Below are positions 1 to 64,000 of a stretch of 64,000 nt of DNA, one piece after another. Under the pieces are notes generated by a model that worked only from the letters and a program-made list of their open reading frames with translations, was not told the origin of the DNA and searched no databases. Every line of letters begins with the position of its first letter. Within the stretch, counting starts at the first letter, position 1. A program made the translations under genes and the position numbers. Source of the stretch: Thecamonas trahens ATCC 50062 (lineage: Eukaryota > Protista > Apusomonadida); assembly GCF_000142905.1 (NCBI RefSeq), contig NW_013657656.1, positions 117,369 through 181,368 of the forward strand, given 5' to 3'.

Positions 1-9396: not shown

Positions 9397-10434
9397 ATGT
9401 CGCCTTTGTCAAGTACTGACCATGGCGACACATCTTATGCGTCGTCCGACGCCTCGCAATGCTCGTGCTCGTCCGACGCCTCGTGCTGCTCATCGTCCAA
9501 CTGCGATGGGTCATGCTCGGCGACAGTGGCGGCCAAGCCTCCGATGATGCGCACACCCGAGCAAGTTATCCGTGCGATGGCCGAGAGTATTGATGCCAGC
9601 CTTGATGAGTGCCTCTGGCAGTGGATCGTCCGTGGCGTTCTTGCCGGCGTCCTCATCACCACCGGCGCCTTCCTCTCGACCGTTTTCTCGGCCGGCGTCG
9701 AGGCCCACGGCCCGCAGGCGTTCATGGCAGGCCTCGGCTTTGTTACTGCAGTTTCCATGGTCATTCTCTCCGGATCGCTCCTCCTCAGCGCGTCGAGCAT
9801 CACCATTCCAATGTATCTTCTCGCTCGTGGCGGCTGGGATGCGGCTGTGGCTGCTCTCGGTCACCGGTGCGGCCGCGTGAGCAACGCGATCGATAACTTC
9901 CAGACCCGCGTCTTTCGCCCAAAACGTGCTGTTGCTATGTGGCTCGTCTCTATCGTCGCCAACTACCTTGGATCGCTATTTGCCGGCGCTCTGTTCGTGG
10001 CCGGCTCACTGCTCGACGCGCACTCGACTGCTCGTCTGGACGCCATCGTCCTCGCCAAAGTCAGCCCGTACTGGGCCAGCGGCGCACGCGGCTGGTTCTC
10101 GCTTGTGGTCTGGGGCATGATCGCCAACTTGCTGGTAGGGATGGCGGCGTACAACGCAACTGTGGCGCGCACACTGCCGGGTATCGTCCTCGGCATCTTC
10201 CTCCCGGTCATGGCCTTTGTTGTCCTCGGCGCAGCCCACTCGCCGACCAACATGGGCTACTTTGCGCTCTCGCTCATCAACGGCAACTCGCCGATCACCT
10301 GGGGCGATACATGGGCATGGCACCTCCCTGCCGCCATTGCAGGCAATCTTCTCGGCGGCGCGCTCCTCATCGGCTTGCCGATCTTCCTCGCCCATGGCGT
10401 CTCACCAACCACGTACCGCACCAAGATCATGTGA
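9397..10434 (+). CDS. Formate/nitrite transporter (FNT) family channel, copy 2
   Basis: Close paralogue of 6033-7061 (QWIVRGVLAG, HSPTNMGYFALSLINGNSPITWG, HGVSPTTYRTKIM); ATG at 9397. Confidence 0.85.
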   Translation: MSPLSSTDHGDTSYASSDASQCSCSSDASCCSSSNCDGSCSATVAAKPPMMRTPEQVIRAMAESIDASLDECLWQWIVRGVLAGVLITTGAFLSTVFSAGVEAHGPQAFMAGLGFVTAVSMVILSGSLLLSASSITIPMYLLARGGWDAAVAALGHRCGRVSNAIDNFQTRVFRPKRAVAMWLVSIVANYLGSLFAGALFVAGSLLDAHSTARLDAIVLAKVSPYWASGARGWFSLVVWGMIANLLVGMAAYNATVARTLPGIVLGIFLPVMAFVVLGAAHSPTNMGYFALSLINGNSPITWGDTWAWHLPAAIAGNLLGGALLIGLPIFLAHGVSPTTYRTKIM

Positions 10435-10506
10435 ACAGTCAGTACCACACCATGACATACACACACCTGACTTTATAGACATCCGCAGGTGCCATCTGCT
10501 ACACGC

Positions 10507-11082
10507 ATGGCAGAGCTTAGCGAGGTCGTTTGGGAGGCCGGCGAGTCTGCAGCCGAGTTTGAAGCGCGACTGGGCCCGGCGGTGACGACGGTGCGCCTGG
10601 CCAATACTGAGGAGGCCGACGACGCGACGTTGGCGATGGTGGTGACGAGCTGCCCGGCGCTGCGAGTGGTGGACATGGCCTGGTGCGGACAAATGACAGA
10701 CAGCGGCGTCGCTGCCCTAGCTGCTGCTGCTCCGCATCTTACCTCCATCACTCTCTCGGCATGCCCACTCATCACCGATGGGGCGCTGGCGGCCATCGCT
10801 ACACACTGCAGCTTGCTCACCTCGCTTGATCTGTTCGAGTGCGAGAGCGTGACCGATGCCGGTGTCGTCGCTATCGTCCACGGCTGCCCTCATCTGACGT
10901 ATCTCGGCCTGCAAGGGTGTACCAAGCTCACCGATACGGCCATGCTCGCCCTCCTCAACCTTCCCCATCTCGCAGACGCCTCGGTCGGCCTCACCTCGTC
11001 CTCACCCGCTGCCGTGGACAAGGTCAATAGCCACTGCTATGCCGTCATGCACGCCACGCCCACCACCTCCATCCACCTCTGA
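10507..11082 (+). CDS. Small cysteine-containing LRR protein (FBXL/AMN1-like repeats, no F-box)
   Basis: Repeats of CPxLxxLxLxxCxxITDxGVxA. Confidence 0.8.
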   Translation: MAELSEVVWEAGESAAEFEARLGPAVTTVRLANTEEADDATLAMVVTSCPALRVVDMAWCGQMTDSGVAALAAAAPHLTSITLSACPLITDGALAAIATHCSLLTSLDLFECESVTDAGVVAIVHGCPHLTYLGLQGCTKLTDTAMLALLNLPHLADASVGLTSSSPAAVDKVNSHCYAVMHATPTTSIHL

Positions 11083-12845
11083 TGGCCATATCCTACCCAC
11101 CGTACACATCGATCCCCCCCCCCCCCCCCCCCCCCCTCCTCCCCATTCCAGCCGCTACTACCCTCCGGCGCCTTCCACTTCCACTTCCACTCGGCTCGCC
11201 GTGCCACACTCACACTCACCACACTACCACTGCACCCTCGCCCCGCCCCATGGCCACCGCCATACCCACAGCCCCACCCATGCCCACCGGCACAACACCA
11301 TGCGTCACCTCGCCAAACCCAACGGCATCTGCTGCGGCATATACGGCATACCTCCCTGCGGCCGACTTTATGGTGGCGTCGCGGGCGTATGTGCTCTGCT
11401 GCCATGCGAGCATGAGTGGACCGACGCCGTCATCGCCACACGCCTTTGCCCAGGCTGTGCTCGAGACGCGGGAGACACCACATGCTGCGCTCGGTGAGTG
11501 CTCGAGGGTTGTATCGGCGCGTGTTCTCACCATCTTTGACGATCTGAGCCTCGAGTGCATGGATGCCACTTTCTCGGCCCTCTCGTGCGTGGAGATCTGC
11601 CTCGAGGCCATGCCTGGCGAGGCGCTCCGGGCCCGCGGCCTGCTCTACCGACACACGCTGCTGATCGACGCACTCGTTGCCGAGTTTAACGCGATATACG
11701 CCACCCCTGCGCGCGGATCTGCTGACGCCATGTTCCTCGACGCGCACAATCCCCCGTACCTGGTCTCCATCGCCACCGAGCTGCTCGACACGCACGGTGA
11801 GGCCATGCACTCGCCGCACTGGGAATGGCTGTGGACGCCCGAGTTTGTTCTCGCCAAGCGCGAGCTCGTCGGCAAGTGGTCACAGTTCTACGTCGGTGGC
11901 TTTGCCAACTACTCGGACGAGCTGTGGGCGTCGCGGGTGACCGGCAACCTCACCAATCGGCTCTCGGAGCTGCAGTTCATCCGGCCCAACTCGGCGCTCA
12001 TCTACATGACCGCCGACGAGTGGGCCAAGCACCACGGGTACATGGAAGAGCACTTTATCCGACAGATTCTACAGATTCGCGCCATTCATCTCATGCTCTA
12101 CCTGCTCAATGCCGAGCTGTCGACGGTCCAGCGGCTGCTGACCTCGATCGACGTCGGCGACATCTCTTCGGTCCAGCGCGAAATCGACCGCGTCCGCAAC
12201 TTTGACGACGTCATGTCCTCGCTCACCGCCCAGTTCTACGAGAAGCGACTCATCAACCGCCGACAGCACTCGCGCAAAGTTCTCAACACCATGATACGCC
12301 TCCTCGATCTCGACAATGCCCAGGCCTTTACCGCTGCACAGATGGACCGCGTCAAAGCCCGGGTCCGCGAAGCCAACGACATTGCCATCCAGGTCCAGCA
12401 GGCTCGCCAAAAGGAGTCGCTCAATCTCATCAACTACATTCTCGGCTCCGAGGTCCTCGTCTCGCTCGGCACCGCGCTGCTCGAGTACTTTGGCGGCCTC
12501 ACTTCGGTTCTTGGTGTGTGGGTCGACGGCGAACCGTCGTTTAGCGAGCGCCTGCTCGCTCTCTTCGCTTTTGGCGCCATCCTTGGTGCTGCTGCCTATC
12601 TCGGCTCACGCCTCTATGCCGCCTACCACACCCACACGGTGCGGGTGTCGATGCGGGCCAAACGCAGTCGTGCGCTTCGCAAGGCTCGTTCCATCGGCCG
12701 CTGGCGTGCTCTTGCCCGCCGCATAGAGTCATCTCCTGCCGTGTCGGCAACGCAACGACCCATCACCTCACCGTCGGCGTCGGACGGAGCGGCCCCGTCG
12801 AACCTCCGCCGCCGCCACCCGCTGCCACCCACTACCGAGTCTTGA
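11082..12845 (+). CDS. Hypothetical membrane protein with CorA-like architecture (soluble domain, coiled coil, two C-terminal TM helices); true start probably downstream of the poly-C tract
   Basis: Long ORF with host-like codon usage; IRPNSALIYM strand, long helical stalk, two hydrophobic segments; no GMN motif. Confidence 0.5.
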   Translation: MAISYPPYTSIPPPPPPPLLPIPAATTLRRLPLPLPLGSPCHTHTHHTTTAPSPRPMATAIPTAPPMPTGTTPCVTSPNPTASAAAYTAYLPAADFMVASRAYVLCCHASMSGPTPSSPHAFAQAVLETRETPHAALGECSRVVSARVLTIFDDLSLECMDATFSALSCVEICLEAMPGEALRARGLLYRHTLLIDALVAEFNAIYATPARGSADAMFLDAHNPPYLVSIATELLDTHGEAMHSPHWEWLWTPEFVLAKRELVGKWSQFYVGGFANYSDELWASRVTGNLTNRLSELQFIRPNSALIYMTADEWAKHHGYMEEHFIRQILQIRAIHLMLYLLNAELSTVQRLLTSIDVGDISSVQREIDRVRNFDDVMSSLTAQFYEKRLINRRQHSRKVLNTMIRLLDLDNAQAFTAAQMDRVKARVREANDIAIQVQQARQKESLNLINYILGSEVLVSLGTALLEYFGGLTSVLGVWVDGEPSFSERLLALFAFGAILGAAAYLGSRLYAAYHTHTVRVSMRAKRSRALRKARSIGRWRALARRIESSPAVSATQRPITSPSASDGAAPSNLRRRHPLPPTTES

Positions 12846-14566
12846 ACGATGTTCGCCGGCGGCTCTTGCTCGTCTTGCGCGATCGGGTGGCCCGGCCTCG
12901 CGGGCCACGCGAAATGGGATCTGGGCCCCGCGGCGGCAGCCGCGCAATCCGCTCCGACCGCGTCGGCTTGCGCCGTGTCTTGGCCTTGACCACGTGGTCT
13001 GCGACAACCGGTGGCGAATACACCACGTCGTGCATGTCAAACGAGTCGTCGAGTCTGCGCGCAGTCGAAGGGCGCGACTTGCGCGACCGGCGCCGCCTGC
13101 CGCTTCCATGCCGCGTCTTGGCTTTGGCCTTGGCCAGCGTCTCGGCCTTGCGCTGCCGTGATGCAAACGTCGATCGGTCAGGCGGCTTGAGCGGTGACGC
13201 CGCTACTCGGTTATACCGCCGCACCTTGCCCGGCGACGCAAACGCTGACGCCCGCTTGGTTGACACTCGCTTGCGGCCGACACGCTCCCGCCGGAGCGAG
13301 ACCCTCGGTGGCGTGACCGGCCCACCCGGCCGGCCGCGGCTGCGGCCGCTGCTTCGAGCCGGCCGCTGCGACCGGCTTCGCGACCGGCTCCACACCTGCT
13401 CGCCGCACGCGCACGACGACTTTCCGCAGCACGCCGCCCGTCGGACAACGCGGTTGACGACAAGGACCCCGTCGTCGCTCCGCATCACCCCGTCGGCATC
13501 CTTGCGAATCGAGCCCTGCAGCAACGAGTCGCGGAAGCCAACATACGATGTCTCGTCGAGCAACCCGCCCGACGACTCAAACGAGCTCTGCGCCAATGGT
13601 GGTGTCACCGGCCGTGCCGGCGCCCTCCCGTGCGGCGTGATATCGTTGCTCTGCAGCCGCGCCATCAGCGCCGCCATGCGGTCACTGGGCGCACCAGCCG
13701 CTCGTGCTCCATTCTCTCCTCCGTCGTGCCGCAACTGCCCCAGTCGCAACGGCGAGCTACTCCCACCACCCCCGCCGCTCGCCCCAGGCGCTTGCGCAAT
13801 GAGCTCCTCCATCTTGCCCAGCATCAGATGCTGCAGCTGCGTCGACGCCACCCGCACCTCTTGCAGCTCGGCCCGCAACGCCTCAATCTCTGACTGACGA
13901 GCCGAATCGCGCTCGCGCGGATCCAACGGCAGCGGAACCGCCACCAGACTCGAACGTCCATTACTAGCCGGAGGCTCAGCTCCGCTTCGGAGGCCTTGCA
14001 CCTGCGACGCAAACGGAATGACGAGCTGCGACGAGCCAGCCGTCCCGCCATCCGCCGAATGCGCCGCCCCGCTCGCCACACTTGCGGCAGACGGCGGGAT
14101 AAACACCACACCTGGCCGATGCGAACGCGACTGCGACTGTGACTGCTGCGGCGACTGTTGCGGCGACTGCTGCGGCGACTGCGGCGGACGGGCCACACGC
14201 TGCACACCGCCAGGGTACGGGAGCTCCACACCGCCCGCCCCTCCCGAGCTCCCCACCACGGCCTGGACCAAGCCACCGACCGAGCCACCGACTGCACCAT
14301 TTGCCATAGACACTCCCGCTGCCAACTGGGCCTGTTGTGCCCGCGCCGCCGCCACTGTTGTCGGCGCGTTGCAGCCGACCACCGAGTGCGCGCCAAAGGC
14401 ACCGTGAGTCCACCGCCGCCAGCCACCCGCCGCCATGGCTGCCGAGCCCAGAGCGCAGAGCCACCACCCATACCCACACACCCACACACGCATGCGCTCT
14501 CACACAATACCACGTACGTCGTGCTTGGAATCCGTCCAGCAGCTGCTGCTCGGCTGCAGATAGCAT
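12832..14566 (-). CDS. Hypothetical low-complexity basic protein with coiled coil; probable intron ~14356-14516
   Basis: Exon 1 MLSAAEQQLLDGFQAR, donor GTACGT, acceptor ACAG before VAAARAQQ; 553-aa ORF. Confidence 0.55.
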
Positions 14567-15200
14567 GGCGAGTGCACAGAGACGACTGTTGCCGCCGCGC
14601 CGCCGTCCGCGCGGGCCTCTCCCCGTACTCTCAACCACCACACCGCCAGCTCAAGTGCACGAAGCCCTGGCCATTCCTACACAATCCTCCTTCGCAGTAC
14701 AGGCTACACACGGCACTCCCCCTTATGCCATACGCATCCAGCTGGCCGAATGCTTGATCAAACAGGCCAAGCATGGCCTTCCTGCCAACTGCTGGTCATG
14801 GCTATGGCCAAGGTGCATGCTAAAAAATGCGAGAGCGAGCGCCTGCGAAAAAAGTTTGTCGGTTTGGGCGAGGGCAGGTCGAGGCATCCCCGGAAGGGAG
14901 CGAGAGCAGGGCGGGGAGGGGCTGGTGGTGGCAACACGACTCGCTGAAGGGTGTTGAACCTTGGTGCCGAGGTGGCGACTGCGACGCTTGTACTGGGCGG
15001 AACAGAGCGGCTTTCACACCCACGGGCTCGGAGCAATGAGCTCCATCCCGCACGCCTCCTCCTGGCCGCAAGGTACGTTTCGTGGCAGGCTTCCTGCTGC
15101 CGCTCCGGGGGCTGCGAGTCGCCCAAGGCTCATTTTTCAGGATGGGCTCACAGAGGGCTTAGGTGACACAGGGAGCCTGCAAGCAACCCAGCCGGTCGCC

Positions 15201-17239
15201 ATGGACGTGGGCGAGACTCGAGCAACGCCAGCGGACGCCCAAGGCGTCCCGCCGCGTGGAATGGACGTGCACACGGCTCAGCTCGTGCCCAACGCGTCGT
15301 CTTTGCAATCTTCGTCGGTCCGACGCCTTCCGCCGGCCACTCCGGACGACCTTCTCATGCATCCGTTCTCAGGCCTCCGCAACGACGGCCTCTTGCCACA
15401 CGATGCGCTGCCACTCGGGGCGCCGAGCACTGGCGGCCTGGGCATGCTCGACATGGAGCTGAGCGAGCCGCTCCCGACCTCGTCCGCCAACTGGACTCGG
15501 CTCGCCCACGAGTCGCCGACTGCGAGCCGCGCGACCCACGCCCAACTTGCTCCTGCAAAGAGGCGGCGAGTGCCGCTGGTGACGACTCCTGCGTATGGGC
15601 CCGAGTCGCCAGCAACCCTCGACGCACCGATTTCTCCTCTCGACCTTGCCCGTGCTGTCGTCTACACCCGTCAGATCAACGCGTCCATCGTGGCCCAGTG
15701 TGCACCAGAGCCCAGGCGGCCACTGTTCAAGCGCAACACGGCGCCGAGCCGGAAGCGCGATGAAATCCATCGCCGCATCCAGCAGCGGCGCGATAGCGCC
15801 ATGCGCCGCTACATGGTTGCCGTGTATGGAAAGCACAATCACCCGCGTGAGCTGCGCGGGCGTCGGTCACACATTGCCATGGCCCGCTTCCGCTACGAGG
15901 CCCTGTTGAGTCTCGACGCGCTCGCCACAGCCTACCGATCGGGCGTCATCTCGGCTGCCGACTACGATACGCTCACCACGCCACTGTATGTCCTTGACGA
16001 CGACATGGCTCCCGACGACGACGACCCTGCCGAGCTGCTCATGCCGTTTGCCAACGCTGCCGGCAATCTGGTCTTTCCACTCTCCCCGGCCGAAGGCGCG
16101 GCGGCTTGCCGACTGGTGGGCATCGATGGCGCGCCTCTGCGTGCTGTTATTGTGACGCCAGGTCCATCTCTCGCCGCCGAGCCGGCAGCGCCACTCGACC
16201 CGCCGTTTCCGCCGCTCCCGCCCCCAACATGGCCAAGGTGCCCAAGTATGGCTGCGCCGACCTTGTTGCTGCTCACACTGCGGCGGCTGGCCGGATTTTC
16301 CGCGCCGGCAAGAACACGGTGCTCGCCGCGCGACAGAGGCGGTACGAGGCGACCGACGACGAGCTCTTCCGCCACCTCGGCTACGGCTCGCGATACATGC
16401 CCAACAGCCGGCTAGACGACACCACGCCCCTTCATCCGGCAAAGCGGGCCAAGACATCCAACTCACAGCCGTTTGCCGGACAGTTTGTCGAGTCGTCCGA
16501 CGGGAACCAGCTGCGCCGCCTCGTACGCGTCGCGCCTGTCCGCCTCCCGTGGTTCTATGCCATCGCGCCCGAGTGCCGTACCTCAGACTACGCCGACGAC
16601 GAGCCGTTGGTCATCCGCATCATTGCTCGCCGGCACCCCATCGTCGCCACCGAAGACGACTGGGACCGCTTCTCCGTCCCAATCTACTCGTACTCGGGCA
16701 TGAAACGCCACCACGGTGGGCAGTGGAGCGGCAAGTCGTCGGCGAGCAAGTCTCAGTCCAAGTCCGGAGAGGGCAGGACGCCGCGCTCGTCGCGGGCAAC
16801 ACGCAAGGCCGCCAAGCGCCACCAATCGACCCGCGAACGCCAGCACGCCCGCATTGTCCGCAGGCCGGTCAAATACCCACGCCTCGACTTAGCTGGCTGT
16901 TTAATGCCGGATGGAACCAAGGTCAACGCGACCATCAACAAGCCGCGCGGCCCGCACCCCACCCTCCCGGGTGCCTTCTACTGGCAGGTCCAGCAAGGCC
17001 GCATCTCGCTCTTCAACGGATGGATGACCAAGGAGGAGGTTATGGATCGCATCCTCAAGCTATGCGCCGGCGAGCTCGAGCCGCCGCCGCCGCCAAAGTC
17101 GCGTCCACGCGAGCCGAAAAGAGTCAAGCAGCAGCGGCTGCGCGCTGAAAAGGCCCGCAAGCGCGCAGAGGCTCTCGTCCGCTCCCAGGGCACCGCCGTC
17201 GCCGCCCCGCGCTTCGCCATCGGCGATCTGGCCGATTAG
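15201..17239 (+). CDS. Hypothetical basic, probably nuclear protein split over two frames by a frameshift at ~16221-16225
   Basis: ORFs 14961-16415 and 16106-17239 join at a C5 run (PPLPPP/NMAKVPKY); NLS-like PAKRRR. Confidence 0.5.
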
Positions 17240-17272
17240 CCGAGCCCGTCTGCTCTGTTGTAAACGCGCTGC

Positions 17273-18463
17273 TCATGCCTCGCTGCCCGAGACCACAAAC
17301 GCATACGCATCCGGAAGTGCCGACTCGAGAAAGACCCGCTCGAGACCCTTGAGCCGTTTGGCCGCAGGCTCGCCGCTGCTCGTCAATGTCTCGGCCCGCC
17401 GCTTGCGGCTCGGCACCTGGTTCACCGCCGCCCGGCTCGGCAGCTCGTCGTCGAGCTTGTCGTACACGATCTGGAACTCGGCCTGAGCGCCCGCAGTGTC
17501 GCCGTCGCCCGACGGTACGACGCCAGTAAACTGGACCACATCAAATGCCAGCGTCGTCGCCACGTTGCTCACCAGCTCGCCGTGCATCTCCTGCAGGACC
17601 CGCACGTGCTCACGCCGCGCCACAAACGCGTGAAGCAGGTCCGAGACCTTCTCGATGAACGTCGCCACCGACTTGCCCAGGAACTCGCTGGCTACCGCAT
17701 CGAGCGGAAGAAAGTGCGGGAGTGTATGCCGGAACACGCTCGGCGGCTTGCCCGCCTCCTCGTCGAGCGCCAGGATGACAAAGTACGACTCGAAGAACGC
17801 GCCCTGGTAAAAAGTCTCGAACCGGATGCCAAGCTTGTCGTCGCCGACCGGAAACACAGACTTGCCCGCCAGACGGTACGCCTGCAGCAGGTCCTCGTCG
17901 GCCCGCTCGCCCACTCTCTGCGCCACATCGTCCTGCAGCTTTTCCAGCGCATCCCCCTCCACCGCCTTCACCAGTCCTCCCTCGCCCTCACCCTCGCCCG
18001 CGCCCGCAACAACCTCCGCACCAGCCGCCACCTGCGCCCGGACCGTCGCCTCGCTCCGCCGCCGCACATTCCGCAGCCGGACCACCAGCTCATCATGCTT
18101 CTTCTGCAACCGCCGCGCTGTAAACCCCCCTCCACCACACCACCACACATACCAGCCCACACAGCCCGTCAGTCATTCACCCCCCCCCCCCCCCCTACCC
18201 TTCTCCCCTCTTCTCTTCTCCGTCAAGGCGAAGGCCAGGAAAAGGCCGTAGATTCCCACCGCCACACGGTCTTTCCCGCCAAGATCGATCACCGCCGTCT
18301 CCCTCCCCACCCTCCGCACCCACATACCCTCCTCCTGCATGGCACGAAGCGAGGAGAACATCTCCTTGTTGTTCGTCTGCACCGCCGCCAGTGCATTCAC
18401 GTTGTCCACCAGTGCTGTCAGCGCATCCAGCGTGGCCGTTGTCAGTCCCCGTGAGACCTCCAT
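17273..18463 (-). CDS. CENPO: Centromere protein O (CENP-O/Mcm21), multi-exon
   Basis: AYRLAGKSVF, GIRFETFYQG, ESYFVIL, FRHTLPHFLPL, LHAFVARR; exon 1 MEVSRG... ends at a GTATGT donor. Confidence 0.8.
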
Positions 18464-18619
18464 GGCACTTTGCTCGGCGACGAGTGGTGGCGGTGGCAGT
18501 CGGCCTGGCTCTGCTGCCAGCCAGCCCTTCGCCGGCCGGTCGGCCAAGCCGCCCACTCCTCAGCCTGCCTGTTCCGACCACGCCCACCGCCTCGCCCACA
18601 AGCTCACACGCGCACACCC

Positions 18620-19624
18620 ATGGAGACTGCAGACGCACGGGTGGCGGCTGCTAATGAGGAGGACAAGCGGCACCTGGACCTGCGCTCGCTGGCGCTGACA
18701 GAGCTGCCGGCGGGGACGACGGCCGTCACCAGTCTGGAGCGGCTCTCGCTCGATGGCAACGCCCTCACCGCGTTGCCGGACAAGCTGACCGCGCTCAAGG
18801 GCCTGACGGCACTGGCTGCCTCGAGCAATGCCCTAGTTGACTTTCCGCCCGTTGCTATGCGTATCCCCACCCTCCGCCGCCTGCATCTCGCGGGCAACCG
18901 CATCGCCTCAGCTCCGCCCGACGCCGTCACCGGCCCAGCCGCTGCATCGCTCACCGCTCTCTACCTCTCGGGCAACGTCTTGGACGCTTTTCCTGATGCT
19001 CTTCTCTCGTGCACTGCGCTAACTACGCTGTTTATCGACGGCAACCCCATACGCGCGTTGCCTAACAACATCAACAAGCTCGCGAACCTCCGCGCTCTCA
19101 ACGCCTCCGACTGCGGCCTCGAAGCCGTCCCGGCCACCCTTGCCACACTGTTCGAGCTCGACACGCTCTGGCTCGCCGACAACGCGCTGGACGCGCTTCC
19201 GCCCGAGCTGGCCTCGCTAACACAGCTCACCTTTCTCGACCTCGCCCGCAATCGCATTGCGAGTCTCGATCCGAGCGCGCTCGCCCCGCTGGCGGGTCTC
19301 GAGCACCTCAGCCTTGCCGGCAACGCACTGCCGTCGCTCGAGGGCTTTCCTTTCGACGCGCTTGCATGCCTGCAGTCGCTTGAGCTCGCAAGTAACGCCA
19401 TTGTGGCCGTGCCTTCCGACCTGGCGCTTCTCTCGCCGTCGCTGACCAAGCTGACGCTCGCGTCCAACGCCCTCGTCGAGGTTCCCGCCGAGCTCGGCCT
19501 TTGCACCCGCCTCACCACCCTCACGTTGGTCGGCAACGAGCGCATCACCAACATGCCGCCGTCCGTTGTCCGCGACGGCTGCGCTGCCGTCCTCGAGTAC
19601 CTCAACGCGTCATACCGACCCTAG
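18620..19624 (+). CDS. Leucine-rich repeat protein (SHOC2/RSU1-type repeats)
   Basis: About 12 LxxLxLxxNxLxxLP repeats and a PPSVVRDGCAAVLEYL cap. Confidence 0.9.
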   Translation: METADARVAAANEEDKRHLDLRSLALTELPAGTTAVTSLERLSLDGNALTALPDKLTALKGLTALAASSNALVDFPPVAMRIPTLRRLHLAGNRIASAPPDAVTGPAAASLTALYLSGNVLDAFPDALLSCTALTTLFIDGNPIRALPNNINKLANLRALNASDCGLEAVPATLATLFELDTLWLADNALDALPPELASLTQLTFLDLARNRIASLDPSALAPLAGLEHLSLAGNALPSLEGFPFDALACLQSLELASNAIVAVPSDLALLSPSLTKLTLASNALVEVPAELGLCTRLTTLTLVGNERITNMPPSVVRDGCAAVLEYLNASYRP

Positions 19625-20346
19625 CCCCGGAGCGACCGCTGAACCTCTGCCACTTTGGCCATAAACAGCTCGGCTGCCCGCGCACGGTCGTCCACGTACG
19701 CATTGAGCTCAGTCTCGACCTTGCCGATCTTGCGACGGATGTGGCCAGCAACTCGGTCGTGGCCGGCAATCCGCTCCCGCCGCACGTCGGCAATCTTGCC
19801 CTCCATCCGCCGCAGCGCCGTGTCCAAACGCGCCGCAGACTCGGCCGCGCTCGAGCTCCTCGCCCGCCGCTCCTCGTCCAGCGCCCGCTCCAGCCCAGCC
19901 TGCTTCAAAGCTCGGTCGGCATCACTCACGGCATGCGCCTCGCGGACCTTGCGTGCAATCGTCCCGCCCTCACCCTCCATCCGCCGCCGTGCTCCGTCTC
20001 CGGCCCGCTCAGCCACAGCGAGCAACTGCGACGCCGTCCGTCCGGCGCCGTCCACCACCGCCACCGCGCCTGCCTTGCGTAACTCGGCCACCTGCTCATC
20101 CATCCGCGCCTGGGCCTGTGCAATGTCTTCGCCGTGCACCCGCACCGCCGTGTATGCCTCGGCCACCTGCGTGCGTGTGCGGGGGGAGGAGGGGTCAGTT
20201 CGCGCCAAAGTGACAGGGGGAGGGGGGGCGGGGGGGGGGGGCGGTACATCTGTGGAGAGCTCATTTGTGCGGCGCGCTATGCGTGCATTACGGTTGGCGC
20301 GTGCACCGTCTTCGGCTGCGGCTGCGAGGCGGGCTGGAGTTGCCAT
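19621..20346 (-). CDS. Coiled-coil protein, possibly SF-assemblin/beta-giardin-like; intron ~20169-20245
   Basis: Continuous helical pattern with repeated ERxxR units; poly-C intron with GT donor and CAG acceptor. Confidence 0.45.
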   Translation of the reverse strand: MATPARLAAAAEDGARANRNARIARRTNELSTDVPPPPPAPPPPVTLARTDPSSPRTRTQVAEAYTAVRVHGEDIAQAQARMDEQVAELRKAGAVAVVDGAGRTASQLLAVAERAGDGARRRMEGEGGTIARKVREAHAVSDADRALKQAGLERALDEERRARSSSAAESAARLDTALRRMEGKIADVRRERIAGHDRVAGHIRRKIGKVETELNAYVDDRARAAELFMAKVAEVQRSLRG

Positions 20347-20409
20347 GGCAGAGCGAGAGGTGGGTAGGCGGCAGGTGGACGCGGCGAACGCGGTGGGCGC
20401 CGCGGCCAC

Positions 20410-20444
<35 letters not shown>

Positions 20445-20637
20445 CCGGAGCTAAACGTCTACTGCCGTACCGTGGACGGTGAAATTGTCCGGCCGCAGGA
20501 CTGAAATCATCCCATACCCATACCCATGTCCATGCTCAGCCGCTCGAGCCAGCCACGCGGCTGCGTGGCCTCGACAGATGACCAACCGCGAGCTTCTTGG
20601 GCTCTCGTTCCAGGCTTGGTGGGCGGCAGGCTTTGAG

Positions 20638-21800
20638 CTACGGAAGGAAGGTCTTGCGGTTGAGCCGCATGTAGCGCTCGAGAAGAACGTTAAAGTCCTC
20701 GAGGACAAAGGTGCAGACAACCTCGTAGAAGAAGCGCGAGATGCGGTCGAGGAGGGAGGCGACCTCGGCGTCGGCGGCGTAGAGATCGAGCCACTCGTCC
20801 AGGAACTGCGCACGCTGGAAGACCTCCAGCAGGAGCTCGACGTACGCAGTGTTGTCCTCGACCGAGGCCTTGTTCGTCAGCCTCGTCGCGCCCTTGGAGA
20901 TGGTCGATCCCAGCCGTTTCATCTTGGACGCAAACCGCTGCTTCTTGGTCCGGATCTCCTGGACGGCGGCCTTGTCCTCCTTGATGCCCACCACGCAGTG
21001 AAGATGCTTGTCGAGCGACCGCTGGATTTCGTCGAGCTGCTTGCACAAGTTGCCGAGCGTGAGGACAAACTGCGGGTGGTTGGTGCGGTCCTCCTGCGGA
21101 AGCTTGAGCAGCTGGTCGAGAACCTGTGAGCAACAGTCGATCTTTTGCGGAATGGCCGAGAGCTTCACCTCGGTCTGGTACCACATCCGCCGCGGAATGT
21201 ACAGCTGTGGCGTGACGTAACCGCCCGAGACCATTGTCTTGGCCCACACCCGCATCAGCCAATACGAGCGACGCATCATCTCATTGGGCGGCGGCAGCGG
21301 GGCGTTAATGGTCACGATGGCCCGCTCGGAAAAGGTGATCTCCTTGGCCTGCGGCCGCTCGAGCTCCATCTTGCCCAGCCTGGTGTCGTATCGCTTTGCC
21401 ACGTCGCGAATCGCCGACTTTTCCTCCGCAGGCACCGACGCCGATGACGCCGCGTCGTGCAGCAGGTTCGACGCCGCCAGGTAGAACTCGGCCGCCATGT
21501 TGGGGTTGCCCTCCAAGTCCTGTTCCACCGCGTACTATCTCCCGACCCCCCACACACACACACAACCAGCCCCATGCCAACCCGCAGCGCTCTGTCAGTT
21601 CCCCCGTCCCGCCATGCCTCCCCTCCCCCCCCCTCCCCTCCCCTCCCGCCTTCCCCACGAAAACCACCTCTGTTTCCGCTGAAGGCCACCGACAAGGCCA
21701 ACCACCGACCCACAACCCGGCAACCTTGCTCCTATGCTCGGCATGGACATACCTGTGCGCGGAGAAGCGCAGCCGCAACCGCAGTCTCCACTTCGGCCAT
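20638..21800 (-). CDS. MIT-domain-containing protein; intron ~21535-21752
   Basis: Spliced N-terminus ALLRAQ|YAVEQDLEGN..AAEFY..A..LL...RY..R fits the MIT three-helix pattern; C-terminal YWLMR..GGYVTPQLYIP..W.Q domain. Confidence 0.65.
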
Positions 21801-21930
21801 GATGTGTGAGGGGGTGGGGTGTAGCGAGGTGGGGTGGAGGGAGGGGAGGGGAGGGGGAGGGGGGGGGGAGGGGAGGGGTGAACCGTCGGCAATTGGCGGT
21901 CAGGTCAGCCATGGCATGGACCACGCACAG

Positions 21931-21976
21931 AAGCAGCAACGAAAGCAGCAGCAACGAGAGCAACAGCAACAGCTGC

Positions 21977-22013
<37 letters not shown>

Positions 22014-22039
22014 GCAACAATTGCATCATCATCATCATC

Positions 22040-22070
<31 letters not shown>

Positions 22071-22080
22071 CCCCCATCAT
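21931..22080 (+). repeat. Compound trinucleotide microsatellite (CAG/CAA)n-(CAT)n in a divergent promoter region
   Basis: Directly visible. Confidence 0.9.
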
Positions 22081-22170
22081 GGTAGCAGCATCATCAGCAC
22101 CACCACAACAAGTTACCCCATTCTGCCTGACACCCCTCCCGTCCTCCTCCTCATACCTCACACCTCCACT

Positions 22171-23844
22171 ATGGCCGCACACACTCCCGCAGATATGGTG
22201 GCGGCAGCTCTAGGAAGGAGTTCGGTTGCGCTGCCTGTCCTGCCCTCGCCGCCGGGCCTCACAGCCGGGGCCGACTACGCCGCCAGGCGCGAGGCTATGG
22301 CCGGCGCCGTGGAGAAGCTGGGCGAGGCGCTGGGCGAGGCAGGCTCGCCAGGCTCGGATCGGGCGGTGGCGCGGGCGCACAAGGCCGGCAAGGATCATGC
22401 CCGGGCCCGGATCGAGGCTGTGCTCGACCAGGACTCGCCGTTCCTGGAGCTGCTCCCGCTGGCCGGCCTCGGGCTCAAGGACAACATCCCGGGCGGAGCC
22501 AACGTCGCCGGCATCGGCTTGGTGGCAGGCGTGGAGACGATGGTCATTGCTGGGCGGGCAACCATCAAAGGCGGCGCCATCGACGAGGCATCGGTCCGAA
22601 AGGGCGACCGCCTCGCTGCCATCGCTGCCGCTAACCGCCTGCCCACCATCACCTTTGTCGAGTCGGGCGGCGCTAACCTCCGCCAGCAGTTCAAGGTCTT
22701 TCATGCCGGCGGCGCCTCGTTCCGCGACATCACCCGCCGCTCCAAGGCCGGCATTCCGTCCATCGCTGTGGTCTGCGGCTCGTGCACCGCTGGCGGCGCC
22801 TACCTCCCGGGCATGTCCGACTATGTCATCATGGTCAAGGACAACGCCAAGGTCTTCCTCGCCGGCCCGCCGCTTGTCAAGATGGCCACCGGCGAGGTGA
22901 CCACCGACGACGAGCTCGGTGGTGCTGTCATGCATGCCTCGGTCTCGGGCGTCGCCGACTACCTCGCCGAGGACGAGCTTCATGGCATCGCCCTAGCCCG
23001 CTCGGTCATGGCCACGGTGGCGTACACCAAGGCGACGGCGCTGCCGCATAGCCACCTACACGCGCTCCCCGAGCCGCCGCTGTACAACCCTCATGAGCTG
23101 CTGGGCATTGTTGGCACCGATCTCAAGGCCTCGTTTGACGTCCGCCACGTCATCGCCCGCATTGTCGACGGTTCGCGGTTTGGTGCGTTCAAGGCTGCCT
23201 TTGGCCCGACCCTTGTCACCGGCTGGGCCTCCATCCACGGCATCCCGGTCGGCATTATTGCCAACAACGGCCCGCTCTTCTCCGACGCCGCCAACAAGGG
23301 TGCCCAGTTTATCCAGATCTGCAACTACCGCTCCATCCCGCTCCTCTTTCTGCAGAACATCACCGGGTTCATGGTCGGCACCGCTGCCGAACAGGAGGGC
23401 ATCATCCGCCACGGCGCCAAGCTCATCAACGCCGTCTCCAACTCGACGGTCCCGGCCATCACCGTCATCATCGGCGCTTCATACGGCGCCGGCAACTACG
23501 CCATGTGCGGTCGCGCCTACGAGCCGCGCTTTCTCTTTGCTTGGCCCAACTCGCGCGTCGCCGTCATGGGCTCGGAGCAGCTCGCCGGCGTCATGGACAT
23601 TGTCGTCCGCGCCTCGGCTGCGCGCAAGGGCGTCGCCATCGACGACGACTTTCTCGCCTCGCAAAAGTCCAAGTTCATCGACCAGGTCGAGGACCAGTCC
23701 GACTGCTACTACGTCTCGGCCCACTGCCTCGACGACGGCATCATCGATCCCCGCGAGACCCGTAACGTCGTCGGCATGGCACTCTCCGCCACATACTCGG
23801 CGCCAGTCGAGGGCACCAAGACCTTTGGCATCTCGCGCATGTAG
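22171..23844 (+). CDS. Biotin-dependent acyl-CoA carboxylase carboxyltransferase beta subunit (geranyl-CoA carboxylase AtuC / MCC-beta family)
   Basis: LDQDSPFLEL, VESGGANL, GSCTAGGAYLPGMSD, FLAGPPLVKMATGE, LQNITGFMVG, GASYGAGNYAMCGRAYEPRFLFAWP, DDGIIDPRETR, FGISRM. Confidence 0.92.
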   Translation: MAAHTPADMVAAALGRSSVALPVLPSPPGLTAGADYAARREAMAGAVEKLGEALGEAGSPGSDRAVARAHKAGKDHARARIEAVLDQDSPFLELLPLAGLGLKDNIPGGANVAGIGLVAGVETMVIAGRATIKGGAIDEASVRKGDRLAAIAAANRLPTITFVESGGANLRQQFKVFHAGGASFRDITRRSKAGIPSIAVVCGSCTAGGAYLPGMSDYVIMVKDNAKVFLAGPPLVKMATGEVTTDDELGGAVMHASVSGVADYLAEDELHGIALARSVMATVAYTKATALPHSHLHALPEPPLYNPHELLGIVGTDLKASFDVRHVIARIVDGSRFGAFKAAFGPTLVTGWASIHGIPVGIIANNGPLFSDAANKGAQFIQICNYRSIPLLFLQNITGFMVGTAAEQEGIIRHGAKLINAVSNSTVPAITVIIGASYGAGNYAMCGRAYEPRFLFAWPNSRVAVMGSEQLAGVMDIVVRASAARKGVAIDDDFLASQKSKFIDQVEDQSDCYYVSAHCLDDGIIDPRETRNVVGMALSATYSAPVEGTKTFGISRM

Positions 23845-23859
23845 CGCGCCCGGCTCTCG

Positions 23860-24732
23860 TCACCGGAGCACCTCGCGCTCGAGCAGCATGTTCTCGATCT
23901 TGCGACGCAGCGCTTCGGCCTCGGCCACCTTGCGCTCCAGCATTCGCTGCGCCACGGCAACCACACCCTTGTGCTGCTCCAGTGCCGCCGCGTAGTACAC
24001 CCGCGGCACGCCCATGGCTAGCCACGCCGCCGCACGGTCGCCAAACTCGGCAAACGCGGCCGCCTGCGCCGCAGCATCGGCCTCGGCCACCGCGGCCTCT
24101 CGCTCCGCCTCGTCGCGCTCGCGGCTGAGCTCAGCCATTTCGCGATCGAGCACCGCTGCGTGTCGCACCACCCGCTCGTACACCTGCTTGTTCTCCGGGT
24201 GGACAAGCGGCGGGAACCGCTCCCTCGCCGTCGACGCCGCAGCTACCGGGCCTCCTCCGGCCGAGCTCGCCTCCGAACTTGACGCCGCTCTTGCCGCTAT
24301 CAGCGCCCGATCGCGGACTACAGGCGTCTCCAGCCCAGTCATTCGCGCTAGCCCAGACACCACCTGCCGCGAGCCGTCTTCGGCCAGCGCCATAAACGCT
24401 GCTGCGCCATACGCATCCGACGCGTCGACGAGGGCGAGCGCTCGGACAACCGCAAGCGCAAGTAGATAGTTGGGCGTCTCGACCACGGCCTCCTCCAGCT
24501 GCGCATACAGATCATCCAGCGCTAGCCGCTGCAAATCACGCTCCGGATCAAGCCCCTCGGCCTCTGTGTAGTAAGAGCCCTCGTCATCCACCGTCTCCAC
24601 GTACGAGTACGAGTACGAGTACGACACGTCGCCGGCCCCACCCTCGCCCTCGTCCGAGTACGTGTACGTGTAGGCGGCGCCGCTTGCACCGCTGCCGCCA
24701 AACCCGCCTCCATCATACCGGCTCCCATACAT
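23860..24732 (-). CDS. Hypothetical coiled-coil protein with Tyr/Ser-rich acidic N-terminus
   Basis: ORF from MYGSRYD; host-like codon usage; C-terminal heptads. Confidence 0.6.
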   Translation of the reverse strand: MYGSRYDGGGFGGSGASGAAYTYTYSDEGEGGAGDVSYSYSYSYVETVDDEGSYYTEAEGLDPERDLQRLALDDLYAQLEEAVVETPNYLLALAVVRALALVDASDAYGAAAFMALAEDGSRQVVSGLARMTGLETPVVRDRALIAARAASSSEASSAGGGPVAAASTARERFPPLVHPENKQVYERVVRHAAVLDREMAELSRERDEAEREAAVAEADAAAQAAAFAEFGDRAAAWLAMGVPRVYYAAALEQHKGVVAVAQRMLERKVAEAEALRRKIENMLLEREVLR

Positions 24733-24809
24733 CCTCCCCACAGTGCACCGCCGCAACCCCCTCCTTCCCCTTGGTCCGGACAGAGAGCTGCCCCGCCCCG
24801 CCCCCCCCC

Positions 24810-25058
24810 NNNNNNNNNNNNNNNNNNNNNNNNNNNNNNNNNNNNNNNNNNNNNNNNNNNNNNNNNNNNNNNNNNNNNNNNNNNNNNNNNNNNNNNNNNN
24901 NNNNNNNNNNNNNNNNNNNNNNNNNNNNNNNNNNNNNNNNNNNNNNNNNNNNNNNNNNNNNNNNNNNNNNNNNNNNNNNNNNNNNNNNNNNNNNNNNNNN
25001 NNNNNNNNNNNNNNNNNNNNNNNNNNNNNNNNNNNNNNNNNNNNNNNNNNNNNNNNNN
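24810..25058. other. Assembly gap flanked by near-duplicate sequence
   Basis: N run; 24737-24809 is repeated at 25061-25140. Confidence 0.95.
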
Positions 25059-25252
25059 TCCCCACCAGTGCACCGCCGCCAACCCCCTCCCTTCCCCTTC
25101 GGTCCGGACAGAGAGCTGCCCCCCCCCCCCCCCCCCCCCCTCCTCCCCTCTCTCCCGTGTGTGCCCTGCCCGCTCGCTACTGCGCCAACAACGGCAGCCC
25201 ACTCCCACTCCAATCCCTCCTCTCATCGCCTCACCCCTCACTGCTCTCCGAC

Positions 25253-26674
25253 ATGCGTCACCTCCTCCGCAAGCTGGCCTTCGCCTGTGGCAGCTTCCTC
25301 GGCCCGCTCTGCTGCAGGCTGGCCACGGCGGCAGTGGTCCTGGCCCTCGCCCTGGCCGCGGGGACTTACGTCCTTCAGCGCGGCCCGGCGCTGGTCTCGT
25401 ATGCATCGGTGGAGCTGGCCCCGCCGCGGAACTCGACCGAGGTCATGGCCAATCTGACTGCAGTTGATGAGGTGCTGGTCGGCTCAATGGCGGTGGCGCT
25501 CAACCACTCGACCGCACCGGTAGTTCTCGTCGATGGACACGCACACACCACGGCGTCGGACGGCCGCATGTCACTGCACCAGCTGGCGGCATGGGAGGCC
25601 TCGCAGGGCTTTGATGCCTTTTTCGTCACCGATCACAACGTCTACGGTCCGGAGGCTGCGGAGATGGCATCGCGCTCGAGCGGCGTATTGCCGCTGGCGG
25701 GGCAAGAGTACACCACCTGCCGGGCGCACCTCAACATCTACGGTGTGGCCAAGCGGTACGAGCCGATCTCGCCGTTTCCCACCAACGACGAACTGAAGGA
25801 GCTCATTACCGACGTCCACGCTGCCGGCGGCCTGGTCTCGGTCAACCATCTACCGTGGTCGGCGTGGTCGATGCCGCTGGCCTCGCTCCCGAGCCGTGCC
25901 CAGTGGCACGCCTGGGGCGCAGACATGTTCGAGGTCGTCAACTCGGGCATCTTTGACTGGGAGACCTTTATATTTGCCCGCCGCGCAGGCATGGGTGTCA
26001 TCGCCGGCACCGACGTTCACTCGCCGTACACTCGCGCTGCGTCGTGGACCGCCATCCGCCCGGCCAACCTCTCGGCGGCGGCCATTCTTGACGAGCTCCG
26101 CAGAGCGCGCACCAACATCCTGCTCGAGGCCGTCGCCTCGCCGCGCCACGGACTGTATCCGGTGGTTGCAGGCGAGTCATGGACGCGGGCCGGCATGGTC
26201 TGGTGGCTCTTCACCGCGCTCGGCGCCTTTGCCGAGAACTTCTACACCCTTGCCACCGGCCAGTACGACTTTGCCGGCGGCTTTTGCACGCCGACCGTCT
26301 TTCGCCTCCACACCACCCTCATCGGCTACGCCCTGCTGTGGATTGTGGGCCTTGCCGCCGCTCTTGAGCTTTGCTGCTGCGGCTGCGCCGCCGGGCGCTG
26401 CGCGAGGCCCTCGCCGCGCGAGCCGTATGCTCTCGCCTGCGGTGCGCCCGCCTCGTCGGCCCGCTGCCGCCTCGTTCCCCTGGCACTCTACACGTGCTCG
26501 TCTACCGCTGTAGCTCCTCGCCGACGCGCATCCACGTCGAGTGGAACGTATTCAGCCGCGAACTCGAGCTCGGGCTCGGGGGGCTCGGGCTCCTCGACGC
26601 TACACTCGTCGTCATCGCTCTCGGCGTCGGCCGACGCCGAGATGGGGCTCCTCTCGCGGAGCCGGCGGAGCTAG
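25253..26674 (+). CDS. Membrane-anchored PHP-domain phosphoesterase
   Basis: DGHAHTTASDG, TDHN, GQEYT, HLN, NH, GTDVH metal ligands; N-terminal and C-terminal TM segments. Confidence 0.85.
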   Translation: MRHLLRKLAFACGSFLGPLCCRLATAAVVLALALAAGTYVLQRGPALVSYASVELAPPRNSTEVMANLTAVDEVLVGSMAVALNHSTAPVVLVDGHAHTTASDGRMSLHQLAAWEASQGFDAFFVTDHNVYGPEAAEMASRSSGVLPLAGQEYTTCRAHLNIYGVAKRYEPISPFPTNDELKELITDVHAAGGLVSVNHLPWSAWSMPLASLPSRAQWHAWGADMFEVVNSGIFDWETFIFARRAGMGVIAGTDVHSPYTRAASWTAIRPANLSAAAILDELRRARTNILLEAVASPRHGLYPVVAGESWTRAGMVWWLFTALGAFAENFYTLATGQYDFAGGFCTPTVFRLHTTLIGYALLWIVGLAAALELCCCGCAAGRCARPSPREPYALACGAPASSARCRLVPLALYTCSSTAVAPRRRASTSSGTYSAANSSSGSGGSGSSTLHSSSSLSASADAEMGLLSRSRRS

Positions 26675-26736
26675 CCCAGTGAAAGACAAGTAGGTAGACA
26701 GGAACAGCGTTTGACGGAGCAAAGGGGAGAGGGGGT

Positions 26737-28153
26737 CTACTGGAGCGACGACTCGGGGAAAATGCCCTGCGAGACGTGGTAGGCGATCTGGGCGCGGACA
26801 AGCTCCTCGTTGATCTCGGGGACCTCGTAGGTGAAGCCGGTGCCCTCGATCTTGGAGCCGTCAATGCAGAGGTGGTTGTTGTACAGCAGCTCCTGGTCGA
26901 GGTACGGCGTGAGCGGAGTGTTCTCAATGCCGGCGGCCTTGCAGAGGTCAGACCACGGCTTGAGGTGCTTCTCGTTGACAGTCTCGGTGACACCCGAGAG
27001 GTTGACGCGAGCAAGATTACTCTTGATCTTGCCGGCAAACTTGGTGTCGATGCCAAAGATGGCCTCGAGAATCTCGTTGACCTTGCCCTGGTTGGTGTTC
27101 CCCTTGTCGGCGAGGTTGAAGACCTCGCCGGACTCGCCGTGCGAGGTGAGGTGCCAGAGCGCGCGGACAACGTCGTCGACATGCACCGTGTTGATCGCCA
27201 GATCCTTGGTCCACAGGAACTCCATCTTCTCGCCGAGCTGCTTGTACACCGCTCCGCAGATGATCCGCGGCGCAATGCCGGCCACGTCGCCGGGGCCGTA
27301 CACAATCGCCGGCCGGACCACAACGTAGTTGAGCCCGTCGATGCCGGCGAGCGCCTCCTCGGCCTGCACCTTGTGCGTGGCAATGTTGGTCCACGGCTTG
27401 AGCTTCTCGTCCTCAGACTTGGTCTTCTTGTTGCCGTCGTACACCTGAGCCGTCGAGACCTCCACGAACCGCTCGACGCCGTGCTTGGCCGCAGCCGTCG
27501 CCACCTTGGTCGTCAGCTGGGCAATCTTCTCAGCGTACACCGTCTCCGGCTGCGAGTACTTGGTCTCGCCAGCAAGGTTGATGACAAACCGGAACGGCGT
27601 CTCCACACCATCCGTGAACGCCTTCTCGATCGAAGCTGTTACCCCGTCCGCGCCCACAACCGGTGTGAGTCCAAGCGCTTGCAATTTTCTTGCCGCCGTC
27701 ACTCCACGGGGGAGCCAGCCGCGAGCGAAAAAATTCGCAGGTGGCGGCGACACGTCCCTGGCAAGCCCGACCGCCTTGCGGGGGATAGCCATGGGGGAGG
27801 GGAGGGGCAGTCAAGGGAGGGGTCAGGGGGGGGATAAACGGTATGTACAAGGGAGGGGGGGGGGAGGGGGGCAGGCAGGGGGGCGAGCGGGGCTAGCTGT
27901 GGCCGCAGGTGGCCAAAGTATGCGGAACAAGCAACCTACCGTCGTTGGTGAGGTTGGCCTGGCGGAACTCGACAATGGGAGAGGCAAAGGAGGCAGCGTG
28001 GGCCTCGTCCATGTACGCAGTCTGCGGGAGGACCTTGTCCGCCACGCGGATGTACGAGGCGAGGTCATTGACCACCAGGTGGTGGACAAAGTTGCGTCCG
28101 ATGAATCCGGTTCCGCCCAGAACGAGCACAGAAGGCTTGGCAGTGTCGGCCAT
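26737..28153 (-). CDS. NAD-dependent epimerase/dehydratase (extended SDR); intron ~27640-27940
   Basis: Exon 1 VLVLGGTGFIGRN (GGxGxxG); exon 2 VINLAG, VSTAQVY, VRPAIVYGPGD, TVHVDDV. Confidence 0.88.
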
Positions 28154-28699
28154 TGTGTTTCTTGTGAATGTCTCACGTGAGGTGCCGTCACCAATGGTGA
28201 AGCAAGCAAGCTCGGTCAACAGTCGGCCAGCCACGGCCACGGCGACCGACTCGGTCGAATGTCTAACGAACGAACGAACAAACGAAACGAAACGAAACGA
28301 GCGAACGAATCATCTGCCAGCTGCCAGCAACGATAACTGGTGGCAGCAATTAACGATAATCCGCTGGCAACGAAACCACCTGCGCCGCCACCGTCACACA
28401 CCGCACACACCATACACAACAGAGCACACCAACACCTCCGATCCCACCACACCACATCGCGGCTCGCCATTGCTTCGATTGCAGTCTCTTGCACCGCGCT
28501 ATCCCCTCTGATCCTTCCTCTTAATCCCACCCTCCTCCTCCTCACCCTTCCCTCTCCCCTCCCCCACACCCCCCCCATCCTCCGGCCACACCCTCTGCGA
28601 CCGCTGGGATCGGCCTCACCTCCCGTTGACCCCTTCGGCGCGGTGGCACCCCCGGCGAAAGAGACAGAAGGCGGCAGCACTAGACTCTGGGCAGACATT

Positions 28700-31051
28700 A
28701 TGGATTTTACTGACGTGACCCTGTGGGGCGGTGTGGTTGTGGCCGGCTCGGCTGTTGCTGCCTCCTTCCTCCTCCTCAAGCCCGACGAGCAGAGCCGTGG
28801 CCTGACGGCCGAGGAGATCGCGTCGGGTTCGCTCTCCCGGGGCCTCGCCGACGGGAAGGCGGGCAAGGGCAAGAAGGGCAAGGGCAAGAAGGGCAAGGGC
28901 AAGGCCGGCAAGAACTCGCACCAGGAGAAGAAGACCCAGAAGGCGGTGTCGACAAAGTCTGCTCCGGCCGCTGCAGCAGCTGCAAAGGCTGCCCCCGCCG
29001 ACAGCAACAAGGCCTCGTCCGCAAACAAATCGCAAAAAATCTCCTCCAGCGACGCCGATGCCGCCGACGCAAGGGCCCAGGCTACAAAGGCCGCAAAGGC
29101 GAAGGCCGTAAAGGCCGCAAAGGCTGCAAAGGCTGCAAAGGCCGCAAAGGCTGAAAAGGCTGAAAAGGCCGAGGCCAAGCAGCCGTCGGGCGACATCGAC
29201 CGGGATCTGATGCTACTCTCCAAGATCCAGGCCGCGACTGCTGTTCGGCCCAAGACCGGTGGCGGCGGCGGCAGCAAGAAGAACAAGGCCGCTCAGGCCA
29301 AGGCCAAGCCTGTGGTTCCGTCAGGTGCGGTCCAAGCCGTCACTCATATGCCCGAGCCGGAGCCGTCTCCGGCCAAGAAGGCCAAGGCCGCGGCCAAGGC
29401 TGCGGCCAAGACCGCGCCGGCCGCGGCTTCGCAGGAGGCTGCTGACCGTGCCTTTGCCGAGTCAGTTGCTCGCATGACCGACGCCGAGGAGTACGCCATG
29501 CTCAAGTCGCAGGTCGAGGAGGAGTCGTGGACCACCGCCGGCTCGTCGTCGCTCAGCAAGATGCGCAAGCGGGTCGCCCAGCTCGAGACCGAGCTCGCCG
29601 AGCGCGATGCCAACGTCTCCAAACTGACCAAGACGGTCAAGAAGCTCCGCGCCGAGGCCAACACCCATACCGCCGCCCTCCGCATCAGCGAGGAGGCGTC
29701 CGCCAAGACCATCGCTACCCTCGAGGCCGAGACCACCACGCTCCGTGCCTCGCTCAAGGACGCCCGCGAGGCCGCAAACCCGGGCGCGCTCGCCGAGCAG
29801 CTACTGGTCGAGCAGCAGCTCCGCTCTGAGCTCGCCGCCGCAAACTCGCAGCTTGAGCAGCTGCGCATGACCTTTGTCGACGCCCAGAAGGCCGCAGACG
29901 CCAAGGTCGCCTCGCTCCAGACCTCGGTCGACGAGAAGACCGCCCAGGTCGACCAGGCTTCCAAGCTCCTCACCATGCACAAGGAGATGCAAATGGAGTC
30001 GCGCAACAAGGTCGAGGAGCTCAAGGCCGCTGCCGCCGCCGCCCAGGACGAGCTGGCCAAGGTCAAGGCCGAGCTGGCCGAGTCGGCCGCTGCCCTCGAG
30101 GCTGCCCAGGCCGCCGCCGACGCCGCCGCCGCTGCCCCGGCCGCCGACCCGGCCGCCGACGAGGAGCTTGCCAAGGCCAAGTCGACCATCGCCAAGAAGG
30201 ACGACTACATCGACAACCTCGAGAACGAGATCGCTCAGCTCGAGGAGAAGCTCTCCGACCGCGACGACGCCGTCAAGGCCGCTCAGGCCGTTGCCGATGA
30301 CGCCAAGCGCCAGCTGGTCCTTGCCGAGAAGAACGCCAACGACCTCGCCTCCCGTGTCGAGGAGGCCACCAAGGCCAACGCCGAGTCGTACGCCACCATG
30401 TCTGAGCTCCAGGCCAAGCTCAAGGCTGCCGAGGCCGCCGCAGAGTCTGCCGCCGCTCCTCAGCCCGCTGCAGAGCCCGCCGCAGACAACGATGCCGACG
30501 CCGCCCGTGTCGCAGAGCTCGAGGAGGCCATCGCCGGCCTCACTGCCGAGCGCGACGCCGCCGTCGCAGACCTCGCCACCGTTGCCGCCGCCCGCGACGC
30601 CGCTGCCGCCGCAGAGGCCGACCTCGAGACCAAGCTCGCCGCCGCGGAGGCTGCTGCCACCGACGCTGCCGCCGCCGCCTCGGCCGACCTCGAGGCCGCC
30701 AACTCGCGCGTCGCCATCCTGGAGACTCAGCTCGCTGCTGCTTCGTCCGACGCCGACGCCACCGTCGCCGAGCTCAAGGCCCAGCTCGCCACCGCCAACG
30801 CCAGCATCGAGTCGCTCGAGGCCGCCGCTGCCGCCGCCCCGCCCTCGCTCGACGTCGGCGACGTCGACCAGGAAGGCATCGCCCTCGACGCAGAGTCGCG
30901 CGCAAAGCTCGTCAAGGCCGTTCGCTTTGCCGAGTCTACCATCGCAGAGCTCCGCATCCAGTACGCAAAGGCCCTGCTCGAGCAGCAGTCGGTCTTTGAC
31001 GCCGACAAGGCTGAGCTGGAGGCCAAGCTCGCCGCCGCCCAGTCGTCGTAA
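28700..31051 (+). CDS. N-terminally membrane-anchored long coiled-coil protein (kinectin/p180-like architecture)
   Basis: TM helix at about residues 7-26, GKGKK and AAK basic repeats, more than 450 aa of heptad coiled coil. Confidence 0.7.
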   Translation: MDFTDVTLWGGVVVAGSAVAASFLLLKPDEQSRGLTAEEIASGSLSRGLADGKAGKGKKGKGKKGKGKAGKNSHQEKKTQKAVSTKSAPAAAAAAKAAPADSNKASSANKSQKISSSDADAADARAQATKAAKAKAVKAAKAAKAAKAAKAEKAEKAEAKQPSGDIDRDLMLLSKIQAATAVRPKTGGGGGSKKNKAAQAKAKPVVPSGAVQAVTHMPEPEPSPAKKAKAAAKAAAKTAPAAASQEAADRAFAESVARMTDAEEYAMLKSQVEEESWTTAGSSSLSKMRKRVAQLETELAERDANVSKLTKTVKKLRAEANTHTAALRISEEASAKTIATLEAETTTLRASLKDAREAANPGALAEQLLVEQQLRSELAAANSQLEQLRMTFVDAQKAADAKVASLQTSVDEKTAQVDQASKLLTMHKEMQMESRNKVEELKAAAAAAQDELAKVKAELAESAAALEAAQAAADAAAAAPAADPAADEELAKAKSTIAKKDDYIDNLENEIAQLEEKLSDRDDAVKAAQAVADDAKRQLVLAEKNANDLASRVEEATKANAESYATMSELQAKLKAAEAAAESAAAPQPAAEPAADNDADAARVAELEEAIAGLTAERDAAVADLATVAAARDAAAAAEADLETKLAAAEAAATDAAAAASADLEAANSRVAILETQLAAASSDADATVAELKAQLATANASIESLEAAAAAAPPSLDVGDVDQEGIALDAESRAKLVKAVRFAESTIAELRIQYAKALLEQQSVFDADKAELEAKLAAAQSS

Positions 31052-31088
31052 ATCACACACCCCGCTCTGCTCCTCTCTCGCTAGCTCT

Positions 31089-34000
31089 TTACCGCGACAC
31101 AGCGTTCTGGAAACTCCGCAGCCGTTGCGCCGCCTCTAGCAGCGGCGCGATGTGCATCTCGTGCTCGCTGTTCACGCTCCCCGACGCGCCCGCCAGCAGA
31201 TGCGAGGCCGATTCGAGGAGCTCAATCGTCTGCCCCACAGGCTGTCGCGCCAGCGCCTCGCGACTCTTCGCAGAGCCCGGCGCCCACGGCTCGAGCTCCG
31301 CTACTGTCTCGGGCGAGATCGTGGTCAGCGCCTCCGCGTACCCTGCCCGCGAGCTCACTTTGAGCTGGGCCAGGATGGCCGCGAGCCGCTTTCGTGCCAC
31401 AGACACAAGCAGTGCCCCCATCGTCGTGCTGTCACGGACCTGCGCCACAACTTCAGCGCCGCGCACGTCATCGCCTTGCTCATACAGCCGCACCGCGTAC
31501 GCCCGCCGCACCGCGTCTAGCTCCAGCCCAAACGCGCCTGCAAGCTGCATGGCCACCTCAGTCGCCCGCACAACAGACCGCGACACAAACCACATCCGGT
31601 CCTTGTCCATCGGCCCGTAGCTTTTCCCGCGGCTCAGCTCCCAGCTGACTCCGGCGCTGCTAAGGCCTGCCGAGCCGCGGAGCGCCGTAAAGAACCTCTC
31701 TCCCTGCTCCGGAGCAAAGAGACTCAGCGGCTTGATGGCCGACATGCGCCCGTCAATCACAAGGTGCAGCACCTGGCTCAGCACCAGATGACAGCGAACA
31801 CACGCAGCAAGCGAGTCATCGTCTGCCGCGCCTGCTGCGGCAGCAACTCGCGCCCACGTCTCCACATGTGCCGCAGGCACATGCCTCTCGCTGGCAGCAC
31901 AACGGCCTCCGGTATCGGCCTCGAGCGCTTCCGTGAGGGTTGAGAACAGCTGGACGAGGCTCGAACCAAACAGCGGCACCGCCTCGGGTGCCATGCTCAG
32001 CGCCGCTGCTAGCACCCGCATCTTGGGTGCCTTGCCCGCGCCCTGGATCGTGTCAAGCATCGCCCGCGCCCGGTCGGCCATGCACTCGTCGTAGAGTGCA
32101 AGGAGGCCAAAGACTCGCTGGCGCGCAGAGCTGGCGCCCTCGCGCAAGTGCGCCAGCGCTTGCACCAACCACTCCATACGACCGGTTCCGGTCGACGCCA
32201 ACCACGCCCGGCCTAACGCCAGCGCACGGTACACCGGGAGCCACGAGGGTTGGAGCCCGAGCCCGGGCGTGTACGCCACCGTAGCAAGCACCGCCGTCAT
32301 GCTCGCCAGTCGCTCATCCTGAAACAGTGTAGTGTTGCCCGCCAGTCCGGCCCCGGATTCGTTTCCGCTCACTGCGTCGGCCACCATGTTGTCGAGCGAG
32401 CCTGCTACCTTACTCGACTGTGAGTACATGAGCATTCGCAGCGCGAGCAGCCCGTGGATGTTGGTGCTCTGCTCACCGCTCAGCGCAGAGAGGGAGAGCT
32501 CGCCGAGCGTGTCCTCCGCGCCGAGCGCATCCCAGAACTCTGACGCCGACGTTGCCGAGCGCGGTGGTTCCAGCGCAAGCATCGACCGCCACAGGTGCCA
32601 CACACACCGCAGCAGCTCGCGATCGCGGGCAATCGTCTCGCGTGCGCCCTCGCCCACATCGTCGCCCGCCGCCTCGCCGCCTTGGGCGTCGTCGCCCTCG
32701 TCTCGGGCCGACATCACCGCCTCCACAAGAACCAGCACATGTCCGAGCAGCTGGCACTCGTGAATGCGCCCGTGAAGAACAGCAAGAAACGCGGCACGCC
32801 GCGCCGGATCGCTCGCGTACGCGCCTGCCACTACATGCCACGCAGCCGTCATGACCGACCGGCCTACCGCCATTCGCAGCGGTAAACTGGTCCAGAACGT
32901 GACCAGCAGCACGCCAAAGGCTTCGGGCGCCAGCGACCGTGATGCGAGCTTGCTCACTGCCCTAGCTCCACCTGGCTGCGCCACCACCAGCCCAAACGTG
33001 AGCCAGGAGAGTGCCACCAGCTGCGCCCGGGAGCTTTCCTCGTGTGCGTCGGCGGTGAGTTCAAACACCGCCGGCACATCCTCAGACACTTCGTCGCGTG
33101 CAACAGGCCGCAGCAGCGCGAGCGCAGCATCAAGCATAGCGTCCGGATCGTGGAGCTCGAGCTCGAGCGACGCCGAGGCAATCGAAGGCGGCCACTCGGG
33201 CGTGTCAACCGCCAGCGGCTCCGCGTGACGGCTGGCCAGCGAGACCGGCGGTGGCGGCAGCGTGTCGACCGCGGCGGCGGCAAAGGCCACCAGACCGTCG
33301 CAAAGCGGGACCTGCCCGTGGGCCTCCCGCCGTTCTGGAGTCCAGAACTCGTCGTACATGGCCGCTGCCCGCGACGAGTGCGGGAGCACGAACTTGGACC
33401 TCGCAGCAAGCAAGGCATCAGTGGGCGCGAGCGAAAAGAACGCCGGCGACGTGCGCGCCTCTGCTCCCCACAACCGGAGCCAAGCATCGAAAAAGGCAAG
33501 CATATGCGACCGGCCTACTAACCGCCTGAAGAGCGGCTGGCTCACATAGGCTGCTGCCGTCTCTGCATCGCGGGCGCCGTCTGCCCGGAGACCATCCGCA
33601 CGCAGGTTGCCCAGCAGCGTGGCGAGGAGCTTGATCTGGACACCCGGAGGGAGCGCATGGAGCATGGCGTCGACAATGCGGTCAACGTACGCCGGCGTAT
33701 TGACATGCTGCAACAGCTGCACGAGTTCGTGCTTGGTCGCCTCGAGCGACGGGTGCGGGAGCCGGCCGAGATCCGGCCGGGTCCGTGGCCCAGCAAGAGC
33801 CGAAAGAAAGGCCGAGACGTAGTGTTTCTCCTTTCGGGTTGATGCCACGACTTCCGACTCTTCCGAGAGCGCGAGGCAGACCTCATCGCGCTTGCCAGAC
33901 GGGTCAATGAGCCAGAGTGGGGCCGGCGCGAATGGCGCCGACGGTGCCTGAACCAGCACGCCGTTGGAGGCCACCTTGCGGGCGACAAGCCGCTCGCCGT

Positions 34001-35240
34001 GACGCATCCGCCAAATCTCGAGCAGGCCACGCTTCGGTGCGTAGATGACAAGCGCAAGAACCCGCGAGCTCTCGGGCTGTAGCCAACCAAGTTGCGCATC
34101 GCGATAGCCCTTCCATATCCGAACAATGGTCAGGTTTGAGGTATCAAGCAGAAGAACTCGGCCAAAACCATCAGCGAGAGCCGCAATGGCCCCGCGCGGC
34201 GCAGGCACGATCAGACACACCCGTCGCTCGGCATCGGCAATGTATGCGAGCTGCGGCAGCTTGGCCGGCTTGGCGCGCGCGGCGTCGGCAGCTGTGCTTG
34301 AGCGCACGCCGGGACGCGCCAGCGGTGCCACAGCACTCGGGCCGGGCTCTGCGCCGCCAGGCACTACGTTGCGCGAGAACCACGACTTGGCCATCGAAAA
34401 GATGGCGGTGGTAACCTTGGACGCCACATCAGACGCGTAGGCAATAGTCTCGGAGAGCATCGAGGCGCGGGCGTCGAGCTCGTAGGCTGCAATCATCGGG
34501 CCGGAGCCAACGGCAACAAGCCGCGTCGTCCACGGCAGGCCAAACCTGTTCCCGGCAGCAGCGCCAGCGTGGCGGGCCGAGTCCAGAAGCGGTGGGAACC
34601 GGCCGCACATGGCCAGGTCGGCGACCTCGACATGCTTGCCAAACTTGAGCCATTGGTCGTACATCGACTGGAATGGCGGAGAGCCGTGTGGGAGGCCGAG
34701 CCAGTGAGTCAACGCGTCGTGCATCGAGGCCCGGAGGACGACAAAGCCGGTACGCCGGGCATGGAGCACGAGAAAGGCAAGCTCGTCGCCAGCCTTTTCG
34801 GAACCTCCGGGTGCGTCGCCGGCAGGCGGAAGCGATCCAAAGCCGGTCGGGACAACGCAGATCTTGACCACAGGCGATGCGGCGTCCTTGTGCGGCGGAA
34901 TCGAGAGCGCTAGGACCCACGGCGAGAGCGCATTGTTCGGCTCTGGAACGAGGACGTGGACGGCACCGGCAGCGTCGCCGAGCAGGGCAACTAACTGCAG
35001 GGCCGGAAAGGCTGGGAGTCTAAGGAAGGCCAGAGCAGTGGGCACACTCTCCAAGTCTGGTGTCCATGAGACCGGGCATGTGGCGCCCATGTCTGATGTC
35101 GTGAGGGTGAGGGTGATGGCGTCGGCAGCAGGGTCGTGGGTCGCCGAGAGGCACAGGCTCCCGTCGGGCGCCGCCGCCACCAGCGCCCCGTCGGTCCCTC
35201 CGTGGGCCACCGGGGGCAGCGGAATGAGCTCCAGAGCCAT
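31089..35240 (-). CDS. RAB3GAP2: Rab3 GTPase-activating protein non-catalytic subunit (Rab18 GEF component)
   Basis: DGFGRVLLLD...IVRIWKGYRDAQLGW...LVIYAPKRGLLEIW.MRHG signature; 1383 aa. Confidence 0.9.
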   Translation of the reverse strand: MALELIPLPPVAHGGTDGALVAAAPDGSLCLSATHDPAADAITLTLTTSDMGATCPVSWTPDLESVPTALAFLRLPAFPALQLVALLGDAAGAVHVLVPEPNNALSPWVLALSIPPHKDAASPVVKICVVPTGFGSLPPAGDAPGGSEKAGDELAFLVLHARRTGFVVLRASMHDALTHWLGLPHGSPPFQSMYDQWLKFGKHVEVADLAMCGRFPPLLDSARHAGAAAGNRFGLPWTTRLVAVGSGPMIAAYELDARASMLSETIAYASDVASKVTTAIFSMAKSWFSRNVVPGGAEPGPSAVAPLARPGVRSSTAADAARAKPAKLPQLAYIADAERRVCLIVPAPRGAIAALADGFGRVLLLDTSNLTIVRIWKGYRDAQLGWLQPESSRVLALVIYAPKRGLLEIWRMRHGERLVARKVASNGVLVQAPSAPFAPAPLWLIDPSGKRDEVCLALSEESEVVASTRKEKHYVSAFLSALAGPRTRPDLGRLPHPSLEATKHELVQLLQHVNTPAYVDRIVDAMLHALPPGVQIKLLATLLGNLRADGLRADGARDAETAAAYVSQPLFRRLVGRSHMLAFFDAWLRLWGAEARTSPAFFSLAPTDALLAARSKFVLPHSSRAAAMYDEFWTPERREAHGQVPLCDGLVAFAAAAVDTLPPPPVSLASRHAEPLAVDTPEWPPSIASASLELELHDPDAMLDAALALLRPVARDEVSEDVPAVFELTADAHEESSRAQLVALSWLTFGLVVAQPGGARAVSKLASRSLAPEAFGVLLVTFWTSLPLRMAVGRSVMTAAWHVVAGAYASDPARRAAFLAVLHGRIHECQLLGHVLVLVEAVMSARDEGDDAQGGEAAGDDVGEGARETIARDRELLRCVWHLWRSMLALEPPRSATSASEFWDALGAEDTLGELSLSALSGEQSTNIHGLLALRMLMYSQSSKVAGSLDNMVADAVSGNESGAGLAGNTTLFQDERLASMTAVLATVAYTPGLGLQPSWLPVYRALALGRAWLASTGTGRMEWLVQALAHLREGASSARQRVFGLLALYDECMADRARAMLDTIQGAGKAPKMRVLAAALSMAPEAVPLFGSSLVQLFSTLTEALEADTGGRCAASERHVPAAHVETWARVAAAAGAADDDSLAACVRCHLVLSQVLHLVIDGRMSAIKPLSLFAPEQGERFFTALRGSAGLSSAGVSWELSRGKSYGPMDKDRMWFVSRSVVRATEVAMQLAGAFGLELDAVRRAYAVRLYEQGDDVRGAEVVAQVRDSTTMGALLVSVARKRLAAILAQLKVSSRAGYAEALTTISPETVAELEPWAPGSAKSREALARQPVGQTIELLESASHLLAGASGSVNSEHEMHIAPLLEAAQRLRSFQNAVSR

Positions 35241-35290
35241 GGGCGGAGGGATAGAGGTGTGTGGGTGGGGGGGGGGGAGTTGTATTGGCT

Positions 35291-36835
35291 CTAGCGAGAA
35301 GAGGAGGAAGCACCACTGTCGTCGCTCACATCACCGCCAACGTTACCGACACGAACGCCGCCACCATCACCGTCATCATCGCCGCCGCCACCATCATCAC
35401 CACCATCATCGACGCCGCCATCACCGCCATCGCTGTCTAGAGTAGACAGAAGCGACATGGCCGAAGCATCCAGCGAGGTGAGGACGTCGTCCGGGACAGG
35501 AATGGCGTCGATGAGCCAGCTGTCGATAATGTCCGAGCAGGCGGTGAGCTGCTCCCGGAGCATGACGTGGAGCGGGCGGAGATCCATGGTGATGACCAGG
35601 TCATGGACGGCGAGCGCCTGCTCGAGAAGTGAGCGCTGGGTGACGAGCGCAATGTTAAAGTCGAGGGCCCATTGCGCAAACGCTGGGTGGCCGATGGCGC
35701 CGGCGCTTCGGATGGCCTCGCTGATCATGCCCGGCCCGGCCTGGATGTAGACCGAGACGAGGCTGGAGATAACGTGCGAGAGGCGGTGCGACACAGCAGT
35801 GTCTTCCATTGGCGCCACGTGGCCCTGCAGCATGGCCGCAATACCATCGGGCCGGACGCATCGACTATCTGGGTGGTACCAGTTGATGCAGACCTGCAAC
35901 TCGGCATTGCGCTTCCGCATGGCGGCAAGCATGGTGTCGATGGCGTCGATGAGCTCGGCAGAGGCCGACGCGACTTGCCGCTCCAGCGCGGCCGAAGTCT
36001 CGGCCGGGAACGGCGCGGCAACTGCAAAGTGCTCGCGGACAACGACAGTCGAGTTCGATTCGGGCACCGCCACCGGCGGCTCGCCCCAGGCAGTCACCGG
36101 CGCGATGGCGGGCGGGAGCGCGTCGAGCGGCATGCTTGTTGTCCGCTCAAAGCGCGAGAATGCGGCCTGGGCAAAGATCATCATGTCGCGCGAGTAGATG
36201 GTGCCAATCGCCGAGTGGGCAGCGGCATGGGCGAGCTCGTCGAGCGGCGGAATGATGGGCGAGACACGAGCGACATGCAGCGAGCGGGCTCCCGTAGCGG
36301 CATCAGCACTCGACGGCCCGTCGGCGTGGCTGACGAGCGCGGCATGAGCCAGCCGCGCGACACGAGCGTTAGCATTGGCCGCGGCCAGCGCAGCCACAAC
36401 CTCGTCCAACGAGGCCATGGGCGATCGACGCAGAATGCGGGCGGTGGAGTCGGGCAAGGCAACGACCGCCCAGAACGACGACGCCGACCAGGAGAGCTGA
36501 CGGAGGCGATGTAGGACGGAGCCCAAGTTTGCCACGTAGATGTCACGCCAGAAGAACGGATTGTGTCGCGGCGAGTGGGCCGTGTCCAGCTGCTTTGTCT
36601 TGTCCTCAAAAACAGCCAGTACCAGCCTGCGCCACAGCATGTTGTCGCCAGCAGCCACTCTCCAGCGACGGCTCACCTGGCCCGCCCTTGCCAGGTCCGA
36701 GGCACCCAAGCACATCAGCACCCCCTGTAGCACCTCTGCAGGCAAGTCATCCACCCACAGCTCCACCTCTTGCTCCGTGGTGGCGACCTCTCCCGCTGTC
36801 GCAGCCATTCCGAGTCGAGTGCGTGTCCGCTCCAT
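35291..36835 (-). CDS. F-box protein with uncharacterised C-terminal region
   Basis: LPAEVLQGVLMCLGASDLARAGQVSRRW...DNMLWRRL F-box. Confidence 0.8.
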   Translation of the reverse strand: MERTRTRLGMAATAGEVATTEQEVELWVDDLPAEVLQGVLMCLGASDLARAGQVSRRWRVAAGDNMLWRRLVLAVFEDKTKQLDTAHSPRHNPFFWRDIYVANLGSVLHRLRQLSWSASSFWAVVALPDSTARILRRSPMASLDEVVAALAAANANARVARLAHAALVSHADGPSSADAATGARSLHVARVSPIIPPLDELAHAAAHSAIGTIYSRDMMIFAQAAFSRFERTTSMPLDALPPAIAPVTAWGEPPVAVPESNSTVVVREHFAVAAPFPAETSAALERQVASASAELIDAIDTMLAAMRKRNAELQVCINWYHPDSRCVRPDGIAAMLQGHVAPMEDTAVSHRLSHVISSLVSVYIQAGPGMISEAIRSAGAIGHPAFAQWALDFNIALVTQRSLLEQALAVHDLVITMDLRPLHVMLREQLTACSDIIDSWLIDAIPVPDDVLTSLDASAMSLLSTLDSDGGDGGVDDGGDDGGGGDDDGDGGGVRVGNVGGDVSDDSGASSSSR

Positions 36836-37095
36836 ACCCGCGGGGGGGGGGGAGGGGGGAGGGGGGGGAGGGTGATCGGGCGGGGGCGAGTCAGCCACAC
36901 ACACACTCGGACACACACCACCGCCACACACCGCGGCACACGGGGCACAACCACCGCTCGCACACGTACAACCACCGCACGCTCACACCGCACACACACA
37001 CGCGCGCGCACACACAGTGGAGACAACGCCGTCGCGTGACTTTGACTCGCATCTCATCACCACTCAGGAGCAGCAAGAGCTGCAGCACAGACACC

Positions 37096-37881
37096 ATGCT
37101 GGCCGCTGGCGAGGAGGGCGGGCAGGGGAGCAAGGGCAAGGGCGGGGCAGAGTTGGAGCTGGACTTTCTGGACGATGACGAGGCTGGGGGGCTGGAGGGT
37201 GGCCTTGGTATGCAAGGTGGGCAGCGAGCTGGTGAGGCAGCAGGCGGCCGGCAAAACGAGGCGGCAGTGGCGGTGGGCGGCATGATGTCGGCGCCGACGC
37301 AGTTCCTCACCGATCGCGGCTACGGGTGGCTGCTCGAGGTGGACGAGTCTGCCGAGGCCGAGGGCGAAGGCTTGTCGCTGCTGGAGGAACTGGACATTGA
37401 CGTGTGGGACATTGCATATAAGATCCGGTGCGTGGTGCTCCCTTTCCGGTTCGACAAGTCCATCATCCTGACTCAGACCGACTTCTGGGGCCCGTTCTTT
37501 GTGGTTCTCGCCTACGCCCTGCTCTCGTTGTGGGGCAATATGGCGGTGCTCTCGTGGATCCTGACCATCTGGGCTGTTGGCTCGGGCCTCATCTTTCTGA
37601 TTGCCCGCAGCCTCGGTGGCAACGTGAGCTATGGGCAGGTCCTGGGCGTGGTCGGCTACTCGCTCATTCCGCTCATCGTCATGGTCGCTGCTGAGCCGCT
37701 GCTGCATGCGGCCGGGGGCGAGTCGGCGTTTGTTCTCGGGCGGGCCTTTGCGGTGGTGTGGGCGGCGTACTCGGCCGGCTCGCTGCTGGTGACCGAAGAG
37801 CTGATGCGCCGCCGCTTCCTCGTCATGTACCCGATCTTTCTGTTGTACGTCTATTTCGTCTCGCTGCACTCGGGTGCATAG
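37096..37881 (+). CDS. YIPF4: Yip1-domain Golgi protein (YIPF4-like)
   Basis: GYGWLLEVD, LLEELDID...KIRCV, DFWGP, GQVLGVVGYSLIP, YPIFLLYVYFVSL. Confidence 0.88.
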   Translation: MLAAGEEGGQGSKGKGGAELELDFLDDDEAGGLEGGLGMQGGQRAGEAAGGRQNEAAVAVGGMMSAPTQFLTDRGYGWLLEVDESAEAEGEGLSLLEELDIDVWDIAYKIRCVVLPFRFDKSIILTQTDFWGPFFVVLAYALLSLWGNMAVLSWILTIWAVGSGLIFLIARSLGGNVSYGQVLGVVGYSLIPLIVMVAAEPLLHAAGGESAFVLGRAFAVVWAAYSAGSLLVTEELMRRRFLVMYPIFLLYVYFVSLHSGA

Positions 37882-37938
37882 TCGTTGCCGACTCGATAAA
37901 GAAAGGACAGAAGAAAGGTGAGAATAGAGCAGGTTTAC

Positions 37939-38841
37939 TTACTCGGCACCGTCGGCAGCGACGGCAATGGCGTCGGCGGTCGAGCCGGCCTCGACGTCGT
38001 CGTTGGCGCCGTCGGCGAGCGGCTTGAGCTCGGCGGTCTGAGAGAGGCCAGCGAGAATCTCGTCCTCCAGAAAATGGGTCTCGCCGACGACAACGAGCGA
38101 GTGCAGCGGCGGGCCAAAGTCGAGCGGGAGGAGCTCGGCGATGGAGCCGGCGGCGATGACCTGGGTCTCCTGGCCGACGCGGGCGAGGGCGACGACCTGG
38201 GTATCGGCGGTGAGGATGCCCTCGCCGTACTTCTCCTCGACCTCGAGGAACTGCGAGAGGCACTGATTGACGGTCATGAACCGCGGCGGGTCGTAGATCA
38301 TGCGGCCCTTGGCGAGGTTCTCGTCGGAGATCTCCTTCATCTTGATGTCGAGGAGGCAGAGGGTGTGCAGGCCGGCGGCGGCGTTGATCTTGACCTTGTT
38401 GTAGAACGAGTCCGGGCGCCAGGTCTCGGTGAAGAAGACGACCGAAACGGTGAGGCCAAAGTTGTACAGCTGCAGGCCGCACGCGCCGGCGGCGTTCATG
38501 ATGGACGCGTTGTGGATGACCGAGACGGTGACGCCTGCGGCCCGGGCGCGGACGACGAGGTCGGTATGGGTGGTGGCGCCAAACGGATCGCCCACCACCA
38601 GGAACCCGATGTTCTCCTCCTTGGCCGGCTCGATGAGGGTATCATCCGCCCCGGACTCGACCAGCTCGCGGTCCGCCACAATAACCTCCACCCCGTAGAA
38701 CGCCTCGAGCTCCTCCTTGGACGCTCCGAGCACGGACGTGTACGCCTCCAGATACACCCGCGCGCACGTCCGCACAGCCTCCAGGCCCTTGACCGTGATA
38801 TCCTTGGCATCACCGAGCCCGAGTCCAATCATGTACAGCAT
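37939..38841 (-). CDS. DPH5: Diphthine methyl ester synthase
   Basis: [66 protein letters not shown]. Confidence 0.96.
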
Positions 38842-39058
38842 CCTCAACCGCTTTAGTCTGGCTACTGCGAGGCGTGTCGTCTGCTCCCGCCCCTTGACCC
38901 CTCCCTCTCCTTCCCGCTGCTGGATGGCCCGCTGTCGCCGCCCGTCCGTTCGCCGCTCACTCGCCCTCGCCCTCCCCCCCCTCCCCCCCCCCACTCGCTC
39001 GCCACCCGCTCGGCCACTCGCCTCCATTGGGACATTCGCGTGACCGGGCCTGCCGAGC

Positions 39059-39488
39059 ATGGACCCCGAGTTTGCCTGGATGCTGGAGGCTGAAGTGGTA
39101 CGAGCTTCGAACGGGGGTGGAGTCGGTGGGTGGATGCAGGATGAGGAGTGGGTGGAAGTGGGGAGGGGGAAGAGGGGCTGGGAGGGGGGGGAGGGGGGGG
39201 GGGAGGGGGTGAGTGAGCGCCCGCGCCAAAACTTGAACTAACGAAACTACGACCTTTTTGGGGGCGCAGCCGACGTCGAGTCGCGCCAGGTCAGGCCAGG
39301 AGACGCACAAGCGCAGGCGTGAGCCGATGACAAGCACACCATCTCGTGCGAGCCATGCAGGGACCAACGACGCGCGGGGTGATCCCAAGCGGCGGAAAAC
39401 CCTACATGGCCAGCCTGCGCTTGCACCGCAAGGACTCGAGTCTCAGCTCATCTTTGCTCTCGCTGCGTTTGAGACGGACCCACTCGCC

Positions 39489-39520
<32 letters not shown>

Positions 39521-42500
39521 GGCGCCCGCCGCGAGCCCCGCACCTCCAAGCCTTGGTCTCGATTCTCACCTTCTTGCCGCGCTCGGGGCGATTGGCTCAG
39601 ACCCACTCGCCTCGCAGTCGCAACCATCGCTGTCTGACGCTCAGAGACTCACCGCGGGCGAGCCGACGCCAAGCCGGGCGCAGGCTGGGCGAGCGCCGTC
39701 GACCACGCCAAAGGCCAGCCTTGAAACCGGCTGCTCGCCGTTCGACTCGTACCCGCGCGTCGCGAGCACGTCGCCGCAGCCTGGGCTGGGCCGCGCGAGA
39801 GGCGGAGGCCGTGGTGTGTCGATTACTGTGGACTACGACACGCCATCACGCCCTTCCCGTTCTTCCTCGACCACCAGGCCACCCCTGGTCAGTTGCCGAC
39901 CGAGTCACCCGCCGCTCTCTATTGACGACATGATCGCAATGGAGGCCGCCGCCGCAGGCGACCCCAACCCCGACCCCAACCCACCTCCTCCCAGCCTCAA
40001 CCCAGGCCCGCCGCCGCTCTCCATTGACGACATGATCGCAATGGAGGCCGCCGCCACAAGCGATCCCAATCCCGACCCCAACCCACCTCCTCCCAGCCTC
40101 AACCCAGGCCCGCCGCCGCTCTCCATTGACGACATGATCGCAATGGAGGCCGCCGCCGCAAGCGACTCCAATCCCGACCCCAACCCACCTCCTCCCAGCC
40201 TCAACCCAGGCCCGCCGCCGCTCTCCATTGACGACATGATCGCAATGGAGGCCGCCGCCGCAGGCGACCCCAACCCCGACCCCAGCCCACCTCCTCCCAG
40301 CCTCAACCCAGGCCCGCCGCCGCTTTCCATTGACGACATGATCGCAATGGAGGCCGCCGCTTCAGGCGGCCCCAACCCCGACCCCAGCCCACCTCCTCCC
40401 AGCCTCAACCCAGGCCCGCCGCCGCTCTCCATTGACGACATGATCGCAATGGAGGCCGCCGCCGCAGGCGACCCCAACCCCGACCCCAGCCCACCTCCTC
40501 CCAGCCTCAACCCAGGCCCGCCGCCGCTCTCCATTGACGACATGATCGCACTCGAAGCCGCGGCGTCACTCCTCCAGCCTCCGCCGCCGCCGCCGCTGCC
40601 GCAATCACACCCTACCCGGTCGCCATCGTCCATCACGTTTGCCTCGCTCGGCCTCCCACCCGAGATTTGCGCGCGCTTCAAGGCCAAGGGCATCGCCGAC
40701 ATGTACCCGTGGCAGAAAGAAGCGCTGGCAACGCCAGGTGTGCTCGAGGGCCGCAACTTTGTGTACACCGCCCCGACGTCCGGCGGCAAGACCCTGGTCT
40801 CGGAGCTCCTAATGATGCGCGCGCTCGTGGCTGACCGCCGCAAGAAGGTCCTCTTTGTCCTCCCGTACATCTCGCTTGTCAAGGAAAAGGTACGACACCT
40901 CAAGCCGTTTCTCGCCCGCGCCGGCCTACGCATCGGCGGCTTTTTTGGCAACGAGCAGCCGCGCGGTGGGTTCTTTGAGGCGCGCCCGCCCATCAACCTC
41001 GCCGTGTGTACCATCGAAAAAGCCAACACCCTTGTCAACCGCCTCGTCTCCTCGGGCAAGCTGGCAAGCATGGTCTCGCTCATTGTTGTTGACGAGGTCC
41101 ACATGTGTGCCGAAAAGATGCGCGGCTACATCCTCGAGCTCATGCTCTCCAAGGTCATGTACCTCAAGTCACGGCTGCCGGCCGTCCCGCAGATCGTCTG
41201 CATGTCTGCCACTCTTCCCAACCTCAAGACTCTCTGTACCTGGCTCGACGCCGCTCTCTACACCACCGCCTATCGCCCGATTCCACTCCTGCAGTACGTT
41301 CTTCTCGGTCCGCGGCTCTCGCTGCTCGAGACCAGCGCCTCCACTGCCGCCGCCGTCCCGCAAAGTGAGGTTCTTGTCCAGGGTATAGTCCCGGGTGGCT
41401 CGCACGAGGCCCGCCTGCTCTCACTTGTCCTCGACGTCGTTGCCATGTCCAAGTCGGTGCTCATCTTCTGCGGCTCGCGGCGGATGTGTGCTACACGCGC
41501 CAAACGACTGGCGACTCTGCTCGCGGCCTCGCCGCGTTGCGCAGAGCTTCCGTCCTCGCCGAAGCTCGCCGCCGCCCGCCACGCAGTCCTTGACAAGCTG
41601 GCAAACCTCACTCAAGTCGTCCACCCGGTCCTTGCACGCACCATCCCGTTCGGCTTTGCCTTTCACCACGCTGGCCTCACCGTCCAGGAGCGATCGGTCA
41701 TAGAGTCCGCGTTCCGCGACGGCGTCCTCCACACTCTCGCTGCCACCTCGACGCTCGCGGTCGGCGTCAACCTGCCCGCACGTCGGGTCATCCTCGACTC
41801 GCCGCGCCTCGGCTTTGGCTTTCTCGACGCCGCAAAGTACCTGCAGATGTGCGGCCGCGCCGGCCGTGCCGGCCAGGACACGCTTGGGGAGTCGATCATG
41901 TGCATCAATCCGCGCGTCGCCTCCGAGGTGGAGTGGTACAACAACGTGCTCAACGCCGCGTCCGGTCTCGCGCCGCTGGCCTCGTCGCTCGCTTCGGCAG
42001 AAATCGGCCTCACCCGCATCTTGCTCGAAGGCATCGCCGCCAGCGTCGTCACCTCGGTCGCAGACTCGCGCGCATTCTTGCATGCCACCCTCTACGCCCG
42101 GCTGGCGCAGGAGAGCGGTGTGGCACCCGCTTCACAACTCCCGGAAGAACTCGAGACCGCGCGCGCGGCTGCCATTTCATGGCTCGCTAGCCACGACTTT
42201 GTGGCTGTCGGCCGCGCAGGGGGCGCTGCGGGTGCCGAAGGCCTCGCCCCGACCCACAAGGGCGTGGCGTGCGTGGCGTCGGCGCTGACGCCCGACCAGG
42301 CGCTGGTTGTCTATGACGAGCTGCTCAAGGCCTCGCAGGGCATCAATCTGCAAACCATCCTGCACCCACTCTACCTCGCCACCCCCATCGACTTGCAGTT
42401 TTTCAAGGCCACCTCAGTCTCGTCGTCGCGCGGCAAGTGGGTTCAGTTTGCTGAAGCCCTTCACAACATGGGCAGTGTGACCGAGGAGGTTATGACGGCC

Positions 42501-43162
42501 ATCGGGCTGTCGGCCAAGTACGTCATCGACAAATCTCACGGTGCGCCCTTCTCCAAGGCCCAGCGCGAGGCGCTCCAGCTATACAATAGGTTCTACGGTG
42601 CGCTTGTTCTTTTGACCTTGTCGAGGAAGTGCCGCTCGTCGAGATCGAGCGCAAGTACTGCATCGACCGCGGCGAGATCCAGTCGCTGCAGGCCATGGCT
42701 GCCTCGTACGTCGGCATGATGGAGGTCTTCTGCAACCGCCTCTCGTGGGACATGATGGAGGCCATGTGCAAGACGCTCAAGCCGCGCCTCGAGTTTGGCG
42801 TCCGCGCCAAGCACAAGTTTCTCATGGCCCTCCCGTCCATGACCCTCACTGCCGCCCGCATCCTCTACGACGCCGGCATCACACGGACCATCGACGTCGC
42901 CACCGCATCTGTCGACGACCTCGTCTCCATCGTCGCCTCCAACACCTCGTTTAAGGACAACACCTCCGATCGCCATCGCTTCATCGCAACGCTCCGCGAC
43001 CGCATGGCCGCCGTCCGTGACGAAGCCTACGAGGAGCTCTGCGAAATGGCGAAGCAGACCGGCGCAGAACCACCATCTCGCGAGGCCCTCGCCGCCCTCC
43101 CCAACCAGGCCCTCGACTTTCGCTCCGCCGCCGCTCGCCCCAGCTCGCTCCATCACTCGTAG
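39059..43162 (+). CDS. HELQ / POLQ-helicase-like Ski2-family DNA helicase without polymerase domain; probable intron ~39098-39269 and a frameshift at ~42610-42613
   Basis: [68 protein letters not shown]; C-terminal RLEFG / ARILYDAG in the second frame; intron branch point ACTAAC at ~39237. Confidence 0.88.
39907..40560 (+). repeat. Coding minisatellite, 102-bp unit (34 aa), about 6.4 copies
   Basis: ATTGACGACATGATCGCA starts at 39921, 40023, 40125, 40227, 40329, 40431 and 40533. Confidence 0.97.
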
Positions 43163-43241
43163 CCACACTCTCCGCCGAGCGAGCGCCGAGGCCAGCAAAA
43201 GCACCCACTCTCTCATCTCTCTCTCCCCTCTGCCCCTCCGT

Positions 43242-45377
43242 ATGTCCGCCTCGGCCTCGGGAGCAGCCTCGGAAGCCGACCCGCTCGAGCTCGAGTCGGT
43301 GCTGGCGTACGAGTGGAAGGCGCTGCGGCCGCTGCTCGAGTCGCAGCCGGACGCGGCTGCCGTGGTGGGCCCGGACCGGCCGCCGACGGTGGTACCTGCG
43401 CGGACCGAGACCTTCCGCGCCCTCAACTTTCACCCGCCGGCTGACTGGAAGGTGGTGGCGTTTGGGCAGAACCCGTATCCGCGGCCGGCATCGGCCGGTG
43501 GCATCGCCTTTCTCGACGAGGCCGTCACCTCGTGGGCCCAGAAGGGCCTCTCGCCCTCGCTCCGCAACATGCTCAAGAACATCCTTGTCTCCGAAGGTAA
43601 GCTCGCTACGGACGCCCGCATCGCAGACCTGCGCGCCTGCCTCCCCGAGCTCAACCTCCTCCCGCCGCGCCAGTGGTTCACACACACCATCGTCCACGGC
43701 GTCTGCTGGCTCAATACCTCGCTGACGTTCGACGCCGCCGCTGGCACCTCGCACGACGCCTTCTGGCGCCCCATCATATCCGCCATCGTCTCCACCATCC
43801 TCACCGCCAAACAGGACCGGTTCAACGCCGCACTCCGCGAAGGCAACGCCGAATCGCCAGGAAACATCGGTGTGGTCTTTGTCCTCTGGGGCGCCCGCGC
43901 CCAGAAGCGCCTCAAGCCGCTCATCAACTCGCTCGCCGCCCCGCTCTCCATCCCGGTCCGCTTTGTCGAGGCCCACGTCCCGTCCGTTGAGACCTTTCAC
44001 AACGTCGCCTCCTTTGCCGCTATCAACGACGCCCTCGCCGAGCTCGGAACCGAGCCCATCGACTGGCTCCCCACCGCAACAGACCGCCTCGTCTTCCGCA
44101 TCCCCTCCATCTCAGACTCGGAGCGCTCGCTCCCGTCCCGCCTCCGCTCCGACATCAAGCTCGGAAGCGATGTCTCGTTTGTTCAGCAAGCCTCTTCCCG
44201 CGACGGCGATGGCGGCGGCGACGATGACGACGGCGACGGCGATACGGTGCTCATTGACGAGCACGCCACCCTTCCTCTTCCCACACCCCCGCAGGCTTCC
44301 TCCGCCTCGCACGCACCACCCGGCCCGTCGTCTCCGCCCGCTCCCGCTGCTCCCACTTCAGGCTTTCTCGCCAGCCTGGACAAGCTCAAGTTCAACAAGT
44401 CGCCGGCCAAGCGCGAGCGCAGAATCGGACGCTCCAGTCCTCCCGCCGAGCCGCCGGCTAAGCGCAGGGTCGTCCCGACCGACAAACCGGCATCGCCGCT
44501 CTCGCTCATCGCACTCGAGACCGACCCAACCCACCTTGTGCTCGGAAAGCCGCTCGGCTCGGGCGGATTTGGTGTGGTACGGCAAGCTCGGTGGAAGGGA
44601 CACGCGGTGGCAGTTAAGACCCTACACGAGGGAGGCGGCGAGAGCAAAGACGCGTTTCTGGCAGAGGTCTCGCTCCTCCTCAAGGTCCGCCACGAACACA
44701 TTGTGCGGATCCTCGCAGTGTGTACCAAGGGGCCCCGTCCGTGCATGGTGCTCGAGCTCCTGCCGCGAAACCTGTCTGCAGTGGTCCGCGAGGCTGCGGC
44801 GTCGCCGGCTGGCTTCCTTCCGCTCCCACGGGCGCTTGTCCTCCTCCGCGACGTCGCCGACGCGCTCCGCTTCCTCCACTCGAGGACGCCGCCGGTCCTC
44901 CACCGCGACCTCAAGCCGGCCAATGTGCTGGTGACCGAGTCGTTCCGGGCTAAAGTCTGTGACTTTGGCATCTCGCGCGAGAAGATGGCGACCTGCGCGC
45001 CCGGTACCATGTCCAAAGGCATCGGCACGCCGGTGTACATGGCACCCGAGATGCTCGAGTCCAAGCCGTACTCGACCAAGCTCGATGTCTACGCCTTTGC
45101 CATGGTCATGTACAACGTGCTTACTTGCAAACCGCCCTTTGCGGGCATGGGCCACGACGGCGGCAATCTCGACCCCGTCCAGGCCATCGTCAAGGTCATC
45201 ACCTTTAACGCCCGCCCGCGCTGCGATGCCGAGCTCTTTCCGCCGCATCTGCCGCCGGGCGTTCTTACGTCCATGTGTCGGGCTTGGGACCGCGATCCTG
45301 ACGCCCGCCCCGACTTTGACGAGCTCGTCCCGCTCTTTGACGAGTGGGTCGTTGCTTCCGCAGCTGCCAGCGTGTGA
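43242..45377 (+). CDS. Fusion protein: uracil-DNA glycosylase-like domain (GQNPY variant), disordered linker, tyrosine-kinase-like (TKL) Ser/Thr kinase
   Basis: UDG: KVVAFGQNPYPR, GIAF, SPSLRNM, GVCWLNTSLT, SH, VFVLWGARAQ, AHVPS. Kinase: GSGGFG, VAVK, HRDLKPAN, DFG, GTPVYMAPE, DVYAF, WDRDPDARPDF. Confidence 0.88.
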   Translation: MSASASGAASEADPLELESVLAYEWKALRPLLESQPDAAAVVGPDRPPTVVPARTETFRALNFHPPADWKVVAFGQNPYPRPASAGGIAFLDEAVTSWAQKGLSPSLRNMLKNILVSEGKLATDARIADLRACLPELNLLPPRQWFTHTIVHGVCWLNTSLTFDAAAGTSHDAFWRPIISAIVSTILTAKQDRFNAALREGNAESPGNIGVVFVLWGARAQKRLKPLINSLAAPLSIPVRFVEAHVPSVETFHNVASFAAINDALAELGTEPIDWLPTATDRLVFRIPSISDSERSLPSRLRSDIKLGSDVSFVQQASSRDGDGGGDDDDGDGDTVLIDEHATLPLPTPPQASSASHAPPGPSSPPAPAAPTSGFLASLDKLKFNKSPAKRERRIGRSSPPAEPPAKRRVVPTDKPASPLSLIALETDPTHLVLGKPLGSGGFGVVRQARWKGHAVAVKTLHEGGGESKDAFLAEVSLLLKVRHEHIVRILAVCTKGPRPCMVLELLPRNLSAVVREAAASPAGFLPLPRALVLLRDVADALRFLHSRTPPVLHRDLKPANVLVTESFRAKVCDFGISREKMATCAPGTMSKGIGTPVYMAPEMLESKPYSTKLDVYAFAMVMYNVLTCKPPFAGMGHDGGNLDPVQAIVKVITFNARPRCDAELFPPHLPPGVLTSMCRAWDRDPDARPDFDELVPLFDEWVVASAAASV

Positions 45378-45395
45378 ACAAACAAAGGGGCAGCT

Positions 45396-48300
45396 TTATG
45401 TCGATGCCGATGATGACGACGACATCACACCATTGCTATGTGCAGCAGACGACACGCCGGCCGACGAGTACCTGTACCGGCTGCCGTCCGAGACGTCAGC
45501 CGAGCAAGACTCAAAGGCGTCGATCATGGGGATGAAGGCCGGGGCTGGCGAGTTGTGAGATGTCAGCTCCGAGCCGTCCAGCTGGGAAGTGTAGTCGGAG
45601 CCTCCGCACCCGTCGCCACTTGCGTTTGTGGCGGCCGAGAGCGACGAGGTAGAAGAGAAAATGAGATCGGGCGAGGAGCACGGATCGCGCTCGTTGTACT
45701 CGCACGCGTGCTCGTTGAGGACTGCAAGGCGAGTCGACGGGCCCATGATCGACGGCAGCCGGTGGAGCTTCCGCTTCCGCGACGCCTTGACCTTGTCGGC
45801 CGTCATCACGGCGAGCTCGGCGGTGGAGGGGGCCGAGACGGGGCGGGCCGTTAGCGGACCCTTGAGCGCAACCGAAGCCGGGAGTGACCGGTTCGAGATC
45901 TGATCGGGGCGTTCCATGTCTGCATTGGCCTTGGCCACAAGCGCCGCCATGGCTTCCGGCGACTCTTTGGCGAGGCGGCGGAGGATGTGCCAGTCGTAGG
46001 GGAAAAAGTACGAGGTGACGAACTTGACAACCACATCCGGGATGAGGCAGGTGACGACGACGAGGATGAGCGTGAGCCATGTGATGGGCGTGGAGAAGAG
46101 CTTGAGGCCGACGCCATACATGCGCGAGTTGAGGGTCGGGACAAACGGCCCTGTGTAGAGAAGGACAAAAAGGATGTAGCAGATGATGGAGCCGATGATG
46201 GAGAGAAAGTGGAAGACGTTCCAGTGCTTCGAATAGAGGCCGGCCTTGAGGAGGGTGACCACGACGCCGGCGGTCGACATCATGGTGGCCTGGACCCAGA
46301 GGTCGGCGGTGGTCCCATCCGCATAGATCTGGCCCATCGAGCACGAGCCGATGGCGACCACCCAAAAGGTGACGGTGGCATGGTAGAAGGCGGCGGCGAG
46401 CCAGGCGCCAAAAGAACGGAGGTTGAACACGTTTTGGTCCTTGAGCGTCTGGTACGTCGACGGCAGCGCCTCGACCACTTCTTCGCTCAGATCCTTTTCA
46501 AAGACGCCGATAAAGAGCGGAATCGACGCTGCCCACACAATGTTGAACGACGAGAGCAGGATCTCATCGTAGACCGGCTGGCCGGAAAAGGCTGAGAAGA
46601 AGCCAAAGTAAAACTGCGGAAAGATGTACGCAATGTTCTTGTAGAACGAGTACTGGATGAGGCCGGCGAGCCGAATGTACGAGTAGCGGCCGTGGACGAC
46701 AAGGAGGCGCCGGAGGAAGCGGAACTCGGAAAAGGCAAAGTCCGAGGCGCGGACAGCCTGGGTGCCCTCGAGTCCACGAATGCCGATGCCGACGTCAGCC
46801 TCCTGGATCATCGACACGTCGTTGGCGCCGTCACCGATGGCGAGGCAGACCCGCGACGTCCGCTCCTTGACCAGCCGCAGGACGTCGGCCTTTTGCTTGG
46901 GCGTCACCCGGCAGCAAATGACCGACGAGCATCGCTCGCCGAGCATCCAGAACTTGGTCGAGAGGCCGTCGAGGCAGTACGCAAGGGTAGCGCCGTCGAC
47001 AACGAGGCCCGGATTCGACTGTGTCTCGGCTGTCGAGAGCCGGGCGAGATGAAAGTCGATGAGCTCGCCGGTCGCGTTAGACGACGACGCGTTGAGCCGG
47101 ATCATGCCGGCTTTGACGGAGAGGAGCGACGACGAAAAGCCAATGTTCTCGGCCGTCTCTTGTTTGTCTCCGGTGAGGAGCCAGATCTTGAGCCCGGCCT
47201 GGAGCAGAAACTTGATGGTCTGCGGCACTTCTTTTTGGAGCTTGTCCTCAACCGCCGACGAGCCGACAATGCGGATGTCCTGCTCGATGTCTTCGCAGAC
47301 GCGGGCGACGGCGGCCTCGCGGTCGACGAGCTGCGTCTCAGCGCGGTCAAACACAGCCTTCCAATCGATAAACTCGACTTGCGAGAGTGGGACGTAGCCG
47401 ATGACCAGAGTGCGGAGGCCTTCGCGGGCGGCAAAGTGAATGTGGGCGTTGGTCACTTCGTGGAGCGGGTCGTTGGCCCGCTGGCGCGCGAAAATGATCG
47501 AGTCTGCGCCCTTGGTGAGGAGGTTGATGGCGCCCGAGGGGTAGCGAACAACGACAGACATGCGCTTGCGAATCGAGGTGAACTCGAGCGTAGCCAGGAC
47601 GGTGTACTCTTCGATCTCGCCGAGCACGTCAAGCTCGACCTTGTCGCCCTGGCGTGAGAGGAGCGTGACGCCGTTGGCGGCAGCAGCGTCGACGAGCGCG
47701 CCCTCGTCGGGTGACTGCGCCTCGTACACCCGCTCACCAGTGGCATCGTCGATTTCGGGCACCACCGTGTTGCACAGCGCAACAATGCGGAGGAACGACT
47801 TGATGGCATCAACCTGCGCCGGAGGTGTGCTCGGATCCTCGAGGGCTTTTCTGAGGGCGGTGAACCGGGCGGCGTCGGCGTCGGAGCCGCCGCGGCTCCC
47901 GCTCCTGCTTCCGCGCCCGTCGGCGCTCTTGGCGCTCTTGGCGCTCGACGCCCGAGTCAGCCGCGGTGAGGCATCGACCTGCGCCGCAGGGCGGAGGTCG
48001 TACAGCTCGCCGCCGATGGAAAACTGGGCGAGCTTCATGATATTCTCGGTGAGCGTCCCGGTCTTGTCGGAAAACACGTGGCCGATCTCGCCGAGCTCCT
48101 CGTTCATGTTCGAGTTGCGAGCAACCATCCCTGTGCCGGGCAAGTCGGTTGGGTCTGAGGCCATCGCCAGGTCCCAGTCCATGAGCTTGGCCTGGGCAAC
48201 GCGGACAAGCTCGACAGTGACAAAGAGCGAGATAGGGATGAGGTAGGTGAAGAGGATAAAGTAGGTGAGTAGGTGGATGCCGGCGATGGGCGCGCCGTCC

Positions 48301-49752
48301 TGCGCAGAAATCTCCTCAAAGTACCAGGCCTGGCGAGTAATGGTCTCCTGCGCCACGCCGGCCATGATGGCACACGCGAGAAGAAGTGCCATGTTAAAGG
48401 TAAAGATGGCGAGGACGACCGAATTGAGCCGGCGCTCGAGGTGCGAGAACTTGGAGGCCGAGAGGCGGAGGTTCTTGAACAGCTTGGTGTCCGAGCCGGC
48501 GTACACAACCATGCCAAAGGCGTGCTTGGTGTTGCGGAGCCGGGCGCCGCGGAGGAGCAGGTGCCGGTGCGTGAGCGGGATCGGGTCCTCGTTGGGCATC
48601 AGAAGCTTGCCGTTGAACTTGTACAGCGCCTCGGACGGCTCCTCGCAAACGAGCTCACCGGCGAGGCTGCGGACGTCCTCGACCGAGGCCAGCGAGGCCA
48701 GCGCGAGTGGAGTTTGGCGGCGCTTGAGGTTGGTCTCGCCATCAAGATTCGAGGTCTCGACATAGCACGTTCCGCCGTCGCCCGACGAGGCGAGCAGAAC
48801 GAGGTCGGCTGGGAACTCCTGGCCCTTGGAAACGCGCACAATGTCGCCCACAACCAGATCGGCCGACGGCCGCGGGACGAGCTCGCCGTCGCGCGAGAGA
48901 ACCTCGTACTCGCGCGAGTTGGCAACTTTGTCCGCCTTGTGGCGCTGGTAGTCTTCCATGGCGTCCTTGATGGCCGCAACGGTGAGGACAAAGACAAGCG
49001 GCGTGACCGAGGTCACCGGCGAGATGGGCGACACATCTGGGATGAGTGAGAAGGCGGCGTTGAGGAGAAAGTAAAAGTTGGCAAAGCGCCGGAACTGCTC
49101 AAAGAGGTTGATGGGCAGGAACGTGAGCACCGTGTACTTGGCCGTCCGGATGTAGTTGGACGGGAAGCCGCGGACAGCGTTGGCGCTCTCGTCGTTGACC
49201 GCCACCATGTACGGCTCCGGCTCGGCCGCCGGCGCCGCAGACCCTCCGTCCGCCGCACCGCCCAAAGCAGGCGGCGTGCCGGCGGCCGAGGCTGCGAGTG
49301 NNNNNNNNNNNNNNNNNNNNNNNNNNNNNNNNNNNNNNNNNNNNNNNNNNNNNNNNNNNNNNNNNNNNNNNNNNNNNNNNNNNNNNNNNNNNNNNNNNNN
49401 CGGCGTCAGCGGCGTCAGCGGGCTAGGCGCAGCCGACGGTGGGCGGGAAGAGCCCGCTGCCACCGCTGGCGGGAGCGGCGGCGGCGGCAGCGGCTGGAGG
49501 CGACAGCGGCGGCAGCGGCGCGAGCGGCCGGGAGGAGCGGGGAGCAGGGTGCGAGGGGAGCACATGCGGGTGCGGATGTGTATGCAGCAAGCTGGCGGGC
49601 CCTGTGCTGCTCAGGTTGCTGGCAATGCTCACCATGCTCACGCCCATGGTGCCGTCGGCCAGCCGGCCGCCAGGCGACGGGGCTGGTGACCCCGCCCCGG
49701 CAAAGGCTACCAGGGCCCCACCGGGGCGCGGCGCCCAGGTCTCTTCAGCCAT
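45396..49752 (-). CDS. P4-type ATPase phospholipid flippase (Drs2/ATP8/ATP11-like); N-terminus spans an assembly gap
   Basis: NYIRTAKY, EQFRRFAN, LDGETNLK, PISL, DKTGTLT, SPDEGAL, LTGDKQETA, GDGANDVSMI, FYKN. Confidence 0.95.
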
Positions 49753-49993
49753 GAGCAGGCAAGGAGTGGCGGCGACCAGTGGTGGTGACCGGGGGAGTGT
49801 GTATGCGGGGAGGGGGGGGGGGGGGGGACGAAAGGTGGTGGTGATGCCGGAGGAAGGTGGCGGGGGGTGGGGGCGACGGGAGGGCGAGAGGTGCCGTCAC
49901 GGCTTTTTTGAGACAGAATGCCGGACGGAATTGGGGGCAGACCCACGCGGAACACAATTTTGGGCCTTTGACCGCACGCGAGGTGCGGTGCTT

Positions 49994-50059
49994 TGACAGA
50001 GTTGGACAGAGTTGGACAGAGTTGGACAGAGTTGGACAGAGTTGGACAGAGTTGGACAG
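49994..50059 (+). repeat. Decamer tandem repeat (GTTGGACAGA) x6 plus a partial copy
   Basis: Identical units at 50001, 50011, 50021, 50031 and 50041; the unit at 50051 matches at 9 of 10 positions. Confidence 0.97.
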
Positions 50060-50064
50060 CCGGT

Positions 50065-50820
50065 TCATGACGAGGATGGCGCTGATGCGGTTGCTGGTGC
50101 AGCAGTCGATGTGCTTGTCGATGTGCTCGTCGATGTGCTGGCCGCCGCAGGGGTCGTCGCCGCGTTTGCGGCATCTGCAGCCGCAGGCCGGGAAGCATCC
50201 GCACCATCGGCAGCATCTGCAGCCGCAGGCTGGGCAGCTGCTTGGGCAGCTGCCTTGGCGGCAGCCTTGGCGGCAGCCTTGGCGGCAGCCTTGGCGGCAC
50301 GCTGCGCGGCGCGATCGGCCTTGGCGGCGCGGGCGATGTCTGCGGACGACTGCTCGAGGTACTCAAACTTGCGCGAGTCGATGGGGATGGTGACCGGCCC
50401 GTCGTTGGCGATGTCGACGGTCATCATGGCCTGGAAGACGCCCTCAGCGACCTTGTCCGGCGCGTACTTGGCCTTGATGCGGTCGACGACCGAGGCGTAG
50501 AGGGCGCGCGAGGAGTCTGCGGCCATGGCGGCGTGAAAGTCGGGCTTGTTGCCCTTGCGGACCGAGGCGAAGAGGGTGAATTGCGAGACAAGCAGCAGCT
50601 CGTAGTCCATGTCTACCACCGACGCGCCCCACGGCTTGCTCGACTCGGGTGCGTCCCACAGCCGCAGCCGCAGCAGCTTGTTGGCCATCCACTCGGCATC
50701 GGCCTCGGTGTCGCCGTCGCCCACGCCGAGGAGGACGCACAGCCCACGCCCGATGGACCCGACCACCGCCCCATCCACCGTCACTGCCGCCTTGACCACA
50801 CGCTGGACCACTGCTCGCAT
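50065..50820 (-). CDS. DTD1: D-aminoacyl-tRNA deacylase with Ala/Lys-rich C-terminal extension
   Basis: MRAVVQRV, VSQFTL, KGNKPDFH, NDGPVT. Confidence 0.95.
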   Translation of the reverse strand: MRAVVQRVVKAAVTVDGAVVGSIGRGLCVLLGVGDGDTEADAEWMANKLLRLRLWDAPESSKPWGASVVDMDYELLLVSQFTLFASVRKGNKPDFHAAMAADSSRALYASVVDRIKAKYAPDKVAEGVFQAMMTVDIANDGPVTIPIDSRKFEYLEQSSADIARAAKADRAAQRAAKAAAKAAAKAAAKAAAQAAAQPAAADAADGADASRPAAADAANAATTPAAASTSTSTSTSTSTAAPATASAPSSS

Positions 50821-51266
50821 TGGAACGGAGGGTATGGGTGGGGGGGTGGGAGATGAGGGGTGACTGGGTTGGGTGCGGGAGGGTGGGGGGGGGGGGGGGA
50901 GGGGGGTGGAGAGGGAGTCGAGGGGATCGAGAGCTGATCGAGGACGGGTCGAGGGCTGATCGAGGTTGTCGGCCGTGGGGACAACGAGGCAGATACCTCC
51001 GGTGCGTCAGGCAAGTTTAGGTGATCCAAGGAAGGGTAACGGATGGGTGGATGGTCAGCTGGCTAGCTGGCTCGATTGTGTGCCTGGCTGGCGTGTCGGG
51101 CGGGATGCTGTGCTGCTGCTTGCATCCCTTTCTAAAAATAGTTGATCACTCGGCTGTGTTGTATGACACACAACCTCTCGTCCCTCATCATGCTACACCA
51201 TCGCCCCACTCAGCGGTTGCCCTGTTCATTGTGTACGCTTTGCTCGCGCTACTCATGCTGCTCGCG

Positions 51267-53182
51267 CTACCCTTCCTGGCCAAAGTCAGCGGTAAACTTC
51301 TCGTACATCTCAAGGTCCTCGGGCGAGACGGTAGGGCGGGTGGTCTCGAGGGCGTGCAGAAAGTCGTCCATGATCACGTCGGGCTCCTGAAGCTTCTCGC
51401 CCTCGATGTCGACCCAGGTCATGGGCGAGCCAGCAGGGTCGTTGGGCCTGCACGGAGTGACCTTGCCGTTGGGCAGCTCCTTGAAGAACTTTGCGGTCTG
51501 GACCTTGCGGATGGGCTGCATGAGCGCGTCGCGGGTGACAATGCCAATGTCGGCACCCGAGTAGCCTTCGGTGAGCTCGCCGAGCCGTCTGTAGTCCTGC
51601 GGGGTGAGCTTGACGAGCGGGTCGTTGCCGATGTGGATTTCGAACATGCGGATGCGCGCCTCGAGCTCGGGCAGCGGGATGTAAATGCGCTTCTCGAAAC
51701 GCCGGCGCATGGCCGAGTCAATCTGCATCGGCGTGTTGGTCGCCGCAGCAACTAGGATGCCGTCGTCATCCTTGCCCACTCCGTTCATCTGCACAAGGAA
51801 CTCGGTCTTGATCCGCCGCGACGACTCGCTCTCGTTGTCCGACCGCGAACCGCAGAGCGAGTCGACCTCATCGATAAAGATAATGGCCCGCCCAGCGTCG
51901 CGCGCCATCTCGAACAGCTGCCGCACCAGCCGCTCAGACTCGCCCATCCACTTGGAGACAAGGTCCGAAGACGAGACCGAGAAGAATGTGCAGTCAGCCT
52001 CGTTGGCCAGCGCCTTGGCCAGGTACGACTTGCCCGTCCCGGGCGGCCCGTACAGCAGAATGCCCTTCCACGGCTTACGCTTGCCCTGGAACAGCTGCGG
52101 GAACTTCATCGGCAGAATGACTGCCTCCTTCAGCGCCTCCTTAGCGTTCTCAAGCCCGGCCACGTCGTCCCACTTGACGTTGGGCTTTTCTGTCAGAATC
52201 GCAGACGCCAGCGCTCCACGGAGCCGTGCCTGCTCCGGATCGCTGTCGTCGTCATCATCGCCGCCGCCACCGTCGCCGCCACCACCGCCGCTCCCGCCCT
52301 TCTTCGGCTTGCGCTTTTTGACTGCAACCCCACCCGAGGGCGCGTCCTTCTCCTGCCCGTCCAGAAATGCCTTGAGCTTCTCCGCCCGCGCCATGTACTC
52401 CTCCACCTTTGTACGAATCGACGCCTTGAGCCGGTCGTTCTTCTCCCCTATCCCTCCCCGTCACCCGCACCTCCATCCTGTGAGTTGTTGTTGTTGTGTT
52501 CCCGCCAGCAGCAGGCAAGGGGGAAGGGGGAAGGGGGAAGGGGGAAGGTTTGGGGGGGGGGGGGCCCGCTTAGGGGTTANNNNNNNNNNNNNNNNNNNNN
52601 NNNNNNNNNNNNNNNNNNNNNNNNNNNNNNNNNNNNNNNNNNNNNNNNNNNNNNNNNNNNNNNNNNNNNNNNNNNNNNNGGGGGAGGAGGAGGAGGAAAA
52701 CGCGTCGTCCCCGCCTTGTGCTGCGTTTGTTGCCACGGGTGTGCCCTCCGCGCCGAGCCAAGGAAGCGGGGGGCACCGGGGGGGGGGCACCGGGGGGGAG
52801 GGGGGTGGGGGAGGGGGGGGGGAGGGGGAGGACAGAGGGTTTGGACAGGTTGTGGTTGTAGGCTAGGGTGCAGGGGTGCAGGGCGTGGGTAGGGGGCGGG
52901 CCATGGCCATGACCATGGTGGTGGTGGTGGTGGTGGTGGTGGTGGTGGCGTGTGTGTTCGTTGTTTCGCACAAGCGACATGCGACCAGGGCGTGACCTGG
53001 CATGGGCATGGGCATGGGCATGGGCATGGGGGTAAAGACGTACACTTGAGGGCATGCATAAAGTACTGGAGGGAGGAGACATAGAGGTTGTATGCCTCCT
53101 CAAACTTCTCCTCAGAGTCTGCCACACATGCTTGCCGCACAATCTCAATGCCCTTGGACAGGTATGACGAGTTGGCCGCCAT
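51267..53182 (-). CDS. VPS4: Vacuolar protein sorting 4 AAA ATPase; intron ~52449-53043 contains a gap
   Basis: Exon 1 MIT domain ([27 protein letters not shown]); [56 protein letters not shown]. Confidence 0.96.
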
Positions 53183-53376
53183 GCTGCCGTCGAGCGAGTG
53201 TCCGACCGAGTGCCGAGAGCAGTGGGTGCCGCTCGCCACCGGTTTAATCAATGGCTCTTGTCCAAGTATTCGTTCAGCCCGTAGCCCTCCACCGCTGCCC
53301 CTTCCCCCTCCACCCTACCGCCACACCACTCCCCTCTCGCCCCTCCCCCCCCCCCCCTCCTCCACACATCGTCCCC

Positions 53377-54717
53377 ATGCTCGCTCGCACTGCCCACGCC
53401 TTGCGCATGGCCGCCTTCGCACGCTCGGCTGCATCGCTCTCGCCGCCACACTCCATGCTCGCCAACCTGACTGCTCGAGGTCTCTCACCCGCTGCTGCAC
53501 AGGCGGCAGTCGATGCACTCGATGCCGCTGCCGCCGACAAGAAGGCTGCCGATGCCGCGGTCGCCGACGTTCAGCGGGCCCGCAAGGCCCTGGCCAAGGC
53601 CGGCGGATCGACGGCGCCGGAGCGGCTGCGCGAAGAGGGCGCAGCGCTCAAGGTCCGCGCGGCAGAGGCCAAGGCCCGCGCTGCCGACGCCGCCGCCGCC
53701 CTCGCCGCGGCCAAGGCCACGCTGCCCAACGAGATGGCGCCCGACACACCCATCGGCGGCGAGGAGGCAAACGTCGTGGTCCGGAGCGTCGGCACGCCGC
53801 CAGAAAGCGGGCTGGATCACGTCGACTTTGCTACCGCCCGCAAGTGGATCGAGTTTGAGGCTGCGTCGGCCGTCTCCGGCCCGGCCTTCTACTACCTTGC
53901 CCGCGAGGCTGTCCAACTCGAGGCTGCCTTGGTGGCGCACGCACTCGACACCGCCATCGCCGCAGGCTTTGTCCCGTACACCGTCCCGGAAATTGTCCAC
54001 GAGCATCTGGTCGAGCGGTGTGGGTTCCAGCCGCGCGGCGAGTCCTCGCAGGTGTACAAGGTGACGACCGACTCACCGGGCCACGACGCGGCCAAGTGCC
54101 TTATCGGCACCGCCGAGATCCCCCTCGCCGGGCGCTTCCTCGACACACTCATCCCTCTGCCCGAGCTTCCCGACTCGGCCCGCTCTGTCGCCGTCTCCCG
54201 CTGCTTCCGCGCCGAGGCCGGTGCCTCAGGCCGCGCCACCCGTGGCCTTTACCGCGTCCACCAGTTTACAAAGGTCGAGCTGTTTGGCCTTGCCCAGCTC
54301 GCCGACGCCAAGCAGCTCCACGCCGAGCTACTTGCCCTCTCCGAGTCCATCGTCGCCTCGCTCGACCTCCCGTACCGGGTCCTCCGCATGGCCTCGCGCG
54401 AGCTCGGCGCACCGGCTTACGCCAAGTACGACATCGAAGCCTGGATGCCGTCGCGTGGCGGCTTTGGCGAGGTTGCCTCGGTCTCCAACTGCACCACCTA
54501 CCAGGCTGCCCGCCTCAACACCCGCATCCACGACCCGCGCGCTCCGAAAAAGTCGCGCAACTCGCTCGCCGCCACCCTCAACGGCACCGCCGCCGCCATC
54601 CCGCGCCTCATCATGGCGCTCATCGAGAACCACGGGACAGTCGACGAGGACGGACGCCCGGTCCTCGCCCTCCCGCCGGCGCTCCGCCCGTATCTTGGCG
54701 GCCGCGAGCTGCTCTAG
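53377..54717 (+). CDS. SARS2: Seryl-tRNA synthetase, probably mitochondrial
   Basis: Presequence-like MLARTAHALRMAAFARS; LIGTAEIPL, CFRAEAG, GLYRVHQFTKVE, KYDIEAWMP, SNCT.YQ..RL, TLNGTA.AIPR. Confidence 0.92.
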   Translation: MLARTAHALRMAAFARSAASLSPPHSMLANLTARGLSPAAAQAAVDALDAAAADKKAADAAVADVQRARKALAKAGGSTAPERLREEGAALKVRAAEAKARAADAAAALAAAKATLPNEMAPDTPIGGEEANVVVRSVGTPPESGLDHVDFATARKWIEFEAASAVSGPAFYYLAREAVQLEAALVAHALDTAIAAGFVPYTVPEIVHEHLVERCGFQPRGESSQVYKVTTDSPGHDAAKCLIGTAEIPLAGRFLDTLIPLPELPDSARSVAVSRCFRAEAGASGRATRGLYRVHQFTKVELFGLAQLADAKQLHAELLALSESIVASLDLPYRVLRMASRELGAPAYAKYDIEAWMPSRGGFGEVASVSNCTTYQAARLNTRIHDPRAPKKSRNSLAATLNGTAAAIPRLIMALIENHGTVDEDGRPVLALPPALRPYLGGRELL

Positions 54718-54744
54718 CCTCCATTGGCACCCCATGGCTACTAT

Positions 54745-55883
54745 TTACGCAGACGTCGGCGTCGGAAAGTACTCGGCAAGCTTGGCCTCGAGCCCGTCGA
54801 GATCGCTGTCGAGAGAGCCGGCAAAGTGGAAGGCACCGTTGGGCGCGACGAGCGCAAAGTCGGCGACGTCGCCGTACGCGCTGGCCACCTCGCCGTGGGC
54901 GTCGAGGACCTGAGTGAGGTGCGCCCGGAGGCCCGAGACCGGCTTGGGCGCCGAGACGACAACGTCGAGGCCAGCGTTGCCTGCGGCAATGGCCGAGGCG
55001 TGGACCTGGTTGGCGAGCTCGACGAGCGAGGCCGTCTTGCCCTCGTCCCCGCCTTCGGCCGCAATGACGAGGAGCGTAAACCCGATCCGCGGCCGGAGGA
55101 TGTCCTGCAGCGTCGACTTGCGCCAGAGCTGCAGACGCGGAAGCACCGCCCGTGCTGCGTCGGCCGCAGAGTCCTTGGCGGCGGCGGCGCCGGCCGGCGA
55201 GAGCCAGCCGAGCGTCTCCAGCGCCGTCGCCCACCCCAGCCGCGACGCCTCGGCCACGCTCGCCGACTCGGGCACCACCAGCTCGACCGCCGCCACCTCC
55301 TCGGCCAGTTCACCTGCGCTCGCGCCCGACCAGCGAGTCGACGCCGAGCGCCGCCGACGCAGGCGCAAACCGCGATGCCAGCTGCGCCTCCAGCGCGTCG
55401 AGCAGCATCGGGGCAGGCAGCTCCAGCGAGCCGCCGGGCGCAGTCACCTCGGCGTGCAGGCCGCCCAGTGGCGGCGGCACGTCGACGTCCGGCAGATACG
55501 GGACCCGCCCCTCGCTCCGCGCCGCGTACGGCCCGCGCCCATGCCGCCGTGCAAGCAGATCATGCACAAAGCCGCGATGGAGGCGCGGAAAGTCGCGCCA
55601 CGCGTCGAGCGCCCGCACGTCGCCCTCGTCAAGCGTCACCGCCGGCGCCTCACTCCCGGCGCCTCCGCGCCCACCCGCCACCATCGCCGGCACGTTGCGG
55701 CGCAGGCACTCGATGGCCGCCACGTACGGGCCAGCCCCGCTGCCGACCGCAACCACCGCGTTCGTCCCACTGCCCGCCGCCGGGTTTGTCGCGCTCGCCG
55801 CCCGCACCCGCCGCAGACACCAGCCGCGCAGACGCTCCGCCGGCCGCCACCGCCCCGCGCACCTGCCGCAAGAACAAAGCCAT
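54745..55883 (-). CDS. Degenerate flavoprotein-monooxygenase-like protein with a presequence-like N-terminus; two apparent frameshifts (~55801-55803 and ~55325-55327)
   Basis: MALFLRQVRG leader; AVVAVGSGAGPYVAAIECLRRNVP Rossmann-like motif; C-terminal PRLQLW..STLQD..GFTLL...YG...FALVAPNG resembles the aromatic-hydroxylase C-terminal domain. Confidence 0.45.
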
Positions 55884-56145
55884 GTCTCTCTCGTGTCTGT
55901 TGCGCTGCTGACCACAGAGAGGAGGTGCGGTCGCACCCATACTCGCCCCCGTGCTCGCCCCCGTCTCTCCCCCCTCCCCCTCTTCCCGCCGACCGAGGAT
56001 GACAGCGAGATCCGCCCGCGAGTTGCGACCGGCAAACCAGACGCTGCCACTTGCGAGTAGCCACAGCCTCTGGCCGGGAGGGGAGGGGGAGTCTACTGGC
56101 AGAGTTTGCAGTTTATGGGCAGATAGAGTTGCCAGGTTACGCGGG

Positions 56146-57468
56146 CTACTCGCCCGGGATCTGCTCAAACATGTCCAGGATCTTGTTGCGGTGCTTGCAG
56201 AGCAGGCCCGAGGAGCCCTGGATGCGGTCGGTGATGACGGCAAGGAGGTTGCGCGAGGCGCGGAGCTTGTCGACCGTGTTCTCGACGAGAGCCAGAATCT
56301 GGACGTGCGTCGAGTTGTCGCGGTCGGGCTCGATGAGGTCGCGGAAGAGCTTGTGCGAGTTCGCAAAGACCTTTTCGGCCGACGAGTTGGCCTGCATGAG
56401 GGCCTCGGCCTGGCGCATGAGGTTGTCGAGGGCGGCGGTGTTGTCGAGCGTATCGAGAGTAGTCTCCTGCTTGACGAGGCCAAGGAACTTGGAGTGCTCA
56501 GCGGCGGGCTTGAGCTTCTTGCGGCGCCGAAAGGCGGTGCCTGGTGCGGCCTTGCGCTTGCGGCTCTCCGACTCGGAGCCGCGCTCCCGGGCCAGCTTGG
56601 CCTCCTGCTCCGACCGCAGCCGCTCGCTCTCTTGCTCGCCGCGGAGACAGACTTCGGCAGCGAGGAGGAGCGACTGGAGCTTGCCCGGAGCGTCGGCCTC
56701 GTCCTCGTCAGACACAACAACCTCCTCCTCGACAATCTCATGCGGTTCGACGACCTCGTTCATCGGCACAGGCGCAGTGCCCGCAGCCATGCCCATCGGC
56801 GCCTGCCCGGTGGCGTACCCATTCCCGCCGTAGTTGTACGACTGGTGCCCGTGCTGCATGGCGTGGTTCATCGAGCCAGGGTGCATCAATTGCGTCTGCG
56901 GAAGCACAGCCACGGGGTATGGCGACGAGTACTGCGCCGCCTGCGCATACTGGTGGTACACGTTGGGCGCCTGGAACGGCGTGTAGAACCCGGGCGACGC
57001 CATGTGCCCGGACATCGGCATTTGCACCATCCCCACATCCTGCTGCGACGCGTGGTGCATATGCTGGTGGTGGGCGGCGGCGGCGTGCTGCTGGTGCTGG
57101 TGGGCGGCGGCGGCGTGCTGCTGGTGCTGGTGCTGCGCCGCCGCCGCCGCTGCTGCTGCCGCCCGCGCCTCGGCCTGCGCCGCTGCTGCTGCTGCCGCTG
57201 CGGCTTCGGCCGCCTGCGCCGCCGCCGCCTGTGCTGCGGCCTCGGCTGCTGCTGCCGCCGCCGGATCGACCGGGTTCTGCGCCTGCGTATCCCTGGCCAC
57301 CGGCGCCTGGGCAGCTGCACCGACCTCGTGCTGGGCGCCCACCACCGGCACCACGCCAGCGTCCGCCTCTGCTGCCACACCCTGCTCAACGGCGGGCGCC
57401 ACTTCCATGGGCTGCGGCGCTGCAACCTTGGTCGGCGGGCGCCGCCTCTGCTGGTGCCACTGCCTCTG
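56146..57468 (-). CDS. Hypothetical Q/H/A-rich protein with NLS-like motif and C-terminal coiled coil; 5' end lost in the gap
   Basis: Open frame from the gap to 56146; poly-A/Q/H tracts; RKRK..RRRKK. Confidence 0.6.
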   Translation of the reverse strand, partial: QRQWHQQRRRPPTKVAAPQPMEVAPAVEQGVAAEADAGVVPVVGAQHEVGAAAQAPVARDTQAQNPVDPAAAAAAEAAAQAAAAQAAEAAAAAAAAAQAEARAAAAAAAAAQHQHQQHAAAAHQHQQHAAAAHHQHMHHASQQDVGMVQMPMSGHMASPGFYTPFQAPNVYHQYAQAAQYSSPYPVAVLPQTQLMHPGSMNHAMQHGHQSYNYGGNGYATGQAPMGMAAGTAPVPMNEVVEPHEIVEEEVVVSDEDEADAPGKLQSLLLAAEVCLRGEQESERLRSEQEAKLARERGSESESRKRKAAPGTAFRRRKKLKPAAEHSKFLGLVKQETTLDTLDNTAALDNLMRQAEALMQANSSAEKVFANSHKLFRDLIEPDRDNSTHVQILALVENTVDKLRASRNLLAVITDRIQGSSGLLCKHRNKILDMFEQIPGE

Positions 57469-57568
57469 NNNNNNNNNNNNNNNNNNNNNNNNNNNNNNNN
57501 NNNNNNNNNNNNNNNNNNNNNNNNNNNNNNNNNNNNNNNNNNNNNNNNNNNNNNNNNNNNNNNNNNNN

Positions 57569-59024
57569 CAGCGGGGTGTCGGTAAGGCCGCCTGACTTGG
57601 CAGGTGCATCAGTGAGGCCGCTCGGCTTAGAGCCGGATGGACGGCTGACGCGGCCGGACGAGGCCGCGGCCGAGACGCGGGCGTGGTCTGCCGGCGGCGG
57701 CGGCGGCTGGTCAAAGATACGGCCACGGTAGTGGTCGCGAAGGTTGGGCTGGCGGACCGAGGGCTCAGGAATGATCTCCTTGACGGTGGGGAGGACGGGT
57801 GCGTTGTTGGCGGCAGGGCCCATGGGCTGCGGCGCTTCGGACACAAAGTTGACGTCGGTAGCAATGTTGGCGAGGCCTGTGACGACGTCGGGCAGGCGCG
57901 ACGGCGGCAGCTCGCCGACTTTTGGGTGGTAGATGAACGTGGTCTCGCCGTACTGCGTCCGCTGCGGGCCGTTGGCGATGGACTCGGGCGCGGCGCCGAT
58001 GAGGACCTCGGGCTTGACCGGGACCGACGCGTCGTCGCCGAGCAGGTTGTCGGTCGACACGTATGCCTTGTACGGGTTTTCGGTCGAGTTGTAGAGCAGG
58101 AGCGACGAGACTGAGGTGATGTTGTCCGGCAGGCGGCCGAGGCCCTCGAGCTCGATCTGTTCGCGCGACTTGGCCTCCGTCACGTGCTTCTGCACGAGGT
58201 CGACGTCGACGGCGTTTGCGAGGCGGGCATCGTAGTCGACTTCGCGCATGGGACCCATCATGTGCCTGCGGCGCTTGAGCAAGAGCGGGCGGAACGGATC
58301 GTGCAGCATGTGCGCCCGCTCGTAGTCCTTGCGCCCCGGATAGTGGGCTGGCGAGTGGATCCGGGTCGCCTCGGTCGAGTTGGCCAGGTGCTTGATCTTG
58401 TTGCGCGCGACAGCCACCCGCTTGGCCATCCGTCCTACCCGCCGCTTCTGCCGCTTGACGTCCGAGCCGACCTTGGCAAAGACCGAGTCGACCACATGCT
58501 CCAAATACTGCAGCGCGTCAAAGATCTGGTGCAGGTTCTCCGGCTCGCGGAGGTCCGGCGGGGTGACTGTGCGAGGAGGGGGGGGGGGGGGGGAGAGTGG
58601 CCATGGGTGGTCCCAAGGGGTTGCTCAGTGGAGGAGGGGGTGGAGGGAGGCGAGGCGGGGAACAGCGACCTTTTTCTGGGGCTGAGGGAGGGGGGGGAGG
58701 GGGGGGGGGCCTACCACCCACCCACGACAAGGAGCAGCAGCAGACGCAGACTGGTCTTGGCGCGTGGAGGGGGTAGTGTGTGTGTGGGAGGGGGACAGGC
58801 GGGCAAAAAAATGGCCATGGGTCCCTCGGGCGACGTGGTGGTCTTCCATGACCCATCCCACTGCGAGGGGCTGGTGGGCCGGGGGGGCGTGGCGGGAGGG
58901 AGGGAGGAAGAGGTGGGCTGGTGGGAGGGAGGGCCAAGGCAGGGGAGAGAGGCAGGGGAGGGGTGGGAGGGGAGGGCTGGTGGGTGGGGGGGTGAGGGGG
59001 GTCTGTAGCTGGGCGTACCTCCAT
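57569..59024 (-). CDS. WASHC1: WASH complex subunit 1 (Arp2/3 nucleation-promoting factor); 5' exon(s) uncertain, VCA end in the gap
   Basis: PDLREPE..HQIFDALQYLEHVVDSVF, SPAHYP, EGLGRLPDNITSVSSLLLYNSTENPYKAY, YHPKVGELP..LPD...LANIA, polyproline. Confidence 0.88.
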
Positions 59025-59339
59025 CTCTGTCTGCTGCACTTGCGTGCCCTCAGTGGCCTGGTCGTCCGCGGGTTGCAGTGTGGCACTGCCGCAGCGGCCC
59101 CGAGGTTGAGTGAGAGTGGCTCTGCCCGTTCTGGCGATATGGGCATTGCGAACCCGGTGAGTGGCGGTGGAGACCAATGAACCGAACAAACGAGCAAACG
59201 AACAATTGACGGAACAAAAGGACGTAGCAGAAACGTATCATGATGTGTGGCGTGGGGCACAAAGCCACTTACCGACAGAGGCACAATGAGCACAGACGGA
59301 TGGTCGGTCGTCTACCATGCGCTGAACGATCTCTCCTTT

Positions 59340-62300
59340 TTACGTGCCAAACAGGCCGCCGGTGCTCTTGGGCGCCAACTCGATGCTGCTGTTGCCGCTG
59401 CGCGGCGCCAGACTTGACTGGGGAGCAGCGGCGGTGATGACGTTGGCGGGCACGCACGAGCCGCCGTTGCCGCCGTACGTGACGGGGACGGCCTTGGCGC
59501 CGAGCGCGTAGTAGGTGGCGAGGCGGGCGAGGTTCTCGGACACGAGCCACTGCACGAGGAGCGACGAGGCAAACATCGAGGCGATCGACGCCGGCTCGAA
59601 CGGGAAGAGCGAGGTGGCGAGCGGGAGGAAGAGGATAACGCCGTTGAAGCCGAGAAGAACACCGTTGATGACGACGGCGAGTGCAATGGCCGAGCTGCCT
59701 TCCCTGCCGCTGTTTCCGGCTTCAGCGCCGCGCGCCTGTAGCGCGCGCTTGAGCGGCGGGCCGAGGGCAATGAAGGAGACAACAGCCGAGACGGCAACCG
59801 TGAGGACCATGTCGAGCGCCCGGTCGAGCGAGAGCACCGCATCGTCGTCCTTGTACGATGACGAGTTGATGAGCGGCATGATGGCCGTGACAAGGAAGAG
59901 GACGTTGACCGAAAAGACAAGGAGCGCTAGCCGCCCGCCGCGGGAAACGCGTCGTTCTCGCTTCGCAGCACAATGCCGAGCAGCGAGTGCTGGCGCAGCG
60001 CGTACGACGCCGGCGGGAGACCAAGCCACCGCTCGGGATCAGCCGCATACTTGCGGGCCATCGACTCGCGCCTGTAGCACCCGATTAGAATGAGCCAAAT
60101 CGCTGCTCCAGCAATGACATACAGCGCCACCACCGGCGGCATGGTCGCCACGCTCCCACCAAGCACGTCGCTGGCGACTTCCTCTTTCTGGGTCACCGGC
60201 TGCGGGGTGACCGGCAGAGCCGGCGGCGGCGGCATCGTCGTGTTGCCTCCGTTTGGCGGCGGCGTTGGCGGCAGAGCCGTTGGCGGCGGCGGCGTTGGTG
60301 GCATCGCGGTGCACGACCCGTTGTGGAGAAGGTACCCGGGCGAGCATGCCATGCAGGCTACGGCCGAGGTGCACTGTGCACAACCCTCGGAGCACGTCCC
60401 GCACACTGTCGATGCTGAAACAAAGTATCGTCCGGCTGGACACGTCCAGCACGCGCCGAGCGTATCGACCAGGGCGTAGCCGCTATGGCACATCAAGCAC
60501 GCGTCGGTGCCCGACGAGCATCCGGCCGAGAGATCCATCAACGCGCAGTGGAGCCGCTCGTTGCAGCTCGGGCCAGACCATCCCGGGCGGCACGCCGTGC
60601 ACGCGGCGTTGGCGGTGAGCGTCGGGAAGACGGCACAGCCCGAGAGCCCGTGGTAGCACGGCGCCCCAGCGCCGCACCCATTGGCCAGGCCGGGCATCGT
60701 CGCGCCCACTGCGCACCAAGTGTCTGGTTCGCAGTACGGCGCGCGGTTGTCGCACACGGCCGAGTTGGCAAATGGGACAACCGTGTCGTGGGCGTGAACC
60801 GCGCCCGACTCGACGCTCGGGTTGACAATGACATTCTCACTCACCAGCGTGTCACGGACAAGCGAGCCCGCCCGCAGGCCATCGATATACATCCCGGAGC
60901 CTTTGGTCGCCGAGTTGCGCACAATGGTCACGTCGGTGGCGAGGAGGAGCGCGTTGTCGGCAACAACCGACACACCGCCTCCATCGACTCCCGCAGAGTT
61001 GTCCTTCACCGTGCTCGTCCTCACTTCAAAGGTCGGCGATGGCGTCGCAGCAATCTCCCGCAGCGAGAGCCCGCCACCCGACGTGGCACATCCGTTGCTC
61101 AAAAACGCACAGTCGGCAATGGTGGCGTTGACGTCGACGTGCGCGCCGCCGCCCGACGAGCCGGCCGAGTTGAGCGCAAAGGTTACTGTGTCCAAGTCTA
61201 AGCTGCCTTGGCCGGTGTAGAGCCCACCACCAGCACCGGCTATCGCCGTGTTGCTTGTAAACGAGGTGTTGGTCACCGCCAGCGGCCGCGAGACCGCTAT
61301 CCCGCCGCCGTTGGACGCTGCCACGTTGGAGGCGAGCTCGCACCTGACCAGAGCCGACACCGCGCCGGAGCCCGACGACGACGCTCCGATGCCGCCGCCG
61401 TTGCCTCCAGCAGAGTTGCGGCTCAGCACCGAGTCGACGACGCTGACGGCTGCCGCCACATACAGGCCGCCGCCCGAGCCGCCGGCAGTTGAGTCGACAA
61501 TGGTGACAAACGCGAGGCTGGTGCCACCCAGCTCGGCGCGGATGCCGCCGCCGTTGGAGCCTGCGGAGCAGCCTGAAAACGTCGAGGTCACAATGTCTGC
61601 CGACGTTGCTGAGGGATAGATCTGGACACATCCACCGGCACTCGCCGCTGAGTTTGCGCTAAACGTCGCACCCGTGATCGAGACAGCACCCGAACCGGCA
61701 GCGATGGCGCCACCATTGCCGCCCGCGCTGTTGCGCTCGAACGTCGACGTGACCACAGTGAGCGAGCCCGATTGGACATCGATCGCGCCGCCGGCCCCGG
61801 TCACGGTGTTGTCGCTAAAGTAGCAGTCGGTGACGGTGGCAACTGAGGTCGAGACCAATCGCAGCGCACCGCCCGACGGCCCGGAGTTGCGCTCCATCGT
61901 AGTCTGTGACAGAGTCACAGTCGTCGACTCGGCCACAACCGCTGCGCCATTGCCCGAGTTGCCGCTGACCCAGGTGTCAGTGAGTATCAGGCTCGAGTCT
62001 GCAGCGTGAAGACCGGTCGCCGGCAAGGCACCGGTGTTGTTCACGATCTGGCAGCCGCTGCCCAGGGAGACGAGTGAGGAGACAGCATCGAGGCCAGCCG
62101 CATGCTGGCTTGCATCGTTGCGGACCATCCCAACATTGGACCCTGTCAGCGAGGCGCTCTCGACCTGGATTGCGGTCCCGTACTTGCCCGAGTTGTCCGC
62201 GAACCAAGCATTCGCCAGCGTTGCGGTGCAATGCTGAACCCGGAGCTGCGAGCGATCGCTTCTGCCGCCGGACACATCGCAGTTGGTGACTGAGAAGTCG

Positions 62301-63061
62301 ACGACGGTGGCGGAGCACATCGCAATGTTGTGGCTTGTTCCAATGAGCACTCCGGCGCCGGTGCCGTCAGCCAGATACACGCCTGTCGCAGTCACGCTCA
62401 CGTCAAACGGATTGGCTACTCCGGGGCTCCGTCCGATGACTAGCACATACGCCTGGTCATCAAGATTGTGTCCGTACGAGGCAAAGCTGGAGAGCACGAC
62501 GCTCATGGTGGGTGCAAAGAGCGTAATGCTGTCGTCGTGGAGGAGGCAGACGAGGCATGCTTCACCACCGGTGGTGCTCATGGCCATGTTGTGCAGCTCG
62601 ACGCGATCAAGGGCAACGTCGAATCCGACGCCCTTGGCCTTGAGCACAATGAGCTCGGAGCCTGGCTCGGTTCCAAAGTCTTCAAAGGTAAAGCCAGTCA
62701 TAGAGAACGAGTCGCTGTCAGAACCCTCCATGGTCAGCAGCGGTCCTGTGGCCGACCTGCTTTCGCCAGCCGTGTTGCAGGTGACCACGATGGTCGCGCC
62801 GACAACCGAGGGTCGAAGGACGACCGAGGTGACCGAATCCGGCACCGCCAGTGTGGATGTCGTGCACGCATCGACGTAGGTACCTGTATCGAAGCAGATC
62901 TCCACGTCGCCGGACGCCGAAGTCAGATATGTGGCGACGCCCGCAAGCGCACTGGCGCTCAGCTCAACGGTCAGGTCGCAGGCCGAGACAGTCACAGCAG
63001 CCATGGCAGCTGCTACGAGGACCACGAGTACAGCCCGGCATCCGAAGCCACAACAGGGCAT
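59340..63061 (-). CDS. Cell-surface protein: signal peptide, parallel beta-helix (Pmp-like GGAI/FxxN) repeats, EGF/furin-like Cys-rich region, Pro stalk, and about five TM helices with a polycystin-like pattern; frameshift at ~59942-59944
   Basis: FSDN...GGAI, FERN...GGAI and FSAN...GG repeats; CxxC clusters; HSLLGIVLRSENDAFP/RGGRLALLVF junction. Confidence 0.75.
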
Positions 63062-63253
63062 CGAGCAACGGGATGGGAGGGGGGGGGGGGGGGTAAGGGA
63101 AGTGGGCTGTCGCGGTTGTGTGTATTCTCAAGTGGGGGAGCGACGGATGGAAAGCTTGCGGTGGCTTTCGGCGGCAAAATACGGCGTTCTTAGTTTGGAA
63201 GGCCATGTGAAGGTGGGGTCGGGGTTGGGGCGGGTGGATGGGTGTACATGAGG

Positions 63254-63308
63254 GCATGTGCATGTGCATGCGCATGCGCACGCGCGCGTGTGTGTATGCA
63301 TGTATGTA
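63254..63308. other. Alternating purine-pyrimidine tract (Z-DNA-prone), about 55 bp
   Basis: gcatgtgcatgtgcatgcgcatgcgcacgcgcgcgtgtgtgtatgcatgtatgta. Confidence 0.7.
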
Positions 63309-64000
63309 GGTATGTACGTGTAGGACATTGATCCTGATGATGATGGGCATGGTTGCAGGTGCCAAGGCTACTAGGTGGGCGTTGCGGTAGTGGCCGACGT
63401 ACGACCACGGCCGCGATCATAGCCACGATCATGGCCACGATCAAGAGTACATGGTCTGCAACACATCTATCTAGCCCCTCCGCCTCCCCCCTCCCCCCTC
63501 ATCCCTCAAATCATCGCCATTGCGGCCGCATTGCTGGCCCACCCCGGCCAGACTGGGGAAGTCCGACGAACGTTTGCTGCTCACCGAACATTGGAGTCGG
63601 CGGAGAGCACAAAACCCGAGCGATTTCAGGCATCCCCCATTGATACGCATTACAACCATCCGATTGTCACAGGACACCAGGTTCTTCCCCAACCACCTTT
63701 CTTTTTCCTTTCCTTGCCTCCTCCTCCCTCCCCCCTTCTCCGTCGCACATTCGAATCGAGTGCCCGACCCGACCACCTCACCCCAATCGATTGGTTTTCA
63801 ATAGCCCATCGATTACCCCGCGCGTCAACCCAAACCAACGCGTCCATCCCCCGCCACACCGCACCACCGTCACCCACCCACCCACCGCCCCCCCCCCTCC
63901 CGCACCCATACACACACACACACACGCACACACTATGTTCCGCTCGTCTGCCCTCCGCATGGGTGCAGCGGCCGCACGGTCGATCACCATGATGAACAAG

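What the first reader, a model, noticed from the sequence alone, without database searches (positions are those of the whole stretch)
43242..45377. UDG-like domain with altered catalytic motif fused to an intact TKL kinase: candidate DNA-lesion or foreign-DNA sensor kinase
Seen: one uninterrupted ORF encodes a family-1 UDG fold, a Pro/Ser-rich linker with NLS-like PAKRER/PAKRR, and a kinase with all catalytic motifs (VAVK, HRDLKPAN, DFG, APE). The UNG water-activating motif GQDPY reads GQNPY, and the leucine-intercalation loop HPSPLS reads HVPSVE. Established: the GQDPY Asp is the general base of UNG, and its D-to-N substitution strongly reduces excision while retaining DNA binding. Inference: the domain may bind uracil, abasic or modified DNA (damage or viral DNA) and signal through the kinase. 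From memory, unverified, a GQNPYPR-type UDG subfamily occurs fused to ADP-ribosyltransferase domains in some bacteria. That would make this a sensor module with a swapped effector. I know of no characterised UDG-kinase fusion.
Basis: partly seen in the sequence, partly recalled or inferred. Interest (0 to 1): 0.9.

Follow-up and report, generated by a model that had tools for sequence, protein, structure and literature searches.

The report
Disabled uracil-glycosylase domain fused to kinase
In the flagellate Thecamonas trahens, one gene joins an intact signalling kinase to a DNA-repair enzyme domain that has lost its two cutting residues but kept its uracil pocket, so it probably reads damaged DNA bases and signals rather than repairing them.

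Summary
Window 43242-45377 (+) is one open frame of 711 codons in Thecamonas trahens. Residues 13-285 are a family-1 UNG fold (AF2 pLDDT 90; every top Foldseek match is a UNG). Residues 433-696 are an intact TKL Ser/Thr kinase, nearest CTR1, TAK1 and RIPK2. The catalytic Asp is Asn77. The uracil-specific Asn158 is invariant in all 71 aligned relatives.

A metagenomic ortholog keeps the fusion, both substitutions and the 14 residues that the NCBI model splices out. A canonical UNG lies elsewhere in the genome.

The domain belongs to a 'GQxPYPR' UNG-like family found mostly in protists. Standalone members keep Asp and His. All fused members fall in one weakly supported clade that lost the Asp. 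Their partners are ART, Macro, WWE, zf-PARP, FHA, PBZ, RING, SAP or kinase. The nearest paralogous kinase in the genome carries FHA and PBZ domains.

Best reading (about 0.5): a non-excising reader of uracil or abasic sites that targets or regulates a nuclear damage-signalling kinase.

DNA binding, lack of excision and single-transcript status remain untested. I found no paper on this fusion.

The parts
43242..45377 (+). Complete coding sequence, 711 codons plus stop, for the UNG-like/TKL-kinase fusion protein
   Evidence: Uninterrupted translation. Same start Met as the NCBI model P0001. The ortholog P0156 aligns from query residue 9 to its own residue 2.
43278..44096 (+). UNG-like (family-1 UDG fold) domain, residues 13-285
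   Evidence: AF2 pLDDT above 90 over about residues 10-285. Foldseek top hits are all UNG. PDB and NCBIfam sequence hits. 53% identical to the ortholog.
43464..43478 (+). Motif 1, GQNPY (residues 75-79). The catalytic Asp of UNG's GQDPY is Asn77.
   Evidence: The ortholog has the same substitution.
43707..43727 (+). WLNTSLT (residues 156-162), containing Asn158, the counterpart of the uracil-specific Asn of UNG
   Evidence: This column is Asn in 71 of 71 aligned family members and canonical UNGs. It is invariant in alignment A1.
43971..43997 (+). Motif 2 region, AHVPSVETF (residues 244-252). The catalytic His column of HPSPLS holds Val246, and His245 sits one position earlier.
   Evidence: Column-level alignment. 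Identical in the ortholog cluster P0007/P0156/P0157.
44112..44519 (+). Linker (residues 291-426), not conserved and predicted disordered. It holds an acidic Asp/Gly run (44202-44243) and two NLS-like basic motifs, PAKRERR (44403-44423) and PAKRR (44454-44468).
   Evidence: AF2 pLDDT below 50 from residue 291. Motif positions. The ortholog's linker does not align but is also open in frame.
44538..45329 (+). TKL-group Ser/Thr protein kinase domain (residues 433-696) with GSGGFG, VAVK, HRDLKPAN, DFG and APE
   Evidence: Pfam Pkinase E 4e-44. Nearest solved kinases are CTR1 (E 1e-42), TAK1 and RIPK2. Motif positions.
44572..44613 (+). 42-nt GT..AG stretch that the NCBI model removes as an intron (residues 444-457). 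It is most likely coding.
   Evidence: The ortholog keeps this segment as conserved coding sequence, including the VAVK strand. No read-derived joint was seen, but the runs were uninformative.

Best explanation
The gene encodes a nuclear Ser/Thr (TKL) kinase whose N-terminal domain derives from a family-1 uracil-DNA glycosylase and can no longer excise bases efficiently. The general-base Asp is Asn77 and the transition-state His column is Val246. The domain keeps the base pocket (Tyr79, Phe90, the invariant Asn158) and the DNA-backbone loops (PSLRN, LWG). It would therefore flip out and hold a uracil or uracil-like pyrimidine, or sit on an abasic site, without cutting. That would bring the kinase to base lesions or switch it on there, and the kinase would then phosphorylate itself or nearby chromatin and repair proteins.

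Shown here: the fold, the substitutions, the conserved pocket, the conserved fusion, the intact kinase, and the damage-signalling company that both halves keep.

Inferred: DNA and uracil binding, lack of excision, nuclear location, and coupling of binding to kinase activity.
For: - UNG fold.
- Both catalytic columns are replaced, while Asn158 is invariant in 71 of 71 rows.
- The ortholog P0156 (a single 811-aa ORF on a metagenome contig) keeps the fusion. Its UNG-like part is 53% identical and its kinase 51% identical, with GQNPY and AHVPSVETF unchanged but an unalignable linker. Both domains are therefore under selection.
- A canonical UNG with GQDPYH and HPSPLS is encoded elsewhere in the genome, so ordinary uracil repair is already covered.
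- In the family tree, standalone members keep Asp and His. All fused members sit in one clade that lost the Asp. Their partners are ART, Macro, VWA, WWE, SAP, SAM, zf-PARP, FHA, PBZ and RING, which are mostly DNA-damage, ADP-ribose or ubiquitin signalling modules.
- The nearest kinase paralog in the genome (47% identity) is FHA_2 + PBZ + kinase.
- Human UNG2 engineered with D154N and H277N is catalytically dead yet binds uracil in DNA, and is used as a uracil sensor (PMC4756853).
- Overexpressing the Streptomyces Macro/UDG-like/ART homolog shifted cytosine base editing toward transitions, as shielding of uracil would. This was seen in only 2 of 5 replicates (PMC13689562).
Against: - No binding, excision or kinase assay exists.
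- Asn in motif 1 and a non-His residue in motif 2 are normal in active MUG/TDG and SMUG glycosylases (my own knowledge). The substitutions therefore do not prove inactivity.
- The clade joining all fused forms has only SH-aLRT 86, from a quick tree.
- RNA evidence for a single transcript is nearly absent. There are only two short, 100%-identical contigs in one metatranscriptome, and neither spans both domains.
- Partner domains suggest damage signalling, but guilt by association across distant homologs is weak evidence for this particular protein.
Confidence: 0.5

Rival explanations
1. The UNG-like domain is still a glycosylase. It would be slow and product-bound, using TDG/MUG-like chemistry with Asn positioning the water and no His. 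The protein would then be a bifunctional repair enzyme and kinase that marks the abasic site it creates.
For: The pocket and DNA-loop residues are conserved. Active family-2 and family-3 UDGs carry Asn in motif 1 and lack the His (my own knowledge). His245 lies next to the vacated His column and might substitute for it.
Against: In the UNG scaffold, Asp-to-Asn and His substitutions each cut activity by orders of magnitude (my own knowledge), and the double mutant is inactive (PMC4756853). Standalone relatives keep Asp and His, so selection for catalysis is visible where it applies and absent here.
Confidence: 0.15
2. The pocket reads something other than uracil in DNA. Candidates are an ADP-ribosylated base or DNA end, an ADP-ribose- or NAD-derived nucleotide, or a modified pyrimidine. 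The family would then belong to ADP-ribose signalling rather than uracil sensing.
For: The commonest partners are ART, Macro, WWE and PBZ, all of which write, erase or read ADP-ribose.
Against: The uracil-specific Asn is invariant, and Tyr79 is nearly invariant in A1. zf-PARP, SAP and FHA partners fit DNA-lesion recruitment equally well. This protein itself carries no ADP-ribose module.
Confidence: 0.13
3. It is an innate-immune sensor of foreign (viral) DNA that contains uracil or modified bases.
For: TKL kinases such as RIPKs act in immunity. The kinase domain resembles kinases of bacterial defence systems in PADLOC, but only as generic kinase homology.
Against: The bacterial UDG-like/ART homologs match no PADLOC defence model. 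The partner domains and the FHA+PBZ paralog point to endogenous damage signalling. No viral context was found.
Confidence: 0.07
4. The UNG-like domain is a relic with no nucleic-acid ligand. It would serve only as a scaffold, a dimerisation module or an autoinhibitory module for the kinase.
For: Pseudoenzymes often become protein-interaction modules. Nothing here demonstrates DNA binding.
Against: The conserved residues are exactly the base-pocket and phosphate-contacting ones (Asn158, Tyr79, PSLRN, LWG), across a family spanning several eukaryotic supergroups. The NLS-like motifs fit a nuclear role.
Confidence: 0.1
5. It is a gene-model artefact: two adjacent genes, a UDG-like gene and a kinase gene, read as one.
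For: In a genome with about 65% GC, long stop-free stretches arise easily. The linker is not conserved. No RNA read spans both domains.
Against: The same two domains lie in the same order in one open frame in a second organism at about 52% identity. The NCBI model also joins them. Linker GC3 of 0.76 is coding-like. One RNA-library contig runs from the linker into the start of the kinase without a break.
Confidence: 0.03

Closest known systems
Family-1 uracil-DNA glycosylase (UNG; E. coli, human, Deinococcus and others)
   Same: Same fold. The family profile matches PDB UNGs at E 1e-45 and Foldseek gives probability 1.00. It shares the Gln-x-Pro-Tyr part of motif 1, the stacking Phe, the PSL(R/L)N loop, the LWG loop and the uracil-specific Asn.
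   Different: The catalytic Asp is Asn77 and the catalytic His column is Val246. There are extra helical insertions at about residues 93-104 and 117-145. Scores fall far below the NCBIfam UNG cut-offs (71 bits against 162), and Pfam UDG gives no hit. It is fused to a kinase.
Unconventional family-1 UNG of Nitratifractor salsuginis (PDB 5x3g; Li et al. 2017, FEBS J, as cited in PMC10776899)
   Same: It is the best structural match (Foldseek E 8e-12, TM 0.73 on the target). It is also a divergent family-1 enzyme.
   Different: By its PDB and paper titles it is a uracil DNA glycosylase. I could not read the paper, so the comparison is limited to fold and the sequence match. The Thecamonas domain lacks both catalytic residues.
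Engineered uracil-DNA sensor, human UNG2 D154N/H277N (PMC4756853)
   Same: The same two catalytic positions are neutralised. The engineered protein no longer excises but still binds uracil in DNA. The ART-fused natural clade has exactly Asn and Asn at these two positions.
   Different: It is artificial. In Thecamonas the His column is Val rather than Asn, and the domain is naturally tethered to a kinase.
Macro/UDG-like/ART proteins of Streptomyces and other bacteria ('UDG-L', PMC13689562) and their protist counterparts
   Same: Same GQNPYPR UNG-like family, 37-42% identical, in the same Asp-less clade.
   Different: The effector is an R-S-E-type ADP-ribosyltransferase (PF01129), not a kinase. 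The His column is Asn. The function is uncharacterised apart from one non-robust base-editing phenotype.
Dictyostelid zf-PARP + UNG-like + FHA + PBZ proteins. These are probably the PBZ-containing 'Ung' listed for Dictyostelium in PMC5087659, but I did not check that identity.
   Same: Same UNG-like family and the same Asp-less clade.
   Different: Motif 1 is degenerate and the His column is Ser. The partners are recruitment modules, with no enzyme effector.
FHA_2 + PBZ + TKL kinase paralog in the same genome (G000:C82; L004 1232-2917, minus strand)
   Same: It is the closest kinase domain in the genome, at 47% identity. It has the same layout: an N-terminal damage or PAR reader, a basic linker and a C-terminal kinase.
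   Different: [quoted passage not shown]

Membership tests
Family-1 UNG (uracil-DNA glycosylase, enzyme) | UNG alpha/beta fold | tested here: met
   AF2 model pLDDT 90.2. Foldseek top hits are all UNG at probability 1.00.
Family-1 UNG (uracil-DNA glycosylase, enzyme) | Score above the curated family cut-offs (NCBIfam equivalogs, Pfam UDG) | tested here: not met
   Best NCBIfam score is 71 bits against a cut-off of 162. Pfam PF03167 gives no hit at E up to 1.
Family-1 UNG (uracil-DNA glycosylase, enzyme) | Water-activating Asp in GQDPY | tested here: not met
   Asn77. The ortholog has the same residue.
Family-1 UNG (uracil-DNA glycosylase, enzyme) | Catalytic His of HPSPLS | tested here: not met
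   That column holds Val246, with His245 one position earlier.
Family-1 UNG (uracil-DNA glycosylase, enzyme) | Uracil-recognising Asn, the Tyr of motif 1 and the stacking Phe | tested here: met
   Asn158 is invariant in 71 of 71 rows. Tyr79 and Phe90 are present.
Family-1 UNG (uracil-DNA glycosylase, enzyme) | Uracil excision activity | not testable with these tools
   Needs a glycosylase assay.
GQxPYPR UNG-like family (unnamed; protists plus some Actinomycetota, Planctomycetota and Myxococcota) | Falls in a clade separate from canonical UNG, with the GQ[DN]PYPR motif and a C-terminal IDWLP | tested here: met
   The family is separated from canonical UNGs with SH-aLRT 99. Motifs. Note that the ortholog reads GQNPYNR.
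GQxPYPR UNG-like family, Asp-less fused subclade | Groups with the ART-, zf-PARP/PBZ- and RING-fused forms | tested here: inconclusive
   The clade is recovered but with only SH-aLRT 86 in a quick search. Asp loss needs 2 changes on that tree. The AU test did not finish.
TKL-group eukaryotic protein kinase | Pkinase domain above the cut-off, with all catalytic motifs | tested here: met
   151 bits against a cut-off of 31.7. GSGGFG, VAVK, HRDLKPAN, DFG and APE are present.
TKL-group eukaryotic protein kinase | Nearest characterised kinases are TKL members | tested here: met
   CTR1 E 1e-42, TAK1 7e-31, RIPK2 1e-28. No formal kinome tree was made.
Known anti-phage or antiviral defence proteins (PADLOC) | The UNG-like part or its bacterial homologs match a defence model | tested here: not met
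   Four bacterial UDG-like/ART proteins gave no hit. The Thecamonas protein matches only through generic kinase homology.

The most novel reading that the evidence does not exclude
UNG-derived pseudo-glycosylase domains are a widespread but unrecognised class of eukaryotic readers of base lesions (genomic uracil or abasic sites). They would couple base damage directly to signalling enzymes: a kinase in apusomonads, ADP-ribosyltransferases in many protists and some bacteria, a RING ligase, and PAR-dependent recruitment modules in dictyostelids. That would be a base-lesion signalling layer distinct from the strand-break sensing done by PARPs and PIKK kinases.
Probability: 0.3. Interest if true: 0.85.

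Novelty: new variant of a known kind. Interest (0 to 1): 0.66.

Why it matters
Known DNA-damage kinases sense breaks or single-stranded DNA through partner proteins. I know of no characterised protein kinase that carries its own base-lesion reader.

If the UNG-like domain binds uracil or abasic sites without cutting, this protein would be a natural counterpart of the engineered dead-UNG uracil sensor, wired directly to a kinase. The wider family would show that nature has reused a disabled glycosylase as a reader for several signalling outputs: phosphorylation, ADP-ribosylation and ubiquitylation.

It would also give a testable entry point into whether cells signal base damage rather than only repairing it. 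It could provide compact natural uracil- or AP-binding modules for genomics tools.

On the practical side, the public annotation 'TKL protein kinase' hides the N-terminal domain. The name has already spread to a kinase-less relative.

Tried and rejected
- **Poxvirus D4/E4 link.** From memory, D4 has GIDPYP and HPAARDR. A specific relationship is rejected: the family profile matches cellular UNGs at E 1e-45 but D4/E4 only at about 1e-8, and only over the N-terminal third.
- **Conserved linkage or triple fusion with the upstream POLQ/HELQ-like helicase.** The ortholog's upstream gene is unrelated. The ortholog's N-terminus aligns with the Met at 43242.
- **Defence-system reading.** PADLOC gives nothing for the bacterial UDG-like/ART proteins.
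- **RNA evidence.** The only runs found were one metatranscriptome, holding two short identical contigs (44376-44557 and 44956-45105), and four small runs of unknown type that are colinear with the genome. No joints were seen. Nothing spans both domains, and nothing decides the 42-nt intron.
- **More kinase fusions.** Two word-based searches and the exhaustive representative search (with the top 150 inspected) found only Thecamonas and the P0007/P0156/P0157 cluster. Hits ranked 151-886 were not listed, so further fusions cannot be excluded.
- **ESM Atlas.** The UNG-like part returned only generic UDG clusters. The N-terminus of the third kinase paralog returned nothing.
- **AU test** for monophyly of the Asp-less forms did not finish in time.
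- **Literature.** Ten searches found no paper on a UDG-kinase fusion or on this UNG-like family as a reader. The Nitratifractor UNG paper is not held.
Full report
**What is there**

The window comes from Thecamonas trahens ATCC 50062, an apusomonad (G000 contig C24). Positions 43242-45377 on the plus strand form one stop-free frame of 711 codons.

The public protein 'TKL protein kinase' (P0001, 697 aa) is the same sequence minus residues 444-457. The NCBI model removes these as a 42-nt GT..AG intron at 44572-44613.

Pfam sees only the kinase, at residues 435-695 with E 4e-44. The glycine loop, VAVK, HRDLKPAN, DFG and APE are all present. The nearest solved kinases are CTR1, TAK1 and RIPK2, which are TKL-group Ser/Thr kinases.

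**The N-terminal domain**

Pfam's UDG model does not reach it. Other evidence is consistent:
- NCBIfam UNG models match at E 1e-19, far below their cut-offs.
- PDB UNG sequences match at E 4e-10.
- A profile of the domain's own family matches PDB UNGs at E 1e-45.
- An AlphaFold2 model built on 35 relatives has mean pLDDT 90.2, with disorder only from residue 291.
- Every top Foldseek hit is a family-1 UNG at probability 1.00. The best is the unconventional UNG of Nitratifractor salsuginis, 5x3g.

The refutation condition 'not a UDG fold' therefore fails. The fold is UNG.

**The catalytic centre**

Motif 1 reads GQNPY, so the water-activating Asp is Asn77.

The column-level alignment shows the register is one off. 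The conserved His-Pro of UNG and of the standalone relatives aligns with Val246-Pro247, and His245 occupies the preceding column. Both catalytic residues are thus replaced.

The uracil-specific Asn (Asn158) is Asn in all 71 aligned sequences. Tyr79, Phe90, the PSLRN loop and the LWG loop are also kept.

A canonical UNG with GQDPYH and HPSPLS is encoded on another contig.

**Is it one gene?**

A 4-kb metagenome contig (L003) carries a single 811-codon ORF, P0156. Its N-terminal part is 53% identical to the UNG-like domain and its C-terminal part is 51% identical to the kinase. GQNPY and AHVPSVETF are unchanged. The linker is unalignable but open in frame.

That ortholog keeps, as conserved coding sequence, the 14 residues that the NCBI model splices out. 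These include the strand that carries the VAVK lysine. The uninterrupted frame is therefore the better model.

The ortholog starts at the equivalent Met, and its upstream gene is unrelated to the helicase upstream in Thecamonas.

RNA data are nearly absent. One metatranscriptome holds two short identical contigs, one of which runs from the linker into the kinase start. The other runs are of unknown type and colinear with the genome. I count the single-gene reading as well supported by comparative evidence, not by transcripts.

**The family**

An exhaustive profile-free search found 886 representatives at E up to 1e-3 and 124 at E up to 1e-10. The closer relatives share GQ[DN]PYPR and a C-terminal IDWLP. 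They form a clade separate from canonical UNGs (SH-aLRT 99).

They come from many protist lineages:
- Spironema
- Gefionella
- Kipferlia
- Dysnectes
- Blattamonas
- Paulinella
- Diplonema
- Amoebophrya
- dictyostelids

They also come from some bacteria:
- Streptomyces
- Nocardia
- Nonomuraea
- Kitasatospora
- Dactylosporangium
- Gemmata
- Polyangiales

Standalone proteins of 250-310 aa keep both Asp and His. All fused forms lack the Asp, and nearly all lack the His. The fused forms are:
- A C-terminal ADP-ribosyltransferase (PF01129), with or without an N-terminal Macro, VWA, WWE, SAP or SAM domain.
- zf-PARP + UNG-like + FHA + PBZ in dictyostelids.
- A RING finger.
- PBZ alone.
- The kinase.

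On the tree, the Asp loss needs only two changes. One of them is at the base of the clade that holds every fused form. That clade has only SH-aLRT 86, and the AU test did not finish. I therefore read this as probably one loss of catalysis followed by shuffling of partner domains, not as repeated independent inactivation.

**The kinase half keeps similar company**

The genome holds at least 34 related kinases. The closest, at 47% identity, is an FHA_2 + PBZ + kinase protein with the same reader-linker-kinase layout. The second closest, at 44%, has an unassigned N-terminus.

**Mechanism**

A UNG scaffold with both catalytic residues neutralised is known to bind uracil in DNA without cutting. Human UNG2 D154N/H277N is used as a uracil sensor (PMC4756853). 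The ART-fused natural clade has exactly Asn and Asn at those two positions.

One experimental hint exists for a bacterial homolog. Overexpressing Streptomyces 'UDG-L' shifted cytosine base editing toward transitions, as protection of uracil would. This was seen in only two of five replicates (PMC13689562).

Dictyostelium reviews list a PBZ-bearing 'Ung' among damage-response proteins (PMC5087659).

Taken together, the most likely reading is a non-excising reader of uracil or abasic sites that localises or activates a nuclear TKL kinase in DNA-damage signalling. My confidence is about 0.5.

Main alternatives:
- Residual TDG/MUG-like slow glycosylase activity. Asn in motif 1 and a non-His residue in motif 2 are normal in those active families (my own knowledge).
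- A ligand related to ADP-ribose rather than uracil, suggested by the ART, Macro, WWE and PBZ partners.
- A purely protein-level role.
- An antiviral role. Nothing here supports it, and PADLOC has no model for the bacterial homologs.

**Novelty**

The ten paper searches turned up no description of a UDG-kinase fusion, nor of this UNG-like family as a reader module.

Only two sequence clusters carry the kinase fusion, so it is a lineage-restricted architecture within a broad family. I class it as a new variant of known kinds: the UNG superfamily, pseudoenzyme readers, and reader-kinase fusions. It has a plausible route to something more general if the family proves to be a base-lesion signalling system.

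Noticed in passing
window 39258-43162 (+): A POLQ/HELQ-like helicase (DEAD, Helicase_C, POLQ_helical) ends 79 bp upstream of the fusion gene on the same strand. Its last part (42629-43162) is in another frame, which implies an intron. Its N-terminus carries a roughly seven-fold repeated Pro-rich/[15 protein letters not shown] motif. The ortholog's upstream gene is unrelated, so the linkage is not conserved.
   Followed up: partly
G000:C82, locus L004 1232-2917 (-): The closest paralog of the kinase is an FHA_2 (PNK/APLF-type) + PBZ zinc finger + TKL kinase protein of 561 aa. It is a candidate poly(ADP-ribose)-recruited kinase.
   Followed up: partly
G000:C24:269000-273500, locus L005 1006-2700 (-): The second-closest kinase paralog (44% identity, 564 aa) has an N-terminal region of about 230 aa with no Pfam or Atlas match. 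It may be another unrecognised reader domain.
   Followed up: partly
protein P0016 (Blattamonas nauphoetae KAK2962347.1, 264 aa): This standalone UNG-like protein keeps Asp and His and is too short (264 aa) to hold a kinase domain, yet it is named 'putative TKL protein kinase'. The name was apparently transferred from the Thecamonas fusion protein.
   Followed up: no
window 44572-44613: The NCBI gene model removes a 42-nt in-frame GT..AG stretch inside the kinase N-lobe. The ortholog conserves this stretch as coding sequence, so the intron is probably spurious or at most alternative.
   Followed up: partly
loci L006-L019 and L025 (Actinomycetota, Gemmata, Polyangiales): Bacterial GQNPYPR UNG-like + ART proteins of 528-1055 aa, some with an N-terminal Macro or VWA domain. 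In the tree they nest among eukaryotic ART-fused forms, which hints at inter-domain transfer. None is in PADLOC.
   Followed up: partly
window 45396-49565 (-): A P4-ATPase (phospholipid flippase-like) ORF of 1389 aa lies tail-to-tail with the fusion gene. It contains a run of X, an assembly gap of N, near its N-terminus.
   Followed up: no
window 44376-44557 and 44956-45105: Two contigs from a 'subsurface metagenome' metatranscriptome (run X1) match this Thecamonas gene with zero differences. This is unexpected for that habitat. It may reflect contamination or a very close relative.
   Followed up: no
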